Below are positions 1 to 64,000 of a stretch of DNA of 64,000 bases, piece after piece. Position 1 is the first letter of the stretch, and every line of letters starts with the position of its first letter. The notes under the pieces are model-generated. The model ran no database searches and was not told the origin of the DNA. It saw only the letters and a program-made list of their open reading frames with translations. Location of the stretch: positions 86,080 to 150,079 of IMG/VR virus record IMGVR_UViG_3300028048_000063; one strand, given 5' to 3'. A program made the translations under genes and the position numbers. This DNA comes from a virus. Taxonomy: Duplodnaviria > Caudoviricetes.

Positions 1-549
1 GTGGACTAACACTAATGTTGTACCATCAAAGTAATCATCTTCTGGATCTTTAGAAAGAACAAGTGTTTCACCATCAAAGTGTTGTGGATTATCAATAATA
101 TAAAGATAGCCTTGATATTTATTAGCAGGCTCTTCTTTTAAAGTTACAATCTTAATAATTCCACTATCGTTATCACTAACTGGTGCTACATTGAGTCCTT
201 CGACTCTTGTTTGGATTCCCGCATAAATTGCTTTATTTTGTACAGGGTTTTCTGATGTTGGACTTAATTCAGGATCGATACTATCCGTCATTTGTAACCA
301 TTGATCTGTACCCTCATATGTGGTCCATACATATTCTGCACCACTTGGTACAGTACCACTACTACCTTGGTACTTAACGGTATACATATCACCTAATTCT
401 GCGTCGTTAGGTAATTCGTTGTAGTAATCTACAACACCCTTATAAGAAACGCCCCTTGGTAACGCATCTATACGAGCATTTGCTAAATTTGCGGCAGCAA
501 GGCCGCTCCCGGCCAAACCTCTGGCAATAATATCTACTCCACTAGCCAT
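1..549 (-). CDS. Virion/tail-fibre-like protein, truncated at the window edge
   Basis: Read manually: ATG at 549 after GGAGG, open to position 1 (MASGVDIIARGLAGSG...YKGVVDYYNELPNDAELGDMYTVK); this kind of repeat is common in phage tail-fibre proteins. Confidence 0.55.
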   Translation of the reverse strand, partial: MASGVDIIARGLAGSGLAAANLANARIDALPRGVSYKGVVDYYNELPNDAELGDMYTVKYQGSSGTVPSGAEYVWTTYEGTDQWLQMTDSIDPELSPTSENPVQNKAIYAGIQTRVEGLNVAPVSDNDSGIIKIVTLKEEPANKYQGYLYIIDNPQHFDGETLVLSKDPEDDYFDGTTLVLVH

Positions 550-550
550 A

Positions 551-928
551 TTACGCCTCCGCTACACCTGTAATTACTGCCTCTCCTTCTATTGAGCTAA
601 CAACAACTCTTACTCTTGCATTTCCATTAATACCAATAGCATAAATACCATTTGAAGTGATCTCAGATAATACTTGGAATCCACTCATGTTAATAATTGC
701 TAATGGTGTCCATGAACATTCTTCGTCTGTCATTGTTTCGCCATTTGGTTTAATGATATTTACACATCCTTCTACACTAAGCGCAATGCTTGTAGCTCCG
801 CTAACTTCAAGTGTTAATGTGCTAAAACCATTATTTCGGAAAGGTTCACTTGTCCCCGCTGCTGATACTGGTGTTTTCACAGAATCAAAGAAAGGGAAAA
901 TTTGTTTGTCTGTTCTGATACTTGGCAT
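551..928 (-). CDS. Hypothetical protein, probably structural (beta-rich)
   Basis: 125 aa ORF with AGGAGG SD, on the late strand. Confidence 0.6.
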   Translation of the reverse strand: MPSIRTDKQIFPFFDSVKTPVSAAGTSEPFRNNGFSTLTLEVSGATSIALSVEGCVNIIKPNGETMTDEECSWTPLAIINMSGFQVLSEITSNGIYAIGINGNARVRVVVSSIEGEAVITGVAEA

Positions 929-1136
929 TTTTCATTCCTCCTTGTTAAAAATTAAAAAATAAACATAATAATAACAAGGAAGTTAGAACAAAACCCCAAG
1001 TTATTATTGCCAGGGGACGAAGCATGTAAAACAAACACACTCACGCCCCGTCCCGTTATTTTTGTCTAATTAAATTTTATTTTTTTGTTTACCAAATAAA
1101 AGCTTCATTTTATTCGATATCGAACAGTGTGTTCGA

Positions 1137-1712
1137 TTATTTTTTGAAATCAGAGATATTTCTTCTCTTAAATTTTTCTGATACGTAATCATATTCTACT
1201 AAGCCATTAAAGATAACTTTTCCAGGAATTTTATATTTAATAAGATAATCTTTATTATAGTCATCTATAGCTTCCTGCATAGTATTAAACCCAGGATAAA
1301 TTTTAGTATAATCATTAACATACCATTTTCCATCTAAACAGAAAATTAAAATACAATGTCCATCTGTAATTTTAGATGGTGTTACTGTTAAAAGATAACA
1401 TTCAATACCGCTGTTGTATAAACAATGATAAACTAGCGAATGAAAACCATCACAGTCATCTTTTAATGGTTGCTCTAAATAAGTCGCGTAATTTTGTGGT
1501 GGAGGCACGATTGCATCTCCTAATTGATCAATACCATCAGCTGTCCATATAAAGCTGTTATATAATCTTACAACTAAACTCTTTACTTCTTGTAATGTGC
1601 CGGCTTTATCTATTGACTGTGTACCTATATTAGATTTAATACATTTTTTAAATCTATAATTACTCCACCAACACCACCAACTAATTATTAAATTTCCAAA
1701 AAATTCTATCAT
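1137..1712 (-). CDS. Transglutaminase-like cysteine peptidase domain protein
   Basis: DDCDGF...GHCILIF...WYVND fits a Cys-His-Asp triad pattern. Confidence 0.6.
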   Translation of the reverse strand: MIEFFGNLIISWWCWWSNYRFKKCIKSNIGTQSIDKAGTLQEVKSLVVRLYNSFIWTADGIDQLGDAIVPPPQNYATYLEQPLKDDCDGFHSLVYHCLYNSGIECYLLTVTPSKITDGHCILIFCLDGKWYVNDYTKIYPGFNTMQEAIDDYNKDYLIKYKIPGKVIFNGLVEYDYVSEKFKRRNISDFKK

Positions 1713-1713
1713 A

Positions 1714-2169
1714 TTATTTCTCCTGTAATCTGTAAGTGATATCTTTTACTTCTTTGTTTGTTATTTTTAATAATCTTTGATTTGTTGTTGGTTTATTTAA
1801 TGGTCCTTTATCTTCTTGATATGATCCATATTTATAATAATCGAGATATCTTAATAAACGATCATCTATTTCGTCATCACCACTATACATAGCAACTTTA
1901 AGATCAAAAGCAGTATGAATATAATTTGTTAAATAAACAATATCATTATGGCTTGAATCCCCACCCATGAATAACACACAAGTAATGTCTGGGTGTTTTT
2001 TTATTAAATTCCACATTTCTTCAAACGTCAATTCTGTACCAATATCTTCTCTTAAATATGCAGAGTGACAATTTTCGCATCTATGTGGACAATTAGTTAT
2101 ATTGATAGCTAAAGAGATCTCATCTGGGATCTCTTGAAAAACTATCGCTGTATCATAATATTTAAGCAT
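1714..2169 (-). CDS. nrdG: Anaerobic ribonucleotide reductase activase (radical SAM)
   Basis: CPHRCENCHS (CxxxCxxC), MGGD, TTNQR; adjacent to nrdD. Confidence 0.93.
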   Translation of the reverse strand: MLKYYDTAIVFQEIPDEISLAINITNCPHRCENCHSAYLREDIGTELTFEEMWNLIKKHPDITCVLFMGGDSSHNDIVYLTNYIHTAFDLKVAMYSGDDEIDDRLLRYLDYYKYGSYQEDKGPLNKPTTNQRLLKITNKEVKDITYRLQEK

Positions 2170-4084
2170 CGCAATTTTCTCCTGTAGCGTAATACCTTTT
2201 GCTTGCCTCTATTTGTCTAACCTCACTGAAGTTAGAAATTCTCTTTAAATAACCAATAATCCTTGTTGCGTAATCTAAATTTTTAGAGCCACAAACTGGG
2301 CACTCCTTCAACATACGCTTATCAATATGACCACAATCATTACAAATTGTATTAGGAATATTAAAGGTAAAATATGAACATCCAGATTTAATAGCAATAT
2401 CCATGAGCTTTCTATATTGCTCTTTTGATAAATGTTCAGAAAGGTTACAATGGTAAGCTGATCCACCGTCTAAATTTCCTATGAAATCTTTACCTTGCAA
2501 ATACATTTTTGTAATAGGATCGTATGTCTCGTCTTCAACTGGATAAAAATAAGAATTATACAAGTTTCTACCTTCTGGTACCCAATATCCTGCTTTTTTA
2601 TCCCAATTGTATAACTTTGCACCTGCATTTTCACCTGGAACCTGCTCCGTATTCAGACGAATGTGTTCAGTACGATGTTCGGCATTTCTTTCTTTAATTG
2701 TATTCAAAATGTCTTTTGTATATTGTTTATATCCTTCATTATCTGGTTTAATTTCTATACCCTTATATTCTTTTGGTATATACTCGTCGACAGTTTTTAA
2801 GAATTCGGCGCCCTCGACCAGACCTGAGAACCCACATGTTAAATACTGTTTGTCTAAATCAATAAATCCAGCTGTATATACTGTTAATAATCCAGCATTA
2901 TACATATCCCAAAGATGGTCATTCCATGCTTCGAGGTATTTATGTACTCGATCTACAATTATAGTGATATATTCAGAAAGAGACTTTCTATTCCTCTTAT
3001 ACTTCACATTAACCTCCTCATTGAACCAATTTTGAACAATTCTGTTAATGTTAAGTGTAATAACTTTTTTGGATCCAGTCTCTACTCCACCAGCACCTAA
3101 CGTGTATGAGAAAACGTTTTCTTCAATAGCATTTTTTAATCTGCAACAACTTGAAAGAGCGTCTGCAGAATCGCTGTTATATAAGAAGAAGCTGTGTCCC
3201 TCACTCCACATCTCAGCAGTGAAATCAGCCATTTCTTCATCGACATATTTATGAGTATCTTTATCCCACAATAAATTCATTGTTTCAACTGGGAAAGTAA
3301 TAACTTCTTTAGTTCTTTCTTTATTGAACCATTTCATAAACATCTTTTGAAGTTCTTTTGTTGTTTCCCAACAAGGCTCATCTCCATCTGGGAATATAAA
3401 ATCCTTAAAGATAGAATTAAAATATCCTTTATCAAAATATGCAATGTTTGTAAAAGGAGATTGATATCCTCTAGCTGCTGCTGGTTGGTTTACACAATAT
3501 ACAAATTCTTGAAACAAATCTTCTACGATATGTCTAACTGTAACTTGATTATTACCAATATTCCAAACTGGCTCATCTAAATGATCCATATAATCTGCGC
3601 CATAGTCATTTCTAAGGAAATGATCTAAATATGGTAAAAACTCAGGAACAGCGACTGCACCTGCAAATTGACCTGCGATCAAGAAAATTAAATTACATAA
3701 TCCTCCAATAAAGCTGCTTGCGTGCTTTGGTGGTCCTGACGTTCCACCTAATCTCTTTAATCCATCAAGTAAGAATGGATATAGAGATATAGCTACACAG
3801 TAAGGCATTATACTGGTTTCGTCATGACTATAAATGATATGATTTTTAAGATCGTCATCGAATTGATCACACAATTCTTGACCATATTTTTCTAATAAAT
3901 ATTTTTTTGTAATAGCCCTATTTATATCAATAAAATCAGGCTTTGATAATTCAGTAGACATTGTTGCTATATTTTTACTTACAACATTAGCATTAGCATC
4001 TACTTGACTACCTGTTGCTGCATTGCTTGCCTTTTTATAGTTATCTATAAACTTTAACTTTTTTTCTAATACTCTAGAATCCAT
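2162..4084 (-). CDS. nrdD: Class III anaerobic ribonucleoside-triphosphate reductase, no evident ATP cone
   Basis: PYCVA, SSCCRL finger loop, C-terminal CNDC/CPVC zinc site and RIIGYL glycyl-radical motif. Confidence 0.95.
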   Translation of the reverse strand: MDSRVLEKKLKFIDNYKKASNAATGSQVDANANVVSKNIATMSTELSKPDFIDINRAITKKYLLEKYGQELCDQFDDDLKNHIIYSHDETSIMPYCVAISLYPFLLDGLKRLGGTSGPPKHASSFIGGLCNLIFLIAGQFAGAVAVPEFLPYLDHFLRNDYGADYMDHLDEPVWNIGNNQVTVRHIVEDLFQEFVYCVNQPAAARGYQSPFTNIAYFDKGYFNSIFKDFIFPDGDEPCWETTKELQKMFMKWFNKERTKEVITFPVETMNLLWDKDTHKYVDEEMADFTAEMWSEGHSFFLYNSDSADALSSCCRLKNAIEENVFSYTLGAGGVETGSKKVITLNINRIVQNWFNEEVNVKYKRNRKSLSEYITIIVDRVHKYLEAWNDHLWDMYNAGLLTVYTAGFIDLDKQYLTCGFSGLVEGAEFLKTVDEYIPKEYKGIEIKPDNEGYKQYTKDILNTIKERNAEHRTEHIRLNTEQVPGENAGAKLYNWDKKAGYWVPEGRNLYNSYFYPVEDETYDPITKMYLQGKDFIGNLDGGSAYHCNLSEHLSKEQYRKLMDIAIKSGCSYFTFNIPNTICNDCGHIDKRMLKECPVCGSKNLDYATRIIGYLKRISNFSEVRQIEASKRYYATGENCDA

Positions 4085-4086
4085 AA

Positions 4087-4320
4087 TTACTCTCCTTGCT
4101 TAATAGGTGGTTTGAATTGATTGATCCAATCCATCATAGGCTTACCTTGTAATATTTGTCCATCAACCTCGATAGCAGGTGTATGAGAAATTCCTTTCTC
4201 CTTCATCTCTTCAACACTTAAGCAAGAATTGTATTCTACTTTATATTTGTCAAGCAACATTCCAACCATTCTACATTGAGGACATGTTGCTGTATGATAA
4301 AATGTAATCTTATCTTCCAT
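4087..4320 (-). CDS. Glutaredoxin/NrdH-like redoxin
   Basis: 77 aa, TCPQC CxxC, HTPAIEVDG. Confidence 0.85.
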   Translation of the reverse strand: MEDKITFYHTATCPQCRMVGMLLDKYKVEYNSCLSVEEMKEKGISHTPAIEVDGQILQGKPMMDWINQFKPPIKQGE

Positions 4321-4336
4321 AATCTATATCTCCTTA

Positions 4337-5056
4337 TTATTTCTCTAATACTAATACATTACAGAACCCAGATTTATAGACACAACCATCTAAGCCAACA
4401 ATTTTTTCTCCTATATATGTAGAATTATCGTTATTATCCGCAGGGGCGCCATCTAAGGCCGTGCGAAAGTCAGATGTCTTCCAATGACCACAGACAATTA
4501 TCTTGTCTTCTGGTACTGTGCAGACCTGGATCATCTTCCATGGACATGCTAAAGTAGCACTCATCCATGCATAAAAAGACGCATCTCTCCAATTTTCGCG
4601 GCAATAAAACCCCTCATATGGAATCCAAGAATGAACAAATAATAAGTTGTCGCATTCCCAATAATTAACCCACTCGTCACTAAATATCCATTGCACTACT
4701 CCTGTATTAATAAAAGGTTGTACTAATGAATTAAACTTTAGTCCTGGATAAAAATTTTTTACAAATTGTTCTATAGTATTCGCTGTGCCGTTATTTATAT
4801 CGGCAGATAATAAATATCCTCTTTCTGTAATTGCTTTTAAAAAGAACTCGTGATTACCACGAATTAATACACGTCTATTTTTAGGTATAGAACGTAGAAA
4901 CCTATATACTTTTACACACTCAGATCCACGGTCAAATATATCGCCAAGAACAACTAAAATACTATTCTCGTCTGTCTTACGATACCCTGCTTTACGCAGG
5001 GCAGAGCGCATTTCTTTATAATGACCATGAATGTCAGAAATTATAAAATATCTCAT
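4337..5056 (-). CDS. Calcineurin-like metallophosphoesterase (phage Ser/Thr phosphatase type)
   Basis: SDIHG, GDIFDRG, RGNHE, VHS, CGHW motifs. Confidence 0.9.
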   Translation of the reverse strand: MRYFIISDIHGHYKEMRSALRKAGYRKTDENSILVVLGDIFDRGSECVKVYRFLRSIPKNRRVLIRGNHEFFLKAITERGYLLSADINNGTANTIEQFVKNFYPGLKFNSLVQPFINTGVVQWIFSDEWVNYWECDNLLFVHSWIPYEGFYCRENWRDASFYAWMSATLACPWKMIQVCTVPEDKIIVCGHWKTSDFRTALDGAPADNNDNSTYIGEKIVGLDGCVYKSGFCNVLVLEK

Positions 5057-5820
5057 TGTTCTTCATCGTCTGGTTTAATATCTGTGATATGATTTAATTT
5101 TTTATCAAGATCTTCACCTATCTTACTATATTTAGCTTCGTCTTGTGCCAATCCTTCTTCGACTTCTTTTGCGGCTAATTCACCTAAAGTTTGTTGAAGT
5201 TCATCACCGCCATTGTTCATAACATCAACCGCAAGTAGCCCTTTGATCATATCTGGAGTAAATTGATTTTTAACATCTTTAAGTGTTTCGATCCACTTAT
5301 TATACTCTGCATCATTAAGAATAGATGCTGTTTGAATTAAACGATATGCATTAGAAACATTGATCATATTGTCAATATAAGAGCAGAAACGTTGATAGTC
5401 TTTTGAACAGACATTTAAAATGGTGTCTGCAAGTCCGTATATGTAACAATAGTCATAAGCAACAAAAGTTTGATCTAAAATACCTATATCATTATCAATA
5501 TTGATAACATATGATAATAATCCTTTGAACATCTTATCAATTTCTAACACACTTGCTGCACCACTTGAGTCTAATTCGTCAATTAAATCTTTAGCTATAG
5601 TAATTGCAATAGTTGTCTTTTCTTGTAATGGTAAAAAATCTCGAATTTGCAATTGACTTAAAAATGCTTTAATAGCTAAATCATTTTCTTCTGTCGGATC
5701 ATCTTCAAAAGTAAGACATAAAGTAAGATATTGATTTAAAGATAAAAGATCTTCCTCCTGTTCGCTTTTTTCTGTTACTTCAATATTTTGTTCTTCTGTA
5801 TTTTTAATTTCTTCTTCCAT
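5053..5820 (-). CDS. Hypothetical acidic protein
   Basis: 255 aa ORF translationally coupled to its neighbours. Confidence 0.7.
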   Translation of the reverse strand: MEEEIKNTEEQNIEVTEKSEQEEDLLSLNQYLTLCLTFEDDPTEENDLAIKAFLSQLQIRDFLPLQEKTTIAITIAKDLIDELDSSGAASVLEIDKMFKGLLSYVINIDNDIGILDQTFVAYDYCYIYGLADTILNVCSKDYQRFCSYIDNMINVSNAYRLIQTASILNDAEYNKWIETLKDVKNQFTPDMIKGLLAVDVMNNGGDELQQTLGELAAKEVEEGLAQDEAKYSKIGEDLDKKLNHITDIKPDDEEQ

Positions 5821-5822
5821 TT

Positions 5823-6833
5823 TTATTCTCCTTTTACCTCAGTATTTTTTATAAAATTTGTAAAAAATTCACCCAAAATTTCTTCTGCTGGAATATCTGA
5901 ATAAATCTTGATCATGTCAGAATTCGCCCATCCGAATATTTGAGTAATAACATCGTCTGGTAATTTCATACGTTTTAAATACGTACAGAAAAAATGACGA
6001 CTAGAGTGAGCATAGTAATCAATGCCAAATATTTTTGAAATTTTAGCTGCAAAACTATTTGCTGTTGATACTGTAGCTGGGACGTATTCACCATCTTTTT
6101 TTGTTACAAACAATGAATCCATCACTATTCCTTTTTCTTCTCTTTCTTTTAACCAAAGGTTTAAGAAAGGCTGAAACAATTCTTTGATTACATATTTCTT
6201 AATAATCTTCCCTCGTTTCCCTTGTCCTTTTGATCTTATTTCTGGGGTACAATACATATACCCATCAAATACTTCTCTTTCTGGAGTAAAGAAATTTACC
6301 TTCATTTGCAACAACTCAGCTTTTCTACTACCAGAAGCGCATGCTAAAGCCAAATAACATGCAATTTGATATTCTTTTTCTTCAACAAGTTTTTCCAAAA
6401 TTTCTGTCATTTGTTGGTTAGAAATTACAGTCTTTTCTCTAACTGTTGCAATCTTTACAGGCTCAAGCGCACGTAATTGATTATGAAACTGTGGATATAC
6501 ATCTTCATATAATAACTCTATCTCCGAAGATAAACTACTTAGCACAGATTTCAACGAAGCAATACGATTGGCACTCATACCTAAATCTCTACACCAACCA
6601 AAATAATAAACAAAGTCACGACGTTTTAGATCAACAAAAAACTTGTCGTCATTTTCATCGTAATTCCAACAAAAAAATACTTTTAACCATTCTTCATATT
6701 GATGAATTGTTTGAGGACTCTTATCGTTAGATTTACAGTATTTTATAAAATCATTGACTAATTGCTTATTTTCTTTAGAAACTTCATCCCAACTTGATGT
6801 AATATTATCGTTATATACTGTCGATCTTCCCAT
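5823..6833 (-). CDS. Tyrosine recombinase/integrase family protein
   Basis: N-terminal SAM-like core-binding region; catalytic GSRKAEL, SKG, AHSSRH, GW, and Y in MIKIY. Confidence 0.88.
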   Translation of the reverse strand: MGRSTVYNDNITSSWDEVSKENKQLVNDFIKYCKSNDKSPQTIHQYEEWLKVFFCWNYDENDDKFFVDLKRRDFVYYFGWCRDLGMSANRIASLKSVLSSLSSEIELLYEDVYPQFHNQLRALEPVKIATVREKTVISNQQMTEILEKLVEEKEYQIACYLALACASGSRKAELLQMKVNFFTPEREVFDGYMYCTPEIRSKGQGKRGKIIKKYVIKELFQPFLNLWLKEREEKGIVMDSLFVTKKDGEYVPATVSTANSFAAKISKIFGIDYYAHSSRHFFCTYLKRMKLPDDVITQIFGWANSDMIKIYSDIPAEEILGEFFTNFIKNTEVKGE

Positions 6834-6854
6834 TACATCCTCCTATAATCCTTT

Positions 6855-7526
6855 TTAAGCCCTTGTAAGCCCCTGTAAACGCTTTATCTCCTCTAAACAA
6901 GCATCTATACTATGTTGAGCCTTAAGTTCTTTACAGTGCTTTTTAACGGCTTTTATTTCTTCTGTTAAATCTTTGTTCCATTTTATATCTATGAATGTTT
7001 TTGCTAACATAATAGCGTCAGATTCATCAAAAGATATATCTGTAAATCCATAGGTATTTTTTATATATGTCTGTATATCTTGCTTTTCAACTTTATGTTT
7101 ATTATCCCAATTCATTAAATGTCTGAGATAAGCATGAGTTGAAATAGGATATACACCAACATAATCATAAACAGCTATGTTGTGTGAATAAGTATAATAG
7201 TCCAACATAGCATGACTTTTTGCTAATGCAATAAAAGTCTGTACAGTTGAGGATCCACCACGTAATTGCACTGGCATAGCCTCTTTATATACTAAAATAT
7301 CATTAAGATTAATTCCTAGTGATGATAATGAGTTAAAGAACGTATCTAACTCTGCGTATAAAGCAGCTACTCCAAGTTCATGATCCTTGTTAACTTTTAA
7401 GACTTTTGTTTGTATAGGAATATTTTTACTTAAATCCCAAATACATACACCAGTTATACGACTAGCTAAGTCAAACATTATAAGATATTTATAATTATCA
7501 AGATTTTTATGAAACTTAATTTCCAT
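6855..7526 (-). CDS. RuvC-like Holliday junction resolvase
   Basis: MFDLASRITGVC, KE and DESDAI acidic motifs of the RNase H fold. Confidence 0.7.
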   Translation of the reverse strand: MEIKFHKNLDNYKYLIMFDLASRITGVCIWDLSKNIPIQTKVLKVNKDHELGVAALYAELDTFFNSLSSLGINLNDILVYKEAMPVQLRGGSSTVQTFIALAKSHAMLDYYTYSHNIAVYDYVGVYPISTHAYLRHLMNWDNKHKVEKQDIQTYIKNTYGFTDISFDESDAIMLAKTFIDIKWNKDLTEEIKAVKKHCKELKAQHSIDACLEEIKRLQGLTRA

Positions 7527-7527
7527 C

Positions 7528-7827
7528 TTAATCCTGTGTTGCGATTGCTACTTCTTCAGCTCCTGGGGCAACTTTGCAACAAATAAATGAATTAGCTAAA
7601 TTATTTTGAATTTTATAAACATAACAATATTCACCTGGTGTAAAATTAAATTTTGTCATGTTTGGTACATTATAAATGACTGAAGTTTTGTCTGGAATGA
7701 CATACACATTATAGTGGTTTGCATCAACTTGAGATGTCACTTCACACAATATTGTACAGTCTAATTTATTAAGTTCTTGTTGGATGATGTCACGAATGAC
7801 ATCGACCATCTTATCAGCTGCACTCAT
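7528..7827 (-). CDS. Hypothetical protein (small, beta-rich)
   Basis: 99 aa ORF with AGGAGG SD. Confidence 0.65.
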   Translation of the reverse strand: MSAADKMVDVIRDIIQQELNKLDCTILCEVTSQVDANHYNVYVIPDKTSVIYNVPNMTKFNFTPGEYCYVYKIQNNLANSFICCKVAPGAEEVAIATQD

Positions 7828-7853
7828 GATATCCTCCTTGTAGTAATGATAAA

Positions 7854-7887
7854 AAACCCTTCACCATTGCTAGTGAAGGGCAAAAAA
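7854..7887. terminator. Intrinsic terminator-like hairpin, possibly bidirectional
   Basis: CCCTTCAC-loop-GTGAAGGG flanked by A tracts (U tract on the minus strand). Confidence 0.65.
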
Positions 7888-8124
7888 TTACTTTTCCTCT
7901 TCTACTTCTTGTTCTACAACTTCTTCTGCAGCTTCTTCTGCGATTGGTTCTACAACTAAGTATTGTCTGTTTTGAGGCTTTTTACCTTTCTTTTTTGTTT
8001 TTGCCTCTTCTTCAGCAGCCTTTTTTGCTGCTTCTTCTGCTGCTGCACGAGCTGCTGCTTCTGCTGCTCTTCTTTTTCTTGTTGCTGCATTCTTTTTCAA
8101 TAATTCTGCTTTTGTAATTGTCAT
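7888..8124 (-). CDS. Hypothetical Ala/Glu/Lys-rich protein
   Basis: 78 aa ORF with AGGAGG SD. Confidence 0.65.
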   Translation of the reverse strand: MTITKAELLKKNAATRKRRAAEAAARAAAEEAAKKAAEEEAKTKKKGKKPQNRQYLVVEPIAEEAAEEVVEQEVEEEK

Positions 8125-8145
8125 GTTAACTATCCTCCTAACTAA

Positions 8146-8529
8146 TTACTTATTGTTTTTGAGTGTATATAATACTGACTCGATTTTCTCTCCTAACCAT
8201 TTCTCTATATCACCAAAATTAGATTCTATATATGATTTAAGTTCATCGGTTAGTTGTCCTTTAATTATTGCTAAAGCTTTATCTTTTGCTTTTGCTTGTG
8301 CCTCTGCATCGAACTTTCCGTCCTTCTTTAAAGCTTCTACAAATTCTTGGTACACTGTTTTTACTGCATCTGTAACTATTGTTGTAACTTTTGTTAAGAA
8401 CATAGCTAAATTTTTATCTTTAATTTTAGTATTCAACCAGTTGGTTAATACTACTACACCCCAACTAACTAAACCTGTTACAACAATTCCAAGAGCAGAT
8501 AATAAAATATTTAAAACTTCTTGTGGCAT
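8146..8529 (-). CDS. Holin (LL-H-like)
   Basis: N-terminal transmembrane helix followed by an amphipathic region ending KIESVLY. Confidence 0.7.
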   Translation of the reverse strand: MPQEVLNILLSALGIVVTGLVSWGVVVLTNWLNTKIKDKNLAMFLTKVTTIVTDAVKTVYQEFVEALKKDGKFDAEAQAKAKDKALAIIKGQLTDELKSYIESNFGDIEKWLGEKIESVLYTLKNNK

Positions 8530-8587
8530 AATGTTTCTCCTTTTAAAAAATTAATCTACCCCAGTCATTGGGGTGAACATAATACTT

Positions 8588-8659
8588 AGAGTATTATTAT
8601 AAAATGACCAATAAAACAGTAATTTTATAATAATACTCGGCGAGCCGAAGCTCGCTTCG
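8588..8659. repeat. 17-bp inverted repeat plus UUCG hairpin (terminator/regulatory)
   Basis: GAGTATTATTATAAAAT...ATTTTATAATAATACTC, and minus-strand GCGAGC-TTCG-GCTCGC. Confidence 0.6.
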
Positions 8660-8672
8660 TATTATTTTTGTG

Positions 8673-8816
8673 TTATTTTTTACTAGCAGTACAATTTTCT
8701 GTTTTATCGATCGTATATTGATGCGATTGTGTACAGTATTGTTGATACATACACTTCTTCTTGGTTAACTTACACGTATAACCAGTCTTTTTGCTGCCAG
8801 TTAAATATTTACACAT
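8673..8816 (-). CDS. Small Cys-rich protein (47 aa, below the ORF-track cutoff)
   Basis: MCKYLTGSKKTGYTCKLTKKKCMYQQYCTQSHQYTIDKTENCTASKK, AGGGG SD just after the tail gene stop. Confidence 0.65.
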   Translation of the reverse strand: MCKYLTGSKKTGYTCKLTKKKCMYQQYCTQSHQYTIDKTENCTASKK

Positions 8817-8828
8817 ATTGATCCCCTA

Positions 8829-9911
8829 TTATGCTGCTACGATCTTAACTGTATCTGTGAGATCTTCATATGCAACTGTAATATCATAACCAACAGCTGC
8901 TGCTTTAAACTTACCCTCTGAATCTAATGCGTCTTCTGTATCATTATAGGTAAATGTTACATCTGCATTATCAAGTTTAACAAGTTTTCCACTTTCTCTT
9001 TCAGCATAAACAATTGGTGTTGAACCAGCTACTAAACAGTCTTCATCAATAATAAGTGCTTTATAATCTGAAACTTCACGATCATAAATAACTTCAATGA
9101 TTCTTAAGAGTTTTCCACCAACAGAGTCACATTCTAATGATTCAGATGCAAGTGCGATACCTGCGAGTGACATTGTTTGGTTGGAGCTCATGTTCATTGA
9201 GAATTCTTGTGCACCATTAAGTTGGAAACGTGGTACTTCGAAAGTGATTGTGCCTGCTTCTTTACCTTGAGAAGCTGCACATGAGTCTCCTGCAAAAATA
9301 GGAGCTGTGATGATTAAGTATAACTCTTGTGGAACGATAAGAGTTTGAATTTCAGCTGAAACTGCCTTGCTGTCTTCTGCTAAATAACGAACACAGTAAT
9401 TTGCATTTTGTTCTAATCCTGCTGCTGAAGCTTCTTCTGCTGTGAAAGAACCTACATACTTGTCACCAGATTTTGTACAGCTTGCGAGATTGATTGAATG
9501 CCAATCATCTGTTCCTTCTTTTGCGAACCAAATTGTAATTGGGTCGCTGTCAAGACATGCAACTGGTAATGCAAGAGCTTGTCTTGCAAGACTGAAAGTA
9601 TTGTCTCCTTCGTATGTACATTTATCTGTGAAATATGCCTTTTGGTCATCGTCACTCATGTAAACACCAAGTTGTGCTTCGAGGTATTCGTGTTTCCATT
9701 GAATATCTGTTAAGTTGATTTCAACGTTTGTGTCATGATAGAAAGAGAATTGGATAGGTGCTCCTGTACCACCACGAATATCGTCTTTTGTTGTACTAAT
9801 ATTTAATCCAGAGTCTGTTAATGTTTTTGAGACAAAAGCTAATTCAAATTTACCGTCAACAATACGGAAAGCTTCTGCCTTACCAACTGAACCTAAAAAA
9901 TATTTTGCCAT
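8829..9911 (-). CDS. Probable major tail (tube) protein
   Basis: Position after the connector genes; SKTLTDSGLNISTTKDDIRGG start; biased, highly-expressed-type codon use; Ig-like C-terminus. Confidence 0.65.
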   Translation of the reverse strand: MAKYFLGSVGKAEAFRIVDGKFELAFVSKTLTDSGLNISTTKDDIRGGTGAPIQFSFYHDTNVEINLTDIQWKHEYLEAQLGVYMSDDDQKAYFTDKCTYEGDNTFSLARQALALPVACLDSDPITIWFAKEGTDDWHSINLASCTKSGDKYVGSFTAEEASAAGLEQNANYCVRYLAEDSKAVSAEIQTLIVPQELYLIITAPIFAGDSCAASQGKEAGTITFEVPRFQLNGAQEFSMNMSSNQTMSLAGIALASESLECDSVGGKLLRIIEVIYDREVSDYKALIIDEDCLVAGSTPIVYAERESGKLVKLDNADVTFTYNDTEDALDSEGKFKAAAVGYDITVAYEDLTDTVKIVAA

Positions 9912-9947
9912 AGTTTTCTCCTTTAAAAATTTTTTAATTTTAATATA

Positions 9948-10961
9948 TTATCCAAGGCTATTTTGAATTTCTTCTACTGTCTTATAGGTATCACCATACA
10001 TATCTTTATTTGGTTTATAAATCCAATGTTCGATTGTTTGACCTTTTGGCAGCGAGACGAATCCACTCATAATAGCTTGTTTCATAATTTTATAGTTGAT
10101 TAAATCATCAACTGTGCTTAAAGCAAGATTAAATTTTCTTATTGGCATATTATATATTTCATCAAATTTATAATTAGTTGCTATTGATAAACAAACAACC
10201 TTTTTCTCAATCGAAGCATGCAAATCGCTTTTCATTTGTTCAAGTCGAAGTTTTTCGTCATGATCTCGCTTAATTGCGGGATCAACCCACGAATCATCTG
10301 CATAGTCAGAGAAATTTTGATATAATATAATTTGCCTTAATTTATTAAAATCTTGTTTTGAAATTTCATGCCCATCAATAAGTAAACAATTACCTTTACC
10401 AGAAGAATCTGGCATCGTTTTAATCATTTCTTGAAACTCTGTACCCTCACAATGTGGACATTTTAACTGTGGAGGTTGTATATTATTTTGGTCTATATCT
10501 TGCATTTTTGTATTTTTTGTAAAATTTTCAAAATCTTTAATAAAATCCATAAATGCTGGACTATCATACTTCATCACTTCACCACAATGTGTACATTTTA
10601 AACCATTGGTGATATGAAAAACGATTTCAAATAATTTTTGCAATTTATACGACCACATTTGTCCCTCTTTTGGATCTTGAAGTTTAGAAATTAAATAATC
10701 TAAATGCGACATTTTAATTCCTTCTTTTGTTTCATTTTTATTTAACGTTAGACAACTTGTACACATTGAAAACACTTCAAAATCTCTAACTGTGGCGGGA
10801 TAAATAGTTAAGCCATTAAATGGTATAGGTTTATCTTCTCGAAAATATTCTATTTCGTATCTTTGTAATAAATCTACAATATCTTTTCTTAATTGACCAT
10901 ATTTATTATCCGCTATCGGACCTTCTTTAAATTGAATTTTCTTTTCTTCACCTTCTGCCAT
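9948..10961 (-). CDS. Tail-module protein with Zn-ribbon insertion (chaperone-like)
   Basis: CTHC...CPHC; C-terminal YKFDEIYNMPIRKF resembles tail chaperone motifs. Confidence 0.5.
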   Translation of the reverse strand: MAEGEEKKIQFKEGPIADNKYGQLRKDIVDLLQRYEIEYFREDKPIPFNGLTIYPATVRDFEVFSMCTSCLTLNKNETKEGIKMSHLDYLISKLQDPKEGQMWSYKLQKLFEIVFHITNGLKCTHCGEVMKYDSPAFMDFIKDFENFTKNTKMQDIDQNNIQPPQLKCPHCEGTEFQEMIKTMPDSSGKGNCLLIDGHEISKQDFNKLRQIILYQNFSDYADDSWVDPAIKRDHDEKLRLEQMKSDLHASIEKKVVCLSIATNYKFDEIYNMPIRKFNLALSTVDDLINYKIMKQAIMSGFVSLPKGQTIEHWIYKPNKDMYGDTYKTVEEIQNSLG

Positions 10962-10973
10962 CTTATGCCTCCT

Positions 10974-11702
10974 TTAGAAGCTTTGCGCTGGATTTGAAGA
11001 AATTCCAGAAATAGCCATATTAAAGTTAATTTTATGACCAAAATAAGATCTTCTGTTATATACTGTCATTTTAGCATTACCTTCAATTTTTGAACCTAAG
11101 CCTGTCATGGCGTTGTTAATGTTAAATTGTAAATACCCTATTCCGTCTAAATACAATCCGTTTAATTCTGCTAGAATACACTTAAGTAATACTGATGTTC
11201 TGGACTTAAATCTTACTGTAGGATTCTCGAGATCTGTATAATAATAATCATTTGGATTTGTTTCTGGGTTAGACTCTAAATCTGCATCCCCATATACAAC
11301 GTCAGCATTAATATGTGTAACTGTTTCTACAGAAACAATCACATTAGCTCTCATATGATCGATAGGATATAAGTCGTCTACATAAATATAGACAGAACTA
11401 CATTCTTCTGCCCAAGCATCGTTACAAAAAGGTTGTAAGAATAATCTTAAAGAACCAGTTTGTCCACCTGTTGGACTTGATCCAAATCCTTGAGTAATTT
11501 CCATTTTTTCTGCCATTGTTAGGTTTTCCATTGCAAGGGCATCTCTAGAATTATATTTTAATACTTTCCAAAACATTTCTGCATCTTTTGTTTTAGAATT
11601 TAATAAATGTTCAACAATTTTACATTCTATACCATCAATGTTTGGTATACGATTAAACTCACTATAATCACTGTATCCATAATAATTATTTGTATTTGCC
11701 AT
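10974..11702 (-). CDS. Putative tail completion/terminator protein
   Basis: Synteny between connectors and tail tube. Confidence 0.45.
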   Translation of the reverse strand: MANTNNYYGYSDYSEFNRIPNIDGIECKIVEHLLNSKTKDAEMFWKVLKYNSRDALAMENLTMAEKMEITQGFGSSPTGGQTGSLRLFLQPFCNDAWAEECSSVYIYVDDLYPIDHMRANVIVSVETVTHINADVVYGDADLESNPETNPNDYYYTDLENPTVRFKSRTSVLLKCILAELNGLYLDGIGYLQFNINNAMTGLGSKIEGNAKMTVYNRRSYFGHKINFNMAISGISSNPAQSF

Positions 11703-11714
11703 ATATCTTCTCCC

Positions 11715-12905
11715 TTATACTCCTTGTCTTAAATCTAATTTGAAACTTGATGAAAATGCTTTATGGTTTGGTGAATCTTCGGCATTAACACTCCAAGTTA
11801 AAATTAAATTACCCCTTAAATAAAGCTTTTTCCTTATTAATGTAAATACGTTGCTTTCTGTTGTTAAACCAATATAAGAAAAAATATCAACATTTAAAGG
11901 TAAGTTTTCTAATTGACAAGATAGATTGATTTTAATATTAGGAATAACCACTCCGTGTGAATTTACTACGACTGGTTTAAATATAATTCCTAGTGAGTCT
12001 AAGAATGTTGGTATCTTATCAGGACCTTCGAATATAATACTATAAGTTTCTTCTCCTTCCTCGCCTGGTGTTACAGGTGTTGGTTCATCTGTAATTATTA
12101 AATCTTCTGTAGATTGATATGCGATACGATGTTCAAAGTCGTCATAAGGGGAAGTTTCTGTGAGTTCTAAATAAATACGCATTAACCCAACATCTTCTGG
12201 ATTAAATGTAGAATTACCATAAAATTTATTTATTGCTTTAATTCTATAAACTTTATCATAACCAACGATAAAACGTTGATTAATATAATAATTTTTTGTG
12301 TATTCATTATGTTGAGCAATGATTAATAATTGAGATTGTGGTGATACTGCAACTTCATTATATACTAAACTTACAGACGTTAAATCACGTCCTTGAATAA
12401 CAGGTTCGTAGTGATAATGAGCGACACTTTGTTCGTCTAAATAAATACTCCCGAGACTGCCGTTACATCTCTCTATAACCATACTGGCTGTGATTTTAGC
12501 ACCATTAGTATTGGTTGCGATCCAAACATTTTTATCCTTATCTGCGATAGGACTACCATCATCATTTGTTGTGCCAAAGCTATGCTCAAATCTAAAACGA
12601 CTACCAATAACGAATCTATCTTCAAGAATATTCTTAAAAACTATACTCTTACAGTCGTCAGAAATTGCGCTACCCTTCTCAGATTTTACACTTTGCACCA
12701 CTACTTCGATAGGTGAATATGTTTGTTTACCCCATTCATTCTCATATTCAATATCAACACGATTTGGTCTATAAGACCACTCAGCATTAACTTTGTCTTG
12801 TAATTCTTTAATAAAATAATTATCTTTACTATAATTTTTTGGAGTTTGTGATAAAATATCGTAACGGTTAGCGGAATGGGTTATATTAATTACTCTTCTC
12901 GTCAC
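11715..12905 (-). CDS. Putative head-tail joining protein
   Basis: Synteny; beta-rich 396 aa. Confidence 0.45.
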   Translation of the reverse strand: MTRRVINITHSANRYDILSQTPKNYSKDNYFIKELQDKVNAEWSYRPNRVDIEYENEWGKQTYSPIEVVVQSVKSEKGSAISDDCKSIVFKNILEDRFVIGSRFRFEHSFGTTNDDGSPIADKDKNVWIATNTNGAKITASMVIERCNGSLGSIYLDEQSVAHYHYEPVIQGRDLTSVSLVYNEVAVSPQSQLLIIAQHNEYTKNYYINQRFIVGYDKVYRIKAINKFYGNSTFNPEDVGLMRIYLELTETSPYDDFEHRIAYQSTEDLIITDEPTPVTPGEEGEETYSIIFEGPDKIPTFLDSLGIIFKPVVVNSHGVVIPNIKINLSCQLENLPLNVDIFSYIGLTTESNVFTLIRKKLYLRGNLILTWSVNAEDSPNHKAFSSSFKLDLRQGV

Positions 12906-13248
12906 TGATATTTCCTCCTTGTAATTCTTTTATAAGATGGTCTACAATACCTTTAGCTTCCATGATTTGTCTTTTAATTTGAGCATGAGTCATAGTTTTA
13001 TAATTTTGATTATCATATAATCCGTGGATTTTTATGACAACTCTTGTGAGTTTGTTTGAGCATAAAACATTTGCCGAAGCTAAATCAAACATAAACCCAT
13101 AAAACCATAAACTAATATCATTACCTGAATTCTGTTCAGACTCAATCATATATAATAATTTGATCAATTGACTTCTAATAGAGGTGTAACATTCTTTTTC
13201 CTCTGTTAATGAAAAATGTCGTTTAACATTTCCAGAATTATTTTCCAA
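12886..13248 (-). CDS. Hypothetical protein
   Basis: 120 aa, overlaps both neighbours. Confidence 0.65.
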   Translation of the reverse strand: MENNSGNVKRHFSLTEEKECYTSIRSQLIKLLYMIESEQNSGNDISLWFYGFMFDLASANVLCSNKLTRVVIKIHGLYDNQNYKTMTHAQIKRQIMEAKGIVDHLIKELQGGNISDEKSN

Positions 13249-13948
13249 ATTTCACTCCTCCTTTAGGGGTAGCCATGATCCTCCAGTTAAGTTCTGCCAC
13301 TAAAGTATCCATATCCCTATTCATTTGATTACGCCATTCACTTTTCGCCCTTGCCGAATTTGCAGGAGAATACATCTTAAAATCAGTGTCTGTTAAAATG
13401 TTTCTGACTTCTAATACTCTACCAACCTCTTTATCACCCCAAGCAGATAAAAGAGCATATGCTAGAATATTAATAATCTTGTCCATAATAGCGTCCATAT
13501 TAAAATCTGGACGCAAACAATCTGAAAAATCAGCTGTAAATGCACCTGCATAGAACCAAGTTACACTCCATGTTTCATTAGCCTCAACTACTCTTGCAAA
13601 AGTTACAGAATTATTCTCTGGATCATATGATCCTGGAACAATTTTGTCGTTAATTCTATAAGTGAAGCCAACTCCTACACCATTATTTTTAACTTGTTGT
13701 TCTAAAACGTAAGTGTCTGATCCATCACCTGAATCTTTTTCTATATATCCTTCTGCCGCATCATATATATTTAATTTATCGGTAATTGCGACTGGAGAAG
13801 TAAATTTATTCTTACCGATAATCAAGAAATCAAGCATATCGCTTTGAAATCCTGCTCTATCATTAAAGTATTTTTGATCAATGTCAGGGTCTGAAAACAG
13901 ATTAAAAGCACGATCAAAAATATCGCTAAAATATATCATATTATTCAT
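13238..13948 (-). CDS. Putative head-tail adaptor
   Basis: Synteny; C-terminal DTDFKMYSPAN motif of the kind seen in adaptor proteins. Confidence 0.55.
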   Translation of the reverse strand: MNNMIYFSDIFDRAFNLFSDPDIDQKYFNDRAGFQSDMLDFLIIGKNKFTSPVAITDKLNIYDAAEGYIEKDSGDGSDTYVLEQQVKNNGVGVGFTYRINDKIVPGSYDPENNSVTFARVVEANETWSVTWFYAGAFTADFSDCLRPDFNMDAIMDKIINILAYALLSAWGDKEVGRVLEVRNILTDTDFKMYSPANSARAKSEWRNQMNRDMDTLVAELNWRIMATPKGGVKFGK

Positions 13949-14031
13949 CCCCCTTTCATGTGTATACCCAACTGTGTTTTTGCAACACAGCGGGTTAAAG
14001 TACTCTGAATTAATATAAAAAGCTACTTATC

Positions 14032-14661
14032 TTACATTTCTGTTGGAAGAATTTTATATCTGCCACTGATTTCATCTTGCTCTCTTGCAAAAGCACCATT
14101 TGTTAATCTGTTCATAAGGTCAATCTTTGCACGATCTACGAAATCAGGATCTCCAGATATAAACTTGTCTTTATAGAAAGAAACAATACAATGCTTGTGA
14201 GAAGTTAACGTTGTTTGATTCCATAAATCTTCAAGTTCTGCTAGACTAAGTTTACCAATATTTGCAAGCTTGCTAGCTGTTAAACCAAAGTCTTTATCTG
14301 TTTTTAATCCTTTTGCGGCAGCAATATCTAAATTCTTATTAGAAACTGCTAAAATGCCTTCATCAAACCATTTTCTATATTTGCCAACAAGTTCATCAAA
14401 TTGTATTCTACTAAGTGTGAATTCTTCACCAAATTTATTAAAACGTAACTCTAAATTACTAATCTTAGCACATCCTAAACTATTTGAACAATAAACAATT
14501 GTTACATCTGTACTTGGTACAGTAAATGTTACGTTTGGTGCTGGTGTTGTATATGAACTTTGTTGTCCTTTACTTTGCTCTGCCAACAGAGCTTTCAATT
14601 GTGCTATTTCAGCTTGTAATTCAGCCTTTGTTGGGCCTTTTGTTGTGTTATTTGTAGCCAT
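14032..14661 (-). CDS. Hypothetical protein following the capsid gene
   Basis: Start moved to ATG 14661 (MATNN) behind AAGGAG. Confidence 0.7.
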   Translation of the reverse strand: MATNNTTKGPTKAELQAEIAQLKALLAEQSKGQQSSYTTPAPNVTFTVPSTDVTIVYCSNSLGCAKISNLELRFNKFGEEFTLSRIQFDELVGKYRKWFDEGILAVSNKNLDIAAAKGLKTDKDFGLTASKLANIGKLSLAELEDLWNQTTLTSHKHCIVSFYKDKFISGDPDFVDRAKIDLMNRLTNGAFAREQDEISGRYKILPTEM

Positions 14662-14689
14662 AATTTTTTCTCCTTTTACCTCTTTACAT

Positions 14690-14715
14690 AAACCCAACCC
14701 CGAAGGATTGGGTTT
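14690..14715 (-). terminator. Hairpin terminator after the capsid gene
   Basis: Minus strand AAACCCAATCC-TTCG-GGGTTGGGTTT. Confidence 0.65.
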
Positions 14716-14746
14716 ATAATATTTTTTAATTAATCTGTGTTAAGAA

Positions 14747-15832
14747 TTATAATGTGATTGTACCGTATTTTGGTCCAACGATAGCTGCAACACCAACTCT
14801 CATTTCAACAGAGATACCATATCTTCTGTCTGATGTATGATCTGGGTCAAATGATACAGAAACTTCGTTTCCTTCAAATAAAATCTTAACTGGTTTTGCA
14901 CCGCCAACTGGTACCATATAAATAATATTATCTGGTAAAACAAGTTGTGCTGTTGTGTTTGTTGTTCCTGGAACGAGAACGTTGCTAATTGCAACAAGTG
15001 GAACTCCAAGATATTGATCAAGGTATCCAACTTTATTCATTTCTTCACCGATTTCAACTTGGAAGTTTCCAGCGAGTGAAACATTGCTTAATGCAACTGC
15101 TGTACCGATTGCAACAACGCTCATACCACCGTTAGCTGCGGATACTCTTTCTCTAAGTGTTCCGAAGAGGTCTGGTGTAATACCATTAACTGTATAAGCT
15201 GCACCAAAGTCTGTTGTTGCTTGTGTCATACCCTTAACTGCCTTTAAGAAAATGTATGCCATGAATGACTTACCAATCTTAAGAGCGAAGTTACCCATAT
15301 CAAAAATACCACTTACAAATGGATACCAATCGATAGATGCATCGATTGTGATAGGATGTGCATTAAGAGTAATCTCTGTATCGAACATTGGTTGATCGAT
15401 TCCTTTTCTTACGCCTTCAGCTTTGCTGTTTACTTTGAAGAGGTCGTTAGATTCGATAATGAATCTTGCTGTCTCGCCGTAACCTACTTGATGTACTTCA
15501 GAAATGAATCTTGAGAATGTGTCGTTTGTAACTGTTGGAACGATAACATTAACAACTTGTGCAATAACTGCATTGAAGTTATCTCTTACTGTGCTATTAT
15601 TCTTAACCATTGGTCTTGCAAAGATTGCTAAACCGTCTGCTTCGAAGTCTGCTTCGTAACGTGTTCCTTCTACAGCTTTCTTACCCATAGCTTCGAGTAA
15701 TTCTCTGTTTTTATCTTCATAATCGCTAGCTACTTTACCTTCGTAACGTGCCATTGCTAATTCAACTGTGCAGTCAACTAAAGAGTTGAAAGCTTCATCA
15801 TTAGATTTTGTGTAACTGAACATCTTTTTCAT
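14747..15832 (-). CDS. Major capsid protein (HK97 fold)
   Basis: 361 aa after protease and decoration genes; GYLDQYLGVPLV P-domain-like motif; strong codon bias. Confidence 0.85.
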   Translation of the reverse strand: MKKMFSYTKSNDEAFNSLVDCTVELAMARYEGKVASDYEDKNRELLEAMGKKAVEGTRYEADFEADGLAIFARPMVKNNSTVRDNFNAVIAQVVNVIVPTVTNDTFSRFISEVHQVGYGETARFIIESNDLFKVNSKAEGVRKGIDQPMFDTEITLNAHPITIDASIDWYPFVSGIFDMGNFALKIGKSFMAYIFLKAVKGMTQATTDFGAAYTVNGITPDLFGTLRERVSAANGGMSVVAIGTAVALSNVSLAGNFQVEIGEEMNKVGYLDQYLGVPLVAISNVLVPGTTNTTAQLVLPDNIIYMVPVGGAKPVKILFEGNEVSVSFDPDHTSDRRYGISVEMRVGVAAIVGPKYGTITL

Positions 15833-15864
15833 AGTTATTCCTCCCTATTGTATTCCGCACTAGA

Positions 15865-16416
15865 TTATAATTGAACAACTTCACAAAGATAGATCTTACC
15901 ATCACTCTTCATACCTGTTGTAAGGTCTTCTTCGACTAAAACTTTGACTCTTAATCCTGTTCCAGTTAAAGATGCTGCTGGTGCAAAAGTTGTCTTACCT
16001 GCTGCTGGAGCACCAAATTGACCAACTGTTGGTGTGCTTGCGAAGTTAGCTTCACCTAACCAGAATTTGTCATGGAGAGCGAGTCTTCTTACTCTGTAAA
16101 TTGTTCCTGCTGGTACTGTTAAACCATAAAGCTTAATACCATATTTAATTACGTTATTTGGTGTATATCCAGATTCAGAATATTCTTCAATTCCTGCATA
16201 GTCACAAATAACAACTTCGTCGTTAGCTGCTGTTGGAGCAGTTGCTACATATACGTCGTACTCTTTACCATTTGCTGCGTATGTTGTATCTGCTGCTAAA
16301 TCTCCTAATTTAACGATAGCACCGTCTGGGATTGCAACTTCTGATACAGCATTAGCTAAATAAGAGTCTACTACGTTGCTAATCATTTTGCCTGTTTTAA
16401 AAACATTAGCTGCCAT
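15865..16416 (-). CDS. Head decoration/cement protein
   Basis: 183 aa, Ala/Gly/Thr-rich, directly upstream of the capsid gene. Confidence 0.6.
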   Translation of the reverse strand: MAANVFKTGKMISNVVDSYLANAVSEVAIPDGAIVKLGDLAADTTYAANGKEYDVYVATAPTAANDEVVICDYAGIEEYSESGYTPNNVIKYGIKLYGLTVPAGTIYRVRRLALHDKFWLGEANFASTPTVGQFGAPAAGKTTFAPAASLTGTGLRVKVLVEEDLTTGMKSDGKIYLCEVVQL

Positions 16417-16601
16417 AATCTTTTTTCTCCTTATATTTTAAATATTGTTTTAAATAATTATATTAAAAACCACGAAATAACCCTCTGTATTAAAAACTAA
16501 CTTCGGCATATTAATTAATAAACATAAACTTATACTCGGGTTTTTAACCTATGTTAAAAACTGAACCTGTTTAGGTTCGAATGTTAAATGAAATGATCTT
16601 T

Positions 16602-18200
16602 TTATTTTCCTACGTATTGGCGTAAAGTTGACCAACGATCATTCTTAACCTTTTCTTCTTTCTTTTCTGCAAATGCAGCGTTGACATCTGGGTTAGCAAT
16701 TGGAGCTGAGAAGCTCTCTGCTACACTGTCTTCCTTTTTTTCTTCTTTTTCTTCGAATGTCTCTTTACTGTTGAGTTCGCACTCAAACTTGTATAATGCG
16801 ATTTGTGTCTTTAAATCATCAATAGAAGTGATTTCATCATTTTCACATTTTGCTGCGAATTCTTGAGCTACTGAATCTTCGATCTTAGAAGATTTAATAA
16901 GACTGTTAACTTTAGAGATAAATTCTTTCTTTTCATAGTCCTTAACTTTAGATGCTAATTCTTCACATCTAGCTTTAAGTCCTTCTAATTCTGAAACTAC
17001 AGCTTCATATTGTGCAGATAATTCTTCAAAATTATTTCCACATTCTTTTGCTGGCTCTTCATCCTTATCTTCTGAACCTTCATCTTTATTGTCCTCGTCG
17101 TCCTTATCATCTTCGGATTCTTCACAGTGCTCAGTCTCTGGTTCTTCCACTTCACATTCAGCTTTATTGTCTACTGACTCATTTTGTTTTTCATCTTCAG
17201 CAGGTTCACTTTCTTCTGCGCAATGGCCACACTCATCTTCTTTTTTGTCTTCTACTGGTGTTTCTTCACAATGACCACACTCGTCAACCTTTTCCTCTAA
17301 ATGACCGCATTCTTCAACTTTTTCTTCGTCTTCTTTCTTTGCTTCGCAGACACATGGATTTTTTCCACAATCTGGACAAACATCGTCTGCCGCAAATTTT
17401 TCTTCAACGATTGGTTGTTCTTCGGTTTGTAAATCAGTAGACTCAAAATTGCCTGTTTTGATTACTTCGTCCATTTTTTGAGCCTCCTCTATTTTTTTGT
17501 CAGAATTATCTAATTTTTCATATGCAAGTCTTAATGCTTGGGTCTGTTTTGCATATAAATCTTTGCCCATAATATCGACAACTGATAACTCTGCGTCTTC
17601 TATTCCTGGTTCCACTTTCATTCCGTTTCTTGATCCTAAAATTGTTATTCCAACAAGATTAAAATCATTGATTTTCATTACTCCGTTTTCCAGGATTTCA
17701 TAATCGGTGATATCAACCTCAACAGAAATGTTTTTTGCTGATCCACCCATTTTTTGTGCACGCTTTGCGTCTTTAATTAAACGTTTTACTTGTTTAAAAC
17801 TATATTGTGTCCAAAGACAACAATTTAATTTAATCCATGATAATCCTTTGTCATCTTGTATAATTGTGACAGGATCAGATTCTCTAATTAAACCAAGGAT
17901 TCTTTCGCCTTTTGTTCCAAGAGTATCCCAATAGCTCATACCTGTCTCTGTATCATATTCCCACTCTCCATTATGACTTACGAAATCACCATTCTCAAAA
18001 TATCCAAGAATTGGTTTATTAACGAAAGTCTTATTTGCTACTGCTCTTTGCATAGCTTCTGGAGTAAACCAAGAATTATTACGATTAGGGTTTGCACTAC
18101 TGATAGCTTTCATGGATAATTCTAAAAAGTCTTTTTTAAGTAAAGGCTTAATGTCAATCTGACTAGCGTCAACTTCAAAAGATAATTTTGTATTATTCAT
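16602..18200 (-). CDS. Prohead protease fused to an acidic scaffold
   Basis: NRNNSWF, NKPILG, SH, ISVEV, GITILG...PG; acidic and coiled-coil C-terminus. Confidence 0.8.
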   Translation of the reverse strand: MNNTKLSFEVDASQIDIKPLLKKDFLELSMKAISSANPNRNNSWFTPEAMQRAVANKTFVNKPILGYFENGDFVSHNGEWEYDTETGMSYWDTLGTKGERILGLIRESDPVTIIQDDKGLSWIKLNCCLWTQYSFKQVKRLIKDAKRAQKMGGSAKNISVEVDITDYEILENGVMKINDFNLVGITILGSRNGMKVEPGIEDAELSVVDIMGKDLYAKQTQALRLAYEKLDNSDKKIEEAQKMDEVIKTGNFESTDLQTEEQPIVEEKFAADDVCPDCGKNPCVCEAKKEDEEKVEECGHLEEKVDECGHCEETPVEDKKEDECGHCAEESEPAEDEKQNESVDNKAECEVEEPETEHCEESEDDKDDEDNKDEGSEDKDEEPAKECGNNFEELSAQYEAVVSELEGLKARCEELASKVKDYEKKEFISKVNSLIKSSKIEDSVAQEFAAKCENDEITSIDDLKTQIALYKFECELNSKETFEEKEEKKEDSVAESFSAPIANPDVNAAFAEKKEEKVKNDRWSTLRQYVGK

Positions 18201-18684
18201 CTGCTACCTCTTTTTTGTTGTCTGAATTTCTAAAAAATTCTTCTTCTGTTGGTAAGTCTAATACTTTTTCTCTACGAGAATCCATAACACCATTTTTACC
18301 TAAATTATGGTATTGTTGGTAAATATTCTCAAAGTTTTCTAATTCTTCTTTACTCACCCAACCTTTATTAAGATATTTATTAGATAAACTATATAACCTG
18401 TCGCGAAGTATAGCTTGAATAGCTTTACGTTGATTATGATCTGTTTTATTTAATTCATCAATATCTGATTTAATTGCTTGAACTTGCTCTTTAATAGGAG
18501 CATTTTCTTCACTAATAACTTCACGAATTATATCTTGTTGCTCTTTTCTCTTTGCGTCTTTAAATACTTGTGACTTTTGACTCTTTCTATCTCTAAAGTC
18601 TTTCCAAAACATAGAAGCCACAGTACCAAAACCTAATAAACTCAATATTGATAATACTATAGAAACTACTTTATACCACTCCAT
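18193..18684 (-). CDS. Membrane protein (holin-like), N-terminal TM plus coiled coil
   Basis: TM helix; LRDRL...YHNLGKNGVM motif common in Firmicutes phage holin-like proteins. Confidence 0.55.
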   Translation of the reverse strand: MEWYKVVSIVLSILSLLGFGTVASMFWKDFRDRKSQKSQVFKDAKRKEQQDIIREVISEENAPIKEQVQAIKSDIDELNKTDHNQRKAIQAILRDRLYSLSNKYLNKGWVSKEELENFENIYQQYHNLGKNGVMDSRREKVLDLPTEEEFFRNSDNKKEVADE

Positions 18685-18696
18685 GTATTCACCCCG

Positions 18697-19191
18697 CTAT
18701 ATAGCGATGAAATGGGTGTAGTCTTTAATATGTATATTTAATGTTTGAGGATCTAATTTATTTGCTGCATTAATCCATTCATCGACTTGTTTAATGAAAG
18801 GTTGAACCTTACCTAAGAAGTCTTCTCCAAATATACGTACTTCGTCATCTTCATCCATATCTGCTATTTCAATTAATTCCTTTGTAGCGTTGCGAATTCC
18901 AATTAAGGTTTTCATTAACACGTCGAAAACTTCTTTTAAATCCTCGTAGTCCTTATCGTATCCACCAATATCTAAACGAGTTGGTCTTGCTGATAATTGT
19001 AACATTTGATCTGTAATATCGTCTGCCCAAGCTGGCATTACGTGAGCTACATTATGATGTACTATATCAGCGATTCTAGTATAATAATGATAATCTAAAC
19101 TATATGCAAGATTATCTATAATAGCATTAGCATTAAAACACATGGAAGCTAATGCATTCATGCTATTATATGAATTTACGCTCATTCTCAT
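18697..19191 (-). CDS. Ferritin-like four-helix protein (putative)
   Basis: Helical 164 aa with His/Asp/Glu pattern (HHNVAH...AD). Confidence 0.45.
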   Translation of the reverse strand: MRMSVNSYNSMNALASMCFNANAIIDNLAYSLDYHYYTRIADIVHHNVAHVMPAWADDITDQMLQLSARPTRLDIGGYDKDYEDLKEVFDVLMKTLIGIRNATKELIEIADMDEDDEVRIFGEDFLGKVQPFIKQVDEWINAANKLDPQTLNIHIKDYTHFIAI

Positions 19192-19213
19192 TTTTTTCTC
19201 CTCCTATTGTGTT

Positions 19214-21073
19214 TTATTCTCTATTTTCTGCTATATTATCTCCCCTATCACGAGATGCAGCTGTTGATTCATTCTCAATATCTCCATCTTCAATCATAGG
19301 TCTTCCTGCTTGTCCTGTTACTTGCTCTGCCTCCGCTTCGGCTGCTTCTTGAGATAATTCTGCACTCTTTAATTGACTATATGTCATAAAATCTTTATAG
19401 AAATCTAAGTTTTTAATATAATCAGCTATTGCTTTTGTATCTCTCATAGAAATACCTTCTGAAGACATTAGTTTTGGTAATAATCCAACATTACCATTCG
19501 CGACAACTTCTTTTAAGAATTTCTTCTCATTCTCAATATTAAATATATCACCCCAAATTCTAATTTTCCATTCATATTTAAGTCCTAATTTATTTTTTAA
19601 TATAAAATTCATGACTTGTTCAAATTGGTTTGTAACATATTTTTGTTGAGATGCTGCTAATTGTTTAGCAACAGTAATTTGTGCTACGTTTGGTTTTTCT
19701 GTTGCGATTGTTAATCCACCTTCTCCAGCAGATTCTAAGAAATTACTTGTAGCAGTACTAATTATTTCAGATGAATTAACATCTGCATTTAATTGTTGTA
19801 ACTTCATATTTTTTGCTGGCCATAACCATGCTTCTACATTTGTAGATGTTGCTTGGTTAAATTGTGTCATATAACCTTGTAAAACTTCAGGACTGTAAAC
19901 GGATTCGTTCTTACCTGCCCTTGGGTTTGGAATTGTCTCGATTTCACCAGTTAAAACTGCTGTTAATGGTGTACTTGCAATTAATCCAGCTAATTGACCA
20001 TAATCTGTTAATTCTTGTAACTTTAACATTAATCCCATTGTATCTGGTGCAACCCAAGGATGTGAATTATCACTCCCAAAAGTATAACAAATATCATATG
20101 GTAATCTAAGCCAGAACATATAATTCATTTGACGACCCTTTTTAATACCTTCAATAATTGATAAATATTCTTGTCCGTCATATTTAAATTTAAAGTTTCT
20201 AGCTTTTTCTAAATTAAGTGATCTCTTTTTTGTATCTGGATTTTCTTCAACAACGCCAGTCTCAAGCATTGAATTCCAAGCCTCGATCATAAACTCGCCA
20301 AAATCAGCTGGAGAATTCGCAATATCTAAGAAATACATCATATCAAATGATATTGTAAATCCTAATTGTCCTTTTCCTGTGATTTTTATCCAATCTGTTG
20401 GCATTTTTTGTAATGTACAAAATGCTGTGGTTTTATTTTTACCTTGTCCATTAAATTTATTACGTAATAAATAACTAGACTTACCTTCTCTCTTAACTTC
20501 TAAAGCTATCGTTTTAAAAGTAACTGGTATGTTAAATGTCTCCAACCAATTTTGTACTAATCTATCTTCTGACTTAAAATCATCCTTATTATAATCACTT
20601 GTTGAATCTAACATTTCTGGAATAACAAAATAATTATAAATAGGGATATCACAAGATCTTCTTAAAATATTATAATAAATTTGTTGAGCACTACCATTAG
20701 CCCAGGCTAAACTTCTCAATTCTCTTTCATGATTCGCCGGGTTCTCTAAGAATGCTCCAATATCTGCTTTATTATATGTTTTTGCGTGTGAATATAGATT
20801 TTTAATCCTTTGGTTTTGCAAAAATGGATTTAATTTATTCCATTTTGTTGCAACCGTAGAAACCATTGTGCCGCTGACCATTGTATCTAGACTAGCAATT
20901 TTATTAAAAGTTTTTTGCCATCTTTCAGTTAAATCTTCAACGGTAATACGTTCTTGTTCCATATCTAATCTTTCTTGAGATTTTTCGTCAACAACAGACT
21001 CTGCCACCACTGGATTTTTAGGGCGTCCGAGTTTCTTTTTTGTTTGTTCGTTCTTTTCTTCATTCTCAACCAT
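19214..21073 (-). CDS. Portal protein
   Basis: 619 aa between terminase and protease; C-terminal AGRP tail typical of portals. Confidence 0.8.
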   Translation of the reverse strand: MVENEEKNEQTKKKLGRPKNPVVAESVVDEKSQERLDMEQERITVEDLTERWQKTFNKIASLDTMVSGTMVSTVATKWNKLNPFLQNQRIKNLYSHAKTYNKADIGAFLENPANHERELRSLAWANGSAQQIYYNILRRSCDIPIYNYFVIPEMLDSTSDYNKDDFKSEDRLVQNWLETFNIPVTFKTIALEVKREGKSSYLLRNKFNGQGKNKTTAFCTLQKMPTDWIKITGKGQLGFTISFDMMYFLDIANSPADFGEFMIEAWNSMLETGVVEENPDTKKRSLNLEKARNFKFKYDGQEYLSIIEGIKKGRQMNYMFWLRLPYDICYTFGSDNSHPWVAPDTMGLMLKLQELTDYGQLAGLIASTPLTAVLTGEIETIPNPRAGKNESVYSPEVLQGYMTQFNQATSTNVEAWLWPAKNMKLQQLNADVNSSEIISTATSNFLESAGEGGLTIATEKPNVAQITVAKQLAASQQKYVTNQFEQVMNFILKNKLGLKYEWKIRIWGDIFNIENEKKFLKEVVANGNVGLLPKLMSSEGISMRDTKAIADYIKNLDFYKDFMTYSQLKSAELSQEAAEAEAEQVTGQAGRPMIEDGDIENESTAASRDRGDNIAENRE

Positions 21074-21485
21074 TTAACTCTTCTTCCTCCTTATCCTGTG
21101 ATTTTTGTTGTGCTTCCAATGTTAACCTATCAATCTCTTCATTTAATAGATCTAGTCCTATAGAAATGTCATGAAAAACTTTTTGGCTTTCATCTTCACA
21201 CATTTTATAATTAATTCTCACAATCCTATCCATCAACCAGCCATTAATAAAATCACTTTCTCTTGGTTGATTTGTTTGTGAGTATGTTTCAATATAAAAT
21301 TTATTGAAACCTGCTTTTTTTAAAAGATTCCCGACTTGTTTTTCAGTAGTATCACCCTCGATATCACCAAAAAACAAGGCGTTGTTGTCCCACAAGAAAT
21401 CTCCTTTCTTCATTAGTGATTGCACTAATTTATCGAAATCTCCTGTCGAACTGTTATAATCTGTAATTATTTTACAACAAATCAT
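21066..21485 (-). CDS. Hypothetical protein
   Basis: Start moved to ATG 21485 (MICCK) behind AAGGAG. Confidence 0.65.
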   Translation of the reverse strand: MICCKIITDYNSSTGDFDKLVQSLMKKGDFLWDNNALFFGDIEGDTTEKQVGNLLKKAGFNKFYIETYSQTNQPRESDFINGWLMDRIVRINYKMCEDESQKVFHDISIGLDLLNEEIDRLTLEAQQKSQDKEEEELNG

Positions 21486-21498
21486 TTTTACTCTCCTT

Positions 21499-23406
21499 TT
21501 ACCTCTGGAATGGAGATTTTCCTTGAAATGGACTAACTCGTTTATTACTTCCATGAATACCAAGGGCATTTAACCATGGATCATTTTCATTAGAAGTTGG
21601 TTTTTTAGTAAACATATTACTATAATCTAATCCTACTCCATCTCCATATTCTTCTTCCTCTCGTAAATTACGGATTTCCCAACATGCTAATACAAATACA
21701 TAGTTACGGTCATCATGCATTTTCCCTCTTTTCTCTGGTGGCAATTGATAAGTTACATTACCAACAGAGGTTTTAATTCTGACCATAGCTACGATTTCTT
21801 CCTTCATAAGATCCATTTGTATCAAAGACGCCATTTCTGGTTTAGATAATTTCTTTTCAGTACCATCTTCTAACACTAATGTATCATATTTTGGACATGG
21901 TGGCGGAAATTTAATTATTCCTTGAGGTACTAATACTTTAGCTGCCTCAAATAATGCGTTTCTGTATTTACGAGGTTCAATTAATTTTAAACACCCCTTA
22001 ACACATTTTGGATAACCCTCTGCCCAAAGAACAGAAAACTCATTTTCATCGTCATATACGCCAGGATGTTTTTTACCTGCCTCGTCTTCCCAATCTTTTG
22101 CGAGTTCTTGGGCGATAGCACTTGCTTGTCCACCAGCACCGAAATCTAATAGCAATGTTACATTTTCATAAGGTGCAATGTTTTCTCTTCCGTTATACTC
22201 ATACACAAGCTCTCTGATCCTTTTAACTTGTTCGTCAATACGCATTGGACGTTTAGATCCATCTCCATATGTAACTACAAGGTTTTCCATATGTACGAGC
22301 CTTCCACAAATTTGTTTATCTTCATTCTTAAAAACTTCTGTAATTAGAACAGGCGCATTATCGTTCTTAGATGCAGGGTCGTAAGAAATGATATACTTAT
22401 GCTTCTTTCCACCCCAACTAAGTTTAGGTACAAATATTTCTGTATTAGAGAATATATCCGTTCTCGATACGACACTATCCTCTAAATCAAAATGGTCAAA
22501 TATATTATAATATTCTCTATTAGCTGCAATTTCATTTTCACGCATTTTTCTATCCACTTCGTCTTGTGATAGTAAAGGCGTAACAGGTTGTCCATCTACT
22601 GTTGGATGGATAGGTATATTGCAACTAATATCGGCAACGAAATATTTATCATTACCAATTAACATTTGTTTTGTGCCTTCTTTGTATTTTGCATAGAAAT
22701 TTGAGTTTGTATCTGACGCTGATCCTATATATAAACGTATATTTGGTATATCTTGTGGATATACGTCTGAATCAAAAGATCCACCAAGTTTGAATGATGA
22801 GTCTTGCGACATATATGGTTCTGTTACGTCAAAAGTTTCTTGCGCAATAAAACCAGCTTCGTCATAAACGTTTACATTAGAACGTCTACCACGAGCAGAT
22901 CTTGAAGATCCGGCAATAGCATTTATTTTAGATCCATTACATAATTCACATTTATTGCCTGTTTTATAGTCATGAGTAAAACCATCTGAATCACTCTTAG
23001 TTTTTTTAAGTTCGTCAATAAATACTGTATTGTTGTTTACGATTGTTTTAATATTGTTACTAGCTATATCTTCCATTTTCCTGAATGTATCATTAGCTGT
23101 TGTCCAGTTCTCTGAAATTATCTGTGTTTGTAATTTAGGAAACAATAAACTTCTAGCCATCATAAAACACCCTATAAGAAAAGACTTACCCGCGTTTCTC
23201 GAGCAAGCCCATATAACGTATTCTTTTGTCCAGGATTCTGAAAGTAGCCATTTTTGATAATCCATTAAAGTAATACCTAATATTTTTTCAATAAATGCAA
23301 CAGGATTTTGTCTTCCCCATTGTATTAATTTGATGTATCTCTTCATGGATTCATAATCACGGAGAGTTACATTATTAGATATTTTATTTTGATAAACACT
23401 AATCAT
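21499..23406 (-). CDS. terL: Terminase large subunit
   Basis: Walker A SRNAGKS, Walker B VYDEAG, GSAS, nuclease YDPA and HDDR. Confidence 0.93.
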   Translation of the reverse strand: MISVYQNKISNNVTLRDYESMKRYIKLIQWGRQNPVAFIEKILGITLMDYQKWLLSESWTKEYVIWACSRNAGKSFLIGCFMMARSLLFPKLQTQIISENWTTANDTFRKMEDIASNNIKTIVNNNTVFIDELKKTKSDSDGFTHDYKTGNKCELCNGSKINAIAGSSRSARGRRSNVNVYDEAGFIAQETFDVTEPYMSQDSSFKLGGSFDSDVYPQDIPNIRLYIGSASDTNSNFYAKYKEGTKQMLIGNDKYFVADISCNIPIHPTVDGQPVTPLLSQDEVDRKMRENEIAANREYYNIFDHFDLEDSVVSRTDIFSNTEIFVPKLSWGGKKHKYIISYDPASKNDNAPVLITEVFKNEDKQICGRLVHMENLVVTYGDGSKRPMRIDEQVKRIRELVYEYNGRENIAPYENVTLLLDFGAGGQASAIAQELAKDWEDEAGKKHPGVYDDENEFSVLWAEGYPKCVKGCLKLIEPRKYRNALFEAAKVLVPQGIIKFPPPCPKYDTLVLEDGTEKKLSKPEMASLIQMDLMKEEIVAMVRIKTSVGNVTYQLPPEKRGKMHDDRNYVFVLACWEIRNLREEEEYGDGVGLDYSNMFTKKPTSNENDPWLNALGIHGSNKRVSPFQGKSPFQR

Positions 23407-23426
23407 GTGCCCTCCTTTCTATCCTT

Positions 23427-24494
23427 TTAATCTACTCCATCATATAAATGATATTCTCTATCGATGAATTCTTGTATTTCAGACTCTTTAATCCCTTTGG
23501 CTCTATAGTCTGCTTCTAATTCGTCTAAGAGTTTTTGTTTTTTGAGTTTCTCTTTAGCCAATCTTGCTGCTTCCATTGCGTCTTTAGCTTTTCTTTGAGC
23601 TTCTTTAACTGTAGCAACTTGTCCAATTAAGATATCTGCATAATCTGTTTTGGATAAATTGATTTGGTTTAATTGAGCTTTAAAGCTAATATTAGCAATT
23701 TCTTCAATAGCTTTAGATGTAGATATATCATAAAAATTAGTTATACCTTCATCAATACCCTTCTCCTCAATTTGATTTATTACGTCAGACAACATACCTT
23801 TTCCAGAAACACCTATACCTTTTACGGTAAAGTTATTTTTTTCTGCTGTTGTATTAATTGAGTCTTGAAGTGTTTTTTGAACTTTGATTAATTGGTCAAG
23901 TTGTTTTTGTGTTTCATCATCAACTTGTCCTGTTTTCATAATCTCGTTAATCTTTTTTTGATACTTCTCTAAATTATTATAACTCCTAACGACAGAAAGA
24001 GCTGCTTTTGCTTTAGCAACGTCTTTACGCATACCTTCGTTAAGCATACCAGTCATATCTCTATATAACTGTGGCTTATCTTCAATATCATCATCCTTAA
24101 ATGGATCGTATGCTAAAATATCAATTACAGCTAATCTGTTTTTACGAGTTTCTTCATCAAGTGCACCAATTTTGGCGTCTTCTTGATAAATCTTTTCAAA
24201 ATTTTCTCTCCTAAGTTGAGAGAAAAAGTCTTTATTGTCATATTTTGGGTTTGCTTTGATAATATCTATATATGACTGTGGTAATAATTCTGCAAACCCA
24301 GGAGTCTTGAGAATCATGGATCTGAGAAGGACACTGTCATAAAAGATATCATGATTGAAACAATATTTAAACATAGCCGCAATATGATCACCTTTACTCT
24401 CTGTTACTAATTCGACATATTCATTATTTTGTGTTTGTGTATTCTGATCTTGGTCGTTTTCTGTAACAGTAGTCAATTCTTCCTTCTCTTCCAT
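23427..24494 (-). CDS. Conserved helical protein upstream of terL (possible small terminase)
   Basis: 355 aa, YDPF motif, synteny only. Confidence 0.5.
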   Translation of the reverse strand: MEEKEELTTVTENDQDQNTQTQNNEYVELVTESKGDHIAAMFKYCFNHDIFYDSVLLRSMILKTPGFAELLPQSYIDIIKANPKYDNKDFFSQLRRENFEKIYQEDAKIGALDEETRKNRLAVIDILAYDPFKDDDIEDKPQLYRDMTGMLNEGMRKDVAKAKAALSVVRSYNNLEKYQKKINEIMKTGQVDDETQKQLDQLIKVQKTLQDSINTTAEKNNFTVKGIGVSGKGMLSDVINQIEEKGIDEGITNFYDISTSKAIEEIANISFKAQLNQINLSKTDYADILIGQVATVKEAQRKAKDAMEAARLAKEKLKKQKLLDELEADYRAKGIKESEIQEFIDREYHLYDGVD

Positions 24495-24518
24495 AATTTC
24501 CCCTTTTATATAGTACTT

Positions 24519-25802
24519 TTATACATCGAATTTGATATCGATATCTACAATGTTACCATCTTCCTCAAAAATTACCATTTTTTGTGAAGGATCACTGAAT
24601 AATCTCTTTGAAACTGCATATTCTTCTGTGCCAACTAATGAAGCATTTACAAAAACACGACATCCTTGATAATCTCTAGCACTACTACTATGATAATGTG
24701 CTAAGAAAACAAAAGATACAAATGTTTGTGTAGCTGCACACATATTTTGGAATGAAGATTGTTTACTACCTAAATGTCCATGTTCATAACAGCATACACG
24801 TCCATCTTTAAGCGTAAATACACCGAGACTTTCATCTAATCCATTATCTGCAAAGATAATGTTGGAATTTTTAAGTCTTTCTTTTAAATACCACCAAGTA
24901 ATTTTGCAGAACGATTCTCTTTCAATTGCATCGTTCTTATTTGCGATCATTCTATCATGATTTCCTGTGACTTGATGATAATATACTATTGGAGCTGCTG
25001 ATTGTAATATATTAAGTATCTCTGCTAAAGCTTCTGATGACTCAATAACTTGAGATGCAACATCCATTTGTTGTTCAATACGGATTGTATTGTGAATATA
25101 TCCAGCAATAAAATCAGAAAGTCCTAAAACGTGTAAAATTTCAACATTAAATTTCTTACAATATTTAATAGCGTCATCTACAACTTCACTTAATCTAGCT
25201 CTTAAGATCTCGCTATTTACTGTTTGTTTGAAGTTTGTTGTGTATGTTCCCCAGTGCCAATCACTTAAACATAAACAAGCTTCAGAGCTTCTTTCTTCAC
25301 CATTTTGTGGTTTAAAAGAAACTTTTGGAAGTTTTTCTACTCCTTTAATTGCTGAAACTAATTCGTCTCTGAAACTTTCAACTCTTGCTTCGTCTCTAAG
25401 ACTACGGCGATATCCATTCATGACATCACGTGTCTTAATTTGTTGCTTATATAAGCTTTGTTTTAATTCCTCTGTCTTTTCTTCAAAATCAGCGAAACTA
25501 ATATCGTCAATGTTTTTGCCACTTAACATATGCTCATTGTGGATCATTTCATCCTTTGCATATCTTCTACCTTTGATCCATTGTCTAAAAGTATCGCCTT
25601 TTACCATAGGATCTCCGAACTTATCAAGTGGTTGTAAAATCTCTACGAGTTTATCCCAACCACCAAATTCTCTTTTTTGAGAATTATTCATTTCTATGAA
25701 TGCGCATCCAATATCATACATCTCGTCTTCGGTAAAACGTCCATCTTCTCTGGAGTCGATATCAATTGCATCAATCATTGTCCATAAATCTTGTACAGTC
25801 AT
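24519..25802 (-). CDS. Metallophosphoesterase with N-terminal coiled coil
   Basis: LSDWHWG, GNHDR, EHGH, AHYH motifs. Confidence 0.85.
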   Translation of the reverse strand: MTVQDLWTMIDAIDIDSREDGRFTEDEMYDIGCAFIEMNNSQKREFGGWDKLVEILQPLDKFGDPMVKGDTFRQWIKGRRYAKDEMIHNEHMLSGKNIDDISFADFEEKTEELKQSLYKQQIKTRDVMNGYRRSLRDEARVESFRDELVSAIKGVEKLPKVSFKPQNGEERSSEACLCLSDWHWGTYTTNFKQTVNSEILRARLSEVVDDAIKYCKKFNVEILHVLGLSDFIAGYIHNTIRIEQQMDVASQVIESSEALAEILNILQSAAPIVYYHQVTGNHDRMIANKNDAIERESFCKITWWYLKERLKNSNIIFADNGLDESLGVFTLKDGRVCCYEHGHLGSKQSSFQNMCAATQTFVSFVFLAHYHSSSARDYQGCRVFVNASLVGTEEYAVSKRLFSDPSQKMVIFEEDGNIVDIDIKFDV

Positions 25803-25845
25803 ATTTTTCTTTTTACTCCTTTTACTTCTATTTTTTGCACTATAA

Positions 25846-25902
25846 AAGTGCGATTTTATTCAGTTTATTTGCTCCCTTTCCATATATAATAAGTGCGATT
25901 TT
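25846..25902 (-). promoter_or_regulatory. Direct repeat AAAATCGCACTT x2 upstream of the late operon
   Basis: Plus strand AAGTGCGATTTT at 25846-25857 and 25891-25902. Confidence 0.45.
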
Positions 25903-25912
25903 CCTGGCGTGT

Positions 25913-26734
25913 CTATTCTATAGCTTTTTGTGTCTCTAAATACTCTAAAATTCTATTTTTTCTATAGTTTTTGTAGCATTTTTCACATATTTTACGCTTT
26001 GTCTTAGTGGAAACTACGAATTCTCTACCACATTTTTCACAATATCTTACATTATTTTTAATTAAAGGCAATATATTTTGTATATCATTTATGTCATCAC
26101 ATGTATACATAACCTTACCCTTATAATGTATAAAATCTGGTTTATATACAGGATAAGCTTCGCTTATTCCTCTTTGAATGTCATCTATAATTTTTACTGT
26201 ATTATTTTGTAATTTATATTGTGCAATTGTATCTTGGCAATCTCCACCATAATTTTTACTCTTAAAACTTGTCTGTCTTATTGCCCATGCGTTTAATGTT
26301 TTTGTTTTTTGAACTCTTCTGTGAATTTGCACGTCAAATTTGTAGTATGTAAGTAAACAGAGCCAATATTGTTTTACCCACACAGGTGCATTTAATGAGT
26401 TTAAGAATTCTATTTCTGGTCTGTATATTTTAATAGGTTTTAATTCTTTAGCACAATTAATATTTTTATATTTTGGTTCTTCAGTTTTTTTGTATAATGA
26501 GTTAAATTCGATCATTAATTGTTCTTCATCATCACTAAAAATTTTAGCGACGCCATTTTGAATTTCTTTCCATAACGCAAAACATTCGCTCTCAGTTTTA
26601 CCAAGAACGTTTTTCAAATAACATAAGTAAACAATTTCCTGCATAAAGCGTTTTTTGTTGTCTGCAGGATCTTCGGTACTTAAGACTTTGGTTTCATGTA
26701 TTTTTTTACATTGTTTTGCCCAGTCTAATATCAA
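25913..26734 (-). CDS. Hypothetical protein with C-terminal Zn ribbon (TTG start)
   Basis: YCEKCG...ICEKC; AAGGAG SD. Confidence 0.75.
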   Translation of the reverse strand: MILDWAKQCKKIHETKVLSTEDPADNKKRFMQEIVYLCYLKNVLGKTESECFALWKEIQNGVAKIFSDDEEQLMIEFNSLYKKTEEPKYKNINCAKELKPIKIYRPEIEFLNSLNAPVWVKQYWLCLLTYYKFDVQIHRRVQKTKTLNAWAIRQTSFKSKNYGGDCQDTIAQYKLQNNTVKIIDDIQRGISEAYPVYKPDFIHYKGKVMYTCDDINDIQNILPLIKNNVRYCEKCGREFVVSTKTKRKICEKCYKNYRKNRILEYLETQKAIE

Positions 26735-26800
26735 TTTATATTCTCCTTTTTAGCTATCCAAAATCTAAGTCTAGCTCTCTTGTGGATAACTACATTCTAC

Positions 26801-26829
26801 ATTATACTGGATATTATTAAAAATATCAA
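26801..26829 (-). promoter_or_regulatory. sigmaA-type promoter (TATCCAG class)
   Basis: TTGATA-17-TATAAT with TATCCAG directly before the -10. Confidence 0.7.
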
Positions 26830-27131
26830 CTAAAAATGTAAATTTGGGTTATTTTATGTGGTTTTGAAAAAACCTGTTCTTTCTTTTATTTTATTTTTCT
26901 TTCTTTTCGAAAAAGAAACAAAACAGAGTACTACGTAGTACTACAGAGTTACAAATAAAACTACTAAAAAAATATAGTATCAAATTTGTTGAACTACGAA
27001 GTAGTGAAAACAATTTCGGGGGAACTATCTAGAATAATAGAAGAAATAATAGGAGTTAAGAGGGAAAAAAGAGGAAAGAAGGAGTATTTGAATAAATATT
27101 TTAAAAAAATGAAAAAAAATACAAATTTAAA

Positions 27132-27160
27132 TTGATTTTCTGCATAGTATCCAGTATAAT
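27132..27160 (+). promoter_or_regulatory. sigmaA-type promoter (TATCCAG class)
   Basis: TTGATT-17-TATAAT with TATCCAG directly before the -10. Confidence 0.7.
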
Positions 27161-27246
27161 ATTAGTAGTTGAAGTTGAGTAGACTTTGACTAAAAAAATA
27201 CTTAATAAAAGGAGGCATCCTACCACAGGAATATGACAAGATAATT

Positions 27247-27657
27247 ATGAAAAGACCAGGCAGCAACCCAATTAACTTGAAAGATTTTGTAAACACTAAT
27301 ATTAAGACTAATCCAAATACAAATATAACAGTCAAATTAGTAAATACAGAAACAAACGAAAAAATTTTTATAGGAAGTAGCAACAAAAATACGACAACGT
27401 ATTATACAGTAATTTATGATCCTCAACATACTTCAGCTTCAGCTGGTAATGCTTATTATTGCAATAGGATTAAAGACGTAGCAGAAGTAATAAACTTTTT
27501 ATTTGAAAATGAAGACATATACGCTACTAAAATACAATCACTAAACTCAAATAATGTTCTTGATCAACCAGATACTATTTCTTTAGATGATAAAAGATAT
27601 GAATATCTTTACAGAGAATTAGTTATAGATCCAGACGATGATATATACAACGATTAA
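27247..27657 (+). CDS. Hypothetical protein
   Basis: 136 aa ORF upstream of the RNAP gene. Confidence 0.6.
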   Translation: MKRPGSNPINLKDFVNTNIKTNPNTNITVKLVNTETNEKIFIGSSNKNTTTYYTVIYDPQHTSASAGNAYYCNRIKDVAEVINFLFENEDIYATKIQSLNSNNVLDQPDTISLDDKRYEYLYRELVIDPDDDIYND

Positions 27658-27707
27658 TACATATACACAAAGATAAATATATAAAAAAGGATACAAAATT
27701 ATAAATA

Positions 27708-30617
27708 ATGGCAGTAGTTCAAAATTTATATCAAGTTTATAAATTACCAGCTTCAATGTTGGTAAAAAATGACTGTAAGATAGACGATTACAGATTCTCC
27801 AAAGCTCTCAAAGAGGGCAATGTTGTTTCAATAGGAGATAATTTAGTCTTTCAACAGTTACGTTATATCCATGGCGATTATAGAAATCACACGGAGCTTT
27901 TTAATTATGTTACAAAATTAAGAAGTGTTATGCACAAATACAAAAAAGATGGCATGTTTAGAGAAGCTCGTGTTCTTAATCAAAGAATTTCAAAAGTATT
28001 ATTTGTACAAGACATAGTAAATGTTTATATTGATGGCAAAAAATCTGATTTCCACGCATTCAGAACTAAAGGTTTTGATTTAAATGGTATTCACTACGTA
28101 TATTTATGTAGTGGTAGCGGACAAATTCGTAGAAATACAGCTACATTTATTAATGAGAAATATAGAGACAGAGTCGTAAAAACATTAAACTGTGGATTAG
28201 ATGAAAAGACATCTGATTTTGTATTAGCTAAGTATAGTGCATATTTTGCACTAGCATTCTCTTCTATACTTTGGGTTAGAACACCTCGAGTTTGTGTCAT
28301 TAAGGATTTCTACAATACATTAAAACAAGAACCTGTAGATTTTATTTATCATGACGAAAATGATAGTGGAAAAGCTAAGATTGAAGAAAGAAAAATGGAC
28401 TTAGAATTAAACTGCGCCGATGGACAAGGATTAGTAGATCCAGAATTTGCTAAACTTTGGTCAGAGGATATGAAGCTAAAATATACACCTTGTTCTTTTG
28501 TTGTACGTTCTTGCTTCATTAAAGGTAATCTTGCAACATTTGATTTTAAAGCTTATGCTCATGAACACGGTATCACAACAATTAGAGACCGTTGGGGTAA
28601 GGTTTATAATATTGATGAAATAGACGTCCTTCTTTCCGAATCTCAATTTAAAACCTATAAGTATTATAGCAGTTGGCAAGAATACTGCGACTATACCACA
28701 AAAGGTAATATTCACTGGGGCGTAGCTCGTTATAATAAAATAGAAGATGAAGAATATGTTTTAGCAAATTATCAATACATTCAAGCATTATCTCTCGATA
28801 CAGAAGATATTCAAAAATTAATAGCTCCAACAGTAGAATGGATCAAACAAATTTGTTCTGGAGATCTTCTCTACGCCATGCTTTACGCATTTGGAACTAA
28901 ATCACAAAATGTTGAATATAATAATCTTTACGGATCTGCTAAAACAACAGCAATGCGTGCCTTAATAAAAAATGCTAATTTTTTAGACGATACTTATATC
29001 CAACAAAAACTCTATAAAAATATTACAGAGTCAATTAATCATGCAAAACTTGGTAAGATTTGGATCCGTGGTAATTATCAATTTATGGTCTCAGATCCTG
29101 TCGCACAATGTCAAGCCGCACTTGGACTTCCAGTCACAGGCGTCTTAAAACGTGACGAAGTATGGTCTGACTTCTGGACAAAACGTGAGGTCAAAAAACT
29201 CGACCTCTGCAGATCACCAATGATCGACGTCCACGAACACAATCCATGCACCGTTCATTACTCAGAAGAAGCTTCAAAATGGTTAAAGTATCTCACAAGT
29301 GGTATAGTATTCTCAATTTATGATACTTCAACATTTAGAGCTGAAGATGCAGACTTCGATGGTGATATAGTTCTATCAACAGATAACGAGTTTTTCCTTA
29401 AAGGAGCTCATAAAGATCATAATATCATTACATACGAGAAAGGTTTAGCAACCCCAGCAAAAATGACCGTAAATAACATAACTTCAACAGTTATGAAAGG
29501 ATTTGGTACAGGTGTTGGTGGATTCTCAAACACAGCAACAATTCTCTATGCAATGGCAGCAATCTTTAACAAACCAGGACATGAAGATCAATATAACGAG
29601 ATAATGACACGTATTAAACTTCTCCGTGAAATCGTGGGCCAAGAAATTGACCGTATTAAAGGCGCCGATAAACCATCACTCCCTCCAGAGTGGAAAAAAA
29701 TCGAAAAAATCGCCCCAAACGACTCACAAGACGAAGTCATACGCAAAATGCGCCGCAATGCGATGGTTGTATCTAAAAAACCATACTTCTTTAGATATCT
29801 CTATCCAGAGCTAAACGCACAATATAAACAATTTGAGTCATCATATAATCAAATTAGTCGTGACATGTTTGGTATAAAGTTTAAAAAACTTCTCATGAAG
29901 GAAAATAAAACCGAAGAAGAAAAAACTCTTATTCGTCGTTACCAAAAATATTCACCATTAATTACAGCACCTTGCACAATGAATAAACTCTGTAAAGAGT
30001 TTGAATCAATAGATTTCGATATAAAGTATGCACGTGATTTTTCTGGCGGGACAGGATCAAAAGATAAACACCCAGTTAAATCCATGCTTCCAACTTTTGA
30101 GTCGGAATTTGAACCAATATTTGATCAAACAAAACTAGATACAGTTCGTCAAATGTATCGCGGTTTTTCCGACAAAAAACAGATCAAACACCTATCAAAC
30201 ATACTCACTCAAAATCTTATTCAAGAGGATGAGTATCAAGAATATCGCTCAACAATCTATGACGAAATCCTCGAGCGCCTTAGACAACAAATGGTAGATG
30301 CGGACATATCCGATAAAGAGTTTTTATATTATTCTTATAAACTCTCTAAACTCTACGCCTCATTTAATTGGGGTTTTGTCTGGGAGGTTCTCGATGATCA
30401 TATCTTAACCTACATCCCTCAAGGACAAACATATTGCCCTGTTAAGGATCCAGATGGTGAATATTCATATCTCGGCAATACATATTCACTTAAAGACATA
30501 ACAAAATTTGATCTCTCAACAACAGAAGATACCGATTTTGATTACGAGATAGATTCTGATGAGTTTAACTTTACAACATTCGCCAACGGTTTTGACGAAG
30601 AAGAAGATTTTAATTAA
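27708..30617 (+). CDS. YonO-like single-subunit double-psi-barrel DNA-dependent RNA polymerase
   Basis: SGQIR, ADGQG, CRSP, catalytic DADFDGD, QEIDRIK, KKPYFFRY; SPbeta-like context. Confidence 0.88.
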   Translation: MAVVQNLYQVYKLPASMLVKNDCKIDDYRFSKALKEGNVVSIGDNLVFQQLRYIHGDYRNHTELFNYVTKLRSVMHKYKKDGMFREARVLNQRISKVLFVQDIVNVYIDGKKSDFHAFRTKGFDLNGIHYVYLCSGSGQIRRNTATFINEKYRDRVVKTLNCGLDEKTSDFVLAKYSAYFALAFSSILWVRTPRVCVIKDFYNTLKQEPVDFIYHDENDSGKAKIEERKMDLELNCADGQGLVDPEFAKLWSEDMKLKYTPCSFVVRSCFIKGNLATFDFKAYAHEHGITTIRDRWGKVYNIDEIDVLLSESQFKTYKYYSSWQEYCDYTTKGNIHWGVARYNKIEDEEYVLANYQYIQALSLDTEDIQKLIAPTVEWIKQICSGDLLYAMLYAFGTKSQNVEYNNLYGSAKTTAMRALIKNANFLDDTYIQQKLYKNITESINHAKLGKIWIRGNYQFMVSDPVAQCQAALGLPVTGVLKRDEVWSDFWTKREVKKLDLCRSPMIDVHEHNPCTVHYSEEASKWLKYLTSGIVFSIYDTSTFRAEDADFDGDIVLSTDNEFFLKGAHKDHNIITYEKGLATPAKMTVNNITSTVMKGFGTGVGGFSNTATILYAMAAIFNKPGHEDQYNEIMTRIKLLREIVGQEIDRIKGADKPSLPPEWKKIEKIAPNDSQDEVIRKMRRNAMVVSKKPYFFRYLYPELNAQYKQFESSYNQISRDMFGIKFKKLLMKENKTEEEKTLIRRYQKYSPLITAPCTMNKLCKEFESIDFDIKYARDFSGGTGSKDKHPVKSMLPTFESEFEPIFDQTKLDTVRQMYRGFSDKKQIKHLSNILTQNLIQEDEYQEYRSTIYDEILERLRQQMVDADISDKEFLYYSYKLSKLYASFNWGFVWEVLDDHILTYIPQGQTYCPVKDPDGEYSYLGNTYSLKDITKFDLSTTEDTDFDYEIDSDEFNFTTFANGFDEEEDFN

Positions 30618-30638
30618 AAAAAGGAGAAAAAGTAGAAA

Positions 30639-31400
30639 ATGGACACAAAAGACAATAAAAAACTAAACGCTCCACAAAAGGAGTTCCTAGAATTACAAAC
30701 AAAAGAGTTACAGACAATTTATGAGGCTTATAAGGAAATAGTCTCTTCTGATGAATTTGCTGCACAGCAAACCCCAGAGGCTCAAACTGCCTATATAAAA
30801 GAAGTTCTCGCCCAAAAACTTTCCTCTTCATTCTCCTTCACACCAGCCGTTGCTGAACGTATTGCCACACATATTCTTGACCTCTTCCCACAAGTTCAAG
30901 ATATAGAGACACAGTATATCATAAACACAGATACAGACATAGATGCAAACACGGCGACACAACCAGCCACGCCGACAATCTTTATCACACTTAAAGATTA
31001 CGAGAGATTTATAGAAAAGATCCAGTTAGCAAACACTCCTCCAACAGAGCAGTTGAAGTCACTTCTCTTTTCATTCATGGTTTTCTATCGTGATAACTAT
31101 CATCCAACAGGATGGGTTCGCTATGATCGTAAAAATATATTCTATCTCGCCGGACTTTCATCCCTCTCTACACAAAAACAAGAGAAACTTGTAAATAAAC
31201 TTCACGATCATTTTGGTCTTGATATGCGCGTAGTGGGATCTAATCAACCAATTCCTTGTTTTAAGATTAATTGGCTTTATGATCAAGACGATGTTTCAAC
31301 TCCAAAAAATCCACTTCTCTCTTTCGGTCCGTTTACACCTAAAAATCTTAAACAAATAATAACAAAGGCTAATAATACAATGGAGGATATACAACAATAA
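30639..31400 (+). CDS. Hypothetical protein
   Basis: 253 aa with AAGGAG SD. Confidence 0.7.
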   Translation: MDTKDNKKLNAPQKEFLELQTKELQTIYEAYKEIVSSDEFAAQQTPEAQTAYIKEVLAQKLSSSFSFTPAVAERIATHILDLFPQVQDIETQYIINTDTDIDANTATQPATPTIFITLKDYERFIEKIQLANTPPTEQLKSLLFSFMVFYRDNYHPTGWVRYDRKNIFYLAGLSSLSTQKQEKLVNKLHDHFGLDMRVVGSNQPIPCFKINWLYDQDDVSTPKNPLLSFGPFTPKNLKQIITKANNTMEDIQQ

Positions 31401-32011
31401 TGCTAAATAAGATTAAAAATTTATTTTCAAAACTTAGACAACGCCGTCTAGCTCGCAATACCGCAATAATTCTCTACGGAATTTTTGAGAAAAAAGATCC
31501 AGATTTTTCTGGTCCTTCAACACCTCACCCATCTCCAATAGAATTAATGCAACACTATACCCCAGTAACAATTGCTCCAACACGAGAAGATGCAATGAAA
31601 GTTATAGATAAACTTATCTATTTTAATCATTTTGATCATTTTGCCCTCTGGTGCGATTCTCATGGTTATACAGATACTTGTGCATGGATATATCCATCTT
31701 GGACACAATATAAACGCGACGTCCTCACTCTCGACACAATAAAAACAGAAAGCGAGAAATATTCCGCCTTTGCACTCACATATTCACGTAAGGATATATC
31801 TAGTATTATACGTATGTTTTCACACTGCGAGCCACTTCTTCTTCCTTATGAGAAAGACATTGAACTACAAGCTTATCTTAATCGTACCCCAATTCTTTCA
31901 GGGCATCTCGCTTCAATAATTGCCGCAGATACAGTGGACGGTGCTAAAATAAAAAATGCTATTACACAAATTCAAAAAATCACCGAAACACAACCCTCAG
32001 AAAAAATTTAG
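31400..32011 (+). CDS. Hypothetical protein
   Basis: 203 aa, TAATG coupling, GGAGG SD. Confidence 0.7.
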   Translation: MLNKIKNLFSKLRQRRLARNTAIILYGIFEKKDPDFSGPSTPHPSPIELMQHYTPVTIAPTREDAMKVIDKLIYFNHFDHFALWCDSHGYTDTCAWIYPSWTQYKRDVLTLDTIKTESEKYSAFALTYSRKDISSIIRMFSHCEPLLLPYEKDIELQAYLNRTPILSGHLASIIAADTVDGAKIKNAITQIQKITETQPSEKI

Positions 32012-32030
32012 AAGAAAATTAAAAATTTAG

Positions 32031-32059
32031 TTGACGATTGTTTTATTATCCAGTATAAT
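32031..32059 (+). promoter_or_regulatory. sigmaA-type promoter (TATCCAG class)
   Basis: TTGACG-17-TATAAT with TATCCAG directly before the -10. Confidence 0.75.
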
Positions 32060-32150
32060 ATACACAGATAACATGAAATAGTTATCGCCAATAAACCAAA
32101 ACTAAACCTAAAAAATAAAAATATATACAAAAAAGGAGACATAGACAGAT

Positions 32151-33800
32151 ATGGATACACAAGGAACAGTAAACGCATACGAATACGATCAAGCACAACA
32201 ACTCGATGAAATCATTTCCGAGGAGACAAAAACACCTCATACAGATTTCTTAACCGCAATGGCACGAGTTGCTGCCTTAAAGCGTACAGAAAACGGTGCT
32301 CCAGCATTATCCACATCTCTCTCTGCACTCTTAGATTTATTCGGAGAGATAGGTGCTCTCCGCTGTCGCTCAGAAGCAGATATTATTAGTCTCTTCCTCG
32401 CAGCATACGGCGAAGATAAAAACCTCGCTCTCAAAACACTCTTCTACGCAAGGGATATCCGTGGTTCTCAAGGTCTCGGTGAACGCCGCACTTTCCGTGT
32501 AATTCTCCGCTACCTCGCACTCAACCACCCAGATGACATAGCTCACCTCATTCCTCTAATTCCATTCTTTGGACGCTGGGATGATCTCTTTGTCCTCCTC
32601 GATACCCCTCTAGAAGATACAACTCTCGACTTGATCGCGGAGCAGTTTGAATCAGACCTCCAAAATCTCAATTCAAATCACCTCCAAAATATATCACTTT
32701 TAGCAAAGTGGTTGCCATCCGTGAATGCTTCCTCCAAGGCAACACGTGATACCGCAAAACACCTCCTAAAAAAAGGCTTACATCTTTCACAAAAAGACTA
32801 TCGCCATAAACTTTCTGCTCTTCGAGCTGCTCTCCGCGTGATAGAAAAACAAATGTCATCAAATAACTGGTCCGATATTAACTACGAATCAGTTCCATCA
32901 TACGCAGCACTTCGTTATAAACTAGCGTTCGCTCGTCATGACCAAGAACGTTATGAAGCTTATCTCGAAGCACTAATGCATGGCGAAGCAAAGATCCACG
33001 CAGATACCCTCTATCCTTATGATATCGTTCGTGATCTTTTTAGTGAGTCTTTCTGGAGTACAAACTTCACCGAAGATGCTATACAACTCGCCACAGCACA
33101 ACAACTTTGGAATGCACTTCCAAATTACCTCGCCGACACACCTAACGCCGATCAACGTTATCTCGTCATGGCAGATACCTCCGGCTCAATGTTTGACCGC
33201 GTTGGATCTATCTATAGATCTACATCTCTCGCCGTATATTTCGCCGAACGTACAACAGGGTACTTTGCAAATACATTCCTAACGTTTACCGACAAACCAA
33301 AACTCGTTAAACTATCTCCGGAACTTTCTCTTAAAGAGAAACTCCAAATAGTCCTTAACCCAGATTATGTCGGTTACTCAACAAACCTCGACCGCGCTTT
33401 CGCAACAGTCCTTGCCGCTGCCGTCGCTGCTAAAGTTCCTCAATCCGAACTTCCAACAGCTATCCTCGTAATCTCTGATATGGAAATCGACCAAGCCGTA
33501 GATTTCTACGATCACGCCGACAACCAGACCGAACAAGACGTGGATCCACGCTCGGCAACTTTCACAGAACGTTGGACACAAAAATTTGCAGAAGCAGGTT
33601 ATACCCTTCCAAATATCGTCTACTGGAACGTAAATGCACGTAACAATACATTCCACGCAACAGAAACAGATAACGTTCGCTTTGTCTCTGGTTCTTCCGC
33701 TGCAACTTTTACAACTCTCTGTAAAACAAACGGAGCAACCCCAACCGAAACAATGCTTGCAACTATCCTTGACGATAGATATAGAGATATACATATCTAG
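32151..33800 (+). CDS. DUF2828-type TROVE-like plus vWA domain protein (Ro60-like architecture)
   Basis: RTENGA, ARDIRG-GLGER, GRWDDL, AKWLPS; MIDAS DTSGSM, STNL, ISDME, YWNV. Confidence 0.85.
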   Translation: MDTQGTVNAYEYDQAQQLDEIISEETKTPHTDFLTAMARVAALKRTENGAPALSTSLSALLDLFGEIGALRCRSEADIISLFLAAYGEDKNLALKTLFYARDIRGSQGLGERRTFRVILRYLALNHPDDIAHLIPLIPFFGRWDDLFVLLDTPLEDTTLDLIAEQFESDLQNLNSNHLQNISLLAKWLPSVNASSKATRDTAKHLLKKGLHLSQKDYRHKLSALRAALRVIEKQMSSNNWSDINYESVPSYAALRYKLAFARHDQERYEAYLEALMHGEAKIHADTLYPYDIVRDLFSESFWSTNFTEDAIQLATAQQLWNALPNYLADTPNADQRYLVMADTSGSMFDRVGSIYRSTSLAVYFAERTTGYFANTFLTFTDKPKLVKLSPELSLKEKLQIVLNPDYVGYSTNLDRAFATVLAAAVAAKVPQSELPTAILVISDMEIDQAVDFYDHADNQTEQDVDPRSATFTERWTQKFAEAGYTLPNIVYWNVNARNNTFHATETDNVRFVSGSSAATFTTLCKTNGATPTETMLATILDDRYRDIHI

Positions 33801-33807
33801 AAAACGA

Positions 33808-33869
33808 TCGACGCATACAGCAGCTATTTAAAAGGAAGATCATTTTTAATAACTATAATACCGCGTCGA
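33808..33869 (+). ncRNA. Small stem-closed RNA-like unit 1 (Y-RNA-like candidate)
   Basis: TCGACGC/GCGTCGA terminal stem, ATACAGCA, AAGATCATTTTTA. Confidence 0.5.
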
Positions 33870-33881
33870 GATATATAAAGA

Positions 33882-33955
33882 AAGGCACACACAGCAATAT
33901 GATGTTAAAAGATCACTTTTAGAACCGCAATTTCTAATTCCCTCCATCGTGCCTT
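33882..33955 (+). ncRNA. Small stem-closed RNA-like unit 2 (Y-RNA-like candidate)
   Basis: AAGGCAC/GTGCCTT terminal stem, ACACAGCA, AAGATCACTTTTA. Confidence 0.5.
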
Positions 33956-33961
33956 GTTAAA

Positions 33962-33991
33962 ACTCCCTCACTTCGGTGGGGGTGTTTTTTT
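33962..33991 (+). terminator. Intrinsic terminator
   Basis: ACTCCCTCAC-TTCG-GTGGGGGTGT followed by a T tract. Confidence 0.8.
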
Positions 33992-34340
33992 ATACCCGCT
34001 TAGGTATAATTATATATATCTATATATGTGCGTATACCTGTACGGGTATATTTTTATATATATGTATCTGCATATATCTATATAGATCTGCATATAAACA
34101 GGCAATATATATGCATATGTCTACCTATATGTATATAGGGATATATATAAATACCCCCACCCCCTTTTTACCTGGAAAAGTAGATATTTGGATATAGAGA
34201 GAGGGACACGGATAGATAGAAAGATATAGGTCGGGTTCGATGGACAACGTCATACTATATATTTTAATTTTATTTTTTATTTTAAAAATGTAAATTACAT
34301 ATTTACATATATTTTATTTTGTTTAAGCGGAGGTAGCAAC
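33992..34340. other. AT-rich low-complexity junction (candidate genome end or replication origin)
   Basis: Many (TA)n runs and short palindromes, no credible ORF, C/G strand bias flips here. Confidence 0.4.
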
Positions 34341-34378
34341 CATGGCTATCTACTATCATTTAAAAATAGGTGATTTTT

Positions 34379-34819
34379 ATGTTTAATATGTTAAAAAAAC
34401 CTTATTATTTTGATTTAGACGGGGTTCTAGCGGATTTCAACGGCGAGATAAACGCCGTCGAGAGATTTGAACAAGAAAAAGATTTCTTTTTCAATCTCAA
34501 ACCAATAAAAAAGAATCTTGACGAAGTCAAAAAATTGATCAACAATAATAATATAGTTTATATTATTACAGCAAGTCCTAATGCAAGATGTGATAATGAT
34601 AAAGTTCATTGGCTCAGGAAATATCTTCCTGAAATCCAAAGAAAGAACATTATCATTCTCCGCAACGGACAAAGCAAAGTCAAATTCATGAGGAGCCGAC
34701 ATGGCATCCTTATGGATGACTACAGCAAAAATTGCCGCGAATGGATTACAAAACGTGGCAATACTAGTTGTAAAATAACTATTGAATTTGATGTTCAATA
34801 TTATTTAAAGCAACTTTAA
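34379..34819 (+). CDS. HAD-family 5'(3')-deoxyribonucleotidase-like protein
   Basis: FDLDGVLADF, ITAS, K-WL, LMDDY motifs; ATG at 34379 behind AGGTGA. Confidence 0.85.
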   Translation: MFNMLKKPYYFDLDGVLADFNGEINAVERFEQEKDFFFNLKPIKKNLDEVKKLINNNNIVYIITASPNARCDNDKVHWLRKYLPEIQRKNIIILRNGQSKVKFMRSRHGILMDDYSKNCREWITKRGNTSCKITIEFDVQYYLKQL

Positions 34820-34853
34820 AAGAGTGGTGGTGCAATTGCATCACCCTACTTTT

Positions 34854-36935
34854 ATGCCCACATAGGACACGTCCCTACGTGAAAGTCGTAGACGTGTGGG
34901 TGGATATAAGCGTAAGCTGAACCAACGTCCAAGTCGCGGTATTCCCGCGGTGTATACAAGCACGTATACACAAAGCGGGGTGCGATTACTGCGGCGTAGC
35001 ATAGCTTTTGCTGTGCGACTCCGGCGGAGTATAAACAGCCAACCCGGCAGGGTAAAATGTGGGGTAAGCGTCACCCCGAGAGCGCGCCGAACAGGTGTCG
35101 TTAGTTATGACGATACTGTAGTAGGACAATACCGCACTCTTCAACGACCTGTCTGGATCGATAGCCTAAGGGTTATTGTGAAAGATGGACTCACGAAAGC
35201 TAGTCTCCGGACTAGAGGAGTAGGAGTGTGAAAATAACTGTCGTCACGCGACTTATCATCGTTGTGACACGTCCTGGATAAGGGCCATAGGGATTGGCGA
35301 GATCTCTTGGGTTATCTATTCTATATATCAAATTCGTGTCGATATATAGACGTCATGTGCTAAAAGGCGATTGGCGAAAAGAATAGCGGCTATGCATTGG
35401 TCGTAAGGAGGAGTGAAAAAGAGACCCGAGACAGCGGTATCCAAAGTAACTCGGTCGCAACGCAGACAGTAGGGAAGGTAACAACCCTGTACAAGCTGAT
35501 AAGCGTCTTAGAATAGCGGCTGCATGAAAAGTGCGATGTAACGAGCAACCCCTTGATAAGGGGAGAGCAGGGAATAAGTGCTAGTGATCTAGATAGGTAA
35601 CTATCTGGATTGCATTACAGCCGAACTCTACTCTGCTTCCAAATCTGGTGGCGACACCAGTGAGTAGAAGTCTGTGTTACGCTCCTGAATAACGGGGAGG
35701 ATGGGACGATCTCCATCCGTATTACGAGTATCTCTCGGAGTACAATTCCTACACACCCAGAGCTGTCCTTGGTATGGGGGTGATGGGTAGGATCCCGGCA
35801 ACAGAACACAAAGGCAAACCCTGGAAGGCCAACGTTCCAGGTTATTGTCCGAATTAAATAACGAGTGGTGCAGCAGCAATGCACCAAAAGAAGAATGCGA
35901 CTGACTGTTTATCGGTTTGCAGGACGCTTTTGGCAAAAAAAGAGCACCCCGTGTAGGATGATTATAATGTCTATACCAAACGGTATGTCGGTGCAAGCTG
36001 ATGTATACGAGGAGATCGATAGACTAAAGGGGATTTCCACTAGAAGCCAAGCTCACCATGGCGCACAGGAGATTAGACCAGACTTGGGGAGGATAGATAC
36101 CCCGAGGCAACGTGTATCGCTACACGGAGCCCATCAACATATATGAGAATATATGTAACAGCGTATAATTTATTATATGTGAGCAGTAATGTGAGTGGAT
36201 GGGTGTTTAAATAACCGAATAAGTCACGCAGAGTAGGTATTAGGTACAAAAGAATGATAACCGATAGGTCTCAAAAGACAATAAGGTTTGATTCACCTAA
36301 TAGTGAACGGTGAGCGAAACGGCAGCGAGTAAGCTACTATATACAACAGCTTATATTGGTATCCCTAGTTTTCTAGGTGGTGCCGTATAGACGGGCGTAT
36401 TAAAGTGTAATCCGTAAGGATTGCTGTAGTAAGGTTATATAAGACTTTATGTCGAGATGTAACTGTAGCGTCCTCCGACCGCGGAGGAAGGGCGATAAGC
36501 CTAAAAGGGAAGCTTTGTCTAAGGATAGTTTATATATAAGGGTATGTCATACTCATCGAGTGCGCCGCAGTAATGTGGTAGTATCAACAACTATAGGTAA
36601 CTATAGCGGGGAGTATGAACTATCTGGACAAATGACGTGACCAACCAGCTGAATAGGTTAGGTGAGCCCCCTGGAGGGGCGGAAGAGACAAGAGCGAGTG
36701 AGTTAAGCAAGAAGTAGTGTAAAGTAGCGCTTGATGTTCGTCGTAACATCTTAACTAGGAGTGGCCGAGTAACTTCCTAGAGTGCAAAATATACTATGGA
36801 TTGCCGACTATAGGATCTCGTAACTCCAGACGCCTACATACCGTTCGTATGTATACTGCAATCGCAGGAGAGTTTGTGAATGATTGTTTAATGTGGCCAT
36901 GGACGGTGACAAGCCCGTGTAAACACAGAGTCAAA
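34854..36935 (+). ncRNA. Very large structured non-coding RNA region (candidate circularly permuted group II-like ribozyme or novel ornate RNA)
   Basis: About 2.1 kb without an SD-led ORF, GC-enriched, many hairpins with GNRA loops and G-U pairs that fit the + strand, long-range complementarities. Confidence 0.75.
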
Positions 36936-36966
36936 CAAAAAACTAAAACAAAAAAAGGAGAAAAAA

Positions 36967-37968
36967 ATGAGATTATTAGTGTTAAAGTGGTATGATACCA
37001 CAAAAGATGAAGAAGAAAAAGTAACTGCATTAAAAAATGCAGGCTTTAAAATCCTAGGTAAAGAAAATACCTTTGCCGAAGGCAGAAATTACAAAGTCGA
37101 ATTACCAAATGCGACTTTAGAAAACGAAAAAAAGACTTTTTATGAAGTTTTAAACGAGTTACAAACTCAAAAAGAAAAACAAGCAGCCCTTGCAAGAGCC
37201 GAAGCAGAAAAAAAAGCTGCTATCGAAAGAGCAAGAGTTGAAGCAGAAAAAGCAAAACAAATTGATTGGCTCCACAAAATAATTAAACCAGAAGAAACAT
37301 ACGAAATAAAATACACCTATATTGGTTGCCCAGATGGGTATAATGACGAATATAGAATGGATATCGGAAACATTCTTTCCGTATCCATTGGAGATCATTA
37401 TGATTGGGGAGCCATGGAAGGTGAGTTCCAAAACTTTACTTGTAAGGGTAAAGAGTTGCTCACCCAATTAAGACTCCATCATCAAGACAGATGGGACAAT
37501 GACAAAGAAGTCCAAGATTATATCATCGAATATATGATAAATGTATATATCCTTATCGGACTTCCAGGAAGTGGTAAAACTACAATAGCAAAAAAATACC
37601 ACTATAATGTGGTATCATCCGATGCAATAAGAAAAGAGCTATATGGCTCCGAAGAAGCCCAAGGTGATGGGCGTGTTGTATTCAAAACATTTTATGATAA
37701 AATGGAAAGAATACTATATAATGGCAGCAGTGTTGTTTGCGATGCTACAAACATTAGCATCAAAGCTAGAGCACAGGCAATTAACTGTGCAAAAAAATAC
37801 GGCACAAGAATTGTCGGTATATGGATCAAAAAAGATGCAGACACATGTATCGAGCAACAAAAAAACAGGGATAGACAAGTCCCTGTAGATGTCATAAAAA
37901 ATATGGAATCTCGCTTCGAAGTACCAACATTAGAAGAAGGATTCGATGATATAATTATCATAAGTTAA
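36967..37968 (+). CDS. Unknown N-terminal domain fused to an AAA_33/polynucleotide-kinase-like P-loop domain
   Basis: IGLPGSGKTT, SSDAIR, CDATN, R-R-VP motifs. Confidence 0.8.
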   Translation: MRLLVLKWYDTTKDEEEKVTALKNAGFKILGKENTFAEGRNYKVELPNATLENEKKTFYEVLNELQTQKEKQAALARAEAEKKAAIERARVEAEKAKQIDWLHKIIKPEETYEIKYTYIGCPDGYNDEYRMDIGNILSVSIGDHYDWGAMEGEFQNFTCKGKELLTQLRLHHQDRWDNDKEVQDYIIEYMINVYILIGLPGSGKTTIAKKYHYNVVSSDAIRKELYGSEEAQGDGRVVFKTFYDKMERILYNGSSVVCDATNISIKARAQAINCAKKYGTRIVGIWIKKDADTCIEQQKNRDRQVPVDVIKNMESRFEVPTLEEGFDDIIIIS

Positions 37969-38116
37969 CTCATGATCAAGCTGACCTATCGGCTATACGG
38001 GGAAACAAACTCAGGGAACAGGTGAGGCCCCTGCAGAGTCGCTGTGAATTGCGACGATGAGTTAAAATCCAGAAGCCAAAAATATAAACAAACCATATTA
38101 AAAAGGAGAAATAATT

Positions 38117-38611
38117 ATGGAATTAAAATATGTTATAGTCACCGACTATCACAATGGTAACAAAAAATCTAGACTATATTTCGTTTCGAAAGAAAACAAT
38201 ATAGAAATCTGGACAGCAAACATTAACGAAGCTAAAACCTTTACTGATGAAAATGTGGCAAAAAACGAATGTATTTTAAATAATATATTCTATGCCCCAC
38301 AAGGTCATTTTAAAGGTCATGTGGTCCCAGTCGCTTTTACAAAAGCATCTATTGACAAAACATTTAACAACATAATTGCCGATATGACATCTACTACAAC
38401 AGGTGACCCTGAAATTATAGCAGATGCAATAATACGTAGTAAACATGCTTACAGTAAATTACGTGAACGTGAACAAATTGTACTTACTTTAGTCATGTAC
38501 GGTTTTTCATATGAAACTATTGGCAAAATGTATAACAGAACTGGCCAAAGAATCGCTGGGATACATAAAATAGCAGAACTTCGTTTTGAAATATTCTGCA
38601 AAGAAAATTAG
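38117..38611 (+). CDS. Protein with C-terminal sigma region-4-like HTH
   Basis: LREREQIVL...GFSYETIGKMYNRTGQRI. Confidence 0.65.
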   Translation: MELKYVIVTDYHNGNKKSRLYFVSKENNIEIWTANINEAKTFTDENVAKNECILNNIFYAPQGHFKGHVVPVAFTKASIDKTFNNIIADMTSTTTGDPEIIADAIIRSKHAYSKLREREQIVLTLVMYGFSYETIGKMYNRTGQRIAGIHKIAELRFEIFCKEN

Positions 38612-38635
38612 TGGTAAAAATACTCAAACATTTCT

Positions 38636-38823
38636 CCCACAGGCCTCTAGCGTAAGCTATGCACACTTGTGGGCGTTTTGTTTTAGCCTCTTACTCCGAC
38701 AGGCCCTTGCGGCACACTTGTCGGCGGAACGGTAATACTTTACGGGTGGGTCCAAGGAAGCCCGTAAAGATCGAGGGCGGTCAGACCAGACCGTAAGGCC
38801 TAGCAGTGGGTCCCAAGTCCCAT
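38636..38823 (+). other. Cluster of repeated structured motifs (candidate small RNAs or leader)
   Basis: Two ACAGGC...GCACACTTGT units with covarying outer stems, plus further hairpins. Confidence 0.5.
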
Positions 38824-38870
38824 GCAAAAGTCAAATAAAAAACAAAAAATTCTAACAAAGGAGAAACATT

Positions 38871-39425
38871 ATGGTTACTTTAATCATTTTCTTTATATGT
38901 TTCTTGCTTGCAAGTAAACATATAGCAACAACACCTGACTATGATAATCCAGAACAAATCAGGTTCGCCAAATACTCTTATGAATTTTTCTGTGTAAAAA
39001 AATTAAAAAAATTACACGAAAAAAATCACAAAAAATGGGCCGCAGAAATTGAAAAATTAATAAAACTAGAAAACGGAGAATACAACGAACATTACAATTT
39101 TTGGATGAAAGCATCTGACCCAAAAAATCTTCGTTATGAAGCATTATACGAATTAAAATGCGAAAACAATGAAGTTGTTAAATACCTCGTCTGTCTTTGG
39201 AAAACACCAAGAAAACACACTAGACATAAAGATTTAATACAAAATACTCAAAATAATGAGTATACTATTAAACCTTATGAATATAAACAACATAGCGTCC
39301 ATGGAGACCACGGGTCCAAAGGACAGCGAAAATGGAAAATTTTCACAAAGTCTGTAAATAAAGCGCGTAAAGAGAAACACTCATATGCGCATTTATATCC
39401 AGATCCAGAATATGCAAGTATATAA
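38871..39425 (+). CDS. Hypothetical protein, N-terminal hydrophobic segment
   Basis: 184 aa, AAGGAG SD. Confidence 0.65.
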   Translation: MVTLIIFFICFLLASKHIATTPDYDNPEQIRFAKYSYEFFCVKKLKKLHEKNHKKWAAEIEKLIKLENGEYNEHYNFWMKASDPKNLRYEALYELKCENNEVVKYLVCLWKTPRKHTRHKDLIQNTQNNEYTIKPYEYKQHSVHGDHGSKGQRKWKIFTKSVNKARKEKHSYAHLYPDPEYASI

Positions 39426-39472
39426 TCTAACCCCCAAGGCTTGGGCCTGCCTATATACAAAGGCCCACTTAT

Positions 39473-39530
39473 GTGTATTCTAATTTCTTTTGAAATGGTA
39501 GTATGGGTTCAAATCCCGAAATACACACCA
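39473..39530 (+). ncRNA. tRNA-like element lacking a D arm (pseudo-tRNA/minihelix)
   Basis: 7-bp acceptor GTGTATT/AATACAC, T arm GGG-TTCAAAT-CCC, discriminator A plus encoded CCA; 58 nt. Confidence 0.55.
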
Positions 39531-39599
39531 ACAAATTTGGTGCCGACCATAAAGACGGAAAATCTACCCCATTCATAATAAGGTAGAGGAGATACGATT

Positions 39600-40616
39600 A
39601 TGAAGCAAGATAACAACAAAATTAGCTTAAAAAGCTACTCAGCACAACTTGATGCAATGAGACAAGCCAATGCAAAACAAAGAGAAATTGAGGCAAGAAT
39701 GGCAGCAGCACGTAAAGTGAAAGCCGACAAAAAAGCGGCAGCAGACTTTGGTGCAATGGTAGAAGCTCTTGGCGTAATCACGATTAACAGTGAAAACAAG
39801 ATTATAGCGGCTAGACAAGCATACACAAATATGTCAGAAGAAGCCAAACAACTACAAACAGTCGCTGGAAACAAAGAACTCAAAATCGATGGCAGCTTGT
39901 CTAAATTAGTAAAAGCAGAAAATGCTCTTAAGCAAGTCAAAGATGATATCAGACTTGCCCACGAAAGAGCAGTTTCAGCAGCAGATAGAAAAATCTACCT
40001 CGAAGCCTCAAAAATCAAAGGTATAAGAACTCAAGCAGAGAACTTAAAAACAGAGGCTTTAAACGGTCCATACGCTGAATGTGCTAAAGTCATCTTTACG
40101 ATGTTACCTCATGTTGGTGCTTTAAACACAAAAGACGATACAATTATCGCAGCTGCAAAAAAAGCTCGTAACAAGGTATATAATGATATCGATACAGTTG
40201 CAATATACTTCCACAATGAATGTAAAGAGCTTAAGCAAACTTTAAAGCGCCAAATTCAATGGATAGTAGACAAGTATGTAGCAAAACGTGGTACAGCAAC
40301 AATGGAAGATATTGACAAAGAAATCAGTACAAAATATTCAAAGTATAATCTTGTCTATGTTATTCCTGCAGGTGCAGTATTTAACATTGTTAAAACTGCA
40401 ATAGGCATAAAAGTAACAATTTATACTTTAAATAAATGGTTCGGTTTAGACAAAGATGATTCTTGGGAAGTCTGTATCCCAGAGTCTGTACCAGAAATTT
40501 GTTTTGATAGTATTGACACGGAAGAAGACTTTAACGAATCCGACTTTGATATGGATAAAATATTTGGTTTGTTAGATGACTCAGACAGCAACAGCGATAG
40601 TGGTGAAGACAAGTAA
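39600..40616 (+). CDS. Hypothetical helical protein with acidic tail
   Basis: 338 aa, GAGGAG SD. Confidence 0.75.
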   Translation: MKQDNNKISLKSYSAQLDAMRQANAKQREIEARMAAARKVKADKKAAADFGAMVEALGVITINSENKIIAARQAYTNMSEEAKQLQTVAGNKELKIDGSLSKLVKAENALKQVKDDIRLAHERAVSAADRKIYLEASKIKGIRTQAENLKTEALNGPYAECAKVIFTMLPHVGALNTKDDTIIAAAKKARNKVYNDIDTVAIYFHNECKELKQTLKRQIQWIVDKYVAKRGTATMEDIDKEISTKYSKYNLVYVIPAGAVFNIVKTAIGIKVTIYTLNKWFGLDKDDSWEVCIPESVPEICFDSIDTEEDFNESDFDMDKIFGLLDDSDSNSDSGEDK

Positions 40617-40754
40617 CCGCTAGTTAGTATATCCGTATAAGCGTCATTTCAGGTTGAGCTAGACTCCCTGGGGTGACGCTTGGGTATATTAATAAGAGTA
40701 TATACATAGAGATATACTGCTATTAATATAACCATAATAAAGGAGAAAAATAAT

Positions 40755-41168
40755 ATGGAAATTAAAAACTTAACAACAAACATGATCAAAAAAACAATTC
40801 AAGAATTTTGTGACACAAAACAAGATATTGATTTGTCAGCAACAGAAATCTTAGGACAAGATATAGTCTACAGAGATACTCCAGAGTTAGATGAAGTTAG
40901 AATCGTAAATTACTTCAAGCACGAATTTATTGAGCTCACATTAACAGCTAACTATGGACATAACGGCGTTGCAAACTTTTCTGGTAGTATCCTTGTTTCT
41001 ACTAGATATTTGACACACCAGGATTGGAATGGAGAATGTCTTCCTATAATCAATATAGACCAGCAGCTCTTAACTAGAGCAAACGCAACAAACGATTTCA
41101 AGGATATTCTCAAGGCTATAGTTATTGACAAAAAGATTACAAATATGTCACACATTATATTAAAATAG
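40755..41168 (+). CDS. Hypothetical protein
   Basis: SD-led ORF. Confidence 0.7.
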   Translation: MEIKNLTTNMIKKTIQEFCDTKQDIDLSATEILGQDIVYRDTPELDEVRIVNYFKHEFIELTLTANYGHNGVANFSGSILVSTRYLTHQDWNGECLPIINIDQQLLTRANATNDFKDILKAIVIDKKITNMSHIILK

Positions 41169-41179
41169 GAGAAAAGAAC

Positions 41180-41515
41180 ATGAAAGCAGAAAACATTATC
41201 AGTGTCAACAACGCAAGACAATTCAACCAACTCTACGAAAAAGAGTTAGTAATTGCTAGAACAGAAGAAGGTACCCCTAGAGATAATTTAGCATGGAGTA
41301 TTTTACTCTTTGGTAATGATTATATTATATATAAACAAGAACCAAAGAACGATAGCAGTTTTTATCCAATTATTCTAACAAAAGTTAGAGCAATGGATAG
41401 TATAGCAAAAGCATTAGATTTTACAAAAAAGATCGGATGCAGTAAATTCTGTATTAAAGACCATGATGTTTATGTCGATGATCTAAGCTATAACGAAGTC
41501 TTGAACAGAATTTAA
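41180..41515 (+). CDS. Hypothetical protein
   Basis: SD-led ORF. Confidence 0.7.
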   Translation: MKAENIISVNNARQFNQLYEKELVIARTEEGTPRDNLAWSILLFGNDYIIYKQEPKNDSSFYPIILTKVRAMDSIAKALDFTKKIGCSKFCIKDHDVYVDDLSYNEVLNRI

Positions 41516-41613
41516 AATCACAATATATGATAGTCTACATCCCTATGCATGCGTAAGTATTGAGTTTACGGCATAAGGGGTGTGGGCTTAAAAATATTCT
41601 GGAGGAAAAGAAA

Positions 41614-42264
41614 ATGAACACATTATTAGCAGAAGAAGTTTTACAAAATTTAAAACCAATATTTCTACAAAATGCTTCTTGGCCCCAACAACAAAAAATC
41701 GAGAGCGTATCGAAAAAATTTTTAGAAATATTAGAAGATTTGAGTATTCAAAATTTTGAATATTCTAAGAAATATGAATATGCCCCAGGTGCAAAAAAGC
41801 ACCACCATAACTATAAGCACGGATTGTTAGTGCATAGTGCAACCTTAGCTATGGAGCTAGCCAAGAGAAGTGCAAACATCGACTTAACGGCCTATGATTG
41901 TGCAGTGATAGCATTCGCACATGATCTTTGCAAAGTAGATACATATTACTACCAAGATGGAGAGATCTGTGTAGATGCGAAGAAATACAAGCATCACGCA
42001 AGAAGTAGTGTAAGAATTGCTAAAAAGCTAGGTCTAAACTTAACTTCTAAGCAAAAGGTGTGTATATTATGGCACATGGGTAAATGGGGCCACTTTGAAG
42101 ATCATGTTTTCACATATCTCAAGAAACATAAATATATCGAAGAAGTCATCGCTACACAAGAGGCAGATATGGCTGCTTGTACAGAGTACGAGGACATCAA
42201 CGCAATTATAAAAAAACATATTAAAGCAGAAGCTTTAATTGACAAGTTTTTGGAGGATAGATAA
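41614..42264 (+). CDS. HD-domain phosphohydrolase
   Basis: HHH-Y-HGLLVHS, AHDLCK, WHMG, ADM; start moved to ATG 41614 behind GGAGG. Confidence 0.85.
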   Translation: MNTLLAEEVLQNLKPIFLQNASWPQQQKIESVSKKFLEILEDLSIQNFEYSKKYEYAPGAKKHHHNYKHGLLVHSATLAMELAKRSANIDLTAYDCAVIAFAHDLCKVDTYYYQDGEICVDAKKYKHHARSSVRIAKKLGLNLTSKQKVCILWHMGKWGHFEDHVFTYLKKHKYIEEVIATQEADMAACTEYEDINAIIKKHIKAEALIDKFLEDR

Positions 42265-42513
42265 ATGGCAAAAGAAAAAAGAAGATATATGATCTTTAAA
42301 GTAGATCGCCAGATTTATAATGGTACAAGAGTTGTAGTAACAAAATACAACAAACAAGACGATGAAATATATTTTACTTCAGCTCAAAGCGCAGGAAGAG
42401 CACTTTCGAATGTAAAATTCAGAGAAAGAGAAAAAGGTAATATCTTAAAGGACGGTGAATGTTATGGTCCTGGATATGAGAGGAAAACGATATGGGAAGC
42501 AGAAGAGGTCTAA
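42265..42513 (+). CDS. Hypothetical protein
   Basis: SD-led ORF. Confidence 0.65.
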   Translation: MAKEKRRYMIFKVDRQIYNGTRVVVTKYNKQDDEIYFTSAQSAGRALSNVKFREREKGNILKDGECYGPGYERKTIWEAEEV

Positions 42514-42641
42514 CCTTAATAGTAAAATACCATCTCTGGCTAAATAACAGAGCGAACAAGATATTCGCAAAGAAATATCCAGAGATAGATAAAATAATAA
42601 ACAATATAAATAAAAAATAAATTTTATTAGGAGATAAAATT

Positions 42642-43103
42642 ATGTCAAAAACAAAGAAATTAAATTTACCAAATCTCCCAAAAATGGGAAGTACAATTTA
42701 TCTAATTGCAACTAGAGAATATGATCACGATACTCACAATACAGAAATCTGGATCGAAAAGCACAAAGTTATGGGTCAAGGACAATACACTCATGGCGGC
42801 TATTTCTGGATAAACGAAAACGAAGAAGTTATTCAATCTTATGATTGTGATACATTCTATCACACACTAACAGAAGCAAAAGAAGCTGCATTAGCTTTAT
42901 ATAGAGAATGTAAAGAAGATAAAGAGGCATATCACATCAATCTCTGTAAGGAATATAATAGACCGTATTCTTTAAATGGAGAACCATATTATTGGGGCGG
43001 AATCCTCTCTGAAACAGAGATTTGTTTTAAACCACAAGACGAAGGTACTTGGTGGATCTGTCCGACTGTAGCAGCAAAAAGAAACCATAATATTTTAGGA
43101 TAA
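42642..43103 (+). CDS. Hypothetical protein
   Basis: SD-led ORF. Confidence 0.7.
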   Translation: MSKTKKLNLPNLPKMGSTIYLIATREYDHDTHNTEIWIEKHKVMGQGQYTHGGYFWINENEEVIQSYDCDTFYHTLTEAKEAALALYRECKEDKEAYHINLCKEYNRPYSLNGEPYYWGGILSETEICFKPQDEGTWWICPTVAAKRNHNILG

Positions 43104-43113
43104 AATGAAATAA

Positions 43114-43893
43114 ATGGAGAATAAAATTATGAAAGAAAACAGAAATTTTAACAGTAACAACCCGATGAGCAAAACCAAAACTTTTGTAAAAAAGGAGCAA
43201 AATTTTATGAGAACAGAAAAAGATCTCAACAGTAGCAATAACAATAGCAAAAACAACAAAACTTTTATAAAAAAGGAGAACAGAAAAATGCAAAAAAGCA
43301 TGAGTCCATGTGACGTTAAAAATGTAGCAACAGAACTTGGAATCTGTACAGATGATATTATGAATATCTCTGTTATGACAGAAGAACAATTCCAAGCAGC
43401 AGCAAACGCAGCAGCAGCCAACACTACAGCTGGAAATGTCAATACAGAAAAATATAAGAAGAATCTTTCTTATGATAAAGCATTGACAGCAAACTGGGAA
43501 GCTAAGCAAGCAGCTAAAGATGCAGCGGCAGACGCAGTCCCTAAGGAATTTAAATCTAGCCGTTATATAAAGTTAGATGCTGGTAATGGCGTGGTAAAGG
43601 TACCTGGGCTTGTTATTAAAAATAATGGCTATAACAGATTTACTGTACAACTTAATATTTCTTATGAAGTTGATGGCAAAAAGACCAATAAACTCACCGT
43701 AGGAAATAAAACACTCTGTCATAATCAACTCATATCTTGCTACCTTGGTGGTAATATTATTGAGAGCGGTAAAAAGGGTGGAAAGAGTAAAGATAAAAAG
43801 AAGTCAGGACGCAATATTATAGCCGACGACTCTGTAGTAGTTGTTATTGACAAGTCTAATGTAGAGTTGGGACGTATCGTAGAGCGAATCTAG
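43114..43893 (+). CDS. Hypothetical protein with several in-frame SD+ATG starts
   Basis: GGAG-led ATGs at 43129, 43207 and 43288. Confidence 0.7.
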   Translation: MENKIMKENRNFNSNNPMSKTKTFVKKEQNFMRTEKDLNSSNNNSKNNKTFIKKENRKMQKSMSPCDVKNVATELGICTDDIMNISVMTEEQFQAAANAAAANTTAGNVNTEKYKKNLSYDKALTANWEAKQAAKDAAADAVPKEFKSSRYIKLDAGNGVVKVPGLVIKNNGYNRFTVQLNISYEVDGKKTNKLTVGNKTLCHNQLISCYLGGNIIESGKKGGKSKDKKKSGRNIIADDSVVVVIDKSNVELGRIVERI

Positions 43894-43956
43894 CACAGAA
43901 AATACCTCGCTCGGTATATATCGGGCGGGGTATACACAGATATAGGAGGATATAAT

Positions 43957-44229
43957 ATGGAAAATAAAGAAAAAATAGAAGCAACATTTAACCGTATAAG
44001 CGCTGCTATTGATTTATTAGTCGATACTTGTATTTGTCTACAGGATATTAGTAGTACATTTGGAGCTTGTATTGATAGTGTAACAATTGCTTGTGAGCTT
44101 ACCACTTTAGATACGATATCAGAGATCAAAACAATTATTACCAAAACTAGACAGCAATACCAAAAATTAGTAGCAAGAAAAGAAGAACTTTTTACACAAA
44201 TAAGATCTATATCACAAAATACAAAATAA
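43957..44229 (+). CDS. Hypothetical coiled-coil protein
   Basis: SD-led ORF. Confidence 0.65.
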   Translation: MENKEKIEATFNRISAAIDLLVDTCICLQDISSTFGACIDSVTIACELTTLDTISEIKTIITKTRQQYQKLVARKEELFTQIRSISQNTK

Positions 44230-44242
44230 GGAGGATAAAAAC

Positions 44243-44734
44243 ATGAAAATATATGAATTAATTATTGTTAAAGGCGGATTTATCTACGACGGAGACTCTA
44301 ACGAGCAAGAACGTACAGATGATGTAGAAGTAAAACTTTATAAAACAGAACAAGAGCGCAATCAAGCATATAATAATCTTATAGATCCATATATAAAGTT
44401 ACGTGAATTCCGTAAAAAAACTAGAGATGAGTTATTTATTTATCCAGATTATAACGCTGATCGTGATTGTGACTTATCACATGAATTGGATAAAAAGTGT
44501 ACAGAATTTGCATCTAAAGTAGGATGCGACACAAACTGTCTTGATGCAAGAATATGTAGAGACGATATTGTCAGTTATACACATATTTATATAGAACATG
44601 CAGATCCATGCGATACCTGTAAAGAGCAATATTACGACCATGATCGAGATATTTGTTGTAAATGTAAATTATATAGAGATGATATAAGTTCTAATCAATT
44701 TTATTACGTCTTTAAAAAAGAAACAGAAATATAG
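44243..44734 (+). CDS. Hypothetical protein with Cys cluster
   Basis: PCDTC...CCKC. Confidence 0.7.
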   Translation: MKIYELIIVKGGFIYDGDSNEQERTDDVEVKLYKTEQERNQAYNNLIDPYIKLREFRKKTRDELFIYPDYNADRDCDLSHELDKKCTEFASKVGCDTNCLDARICRDDIVSYTHIYIEHADPCDTCKEQYYDHDRDICCKCKLYRDDISSNQFYYVFKKETEI

Positions 44735-44746
44735 GAGAACAAAATT

Positions 44747-45304
44747 ATGCCAAAAATAGAATATAAAACATTATATAAGGGTTTAACAGCAAAAACGTTA
44801 GCCCTTAGTGGTGCAGATTGCTTTTTAAGAGCAATTTACAAAATACAACACCCATATACGGAAATGTCATTGGATGTTTATGGTTGTAAGTGGGATGATA
44901 TCTCTTTCCCAAAAGACTATATACAATCTATAGCTAAAATTTGGAAAAATATGGGGCGTAGAAAGTCTTTGTATAATCCCGATACAGTGGTGCGATTCAA
45001 ATTTGCGCCGCATGACGGTTACCTTTATGAGATGTGTGAGTTAGAAAGAAATAAGATCCATTTTAACTGGCATCATATCACTAGTTATATCGATACAGAA
45101 GCACAGAAAAATGGATGGACAAAAGTCTCTAGAGATTTTAAATTACCAATTAGCTGGTTAAATAAAAAAATTACAGTCATCTATCTTGGGAATGGCGCGG
45201 AAGGACCACACACACATTATTGGATACAACGAAGCTTAGTTGACTTATTCCGTATAATAGAACACGATGGATTTACAGATGCATATTATAAAATTTTAGA
45301 CTAA
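44747..45304 (+). CDS. Hypothetical protein
   Basis: SD-led ORF. Confidence 0.7.
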   Translation: MPKIEYKTLYKGLTAKTLALSGADCFLRAIYKIQHPYTEMSLDVYGCKWDDISFPKDYIQSIAKIWKNMGRRKSLYNPDTVVRFKFAPHDGYLYEMCELERNKIHFNWHHITSYIDTEAQKNGWTKVSRDFKLPISWLNKKITVIYLGNGAEGPHTHYWIQRSLVDLFRIIEHDGFTDAYYKILD

Positions 45305-45319
45305 TGGGAGGACAAAAAT

Positions 45320-45739
45320 ATGATAAAAGAAGTAGTATTAGCAAACGGTGAGTATTATTTCACAACACAAAAAGCAGCAGAAAGATATCAAGAACTATCC
45401 GGCAAGGCATTAAAGACTCTTGAATTAGAAGATATTGTAGGCTATGATTATGAATTAAAAGAATGTATTCGTGAAAAGAAAACCCGTTATATAGTTCCAG
45501 ATGATCGCGAGGATCCTTGCTGGGTACAGGTTATCAAAGAAGGTTTAGACGAGGAGTACTTTATTGAAGAATACGATGATGAATATCAGTCATATGACAT
45601 CGGAATGGAGTATATTGGACATGATATCGAAACATTCGAAGTCATACCCGTAGTCAACGTCAAAACACTTATGTCTTTACACACACCTGAAGAGGTGATA
45701 AGATATTTAAACAAACTTAATATAAAATATAAACAATAA
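45320..45739 (+). CDS. Hypothetical acidic protein
   Basis: SD-led ORF; REDPCWVQVI motif. Confidence 0.7.
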   Translation: MIKEVVLANGEYYFTTQKAAERYQELSGKALKTLELEDIVGYDYELKECIREKKTRYIVPDDREDPCWVQVIKEGLDEEYFIEEYDDEYQSYDIGMEYIGHDIETFEVIPVVNVKTLMSLHTPEEVIRYLNKLNIKYKQ

Positions 45740-45752
45740 GGAGGACTAAAGT

Positions 45753-46079
45753 ATGAAAAAGTTATATCCAGCAACATGTTACGGTAGTTCTATGAATCTC
45801 TATCTAAAGAAAGGTAGATATGAAAACAAAGATAGATTGTTCATTCAATCCTATGATTCAGATGGATTTCCTTGGGCTACACTAAGCATCAATATACCAG
45901 AATTTAATATTAAGAACGAAAATTGTGCTCTTATAGACATAATGAATTGTTTTTGGGCACCAACGTTCTTAGAACAGAACAATATAGCAAAACCAACAGG
46001 TAGATCAACTTGGTCGGGTTATCCAGAATACGAATTTAATACCGACATCTTAAAAGAAATCAATGAATTTAGAAAATAA
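45753..46079 (+). CDS. DUF4313-like protein
   Basis: PWATLSINI...AKPTGR...SGYPEYEF pattern. Confidence 0.6.
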   Translation: MKKLYPATCYGSSMNLYLKKGRYENKDRLFIQSYDSDGFPWATLSINIPEFNIKNENCALIDIMNCFWAPTFLEQNNIAKPTGRSTWSGYPEYEFNTDILKEINEFRK

Positions 46080-46092
46080 GGAGGACAAAACT

Positions 46093-46470
46093 ATGGCAGA
46101 AGAAAAGAAAGACAAAGCTTATTATCAATCAATGGTCGAAATGTTATTTTGGAACTTTTTTGAAGCACCAGAACGTGAGGCTGTATTAGAAGCAGCAGAT
46201 TACTCTAACGACAAATGGACAATTTTAGTTAAGTGGTTCCGTGAATCAGTAGAACATATGGGGTTATCATTCAGTAATGTATATCACGCATACGGCATTG
46301 GCAACAATAATGAGTATACAATTATGCTTAAAGAAACAGATGCCGATGGATTCGAAATCGAAAAGAAAGTTTGTACATTCTTTTATTGTAAAGGAATATA
46401 CGGTGGAGTATATACTCAATTAAAAGATAATAACGGATCAGTAATAGCTCGTGCAGGACATGCACGTTAA
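46093..46470 (+). CDS. Hypothetical protein
   Basis: Start moved to ATG 46093 behind AGGAGG. Confidence 0.7.
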   Translation: MAEEKKDKAYYQSMVEMLFWNFFEAPEREAVLEAADYSNDKWTILVKWFRESVEHMGLSFSNVYHAYGIGNNNEYTIMLKETDADGFEIEKKVCTFFYCKGIYGGVYTQLKDNNGSVIARAGHAR

Positions 46471-46488
46471 ATATAGGAGGATACAAAA

Positions 46489-46773
46489 ATGGGTAAAATG
46501 CAAATTTATGAGGAAGCAGAACAAGAGTATTTAGAAATTTTACGTAAAGTTGAGAGACGCGGAAATGCAACCTTTATTGTAGATGAAGAAGGGGAAAACG
46601 AAGAGTCCTTCAAAAAATTTAATGATGCAGTAAAGTATGCTAAAAAAATCGGAGCAGACAAAATTATCGCAGATGAATTCGAATATTGTTACGGATACTA
46701 TTGCGACGGTGAGTATGTCGAATATGGAAGAGTAATATTAGATTTAGACAAAAATATAATAGATTGGGAATAA
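46489..46773 (+). CDS. Hypothetical protein
   Basis: SD-led ORF. Confidence 0.7.
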   Translation: MGKMQIYEEAEQEYLEILRKVERRGNATFIVDEEGENEESFKKFNDAVKYAKKIGADKIIADEFEYCYGYYCDGEYVEYGRVILDLDKNIIDWE

Positions 46774-46793
46774 TAAATTAGGAGGATAGAAAT

Positions 46794-47201
46794 ATGGCAG
46801 AAATTAAAGTAGTAATAAAGGAACCAAAATTAACAGCAACAACAAAAGTCATCGAAGCATCAGAAGAAACACTTCAATCAATAATTGGTGACGAAACTGA
46901 AGCAATCTATGTTGCACCTTATGTTATAGACGCGGGTAAAGATAGACATATAATTTTTGTTGTAGATTGCGTTGGTAAGATAAAACAATTAAAACCAAAT
47001 ATTAGTATACCACATTACGGTGAGATACTTATGGGTACAATTATAGCTGTATTGGTTGATGAAAAAACGGGCACATATATAGACATGCCTGCATCTATCG
47101 CAGAAGCAACAATAGAATATATGAACAACAACAGTGTAAAAAAAGAAAAACACAGATATGAAGATGAAGACAGTTCTGTCACCATCTATCATCGCTGGTA
47201 A
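46794..47201 (+). CDS. DUF3846-like protein (paralog of 63112..63459)
   Basis: VVIKEP...LQSIIG...GK...PN...ILMGTI. Confidence 0.65.
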   Translation: MAEIKVVIKEPKLTATTKVIEASEETLQSIIGDETEAIYVAPYVIDAGKDRHIIFVVDCVGKIKQLKPNISIPHYGEILMGTIIAVLVDEKTGTYIDMPASIAEATIEYMNNNSVKKEKHRYEDEDSSVTIYHRW

Positions 47202-47223
47202 TAAAATATAGGAGGACAGAAAA

Positions 47224-47523
47224 ATGACAGAAACAATCGAATATCAAGGATATAACATTCATCATTTTCCACATATTTGGCAAGATGCTAAGGGCAATAC
47301 AATTGAAGAAGTAGATGGTTGGGTTATATTATCACCAGCATATATAGAGACATCAGATGGTGAGAAACTCTATGTACCACTTTATGCTCAAAATGAGGAA
47401 GGTGTAGAAGTAGAGTTCCATTCACTACAAGAAGCAAAAGATTATATAGACAAATACATAGTCGCAGATCGCGGCAGATTCCAAATAGCACATGGCGAAT
47501 GCCATTATGTTATAAATAAATAA
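47224..47523 (+). CDS. Hypothetical protein
   Basis: SD-led ORF. Confidence 0.7.
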   Translation: MTETIEYQGYNIHHFPHIWQDAKGNTIEEVDGWVILSPAYIETSDGEKLYVPLYAQNEEGVEVEFHSLQEAKDYIDKYIVADRGRFQIAHGECHYVINK

Positions 47524-47538
47524 TTTTTATAGGAGGTA

Positions 47539-48330
47539 ATGCGTATGAGAAATTCAGCAGTATTTCAAATGATCAATTCCGTTCCAAACGGACAAAACGT
47601 AACTTTAAAAAAGACAAAACTCTTAGAGTATGTCAAGACAGACCCAATCACAGGGAAGAAAATAAAGGGTGAAAAAGGATACTATATCAAGACAAGCGTA
47701 ATGACTTGCCGTATTGGTGTAGATTACAGAAACATCGCTTCAGTGAAACAAGACAAGATAGCAGCAGGTTTAGATCCATCCACTAGTGGCCCACTTGATT
47801 GGGGACATTGGTATAAGAGAAATGGCCAATTCGACTGGACAGGATATGTTCTAGAGCATTCCCAAGGATTAAGCACAGCACAAAACACATATGTTAATGA
47901 ATGTGCTAAAATCATAGCAGAAGTTGTTGGTTTAGATTTAGATAGTCTTGGTCTCCCTACTAAGCCAAAAGAAAGAAAATTGGCTCTCCAACCTATTATG
48001 AGTAAAGTCATTCGTAGTGCTGGAAAAGAGCAAATTGCTTCAATCCGTGCTCAAATTCTTGAAATACCAAAACCAGTCACAAATTGGCAATTATATCTCA
48101 GAATTACAAAGCCAAGCCGTGGTGACTACAAAGTACAAACTTCATTCTGTGACGAGAATGGCGCACCAGTAACACGTGCAGAGGTCGAATCTAAGGTTGC
48201 TAAGAGTAATATGGATTCAGCCCCAGCAAATTGTTACAATATCAAGTTTGATGATATTATTGAACTCAAGCAAAATACCAACAAGAATAAGAAGTTTGTA
48301 GTCAAGAACAAGGGCGTCTGGGGTAAGTAG
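47539..48330 (+). CDS. Hypothetical protein (paralog of 60285..60746 with an insertion)
   Basis: Shared RIGVDY, GPLDWGHW, LYLRI, YNIKFDDII blocks. Confidence 0.75.
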   Translation: MRMRNSAVFQMINSVPNGQNVTLKKTKLLEYVKTDPITGKKIKGEKGYYIKTSVMTCRIGVDYRNIASVKQDKIAAGLDPSTSGPLDWGHWYKRNGQFDWTGYVLEHSQGLSTAQNTYVNECAKIIAEVVGLDLDSLGLPTKPKERKLALQPIMSKVIRSAGKEQIASIRAQILEIPKPVTNWQLYLRITKPSRGDYKVQTSFCDENGAPVTRAEVESKVAKSNMDSAPANCYNIKFDDIIELKQNTNKNKKFVVKNKGVWGK

Positions 48331-48331
48331 T

Positions 48332-48505
48332 ATGAAGGCAACAGTAACCAAAATTGCGTTAGTAATAGCGTATATATTGATTACTGTTGCCATATTCGCA
48401 CCAATATCCCAAAGCGAACTTACTGTATTGGGGTATTGGGTGTTGAATATAGTACTAGGCAGTTTTGTCTATTACTTAGGCAACGCAGTAATCGATAATA
48501 TTTAA
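48332..48505 (+). CDS. Small two-TM membrane protein (57 aa, not in the ORF track)
   Basis: MKATVTKIALVIAYILITVAIFAP...GYWVLNIVLGSFVYYLGNAVIDNI. Confidence 0.55.
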   Translation: MKATVTKIALVIAYILITVAIFAPISQSELTVLGYWVLNIVLGSFVYYLGNAVIDNI

Positions 48506-48521
48506 TTTGTAAAAAAAGTAG

Positions 48522-48550
48522 TTGACAAAATCAACGAAAAGAAGTATTAT
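48522..48550 (+). promoter_or_regulatory. sigmaA-type promoter
   Basis: TTGACA-17-TATTAT. Confidence 0.65.
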
Positions 48551-48564
48551 ATAAGAGGTGTAAT

Positions 48565-49569
48565 ATGAAAGAAATTAACAACAACAAAAACACAGTAGCA
48601 AACAATGGTGTAGAAAATGAAAATTTAACAGAAAAAAAGGAGGACAGAACTATGGCAGAAGTCAAGAACAACCAAACAGCAGCAACAAATAACACAATTA
48701 AAACTTTAGTAGGAAAGGAGGACAAGAAAATGAAAGAAAATCGTTTTTTGAACGCCATGAAGGCAGAAGATGAAGCAAAACAAAGAGCAGCAGAAGCAGC
48801 AGCAGCAAAAGCAGAGGCAGATAGACTCGCAGCTATCGCTCAAGCAGAAGCAGAAGCTAATGCAAAACTTATTGAAGGCATCGAACCAAGCAAGATCATG
48901 CAAACAATGGTAGATGTCAGAGAAGATAAGGTCGCACCTGCAGAGACATATTGCGGTACACGTGGAAACCACTGGATCGATGAAGTCTTTGAATATCAAG
49001 GACACAGATGCTTCGCAATGGGTACTTCTCAAGAAGAACTTGAAGCAGATAAAGAAGCAATGAAGATCGCTATTTCTCGTGGCGATATAATATTGCAAAC
49101 AATCTGCCAACCAGGTATTGGAGAAGTTGAAATCTCTGGACGTTATGTCACAAGAATGGTTTCAATTCCAGGTGCAATTAGTGATTGTTTCACAGTTGGA
49201 CATACAGAAGCAGAGCGCAAGGCAGACGAAGATGCAGCCAGAATTATGGCGGCAAAACTTCCTGGCGGCAGAATGGTTTCAGATCCAGCTGTAGCACGTG
49301 ATGCTGTAGATGCAGAACTCAACGTAACAGATGAGATCGAGAAATACGACAACAGATATATGATTATCGATGACAAGACAGCCCGTGATTTCAACGGCAA
49401 TCTTGTTTCAGATATCTCTGATGTCGAGGGCGATTTACCTCATCCAGTAGCTGTGGAATTACTTAAAGGCCGTATTGAGGAACCAGTTGTAGAAGAGTCT
49501 GATGAAGATGAATACTACGACGAAGAAGGCTACGAAGATGAATGTTATGATGAGGATGACGAATACTAA
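48565..49569 (+). CDS. Hypothetical acidic protein with several in-frame SD+ATG starts
   Basis: SD-led ATGs at 48565, 48652 and 48730. Confidence 0.75.
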   Translation: MKEINNNKNTVANNGVENENLTEKKEDRTMAEVKNNQTAATNNTIKTLVGKEDKKMKENRFLNAMKAEDEAKQRAAEAAAAKAEADRLAAIAQAEAEANAKLIEGIEPSKIMQTMVDVREDKVAPAETYCGTRGNHWIDEVFEYQGHRCFAMGTSQEELEADKEAMKIAISRGDIILQTICQPGIGEVEISGRYVTRMVSIPGAISDCFTVGHTEAERKADEDAARIMAAKLPGGRMVSDPAVARDAVDAELNVTDEIEKYDNRYMIIDDKTARDFNGNLVSDISDVEGDLPHPVAVELLKGRIEEPVVEESDEDEYYDEEGYEDECYDEDDEY

Positions 49570-49627
49570 TACTCAAGCTAGGGGCAGGAGAAATCCTGTC
49601 CCTTAACTTAAAAGGAGGAAATAAGAT

Positions 49628-50029
49628 ATGACAAATTTTTTTGATAATGGCTATGAATTTAGCCCAAGAACATTAACAAAATTAGCCGTGTACATGTCTG
49701 TATATGAAACATGGCACGAGCCAACAGTAACTTTAACAATTAATAACGAAGAAGTTGAGTTAGAAAACAATATATTTGATATTATTGATAAATATTGTTC
49801 TCAAGACATCAAAGACCGTGCAGCAAAAATACGACGTGGCGGATATATCGATGGTTTTATTTGCGCACTCGAAGCGGCAGAAGAATTTATTGAGACAATA
49901 GAAGATTTTGAAAAATGTGCACGTACATTAACAGAAAATGACTTATGCACAATAGAAACAGAGGCGGACAATATTCGTAACAATTATTATGATTATGAAT
50001 ACGAATATTTAGATCCATCTTACGTATGA
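49628..50029 (+). CDS. Hypothetical protein
   Basis: SD-led ORF. Confidence 0.7.
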   Translation: MTNFFDNGYEFSPRTLTKLAVYMSVYETWHEPTVTLTINNEEVELENNIFDIIDKYCSQDIKDRAAKIRRGGYIDGFICALEAAEEFIETIEDFEKCARTLTENDLCTIETEADNIRNNYYDYEYEYLDPSYV

Positions 50030-50109
50030 TTAATCACACAGGCGGCTCGAAAGGGTCGCCTTTAAATTCGAAAATAATTAAAATAAATATAGATATAAAC
50101 AAGGAGGAT

Positions 50110-50301
50110 ATGAATATGATGATTAAATGTAACACATATGCATGGGTAGCAACAAAGAAAGGTGATGATAAAGTTTATTTCTTAAAAACATCTGATAACA
50201 AAGAATTTTTGAAAAAACATCCATCCGAATTGGCAGCAGGCTTTATAGCAAGAAAGTATAAAGTAAGAATTGTTAGTTTTAAAAAGTATATTAAAAAATA
50301 A
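50110..50301 (+). CDS. Small basic hypothetical protein
   Basis: AAGGAGG before ATGs at 50110/50116. Confidence 0.6.
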   Translation: MNMMIKCNTYAWVATKKGDDKVYFLKTSDNKEFLKKHPSELAAGFIARKYKVRIVSFKKYIKK

Positions 50302-50314
50302 GGAGGGCAAGGCT

Positions 50315-52990
50315 ATGAAGAACACAAATATTAACTTAATTCCAGATATTGACTGGACCAAGGAAACAATGGTATTATACACCCGTAATGGTGTAATGCA
50401 TGCCAAGAAACCACAAGATCAATGGACAACTTTCTACAGAGAGATTGGTATAGGTACGTATAAAACATGTGTTTATATTTCAGAAAAGGATAACTATTTA
50501 AGCGTCAAGAGTTACGCTTATCATTCCTGGCAAGTTTATGGAAGAGTCTCAAACTTTAAAAATTCAACAGAAGAAGACACATTCTTATGTAACTGGCCAC
50601 CATATCTCTATCGTAATACTTTTGCAACTCATAATATCGATGGTAGACAATTCAAAATCCTTGACTCAGAAACACGTGTATATAAAAACAGGACAATGGC
50701 TTATGTCTTAGAAGTATATTATGCTGATGCTGAAGAAATAGAACCATTTTATGTAGTATATTATAAAGGTAAATATATACCTGTAGAAACAAACGAAGAT
50801 ATAGAGAAACATGCAGTTGTAACCGGCGAAAAAACATTTAAAGAATATCTTCCAGCAGCACAACAATTTGGATTTATTGGCGATCTAAGAAATAAATATA
50901 TTTCAGGTGGCCAAAACGAAGGGATAATGTTTGCTCAACCAACAAAAACATTAATTTCACAATTCTTTGAATTAGATAAAAACACAGATCTAAACAATAG
51001 ATTTTTACAAAAAGTGCACAAAAAAGATTCTTACCAACCTAGTGAGCTTAGGGACCTTAAAGATTTAATATTAATTAAGAAAAATACTGGTGCACAATTA
51101 GATAATAAAGAAAGCAGAGTTAATGATTTAATAAATAAACTTGACGCTTGGTCTACTGAGAATACAAACGAAAATCCACAAGCTGACTGGTATAGAATTG
51201 GGGACGAAATTGTGCTATTGGTCACACCTTCAAAATATGAGGATTATTATAAAAACGAACGTCGTATATTTACTTATAATGTAAAAACAAAAAAGCGTTT
51301 CTATGCAGAATGTAATGTCAATAGGGGCGTATGGAGTTTCCCAGTTCCAAGTTACGACTATATTAGAGATAATATTCGTTTAAACGATTATTCTAAATAT
51401 AGATATTCATCTATAGACCCAGCGCCTAATTATCCATTAAAAACTACTGTTCACTGTCAAAATGGTATATCAGAACTATTTGCTAAGAGTAATATAGGAT
51501 GGCTTTTAGAAAATGTTGATCCAACAACTTCAATTATTGTTGGTTGGAGAGGCGCAGAACTTCGTAAATTAAATGAAATTGTTAGCGATACTCGTATTAC
51601 GTCAGATGTCTTTGCGTTTATATTTAGTACAAGCGAGCCAATACTTGAACAATTTTTAAAATCTAAATTATTTAATTTGTATCTTAAATGTATAGAAAAT
51701 TATAAAGATGAAGAGTGGCTAATTCCAAATAAATCAGAATCTAAAATTACAACCAATTATTATATAAATTCTTATTGTCGTTATGAACGTAGCGCTCAAC
51801 TAGAGTATTTAAGTAAAGAAAAGAATCTGAAAAAGATGTTGGGTATGACTATGGAACAATTAAGACTTTTAGATAGTAAATATGCAGTTAAAAAATGCGT
51901 ATGGACAAACAATAGCTGGTATAGCGGCCCTGAAAAAATAACTCAATATTATCGTGGAATGTATAAATTATACGGCATAGAGGCATTTTTGGGTCATAAT
52001 TTAAGTGATTTAGATATGGATTCCTTCTCAAGACTTCTTGATCTTGTTGAGGCAAAAAAGAAAACAGGTTATGACTATGAATCACAGGGTATCAGTATAG
52101 TTGCTCTTACACAATATCCATTCTTTAATAATCTCACTGCTAAGCAAAAGCTTGATTTATTATCAGATTTATGGAAATCAGGGCTATCTGATTATTCTCT
52201 TAGAGATTATTATAACATGAGAGAAAAATTGAAGGCTATCCAATCTGTAAAGCCAAATGTCCCAGATATCTGGAATGAAAAGCGCTATCCTTTAATTCCA
52301 AAGGCCGGCACTCGTTTTGTATCATATATTGAGGGAACAACCGATCCTGTTTTAAACAGACGTGTAGAAGCGCGTGAGATGTTTTATCAATATGGCCGCC
52401 GCTTTAGAGATACTCAAATTCAAGAAATTAAAGCAGATGGAAAACTTGTTGGATTGTCACTCAAACTTTCAGGCGGAGATATGCTCCAATTCTTACATGA
52501 TGAAATATCTTATTGGGTAAGCTTCTATCAAGATGAGGCAAACAACCAACTATTTGTTCAAGCAATGGATAGAGTTAAGCCACTCTGTTGGAAAGATGAG
52601 AAATCTGGCCTTGAAATTATTGCTCCAAAAGATATTGCAGATCTTAAGAACGAAGGACACACTCTCTCTCATTGTGTTGGTACATATGTTGATGCAATTA
52701 TTAGTGGTAAAGATAATATTATGTTCTTACGTAGATCTGATATGATTAATAGCCCATTCTATACTGTAGAGGTATTAAATGACGGTCAGATCAGACAAGT
52801 ACACTGTTATCAAAATGGTAGTTTAACCCAAGAAGCTCAAAGCATTGCATATAATCATAGTGGGCTTGAGGTTTACAACAAAACATTTAATATTGTTCAA
52901 TTCTTAATTGATTGGGCAAAAGCAACAAAGGGCAAAGTTAAAGCTAGCTCAATTAAGAGCAGTTATGGTGCATTATGTGCAGTCCGTTAA
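50315..52990 (+). CDS. Large protein with C-terminal PcfJ-like domain
   Basis: DLKNEGHTLSHCVGTYVD...FLR...PFYTVEV; start moved to ATG 50315. Confidence 0.8.
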   Translation: MKNTNINLIPDIDWTKETMVLYTRNGVMHAKKPQDQWTTFYREIGIGTYKTCVYISEKDNYLSVKSYAYHSWQVYGRVSNFKNSTEEDTFLCNWPPYLYRNTFATHNIDGRQFKILDSETRVYKNRTMAYVLEVYYADAEEIEPFYVVYYKGKYIPVETNEDIEKHAVVTGEKTFKEYLPAAQQFGFIGDLRNKYISGGQNEGIMFAQPTKTLISQFFELDKNTDLNNRFLQKVHKKDSYQPSELRDLKDLILIKKNTGAQLDNKESRVNDLINKLDAWSTENTNENPQADWYRIGDEIVLLVTPSKYEDYYKNERRIFTYNVKTKKRFYAECNVNRGVWSFPVPSYDYIRDNIRLNDYSKYRYSSIDPAPNYPLKTTVHCQNGISELFAKSNIGWLLENVDPTTSIIVGWRGAELRKLNEIVSDTRITSDVFAFIFSTSEPILEQFLKSKLFNLYLKCIENYKDEEWLIPNKSESKITTNYYINSYCRYERSAQLEYLSKEKNLKKMLGMTMEQLRLLDSKYAVKKCVWTNNSWYSGPEKITQYYRGMYKLYGIEAFLGHNLSDLDMDSFSRLLDLVEAKKKTGYDYESQGISIVALTQYPFFNNLTAKQKLDLLSDLWKSGLSDYSLRDYYNMREKLKAIQSVKPNVPDIWNEKRYPLIPKAGTRFVSYIEGTTDPVLNRRVEAREMFYQYGRRFRDTQIQEIKADGKLVGLSLKLSGGDMLQFLHDEISYWVSFYQDEANNQLFVQAMDRVKPLCWKDEKSGLEIIAPKDIADLKNEGHTLSHCVGTYVDAIISGKDNIMFLRRSDMINSPFYTVEVLNDGQIRQVHCYQNGSLTQEAQSIAYNHSGLEVYNKTFNIVQFLIDWAKATKGKVKASSIKSSYGALCAVR

Positions 52991-53017
52991 GGACTGCATT
53001 TTAATGCAAAAAAGTAT

Positions 53018-53046
53018 TTGACAAATAAAAAATAAACACATATAAT
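53018..53046 (+). promoter_or_regulatory. sigmaA-type promoter
   Basis: TTGACA-17-TATAAT downstream of a hairpin. Confidence 0.75.
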
Positions 53047-53061
53047 AGGAGGTACACAAAT

Positions 53062-53250
53062 ATGAAGATGAATGAAATAATTAATTTAATCAGAACACTA
53101 GCTCAATCCCAAGGATTTTACGGACGTTTGCATACAGCAGTATTAGAACTCAGAGACGAAGATCCAGATGGATATGAAAAATTAACAAAAGAATGGGAGG
53201 CACAAAACTTCCAATCAGCATTAGATTTTATTTTATATATTGAACAATAA
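53062..53250 (+). CDS. Small hypothetical protein
   Basis: LAQSQGFYGRL, AGGAGG SD. Confidence 0.7.
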   Translation: MKMNEIINLIRTLAQSQGFYGRLHTAVLELRDEDPDGYEKLTKEWEAQNFQSALDFILYIEQ

Positions 53251-53268
53251 TTAAAGGAGGATACAACT

Positions 53269-55770
53269 ATGTTAGAAAATTTATTCACATTAATGTCAGG
53301 TAGTAACTTTAAAAGTGCACCAATCTCTTTAGAGGTATTAAATGGTGCAACAACTGTGTATTTTAAAAGCAGATTTACTGTACAAAAGTATGAGCAAGAT
53401 TATGATACTAATCAAACGCAAATTTATTTTGTACAAAAATATAACCAAATTTTCACAGCTGTACAATTTATAGATTTCGTTCGGAAACATCCAGAAGAAA
53501 ACTTTGTTTTAACAAGTGATGATTACGCCGAAGCTAACTGTATTTATGTATTCTCAGAAGCAGTCCCTTACCAAGTAACACTTCATTGCTTCAATTCAAT
53601 GGAAGGTGACGGATTGTTCCATGAGATCGCTATTATTAAAAATACCTACGGTGAATGCACATGGGAAGAACCACTAATATTTACAAATAAAGTAAAAATT
53701 GTCCAAGAACATGGTAATTATGGACGCAATGAAAATATTTATCATAGATTTAGTATCCCTTCTGAGAATGCTTATTACAACAGAGATACGACTTCTGTTC
53801 GTTGGATTAATAATGGATCAAATTCAATCAATACTTACGATTTATTGACTAAAATATTAATAATTCCAAACAAAACAAGAGTTATCTTTAACTACACTGG
53901 CGGGGATTCATACAACTTTGATGTCGTATTATCTCAACTTGGGCTTGAAGAGCCACAAAAGAGATACGGTATTGATCCTAGTGCTATTTCACGTAGCTGG
54001 TATTGTAATGACTACTACCACACTGGTGCTGATGATACATTCCCAGGGGGTTCAGACTTATCCGAAAGTACATGGGAAAGAGTAAAGGCTCATATACTTA
54101 ATGTATTAGAAACAAAGGAAGGGAAGATATCATCTCTTAATAACACTAGAACTTACTACGGTCGCAATAATAACGCACAAGACGTTTCTGCAACAAGACT
54201 TTTGGTTATCACTCGTCCACTACCAGGACATAGAAGACCAACTTATCACTATATTCTTGGCATCAGCTCAGCAGGAGCCACAGATGTAGTCGAAATTGCA
54301 CGTGGTGAATTACAAATGGCAGATATGACACCAGTCAATATCTACTATCTTAATGCTAATACGGGCAAATTTAATAGGGTTTCACACCGTCTTTTAGGTG
54401 CTCTTAGAAATGACCTTGTTGAAAAATGTGAGATCGATAAAGTTTCGTTCACAGAATGGAATGAAGATAAAAACTCTAGTAATAAAGAGTTAATGAAGAC
54501 ACTTGCCGAATGTGGTCTTGAAGATTTCGATCTTCCAAAAGTTAAATTGCTTCGTAAATTACCATTTGGTATGCTCTTTATTGAACAACTAATTAAAGGT
54601 AATTATAAGACCCTTGCATTTAGTCTTGCAGAAAAGATTACAGGCGAAGCTGATAACTGGAATTATGTTTGTAATTCATTAACAGATGTACTTCCAGGGT
54701 GTAATCCAGACGGTAGATCTTTAATGGAAGTGTTAAATATGAATAAACCATGTTTTAATTTCCTTATGAGTGATATGGGTGATATTAACCTTAATACATT
54801 TATAACAAAATATAAAACTATGAAGAAGCTTGTCGAAGGTGGTATTTTAACAGCTAATAATAGTAAATTAGTTGATCAATATATGACATTAGATAACCGT
54901 GATAGAAATACATGGCGTTGCGGTACAGGTAGATATCTCGATATCGCAGATTATCCAGAAGATCTTAAATCTGTTTACAAAATGACAAATAGATTGGATG
55001 CTTTATTTGGTAAAGAAAGTAACAACTCTTATGATGCCAATAGACGTTACAGAGAAATTTGTAGTGCTTATTTCCAATTTAAAGATTTTGGTTGGAGTCC
55101 AGAAGAAAATAAGATATTCATCGAATTTAGTCTAGGCACAGATCAATATAAAGCTTTACAAGAATTATCGGAAAGAGAAAAAGCTGCCAATACAGCACTC
55201 AAGATATATAGAGCTAAGATTGAAGAAGCACAACGTAAACGCATCGAAGATAGCTTTGCTGCTAGAAATAATGCTCTTAAAAAGCTAGAAAGTACAGAAA
55301 CACTTCGTAAAGAGTCATCAATCTTTAAACCATATGTGGTTATTAAACCAACTCAAATCTATGGCGAAGATGTTGTAGGATCTATCGAAAAAGAAGGACA
55401 TGATATGGATCATTGTGTATTTAGACAATACGCTGATACCATTGCTCGTGGCGAATATACTGTTATGTATCTTAGATACGCTAATAGTCCAGAAGAGTCA
55501 CTTGTAACTATTGGTATTACCAGTGATGGTAGAATTAACCAAACATATGTTAAACATGATTACGGCATTACTGAAACACAAGCAGCCGCTATTGTTGAAT
55601 GGGCAAAATCTAAGAGAGGTCTTGTAACATTTAAGAATAATGATGGCAGAAATGTCTCACCAAGTGGTTGGTGTTATTCAGTTGACCTTCCAGATTTACC
55701 AAGACCAGACAAAGCTTGGCTTGCAAAATTAGCAAAAACAACTGCAGAAACAGAAGCAGAAGAAGAATAA
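53269..55770 (+). CDS. Large protein with C-terminal PcfJ-like domain
   Basis: IEKEGHDMDHCV...Y...YLR...SLVTI. Confidence 0.75.
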   Translation: MLENLFTLMSGSNFKSAPISLEVLNGATTVYFKSRFTVQKYEQDYDTNQTQIYFVQKYNQIFTAVQFIDFVRKHPEENFVLTSDDYAEANCIYVFSEAVPYQVTLHCFNSMEGDGLFHEIAIIKNTYGECTWEEPLIFTNKVKIVQEHGNYGRNENIYHRFSIPSENAYYNRDTTSVRWINNGSNSINTYDLLTKILIIPNKTRVIFNYTGGDSYNFDVVLSQLGLEEPQKRYGIDPSAISRSWYCNDYYHTGADDTFPGGSDLSESTWERVKAHILNVLETKEGKISSLNNTRTYYGRNNNAQDVSATRLLVITRPLPGHRRPTYHYILGISSAGATDVVEIARGELQMADMTPVNIYYLNANTGKFNRVSHRLLGALRNDLVEKCEIDKVSFTEWNEDKNSSNKELMKTLAECGLEDFDLPKVKLLRKLPFGMLFIEQLIKGNYKTLAFSLAEKITGEADNWNYVCNSLTDVLPGCNPDGRSLMEVLNMNKPCFNFLMSDMGDINLNTFITKYKTMKKLVEGGILTANNSKLVDQYMTLDNRDRNTWRCGTGRYLDIADYPEDLKSVYKMTNRLDALFGKESNNSYDANRRYREICSAYFQFKDFGWSPEENKIFIEFSLGTDQYKALQELSEREKAANTALKIYRAKIEEAQRKRIEDSFAARNNALKKLESTETLRKESSIFKPYVVIKPTQIYGEDVVGSIEKEGHDMDHCVFRQYADTIARGEYTVMYLRYANSPEESLVTIGITSDGRINQTYVKHDYGITETQAAAIVEWAKSKRGLVTFKNNDGRNVSPSGWCYSVDLPDLPRPDKAWLAKLAKTTAETEAEEE

Positions 55771-55797
55771 AATAAAGATATAAAGGAGGACACTATT

Positions 55798-56268
55798 ATG
55801 GCACAATGTGTAAGTATTAGAATCAATGGTAATAAAAAAGTCTTTGACTATGTATTAGTCTCAAAAAAGGAATTAAAAGATGGGGATATCATCAAACTTG
55901 TTTACGGTTGTGACAAAAATGGTGTCCTCTATAATGAAGGCAAAATAATTCATATCTGGTCTTGCAAACCTTTATTTGATTATATTACTAAAAAAATAAT
56001 CGTAAATGAAGAAGGGTATGGCGAAACTGGTCTAATATCTAAACAAGAGAGAGAAGACATAAACCTTGTTTCCCCAGACGAGGTTTTGAGCGCTGAACAA
56101 AGTGATATACAATGGTATACACAACAAATTGTTGAATTATCATCTGAGATTGCGAAAATGTATAACAAAAAAGGTGTACGTATACAAGTTCAAAAAATGA
56201 ACGATTACAAGGAAACACTTTTAGATAGCATGGTCGAAATGTACAAAAAATACGGAAAGATTTTTTAA
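55798..56268 (+). CDS. Hypothetical protein
   Basis: SD-led ORF; N-terminus resembles the next gene. Confidence 0.7.
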   Translation: MAQCVSIRINGNKKVFDYVLVSKKELKDGDIIKLVYGCDKNGVLYNEGKIIHIWSCKPLFDYITKKIIVNEEGYGETGLISKQEREDINLVSPDEVLSAEQSDIQWYTQQIVELSSEIAKMYNKKGVRIQVQKMNDYKETLLDSMVEMYKKYGKIF

Positions 56269-56280
56269 TAGGAGGATAGT

Positions 56281-56811
56281 ATGATGGATAAGATTACAAT
56301 AATAGAAATTTCTTTTAATAACAGTCTCAAACAATATAAATATTTACTCAAAGGTGAAGCTGATCTTAAGATTGGTAGACAATATAAAATGATAAAAGGT
56401 ATAAGCCGTGGTAGTCTTATCTATGATATTATCACTGTAAAAACATTTTATCAAGTTGATGCTTTACCAGATATTGTGACAAAATATTTAGAATTTCAAA
56501 ATACAAAAGTCATCTCAACACTTATTTCAACTGAATATAAACGTCAACTAACAAAAGTTATATCAGGACAACCAAAAATCCCTACTCACTATTGGTTTTT
56601 CTGGCAAATTAATACTGAAGATTTCTTAGAAGAAAAAGCAACATTTACAACGCATATCCATGCCAATAATGCTTTCTTTTTACTTAAGAAATGTAATTGG
56701 ATTTTAACAACAACACAGCAATTTGATTGTTCAGACTTTTTGGCTCGTACTCCAAGTATTAACTTAGAGGATGTTAAAAAATACCAAAAAATAGCACAAG
56801 AAAATTTATAA
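56281..56811 (+). CDS. Hypothetical protein
   Basis: SD-led ORF. Confidence 0.7.
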   Translation: MMDKITIIEISFNNSLKQYKYLLKGEADLKIGRQYKMIKGISRGSLIYDIITVKTFYQVDALPDIVTKYLEFQNTKVISTLISTEYKRQLTKVISGQPKIPTHYWFFWQINTEDFLEEKATFTTHIHANNAFFLLKKCNWILTTTQQFDCSDFLARTPSINLEDVKKYQKIAQENL

Positions 56812-56833
56812 TATCAAACAGGAGGATAAAATT

Positions 56834-57757
56834 ATGTCATACACAGAATTTATGAAAGATTACGAAAGAAACAAGAAAATGTATCCAGTTTTAGATTTCG
56901 ATCAACAAGCCGAATATGTTGTTAAAGCGAAAGCTGGCGACACTTATGCAATAGACCAACTCGTTATGGGTAATATGGGTCTAATTATCGATGCAGTTAG
57001 ACAAAAGACAGAAAGATTTAATTACAGATGTGGTAGTCTTGAATTCGAAGACCTTATTCAAGAAGGAGTATTAGGTATAATGGAAGCTATTAAAAGCTAC
57101 GAACCTGATCATGAAACTAAATTCACATCTTATGCAGTTTGGTGGATTAATCGATATATTATCGCAGCTATGAGCCAAGATAGTAGCACTATTAGAGTTC
57201 CTACTCATACTTTAGCTAAAGCAATAACCATTACTAAAGTTATTGATTGGCTTAAAACTGTTTTAGAAAGAGATCCAACCGAAGAAGAAATTATTCGTGA
57301 AATGGGATCCCAATTCAATGCAGAGAGTATTAGAGATTTACTTCAAATTATACAGTCTACTCATTTAATTGAACTTGATGCTACTGTAAACACAGATAAG
57401 ACTAATCACGACGCTACTCTTGGAGATATTGTACCATCTGAAGATTTATCTCCAGAAGAAATCGCTATTAAGACAGAACGTCATGAGAAACTTATGAAAG
57501 CGGTCAAAGAACTTAAACCAAGAGAGCAAGCCGTTATTATATTTAAATGGGGGCTTGTGGATGGCATAGAAAGAACACTTGAAGAAACAGCTCAATGCAT
57601 GTATGAAGCTGGATACACAAATAAGTCTGGTGGTCGTATTAGCAAACAAGCCGTTGATCAACTCGAGACTCGTGCTATGAAAAAGTTAGAAATAAAAGTC
57701 AAAAAGGCTTTTGGCGTACCTGTAGACGAAGAAACAGCAGAAGGAGGAAATAAATAA
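56834..57757 (+). CDS. RpoD/SigA-like sigma70-family sigma factor
   Basis: DLIQEGVLGIMEA, KFTSYAVWWI, TIRVP, region 4 RTLEE...QLETRAMKKL. Confidence 0.92.
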   Translation: MSYTEFMKDYERNKKMYPVLDFDQQAEYVVKAKAGDTYAIDQLVMGNMGLIIDAVRQKTERFNYRCGSLEFEDLIQEGVLGIMEAIKSYEPDHETKFTSYAVWWINRYIIAAMSQDSSTIRVPTHTLAKAITITKVIDWLKTVLERDPTEEEIIREMGSQFNAESIRDLLQIIQSTHLIELDATVNTDKTNHDATLGDIVPSEDLSPEEIAIKTERHEKLMKAVKELKPREQAVIIFKWGLVDGIERTLEETAQCMYEAGYTNKSGGRISKQAVDQLETRAMKKLEIKVKKAFGVPVDEETAEGGNK

Positions 57758-58059
57758 TGAAAAGCATAGACGCATTAATTAATAAAGTAGAACAAATCTG
57801 GCCTGGCGAGCTTGGCGACGACATCGATGTATGTGAAATCGTAAAAGACTTAAAAGTTTTAAAGGCAATTACACCTTTACTCTCAGGCGTACAAATACAA
57901 AGAGGTACAACACCAGACCAAAAAACTGTATATTTGATTCAAGTAATGCAAGCCATCCAAGTAGATGAACGCAATTACGAAACAATCAAAGAATATATAT
58001 TAGATCAAAGCGGGTACGAAAGACCAGCAGCAGAAACCGTAGAAACAGAAAACAAATAA
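57757..58059 (+). CDS. Hypothetical protein
   Basis: Coupled ORF with SD. Confidence 0.7.
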   Translation: MKSIDALINKVEQIWPGELGDDIDVCEIVKDLKVLKAITPLLSGVQIQRGTTPDQKTVYLIQVMQAIQVDERNYETIKEYILDQSGYERPAAETVETENK

Positions 58060-58074
58060 AAGGAGGATACAACC

Positions 58075-58581
58075 ATGAAAGCTTACAAATTATTCAGAGT
58101 AGTAAACAACGAACTTCACCCATTATATATCAAGACAGAAACAGTTATACCAATCGGTGTACATATGGATGCAGAAGAAGGTGAACAAACACCAGACGGT
58201 AAAGTAAAAGCTAAAGGCCTACATAAGCTTGCATATCGTCCAGGCTGGCATTTAACAGAAATACCATTCGCAGACCATATCGGAAAAAGACAACCAGATC
58301 GTAAGTTATTCCAAGCTGCCGACACTGTCTGGTGTGAAGTCGAGCTTGATGACGCTGTAGATTATACAGACGAAGCAAAGGCAAAGTCCAAGATCAAGAG
58401 ATATCAATGCTTGCGTAAGATTCCTGTAAACGGATATTATTGGTATACAACCAACGCAGCAGCTAAAGTCAGATGGCTTATATCTGGCGGAATCACAGTA
58501 ATTAGAAAATTAACACACGAGGAAGTGGCAGCTATCTGTAGAGCACACGGTATGGAACCACAACCTGTAGTACAAGAATAA
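58075..58581 (+). CDS. Conserved phage hypothetical protein
   Basis: AYKLFR, LAYRPGWH, VWCEVE motifs. Confidence 0.75.
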   Translation: MKAYKLFRVVNNELHPLYIKTETVIPIGVHMDAEEGEQTPDGKVKAKGLHKLAYRPGWHLTEIPFADHIGKRQPDRKLFQAADTVWCEVELDDAVDYTDEAKAKSKIKRYQCLRKIPVNGYYWYTTNAAAKVRWLISGGITVIRKLTHEEVAAICRAHGMEPQPVVQE

Positions 58582-58594
58582 GGAGGATAAAAAT

Positions 58595-59050
58595 ATGAAA
58601 AAAGCAAAATTTAATGTAACACAAACACTCGAAATCACAGAAGATCAATTGACAGATCTTATCGCTAACACAGTATGTGACTGTTGTGGCGTCAGATGGT
58701 GGAAATCAGAAAACAAACAAGATTATAAAGATGCTGAAGCCGAACTAAAAGCTGAAGGCCGAGAAAATCTTTGTGTTGAAGAAATTTGGTCTAGAATGAT
58801 TTTTAATGGCAAAAAAATTATGTTATTAGACCCAGAATCAGACTGGGATTGGAATAGCGATGAAGAACCAGAAGGCGGCGACTGGTATGCAGTTGGCCTT
58901 GAGGAAATTAAATCAGGCTTGGCAAAATATTTCGAAGAAGGTTACGCCACTGGATGTAGAAATGTGCAAAAAGTGCTCGACAAAGGCGACTTCTGGGACA
59001 CTGATGCAATATTCCAATGCGCTATGTATGGCGAAGTTATATATGGATAA
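58595..59050 (+). CDS. Hypothetical protein
   Basis: C-terminal DAIFQCAMYGEVIYG motif. Confidence 0.75.
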   Translation: MKKAKFNVTQTLEITEDQLTDLIANTVCDCCGVRWWKSENKQDYKDAEAELKAEGRENLCVEEIWSRMIFNGKKIMLLDPESDWDWNSDEEPEGGDWYAVGLEEIKSGLAKYFEEGYATGCRNVQKVLDKGDFWDTDAIFQCAMYGEVIYG

Positions 59051-59066
59051 AAAGGAGGATACAGCT

Positions 59067-59453
59067 ATGACACGTAAACAATTAGAAGCAATAAGAGATC
59101 AATTAAACACAAAATATTATGGAAATGAATGCAGACATCCAGACAATCTAAAGATGCCTATATCTGAAGAAGATAAACGCACATTTACAGAACTCAACTG
59201 CATTGAGATGATTAATTCATGTCTCATTTATGGCGACGATCCATTTAGAGTTATCAATCAATGGTGGTATGGCCACGGATACTGCGACAGATCATACATG
59301 TCTGAGTATGAAGAGATACTTGGTAAAGAGCGAGTAAAAGAACTCGTAGATCAACAAAGAGAGGAACTCTCTCACGCAATCATTAAACACGGCGTATATA
59401 CAGATTCAGAAGGATGTACCTATAATTCTGTAATATATGCAGACGAACAATAA
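59067..59453 (+). CDS. Hypothetical protein
   Basis: Start moved to ATG 59067 behind AGGAGG; YTDSEGCTYNS. Confidence 0.7.
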   Translation: MTRKQLEAIRDQLNTKYYGNECRHPDNLKMPISEEDKRTFTELNCIEMINSCLIYGDDPFRVINQWWYGHGYCDRSYMSEYEEILGKERVKELVDQQREELSHAIIKHGVYTDSEGCTYNSVIYADEQ

Positions 59454-59466
59454 GGAGGTACGAACT

Positions 59467-59820
59467 ATGACAATACTAACAACTAAAACAACTAAAGAAG
59501 ATTTAAAAGTTATTTACGACAACGGACAAGGCGTCCATATCGAAAGCAGGAGGACAGGATTACATTATGACCTATACGAAGGCATCGGATATAAAGGTAC
59601 CGCATCAAGCGATATTACTTTCCTAATGGTTTGCAGTAAAGAAAAAGGACAGCTAGGATTATTACAATACCTTTATGGCGCATCTGATTTAGAGGGTACC
59701 ATCCAAGGTTGTATTGAAACAATCGTAGATTTTGAAAATCACAGCTGGCAGCCATTACATATTATGGGTACTGGAATTGATATTATAACAGCAATAAACA
59801 AGAACGAGGAGGTATGTTAA
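59467..59820 (+). CDS. Hypothetical protein
   Basis: Start moved to ATG 59467 behind AGGAGG. Confidence 0.7.
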   Translation: MTILTTKTTKEDLKVIYDNGQGVHIESRRTGLHYDLYEGIGYKGTASSDITFLMVCSKEKGQLGLLQYLYGASDLEGTIQGCIETIVDFENHSWQPLHIMGTGIDIITAINKNEEVC

Positions 59821-59821
59821 T

Positions 59822-60046
59822 ATGAAGTACATTAAAGTTATTGATACAGCATTTTATGAAGAACTTGACAACGATCTAACATTTATCGTTATAGTTAGCG
59901 AAGATGAATATGAATCCCTCAAGAGAGATCTTGAGGAGATCCTAAACAACCAAGAGAACTACGATTATGTATATGGCGTAATGTTAAACGTCATCAGAGA
60001 ACATGGGGCTAAAATCTTAGAACCAGATTTAACTTTAGAATGGTAA
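59822..60046 (+). CDS. Hypothetical protein
   Basis: SD-led ORF. Confidence 0.65.
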   Translation: MKYIKVIDTAFYEELDNDLTFIVIVSEDEYESLKRDLEEILNNQENYDYVYGVMLNVIREHGAKILEPDLTLEW

Positions 60047-60053
60047 GGAGGTA

Positions 60054-60266
60054 ATGAATATGACATTATTAGAAGTATATGAAACAAAATATCCAGAAGC
60101 AAAGTATATCGCTGTATTCGAAGGTAAAGAATTACCAGATCCTAAGAATATCGAGCCTGATTATGCAGATGAATATCTAGAAACACATGGCGATAGAGAA
60201 GTGGCAGATTATTGGTATTGCGAAGAACGCAAACTTATCGTAGCACAATTAAACAAAACATTATAA
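60054..60266 (+). CDS. Hypothetical protein
   Basis: SD-led ORF. Confidence 0.65.
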   Translation: MNMTLLEVYETKYPEAKYIAVFEGKELPDPKNIEPDYADEYLETHGDREVADYWYCEERKLIVAQLNKTL

Positions 60267-60284
60267 TATAGGAGGTACACTAAT

Positions 60285-60746
60285 ATGAAGAAAGAATTAA
60301 TTTATAGCGTTATCAATCAAGCAAAAGCAAACAAAACTGCAGGACAATACGTCTCTCTCGAGAAGACTAAAGATCTTGGCAAAGGTATAACCAAAGTCAG
60401 CACGATCGTGATCAGGCTCGGTGTTAATTATGCAAACATGGCAGACGCACCATCAGATCCAGGCCCACTTCCATGGGGACAATGGGTAGAAGGATACGAA
60501 GGCTGGGTAATTGAACATAAAGGTGTTTTATACCTTCGTGTCGCTGCAGGTAAAACTGTAAAGGCCCCAAAGGCATCTGTCTATCTCGCAGAAGATGGAA
60601 GCGAACTCACATATGATCAGGTAAAACAGATCGTTGGCGAGAAGAAACTTCAAGGCTCTGATGCACCTGTTTACAATATTAAATTCGATAATATTGTAGA
60701 GATCAGCACAAGAAAGCAACCACCACAAAACAAAAAACTTAAATAA
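60285..60746 (+). CDS. Hypothetical protein (paralog of 47539..48330)
   Basis: RLGVNY, GPLPWGQW, EHKGVLYLRV, YNIKFDNIV. Confidence 0.75.
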   Translation: MKKELIYSVINQAKANKTAGQYVSLEKTKDLGKGITKVSTIVIRLGVNYANMADAPSDPGPLPWGQWVEGYEGWVIEHKGVLYLRVAAGKTVKAPKASVYLAEDGSELTYDQVKQIVGEKKLQGSDAPVYNIKFDNIVEISTRKQPPQNKKLK

Positions 60747-60761
60747 TTATTAAAAAAGTCG

Positions 60762-60795
60762 TTGACGTTATGCTCCGAAAGGAGTATAATGTTGA
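60762..60795 (+). promoter_or_regulatory. Hairpin-embedded sigmaA promoter, copy 1
   Basis: TTGACG-17-TATAAT forming a stem around C-GAAA-G. Confidence 0.75.
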
Positions 60796-60820
60796 TGACG
60801 ACATTATAGGAGGTATGAAT

Positions 60821-61072
60821 ATGATGAACGAAATTAAATTAACAATTGAAGAAAAGAACATGTTGGACAAACTCACACACGCAAACAAAATGGACTGCTG
60901 GTTCTGGATCGATGACGAACGTGATTGTATTGTAGATCTAGAGAACGATGGCCTTGTCATGGACACAGCGTCCGCAGTTATACAAATCTGGGAAGGCACA
61001 CCAGACGTAGCAACATTTTTAACCAAAGAAGAAACAGATCTATTTAATGATCTTGTAGACAGATGTTTTTAA
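60821..61072 (+). CDS. Hypothetical protein
   Basis: ATG behind AGGAGG; MDCWFWID. Confidence 0.7.
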   Translation: MMNEIKLTIEEKNMLDKLTHANKMDCWFWIDDERDCIVDLENDGLVMDTASAVIQIWEGTPDVATFLTKEETDLFNDLVDRCF

Positions 61073-61091
61073 TTTAAAGGAGGATACTACT

Positions 61092-61949
61092 ATGTCAGAA
61101 AAAATCATGAAAAACGTAACAAAGCAACAACCAATTTATCTCGTAGACTCTTCAGATCTACACTTACATATCTCTCAAGGTAATAGCAAGGTAGGAAAAG
61201 GAATTTGGACATTCAGCACACTTCCAGGTAATGCTGATCATCTTCTCGTTCTTAAAGATGGAAGATTGTTAACAGATATCGCTGGAACCTGTAGCAAGCA
61301 CTGCGAAGGATGCTTTAATGGAGGCTGTTACGCAGTTAACTCTGCACGTCTTCACCATAATGCAGTCATCCAAGCATGGGGCCAAAACACTCTAATGCTT
61401 AGATCAGGCGCTGTCTGGAAAGCAATTGACGAATTCATCGATCAAAAGAATAAGAAGTATAAAGACACTGGAAAACTTGACGACCGTCGAGTAAAAATCT
61501 GGCGTATTAATGTATCTGGCGAACTTGAGTCATGCGCAGATGTTAAAAACTGGAACGAGAGAGCAAAACTTCATCCAGAAGTTATCTTCTCTGTTTACAC
61601 AAAGAACTATGAAGCAATCGACCAATTCTTAGACAACAACGCTGAGAATGTTAATAAGATCGCTCCAAACTTTATTATTAACATCAGCCAATGGCATCAT
61701 TGTGCAGATGCATTCTTAGCAAAGTATCCAAAAAATACTTTCAACATCTTCGAATACGATGATTCTAATAGAAAGAGCAATCAACTTCCACAAGGAGATA
61801 TTGATCGCTTATTAGATATGCATCACTGCCCAGCAGTAACCAAAGAAGGAAAGCACGCTAAAACAAAGAACGGTGATCCAATCACCTGCGACATGTGTCA
61901 ACGCTGTTACAAAAAGACAGGCGAACAAACCGCCGTCTATGCACACTAA
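61092..61949 (+). CDS. Gp88-like Cys-rich protein
   Basis: GNSK, TCSKHCEGC...CYA, RINVSGE, YTK, CPA...CDMCQRC. Confidence 0.65.
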   Translation: MSEKIMKNVTKQQPIYLVDSSDLHLHISQGNSKVGKGIWTFSTLPGNADHLLVLKDGRLLTDIAGTCSKHCEGCFNGGCYAVNSARLHHNAVIQAWGQNTLMLRSGAVWKAIDEFIDQKNKKYKDTGKLDDRRVKIWRINVSGELESCADVKNWNERAKLHPEVIFSVYTKNYEAIDQFLDNNAENVNKIAPNFIINISQWHHCADAFLAKYPKNTFNIFEYDDSNRKSNQLPQGDIDRLLDMHHCPAVTKEGKHAKTKNGDPITCDMCQRCYKKTGEQTAVYAH

Positions 61950-61961
61950 GGAGGTGAGAAT

Positions 61962-62600
61962 ATGGCTACAAGACTAAGAGAATACGACGTACCAAAGGCT
62001 GTACAGGATATTGATCTACATCTCGCCATCTCACTTCTTATATTGAAGCGTGAATTGGAGGAGGCTGGAGTCTATACGACTTCAGACTCTGATCCAGATT
62101 CATTGACGAGTATGCTCGACTACATAACAAATGTAAAAAATATACCTTCCAGAAAAAACTGGCAAACAGAGATTGTGTCTAATATAACACCAGAAATTAT
62201 GTGTAAATCTGGCAGGATCGCTCCAGCCTTCCTTAGAAACATCCAAGTTATTATTGAAATGAAAGATAAATATATTAATGAAGGAAAGATCAAACCATAC
62301 ACAGCCAGCAGACCTGTAAGAGAAAGCGTGCAGGAAGATCTCGAAAATGTGATCGCACAACTAAAACGCAGTGGATCGACAGTTATGTCCAGCGACTACT
62401 TCTGGGATCCAGAAATGATCGCCAGATTGCCAGAAGCTTTGAAGGAAATTGAACAAGCAATTGGATGCAAAGTAAAGCTACACGATCCGATCGCACCAGC
62501 AGAACCAATCACACACAGAGAGAAACAAAAATACATTGATTCACAACTCTGGGTATATACTCAGATTGTACCAATGATTGTTATATCAATAGAGAAATAG
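61962..62600 (+). CDS. Hypothetical protein
   Basis: SD-led ORF. Confidence 0.7.
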   Translation: MATRLREYDVPKAVQDIDLHLAISLLILKRELEEAGVYTTSDSDPDSLTSMLDYITNVKNIPSRKNWQTEIVSNITPEIMCKSGRIAPAFLRNIQVIIEMKDKYINEGKIKPYTASRPVRESVQEDLENVIAQLKRSGSTVMSSDYFWDPEMIARLPEALKEIEQAIGCKVKLHDPIAPAEPITHREKQKYIDSQLWVYTQIVPMIVISIEK

Positions 62601-62629
62601 GAATATTTTCTCCAGCACACAGAAAGACA

Positions 62630-62661
62630 TTGACATTATACTTCGAAAGGAGTATAATGTT
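62630..62661 (+). promoter_or_regulatory. Hairpin-embedded sigmaA promoter, copy 2
   Basis: TTGACA-17-TATAAT forming a stem around C-GAAA-G. Confidence 0.78.
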
Positions 62662-62697
62662 TTTGTCATTATTAGAGACATTTTAGGAGGTAAGAGT

Positions 62698-62922
62698 ATG
62701 AACCAATTAACAGTTAGAGATTTAGCAAACCAATTAGCAGAAGCAGTAAGAGATGGATATGGCGACAAGATTATCGTAGTCGGTGATGATAACGAAGGAA
62801 ACGGATACCACGGATTATTCTATGGATTAACCGTACACGATGTAGAAGGCATCACAGATAATGGAGAGCTTATCTATGATTCTGTAACAACAGACACACA
62901 AAAATTAGTAATATTAGGATAA
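62698..62922 (+). CDS. Hypothetical protein
   Basis: DDNEGNGYH motif, SD. Confidence 0.7.
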   Translation: MNQLTVRDLANQLAEAVRDGYGDKIIVVGDDNEGNGYHGLFYGLTVHDVEGITDNGELIYDSVTTDTQKLVILG

Positions 62923-62935
62923 TAGGAGGTATAAT

Positions 62936-63097
62936 ATGAAATACGAATTATATGAAGTTAGCACTGGCAATATTTATGGAACCTTCGACACATACGAAGA
63001 AGCATACGAACAAAAAATTGAAATAAACCACAGATTACACCTTGTATGTGGTGGTGATTATTATGTAGATTTAGATATTAGAGAAATTAATAAATAA
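62936..63097 (+). CDS. Small hypothetical protein (53 aa, not in the ORF track)
   Basis: AGGAGG SD; MKYELYEVSTGNIYGTFDTYEEA... Confidence 0.65.
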   Translation: MKYELYEVSTGNIYGTFDTYEEAYEQKIEINHRLHLVCGGDYYVDLDIREINK

Positions 63098-63111
63098 AGG
63101 AGGATATAACT

Positions 63112-63459
63112 ATGTTAGAAGTTGAAAAAGAAAAAATTAATATTATCATTAAAGCACCAGGACAAAAACCAAGAATCGGACAAATACGACCAACGCTCGA
63201 GGAATATAAATATGTAGTGTATGGTGATATCGAAAGTATACCATTCCCAGGTATGGATGATGTAGATATTGTAGTTAACGATATGGGAAAGTTATTAGGA
63301 CTACCGAAAAATATCGTTATACCAGAATACGGCGATATACTTATGGGTACAATATTCTTCATTGGTGTAGACGAGAAGACTTGTATGTGGAAGTCTATGC
63401 CAGAAGATAAGATAGAAAAAGTTTTAGAATATTTAGAAAAATACGATTTAAACAAATAA
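63112..63459 (+). CDS. DUF3846-like protein (paralog of 46794..47201)
   Basis: IIKAPG...VYGDIE...VNDMGKLLGLPKN...ILMGTI. Confidence 0.7.
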   Translation: MLEVEKEKINIIIKAPGQKPRIGQIRPTLEEYKYVVYGDIESIPFPGMDDVDIVVNDMGKLLGLPKNIVIPEYGDILMGTIFFIGVDEKTCMWKSMPEDKIEKVLEYLEKYDLNK

Positions 63460-63479
63460 TAACACAAAGAAAAAAAGAC

Positions 63480-63515
63480 GTTGACATTATATTTCGAAAG
63501 GAGTATAATGTTAAC
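63480..63515 (+). promoter_or_regulatory. Hairpin-embedded sigmaA promoter, copy 3
   Basis: TTGACA-17-TATAAT within a 16-bp stem around GAAA. Confidence 0.78.
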
Positions 63516-63544
63516 ATCCAGATAAGTTTTAGGAGGTATTAATT

Positions 63545-63946
63545 ATGACAGATTTAACAAAAATTATCGACGAAATGTTAGCAACGGAACCAGTTTCAGA
63601 AGTTTACGACAAAATCGGACAATCATTAAGATACGATATTGAATATATTACAATCGATGGTGAATCAAAAGACCGCTTTGTATTAATATTAAAGGAAGAT
63701 TGGGAAGACCAAGTACTTCCAGATATTGATGAGATGTTGGTTAACGAACTAGAAAACAGAGAAGGCAAAAAAGTTGGGCTTCGAGACATCTGGTTTCTTT
63801 CAGACGACGAAAACGATGTTGATGAAAGCGAAGTAACAAGATATTATATAGAAAAATTATTAGATATGGGATACGACATAGATGATAATGATGAAGTATG
63901 TATCGGAACAATCGTAACAGATTGGTACAATAAAAACATAGGATAA
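63545..63946 (+). CDS. Hypothetical acidic protein
   Basis: SD-led ORF. Confidence 0.7.
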   Translation: MTDLTKIIDEMLATEPVSEVYDKIGQSLRYDIEYITIDGESKDRFVLILKEDWEDQVLPDIDEMLVNELENREGKKVGLRDIWFLSDDENDVDESEVTRYYIEKLLDMGYDIDDNDEVCIGTIVTDWYNKNIG

Positions 63947-63961
63947 TAGGAGGTAAATAAT

Positions 63962-64000
63962 ATGGATTACAGAGAATATTGGAAAGAAGAACTTCAAGGC
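63962..64000 (+). CDS. Hypothetical protein, truncated at the window edge
   Basis: AGGAGG SD then ATG (MDYREYWKEELQG). Confidence 0.5.
   Translation, partial: MDYREYWKEELQG

Follow-up and report, generated by a model that had tools for sequence, protein, structure and literature searches.

A gap between two protein genes

The phage genome studied here is an IMG/VR record of 150,079 bp, complete by CheckV, which encodes portal and terminase proteins and has a G+C content of 34%. Within its last 64 kb, the whole stretch of DNA that was analysed and that is referred to below as the window, the region from 34820 to 36966 is free of genes. The region is limited on the left by the stop codon (34819) of a gene for an NT5C-type 5' nucleotidase (34370-34819, + strand; Pfam PF06941, E 9e-12), and on the right by the start codon (36967) of a gene for a polynucleotide-kinase-like P-loop kinase (36967-37968, + strand). 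The kinase matches Pfam AAA_33 and KTI12 as well as the PHROG polynucleotide kinase and RNA ligase-kinase families, and has an unknown N-terminal domain for which an atlas search gave only weak ferredoxin/ACT-like matches.

A Shine-Dalgarno-like motif precedes 78% of the longer ORFs of the phage, against a background of 5%, which suggests that the host uses such sites. The first-pass annotation had described about 2.1 kb without a Shine-Dalgarno-led ORF between two complete genes, and both the coordinates and the ORF table agree with this description. Under three genetic codes, no credible ORF was found in 34820-36966. The longest ORFs inside the gap measure 111 aa (+ strand) and 122 aa (- strand), the best + frame contains 32 stops in 694 codons, and reading TAG as Q or TGA as W does not open any long + strand frame. 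Read-through translation of the gap likewise gave no residual reading frame and no protein-family signal.

Composition, hairpins and strand

The gap stands out by its composition, with 46% G+C compared with 35% in the flanks, and by an excess of purines (A.30, C.19, G.27 and T.23 in the gap; A.38, C.18, G.17 and T.27 in the flanks). The G+C counts per 60-nt line reported earlier (33, 29 and 20 in the gap versus 13 in the adjacent gene) are exact on recount, and every other sequence item of that annotation was found where it had been placed, including five quoted hairpins with GNRA loops. Stems of at least 5 bp capped by a GNRA loop occur seven times on the + strand and once on the - strand, compared with 0.65 +/- 0.8 in shuffled sequences (maximum 4 in 300). 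Folding shows the same asymmetry: the first 1 kb reaches -359.8 kcal/mol on the + strand versus -305.2 kcal/mol on the - strand (55 better; z-scores of -6.8 and -3.4, respectively), and the 2036 nt from 34854 to 36889 reach -698 versus -567 kcal/mol (131 better). The + strand, to which the RNA had already been assigned, is in accordance with both the hairpin asymmetry and the folding energies. Sliding 300-nt fold z-scores do not separate the RNA region from the coding flanks, and partition-function analysis gave no informative domain boundaries within the RNA.

Homologues and compensatory changes

Homologues were reached through protein databases. One frame of the RNA (P0123), translated with its stops read through, was compared with 1.84 billion protein representatives, and matched three spurious ORFs predicted by gene callers: the window's own, one shared by the contigs L128 and L129 (P0125) and one on the contig L130. 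L128 and L129 come from different ENA samples and are 96.4% identical (blastn) to the window over 35129-36069 on the + strand; both break at one base, 35129. L130, a JGI contig, is a divergent homologue, colinear with 35525-36701 (+ strand) at 61% overall identity. Three blocks are near-invariant between the window and L130 (35776-35810, 36077-36112 and 36536-36562), while between them whole hairpins are variable, replaced or deleted in L130. All three contigs lie entirely within the RNA, and therefore add no gene context. The comparison involves three lineages in total, in which L128 and L129 are near-identical to the window and L130 supplies the covariation, and it covers 35129-36701, with 34854-35128 and 36702-36889 falling outside the homologues.

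Other routes were less productive. When the RNA and L130 were compared with GenBank phages by blastn, neither had a match. The ORFs inside the RNA used as pseudo-proteins found no homologue in viral, metagenome or genome contigs, and ten internal ORFs looked up as exact sequences had no entry. A second protein search based on a word index returned no further homologues, and scans of metagenome and viral contigs by alignment to the NT5C gene gave no useful locus. Patterns built from the conserved blocks had 0 matches in viral contigs and one in genome contigs, within a pseudouridine-synthase-like gene of a Parapedobacter MAG, which was judged to be due to chance. Based on the contigs recovered, the RNA is shared, in conserved form, with at least two further metagenomic lineages.

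Codon-like conservation had been named beforehand as the sign of a real protein gene, and the window-L130 alignment (MAFFT, sequence only) displays none. Mismatch rates at the three codon positions are 0.43, 0.42 and 0.34 (p 0.11), 21 of the 28 indels are not multiples of 3, and L130 has between 14 and 23 stops in every frame. Homologues devoid of compensatory changes had equally been expected to speak against an RNA; here, the stems are kept by such changes. RNAalifold on the three sequences gives 181 consensus pairs, 36 of which are changed on both sides, and the consensus fold of the window and L130 has an energy of -205 kcal/mol on the + strand versus -153 kcal/mol on the - strand (52 better). 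Shuffle controls were done with the window and L130 only, by column shuffles which keep the gap and identity patterns. For the first 560 columns, the RNAalifold energy is -104.8 kcal/mol versus -52.1 +/- 6.1 kcal/mol for the shuffled alignments (z about -8.6), with 27 compensatory pairs versus 13 +/- 4 (maximum 22, n=40). In the second half (36080-36740) the energy is again lower (-89.8 versus -52.5 +/- 6.6 kcal/mol), and the number of compensatory pairs is within noise (24 versus 20 +/- 4.5). A census of helices over the whole alignment, independent of any predicted fold, counts 21 local helices of at least 5 bp with at least two compensatory pairs, versus 7.7 in the shuffled alignments (maximum 14).

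Several of these local elements can be followed individually on the + strand. The 13-bp hairpin at 35584-35613 has a GUAA loop in the window and a GCAA loop in L130, where the stem is largely replaced (three pairs changed on both sides and three on one side). The nested stem domain at 35844-35962 contains five helices, all of which show compensatory changes in L130: two double changes in 35844-50/35956-62, in 35861-71/35944-52, in 35884-90/35927-33 and in 35896-900/35917-21, and one in 35904-07/35913-16. The helix formed by 35969-35974 and 36019-36024 has three compensatory pairs, and the two hairpins at 36472-36502 (36472-76/36483-87 and 36490-93/36499-502) have three and two, respectively. 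When the fold predicted from the window only is carried over to L130, 34 double changes are kept, versus about 19-21 with slid partners, and 102 pairs are broken. This transfer is modest, as is expected when a minimum-energy fold of 1.2 kb is combined with an alignment made from sequence only, and it limits what can be said on the detailed architecture. Judged by conservation and compensatory changes, the region 34820-36966 carries a real, conserved, structured non-coding RNA encoded on the + strand, which is how the first-pass annotation had read it.

One fold or several RNAs

A nest of long-range helices had been proposed as the argument for one giant fold. The complements are all present as written, but they do not exceed what is expected by chance. 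For the most prominent one (34985-34998 with 36561-36574), the 12-bp Watson-Crick core is reached in 15 of 200 dinucleotide shuffles, and a local GNRA hairpin accounts better for the 36561-36574 arm; in L130 the loop of this hairpin changes from GUAA to GCAA and its G.U stem pair to A-U. Similarly, 36051-36057, thought to pair with 36309-36315, belongs to a local hairpin, as its loop and stem, and this hairpin has two compensatory pairs; the 36309-36315 partner is not complementary in L130. In the weakest complement (34926-34931 with 36900-36905), the TGGACG of the 3' arm sits inside the twister ribozyme described below. The long-range helices as first proposed are not supported, one being contradicted and one disfavoured by the homologue, and the argument built on their nesting does not hold.

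The only long-range helix candidate with comparative support pairs 35765-35772 with 36519-36526 (+ strand) over a span of 750 nt. It has 8 bp with three compensatory pairs, and is borderline, since an equally good helix occurs in 7 of 150 column shuffles (p about 0.05). Its arms flank two of the most conserved blocks.

These observations bear on whether the 2 kb could be an array, i.e. several co-transcribed structured RNAs of a few hundred nucleotides each, either processed apart or acting separately. Nearly all of the comparative support lies in helices spanning less than 250 nt, and long-range helices as a group are not significant (7 versus 2.9 in shuffled alignments, maximum 8), both of which would be natural for an array. 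L130 also drops whole hairpin modules and leaves the neighbouring blocks undisturbed, and the break shared by L128 and L129 hints at a variable junction upstream of 35129. Against this, internal promoters, terminators, ribozymes and tRNA-like elements which would divide the stretch were looked for and none was found, the blocks are arranged in strictly colinear order along 1.2 kb of a 61%-identical homologue, and the 750-nt-spanning helix has its three compensatory pairs. One + strand terminator candidate, at 35820-35841, was rejected as its U-rich tail is lost in L130. Considering the lack of internal punctuation, the colinear homologue and the helix evidence, a single transcript, and probably a single RNA, is favoured, and we regard an array as a credible but rather unlikely alternative.

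A minimal twister ribozyme and the ends of the RNA

The 3' end of the region, at 36885-36937 on the + strand, matches the type-P1 twister model (RF03160; 45.3 bits, E 3e-8), a ribozyme for which Roth et al. 2014 is reportedly the source. The score is below the gathering score of the family (67.2) because the optional P3 stem is missing. A pattern based on the core recovered 77 loci in viral contigs which share this P3-less layout. Among the 54 distinct copies, the pairs of the model in P1, P2, P4, T1 and T2 are formed in 96.2% of the cells, both sides are changed in 11 of the 16 pairs, and the score for covariation, 0.51 versus 0.14, is reached by none of 500 shuffles. The window copy has all 23 invariant columns of the 54-sequence alignment, including the UAA at the cleavage site, GC, CGGU..CAAGCCCG, GUAAA and GAG. 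Its helices are P1 (UUGUU/AACAA, with one bulged A), P2 (UGUG/CACA) and P4 (ACG/CGU), and its pseudoknots are T1 (GAC/GUC) and T2 (GC/GC). It has the same invariant core, helices and pseudoknots as the type-P1 family, from which it differs by the absent P3 and the score below threshold. From this alignment, 36885-36937 is a twister belonging to a covariation-supported minimal P3-less subfamily of phages.

The twister makes up only the last 53 nt of the feature, and is distinct from the 2-kb RNA: at the 77 loci anchored on it, only the twister is shared, and the rest of the RNA was not found. The other members occupy short spaces between protein-coding genes, where the ORF-free sequence upstream does not exceed 933 nt, so that the 2-kb cargo appears to be peculiar to the present phage. 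Twister cleavage leaves a 2',3'-cyclic phosphate on the upstream RNA and a 5'-OH on the downstream one. From established knowledge of the class, we take the cleavage site to be between U36889 and A36890, and cleavage there probably sets the 3' end of the RNA. A comparable arrangement is said to exist for phage tRNAs, with theta or HDV-like ribozymes at their 3' ends (Kienbeck et al. 2024). There too, the 3' end of a phage non-coding RNA is produced by ribozyme self-cleavage, which separates it from the sequence downstream, although the ribozyme is of another class and the present cargo has about 25 times the size of a tRNA.

With its 3' end given by the twister and a provisional 5' end, the candidate RNA extends over 34854-36889 (+ strand, approximately 2036 nt). 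From the conserved extent, it is at least 1.6 kb long, and it probably has the full length of about 2.04 kb. Directly after the NT5C stop codon, a consensus scan found a terminator-like hairpin (34826-34845, + strand) followed by CTACTTTTAT, where the upstream message possibly ends, or which may be a leaky terminator. The T tract of this hairpin is weak. On another contig (L023), the NT5C gene, of 74% identity, is likewise followed by a comparable hairpin. No sigma-70-like promoter was found between the hairpin and 34900; the phage encodes a YonO-like single-subunit RNA polymerase (PF05183), whose promoters are outside such a scan.

The position of the twister also weighs on the idea that the RNA is an extremely long structured 5' leader which regulates the kinase gene. 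The RNA does run directly into the kinase 5' UTR, in the same orientation and with no terminator between them, and the kinase start codon is 29 nt after the end of the twister. However, the twister would cut such a leader off the message 78 nt before the start codon, the usual place of this minimal twister is a short gap between protein genes, a leader of this sort is absent from kinase homologues elsewhere, and 2 kb is far beyond the length of known leaders. We therefore consider a regulatory leader very improbable.

Comparison with known RNA families

Infernal cmscan against Rfam, a check suggested with the original annotation, matched no family except the twister. At gathering thresholds, Rfam 15 gives nothing in the whole 64-kb window, and at permissive thresholds the twister at 36885-36937 is the sole real match in the region. 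The GOLLD, ROOL and OLE models give no match in the window region at the gathering threshold or at E up to 10, and none in L128 or L130 at E up to 5. No match to rRNA, group I or group II intron, or other ribozyme models was obtained in the region. A tRNA array was also considered and rejected, ARAGORN finding no tRNA in the window and RF00005 having no match in the region at E up to 10. By these model searches, the RNA is a new family, absent from Rfam.

The size and G+C content of the region would suit a group II intron, either lacking an ORF or circularly permuted, or some other mobile or self-splicing ribozyme of known type, and such an element would be missing from related phages, as the RNA is; the GAAA-capped irregular hairpin at 34867-34897 and a GUGCG at 34980 also recall such an element. 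Yet neither RF00029 nor group-II-D1D4 matches the window region at E up to 10, L128 and L130 have no match to group I, group II or other ribozyme models at E up to 5, the two-nucleotide bulge of the hairpin is on its 5' strand while that of group II domain 5 is on the 3' strand, and the element lies between genes and not within an exon. An intron is consequently a most improbable identity for it.

GOLLD and ROOL are large ornate non-coding RNAs of phages and prophages, which have Rfam families and have been studied by cryo-EM (PMC12286853). The present RNA has the features of this kind: it is longer than 500 nt, has no ORF, and has a structure with compensatory changes. It is, like GOLLD and ROOL, phage-borne, protein-free and rich in G+C and purines relative to the genome, and it resembles them in its density of hairpins and in the combination of conserved junction blocks with variable peripheral stems. 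The genomic association with tRNAs and RNA-handling genes is also similar: GOLLD and ROOL genes adjoin tRNAs, and here tRNA arrays occur in loci with homologues of the kinase. It differs from both in having no sequence or structure match to either model, and in a 3' end which would come from a self-cleaving ribozyme. GOLLD and ROOL, whose function is unknown, are roughly 0.6-0.8 kb long, compared with about 2.0 kb, of which at least 1.6 kb are conserved, for the present RNA. The earlier statement that it is larger than GOLLD, ROOL and OLE stands, as the conserved extent already exceeds all three. GOLLD and ROOL may be seen as its nearest functional analogues, from which size and maturation set it apart.

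Neighbouring genes and distribution

A Ro60-like DUF2828/vWA protein (32151-33800), assigned to a PHROG family of 'RNA-binding protein', is encoded 1 kb upstream of the RNA, and an HD protein is encoded further downstream, beyond the kinase. Modules of Ro60/Rsr with Y RNAs, as well as RNA-repair operons which include such modules, are established in bacteria. The present locus is reminiscent of them in that a Ro60-like protein and a polynucleotide-kinase-like enzyme are found near an RNA; this likeness is one of gene neighbourhood, and Y RNAs measure about 100 nt versus 2 kb here.

The homologues of the kinase have only the kinase half in common. Two large phages with homologous kinases (L002 and L005) have tRNA arrays in the gaps upstream of the kinase gene, and these show no similarity to the RNA. 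NT5C homologues at 53-60% identity are followed by small genes; on the 570-nt contig of the 74% homologue, the last 100 nt form G+C-rich hairpins which are not alignable to the RNA. In five related phages with a 69%-identical YonO-like polymerase, no BLAST or nhmmer match to the RNA was found, and synteny ends two genes past the polymerase (10-kb loci compared). Since the RNA is missing from these five phages, it belongs to a variable island rather than to the core of the clade. Its absence from the nearest relatives and a G+C content unlike that of the genome could also suggest that the DNA is foreign or decayed and has no function, either as what is left of a pseudogene or as a G+C-rich insert. 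This reading, which has hardly any probability left, is largely refuted by the conservation in other lineages (96% and 61% identity), where compensatory changes maintain the stems, by the strand asymmetry of GNRA loops and fold energy, and by a read-through translation with no residual frame or protein-family signal.

Proposed maturation and significance

Taken together, we favour the view that the locus is a gene for a large folded non-coding RNA of an uncatalogued family, encoded on the + strand, co-transcribed with the kinase gene and trimmed by the twister (probability of about 0.7). The RNA and the downstream kinase gene would be carried by one transcript, starting near 34854, which the twister would cut at its predicted site between U36889 and A36890. 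Cleavage would free an RNA of about 2.0 kb ending with a 2',3'-cyclic phosphate, presumably as one molecule, and leave the kinase message with a 5'-OH. With low confidence, a structural or scaffolding role during infection may be suggested, as has been proposed for GOLLD and ROOL. The RNA might form an assembly made of RNA only, or function as a ribonucleoprotein, and the neighbouring Ro60-like RNA-binding protein and the polynucleotide-kinase-like enzyme are candidate partners.

A more far-reaching version, which we hold only tentatively and find doubtful as it stands, is that the 2.04 kb form a single molecule of defined three-dimensional structure, which its own ribozyme matures and which serves as an RNA machine or RNA-only assembly in the RNA metabolism of the phage. 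The Ro60-like protein and the polynucleotide kinase would then possibly handle the cyclic-phosphate end. The solved examples (GOLLD, ROOL and OLE) turned out to be unexpected RNA-only assemblies.

In practical terms, spurious ORFs in protein databases provide a route to homologues of orphan RNAs. The ribozyme-defined end should allow easy production in vitro with a native 3' terminus, which makes the RNA a direct target for probing and cryo-EM. Apart from rRNA, we know of no large structured RNA from bacteria or phages beyond about 0.8 kb, and the known size range would be widened by a conserved RNA of two to three times that length. If the 2.04 kb do form one fold, this would be the largest class of structured non-ribosomal RNA from a phage or a bacterium.

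A twister subfamily without P3

The type-P1 twister ribozyme at the 3' end of the candidate 2-kb structured RNA belongs to a subfamily lacking the optional P3 stem, which was detected at 77 loci (L051-L127) in viral contigs. Its members score under Rfam's gathering threshold and mostly occupy short gaps between protein genes, and covariation is clear in P1, P2, P4 and T1.

Sequence variation upstream and other RNA-like stretches

Two metagenomic contigs that lie wholly inside the 2-kb RNA (L128 and L129) come from different samples and have the same first base, at window position 35129. This shared start suggests a branch in the assembly graph, that is, strain-variable sequence just upstream. 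In a 570-nt contig (L023), an NT5C gene 74% identical to that of the window is followed by a hairpin and approximately 70 nt of G+C-rich stem-loops (L023:471-570). These stem-loops gave no alignment with the 5' end of the 2-kb RNA; they may form another kind of 5' domain, or one that has diverged strongly.

Outside the window, the genome of the same phage (G000) has a second stretch with few ORFs, 1.3 kb long and 41% G+C, at G000:C1:3907-5251 (L132:1408-2752). It folds better on the - strand (-405 versus -364 kcal/mol), with 28 versus 13 tetraloop hairpins, none being GNRA-rich, and an Rfam search of this stretch returned no match. In the related phage G001, a "drum" RNA (RF02958, 46 bits) is located within the tRNA array, at L014:1911-2029. 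Ahead of the NT5C gene, an AT-rich gap contains a "mir-297" match (34016-34086 of the window) with a score of 38.9 bits, below the gathering score of 90; a simple repeat most likely accounts for this match as an artefact.

Neighboring genes

The 969-aa product of the gene at 27708-30617, which matches both Pfam RdRP (PF05183) and PHROG 8308, is a YonO-like single-subunit RNA polymerase, and shares 69% identity with its counterparts in five other IMG/VR phages. Further downstream, at 32151-33991, lies a gene coding for a DUF2828 plus DUF7788 (Ro60/vWA-like) protein, with a strong sigma-70-like promoter ahead of it at 32031 and a terminator at 33965.

Genetic code and translation signals

Stop codons appear to be recoded in three related phages. 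Reading through TAG reduces the ORF-free fraction from 15% to 2% in G001 and from 10.5% to 2% in G002, both of which have a tRNA with anticodon CUA, while reading through TGA reduces it from 21.5% to 8% in G003, which has a tRNA with anticodon UCA. The genetic code of the window's own phage looks standard, and its tRNA set consists only of tRNA-Thr, tRNA-Ser and tRNA-Met. When ORFs of at least 120 aa were considered over the whole G000 genome, 78% had a GGAG-type motif 5-18 nt upstream, versus a background of 5%, which suggests that the host of this phage uses Shine-Dalgarno sites.
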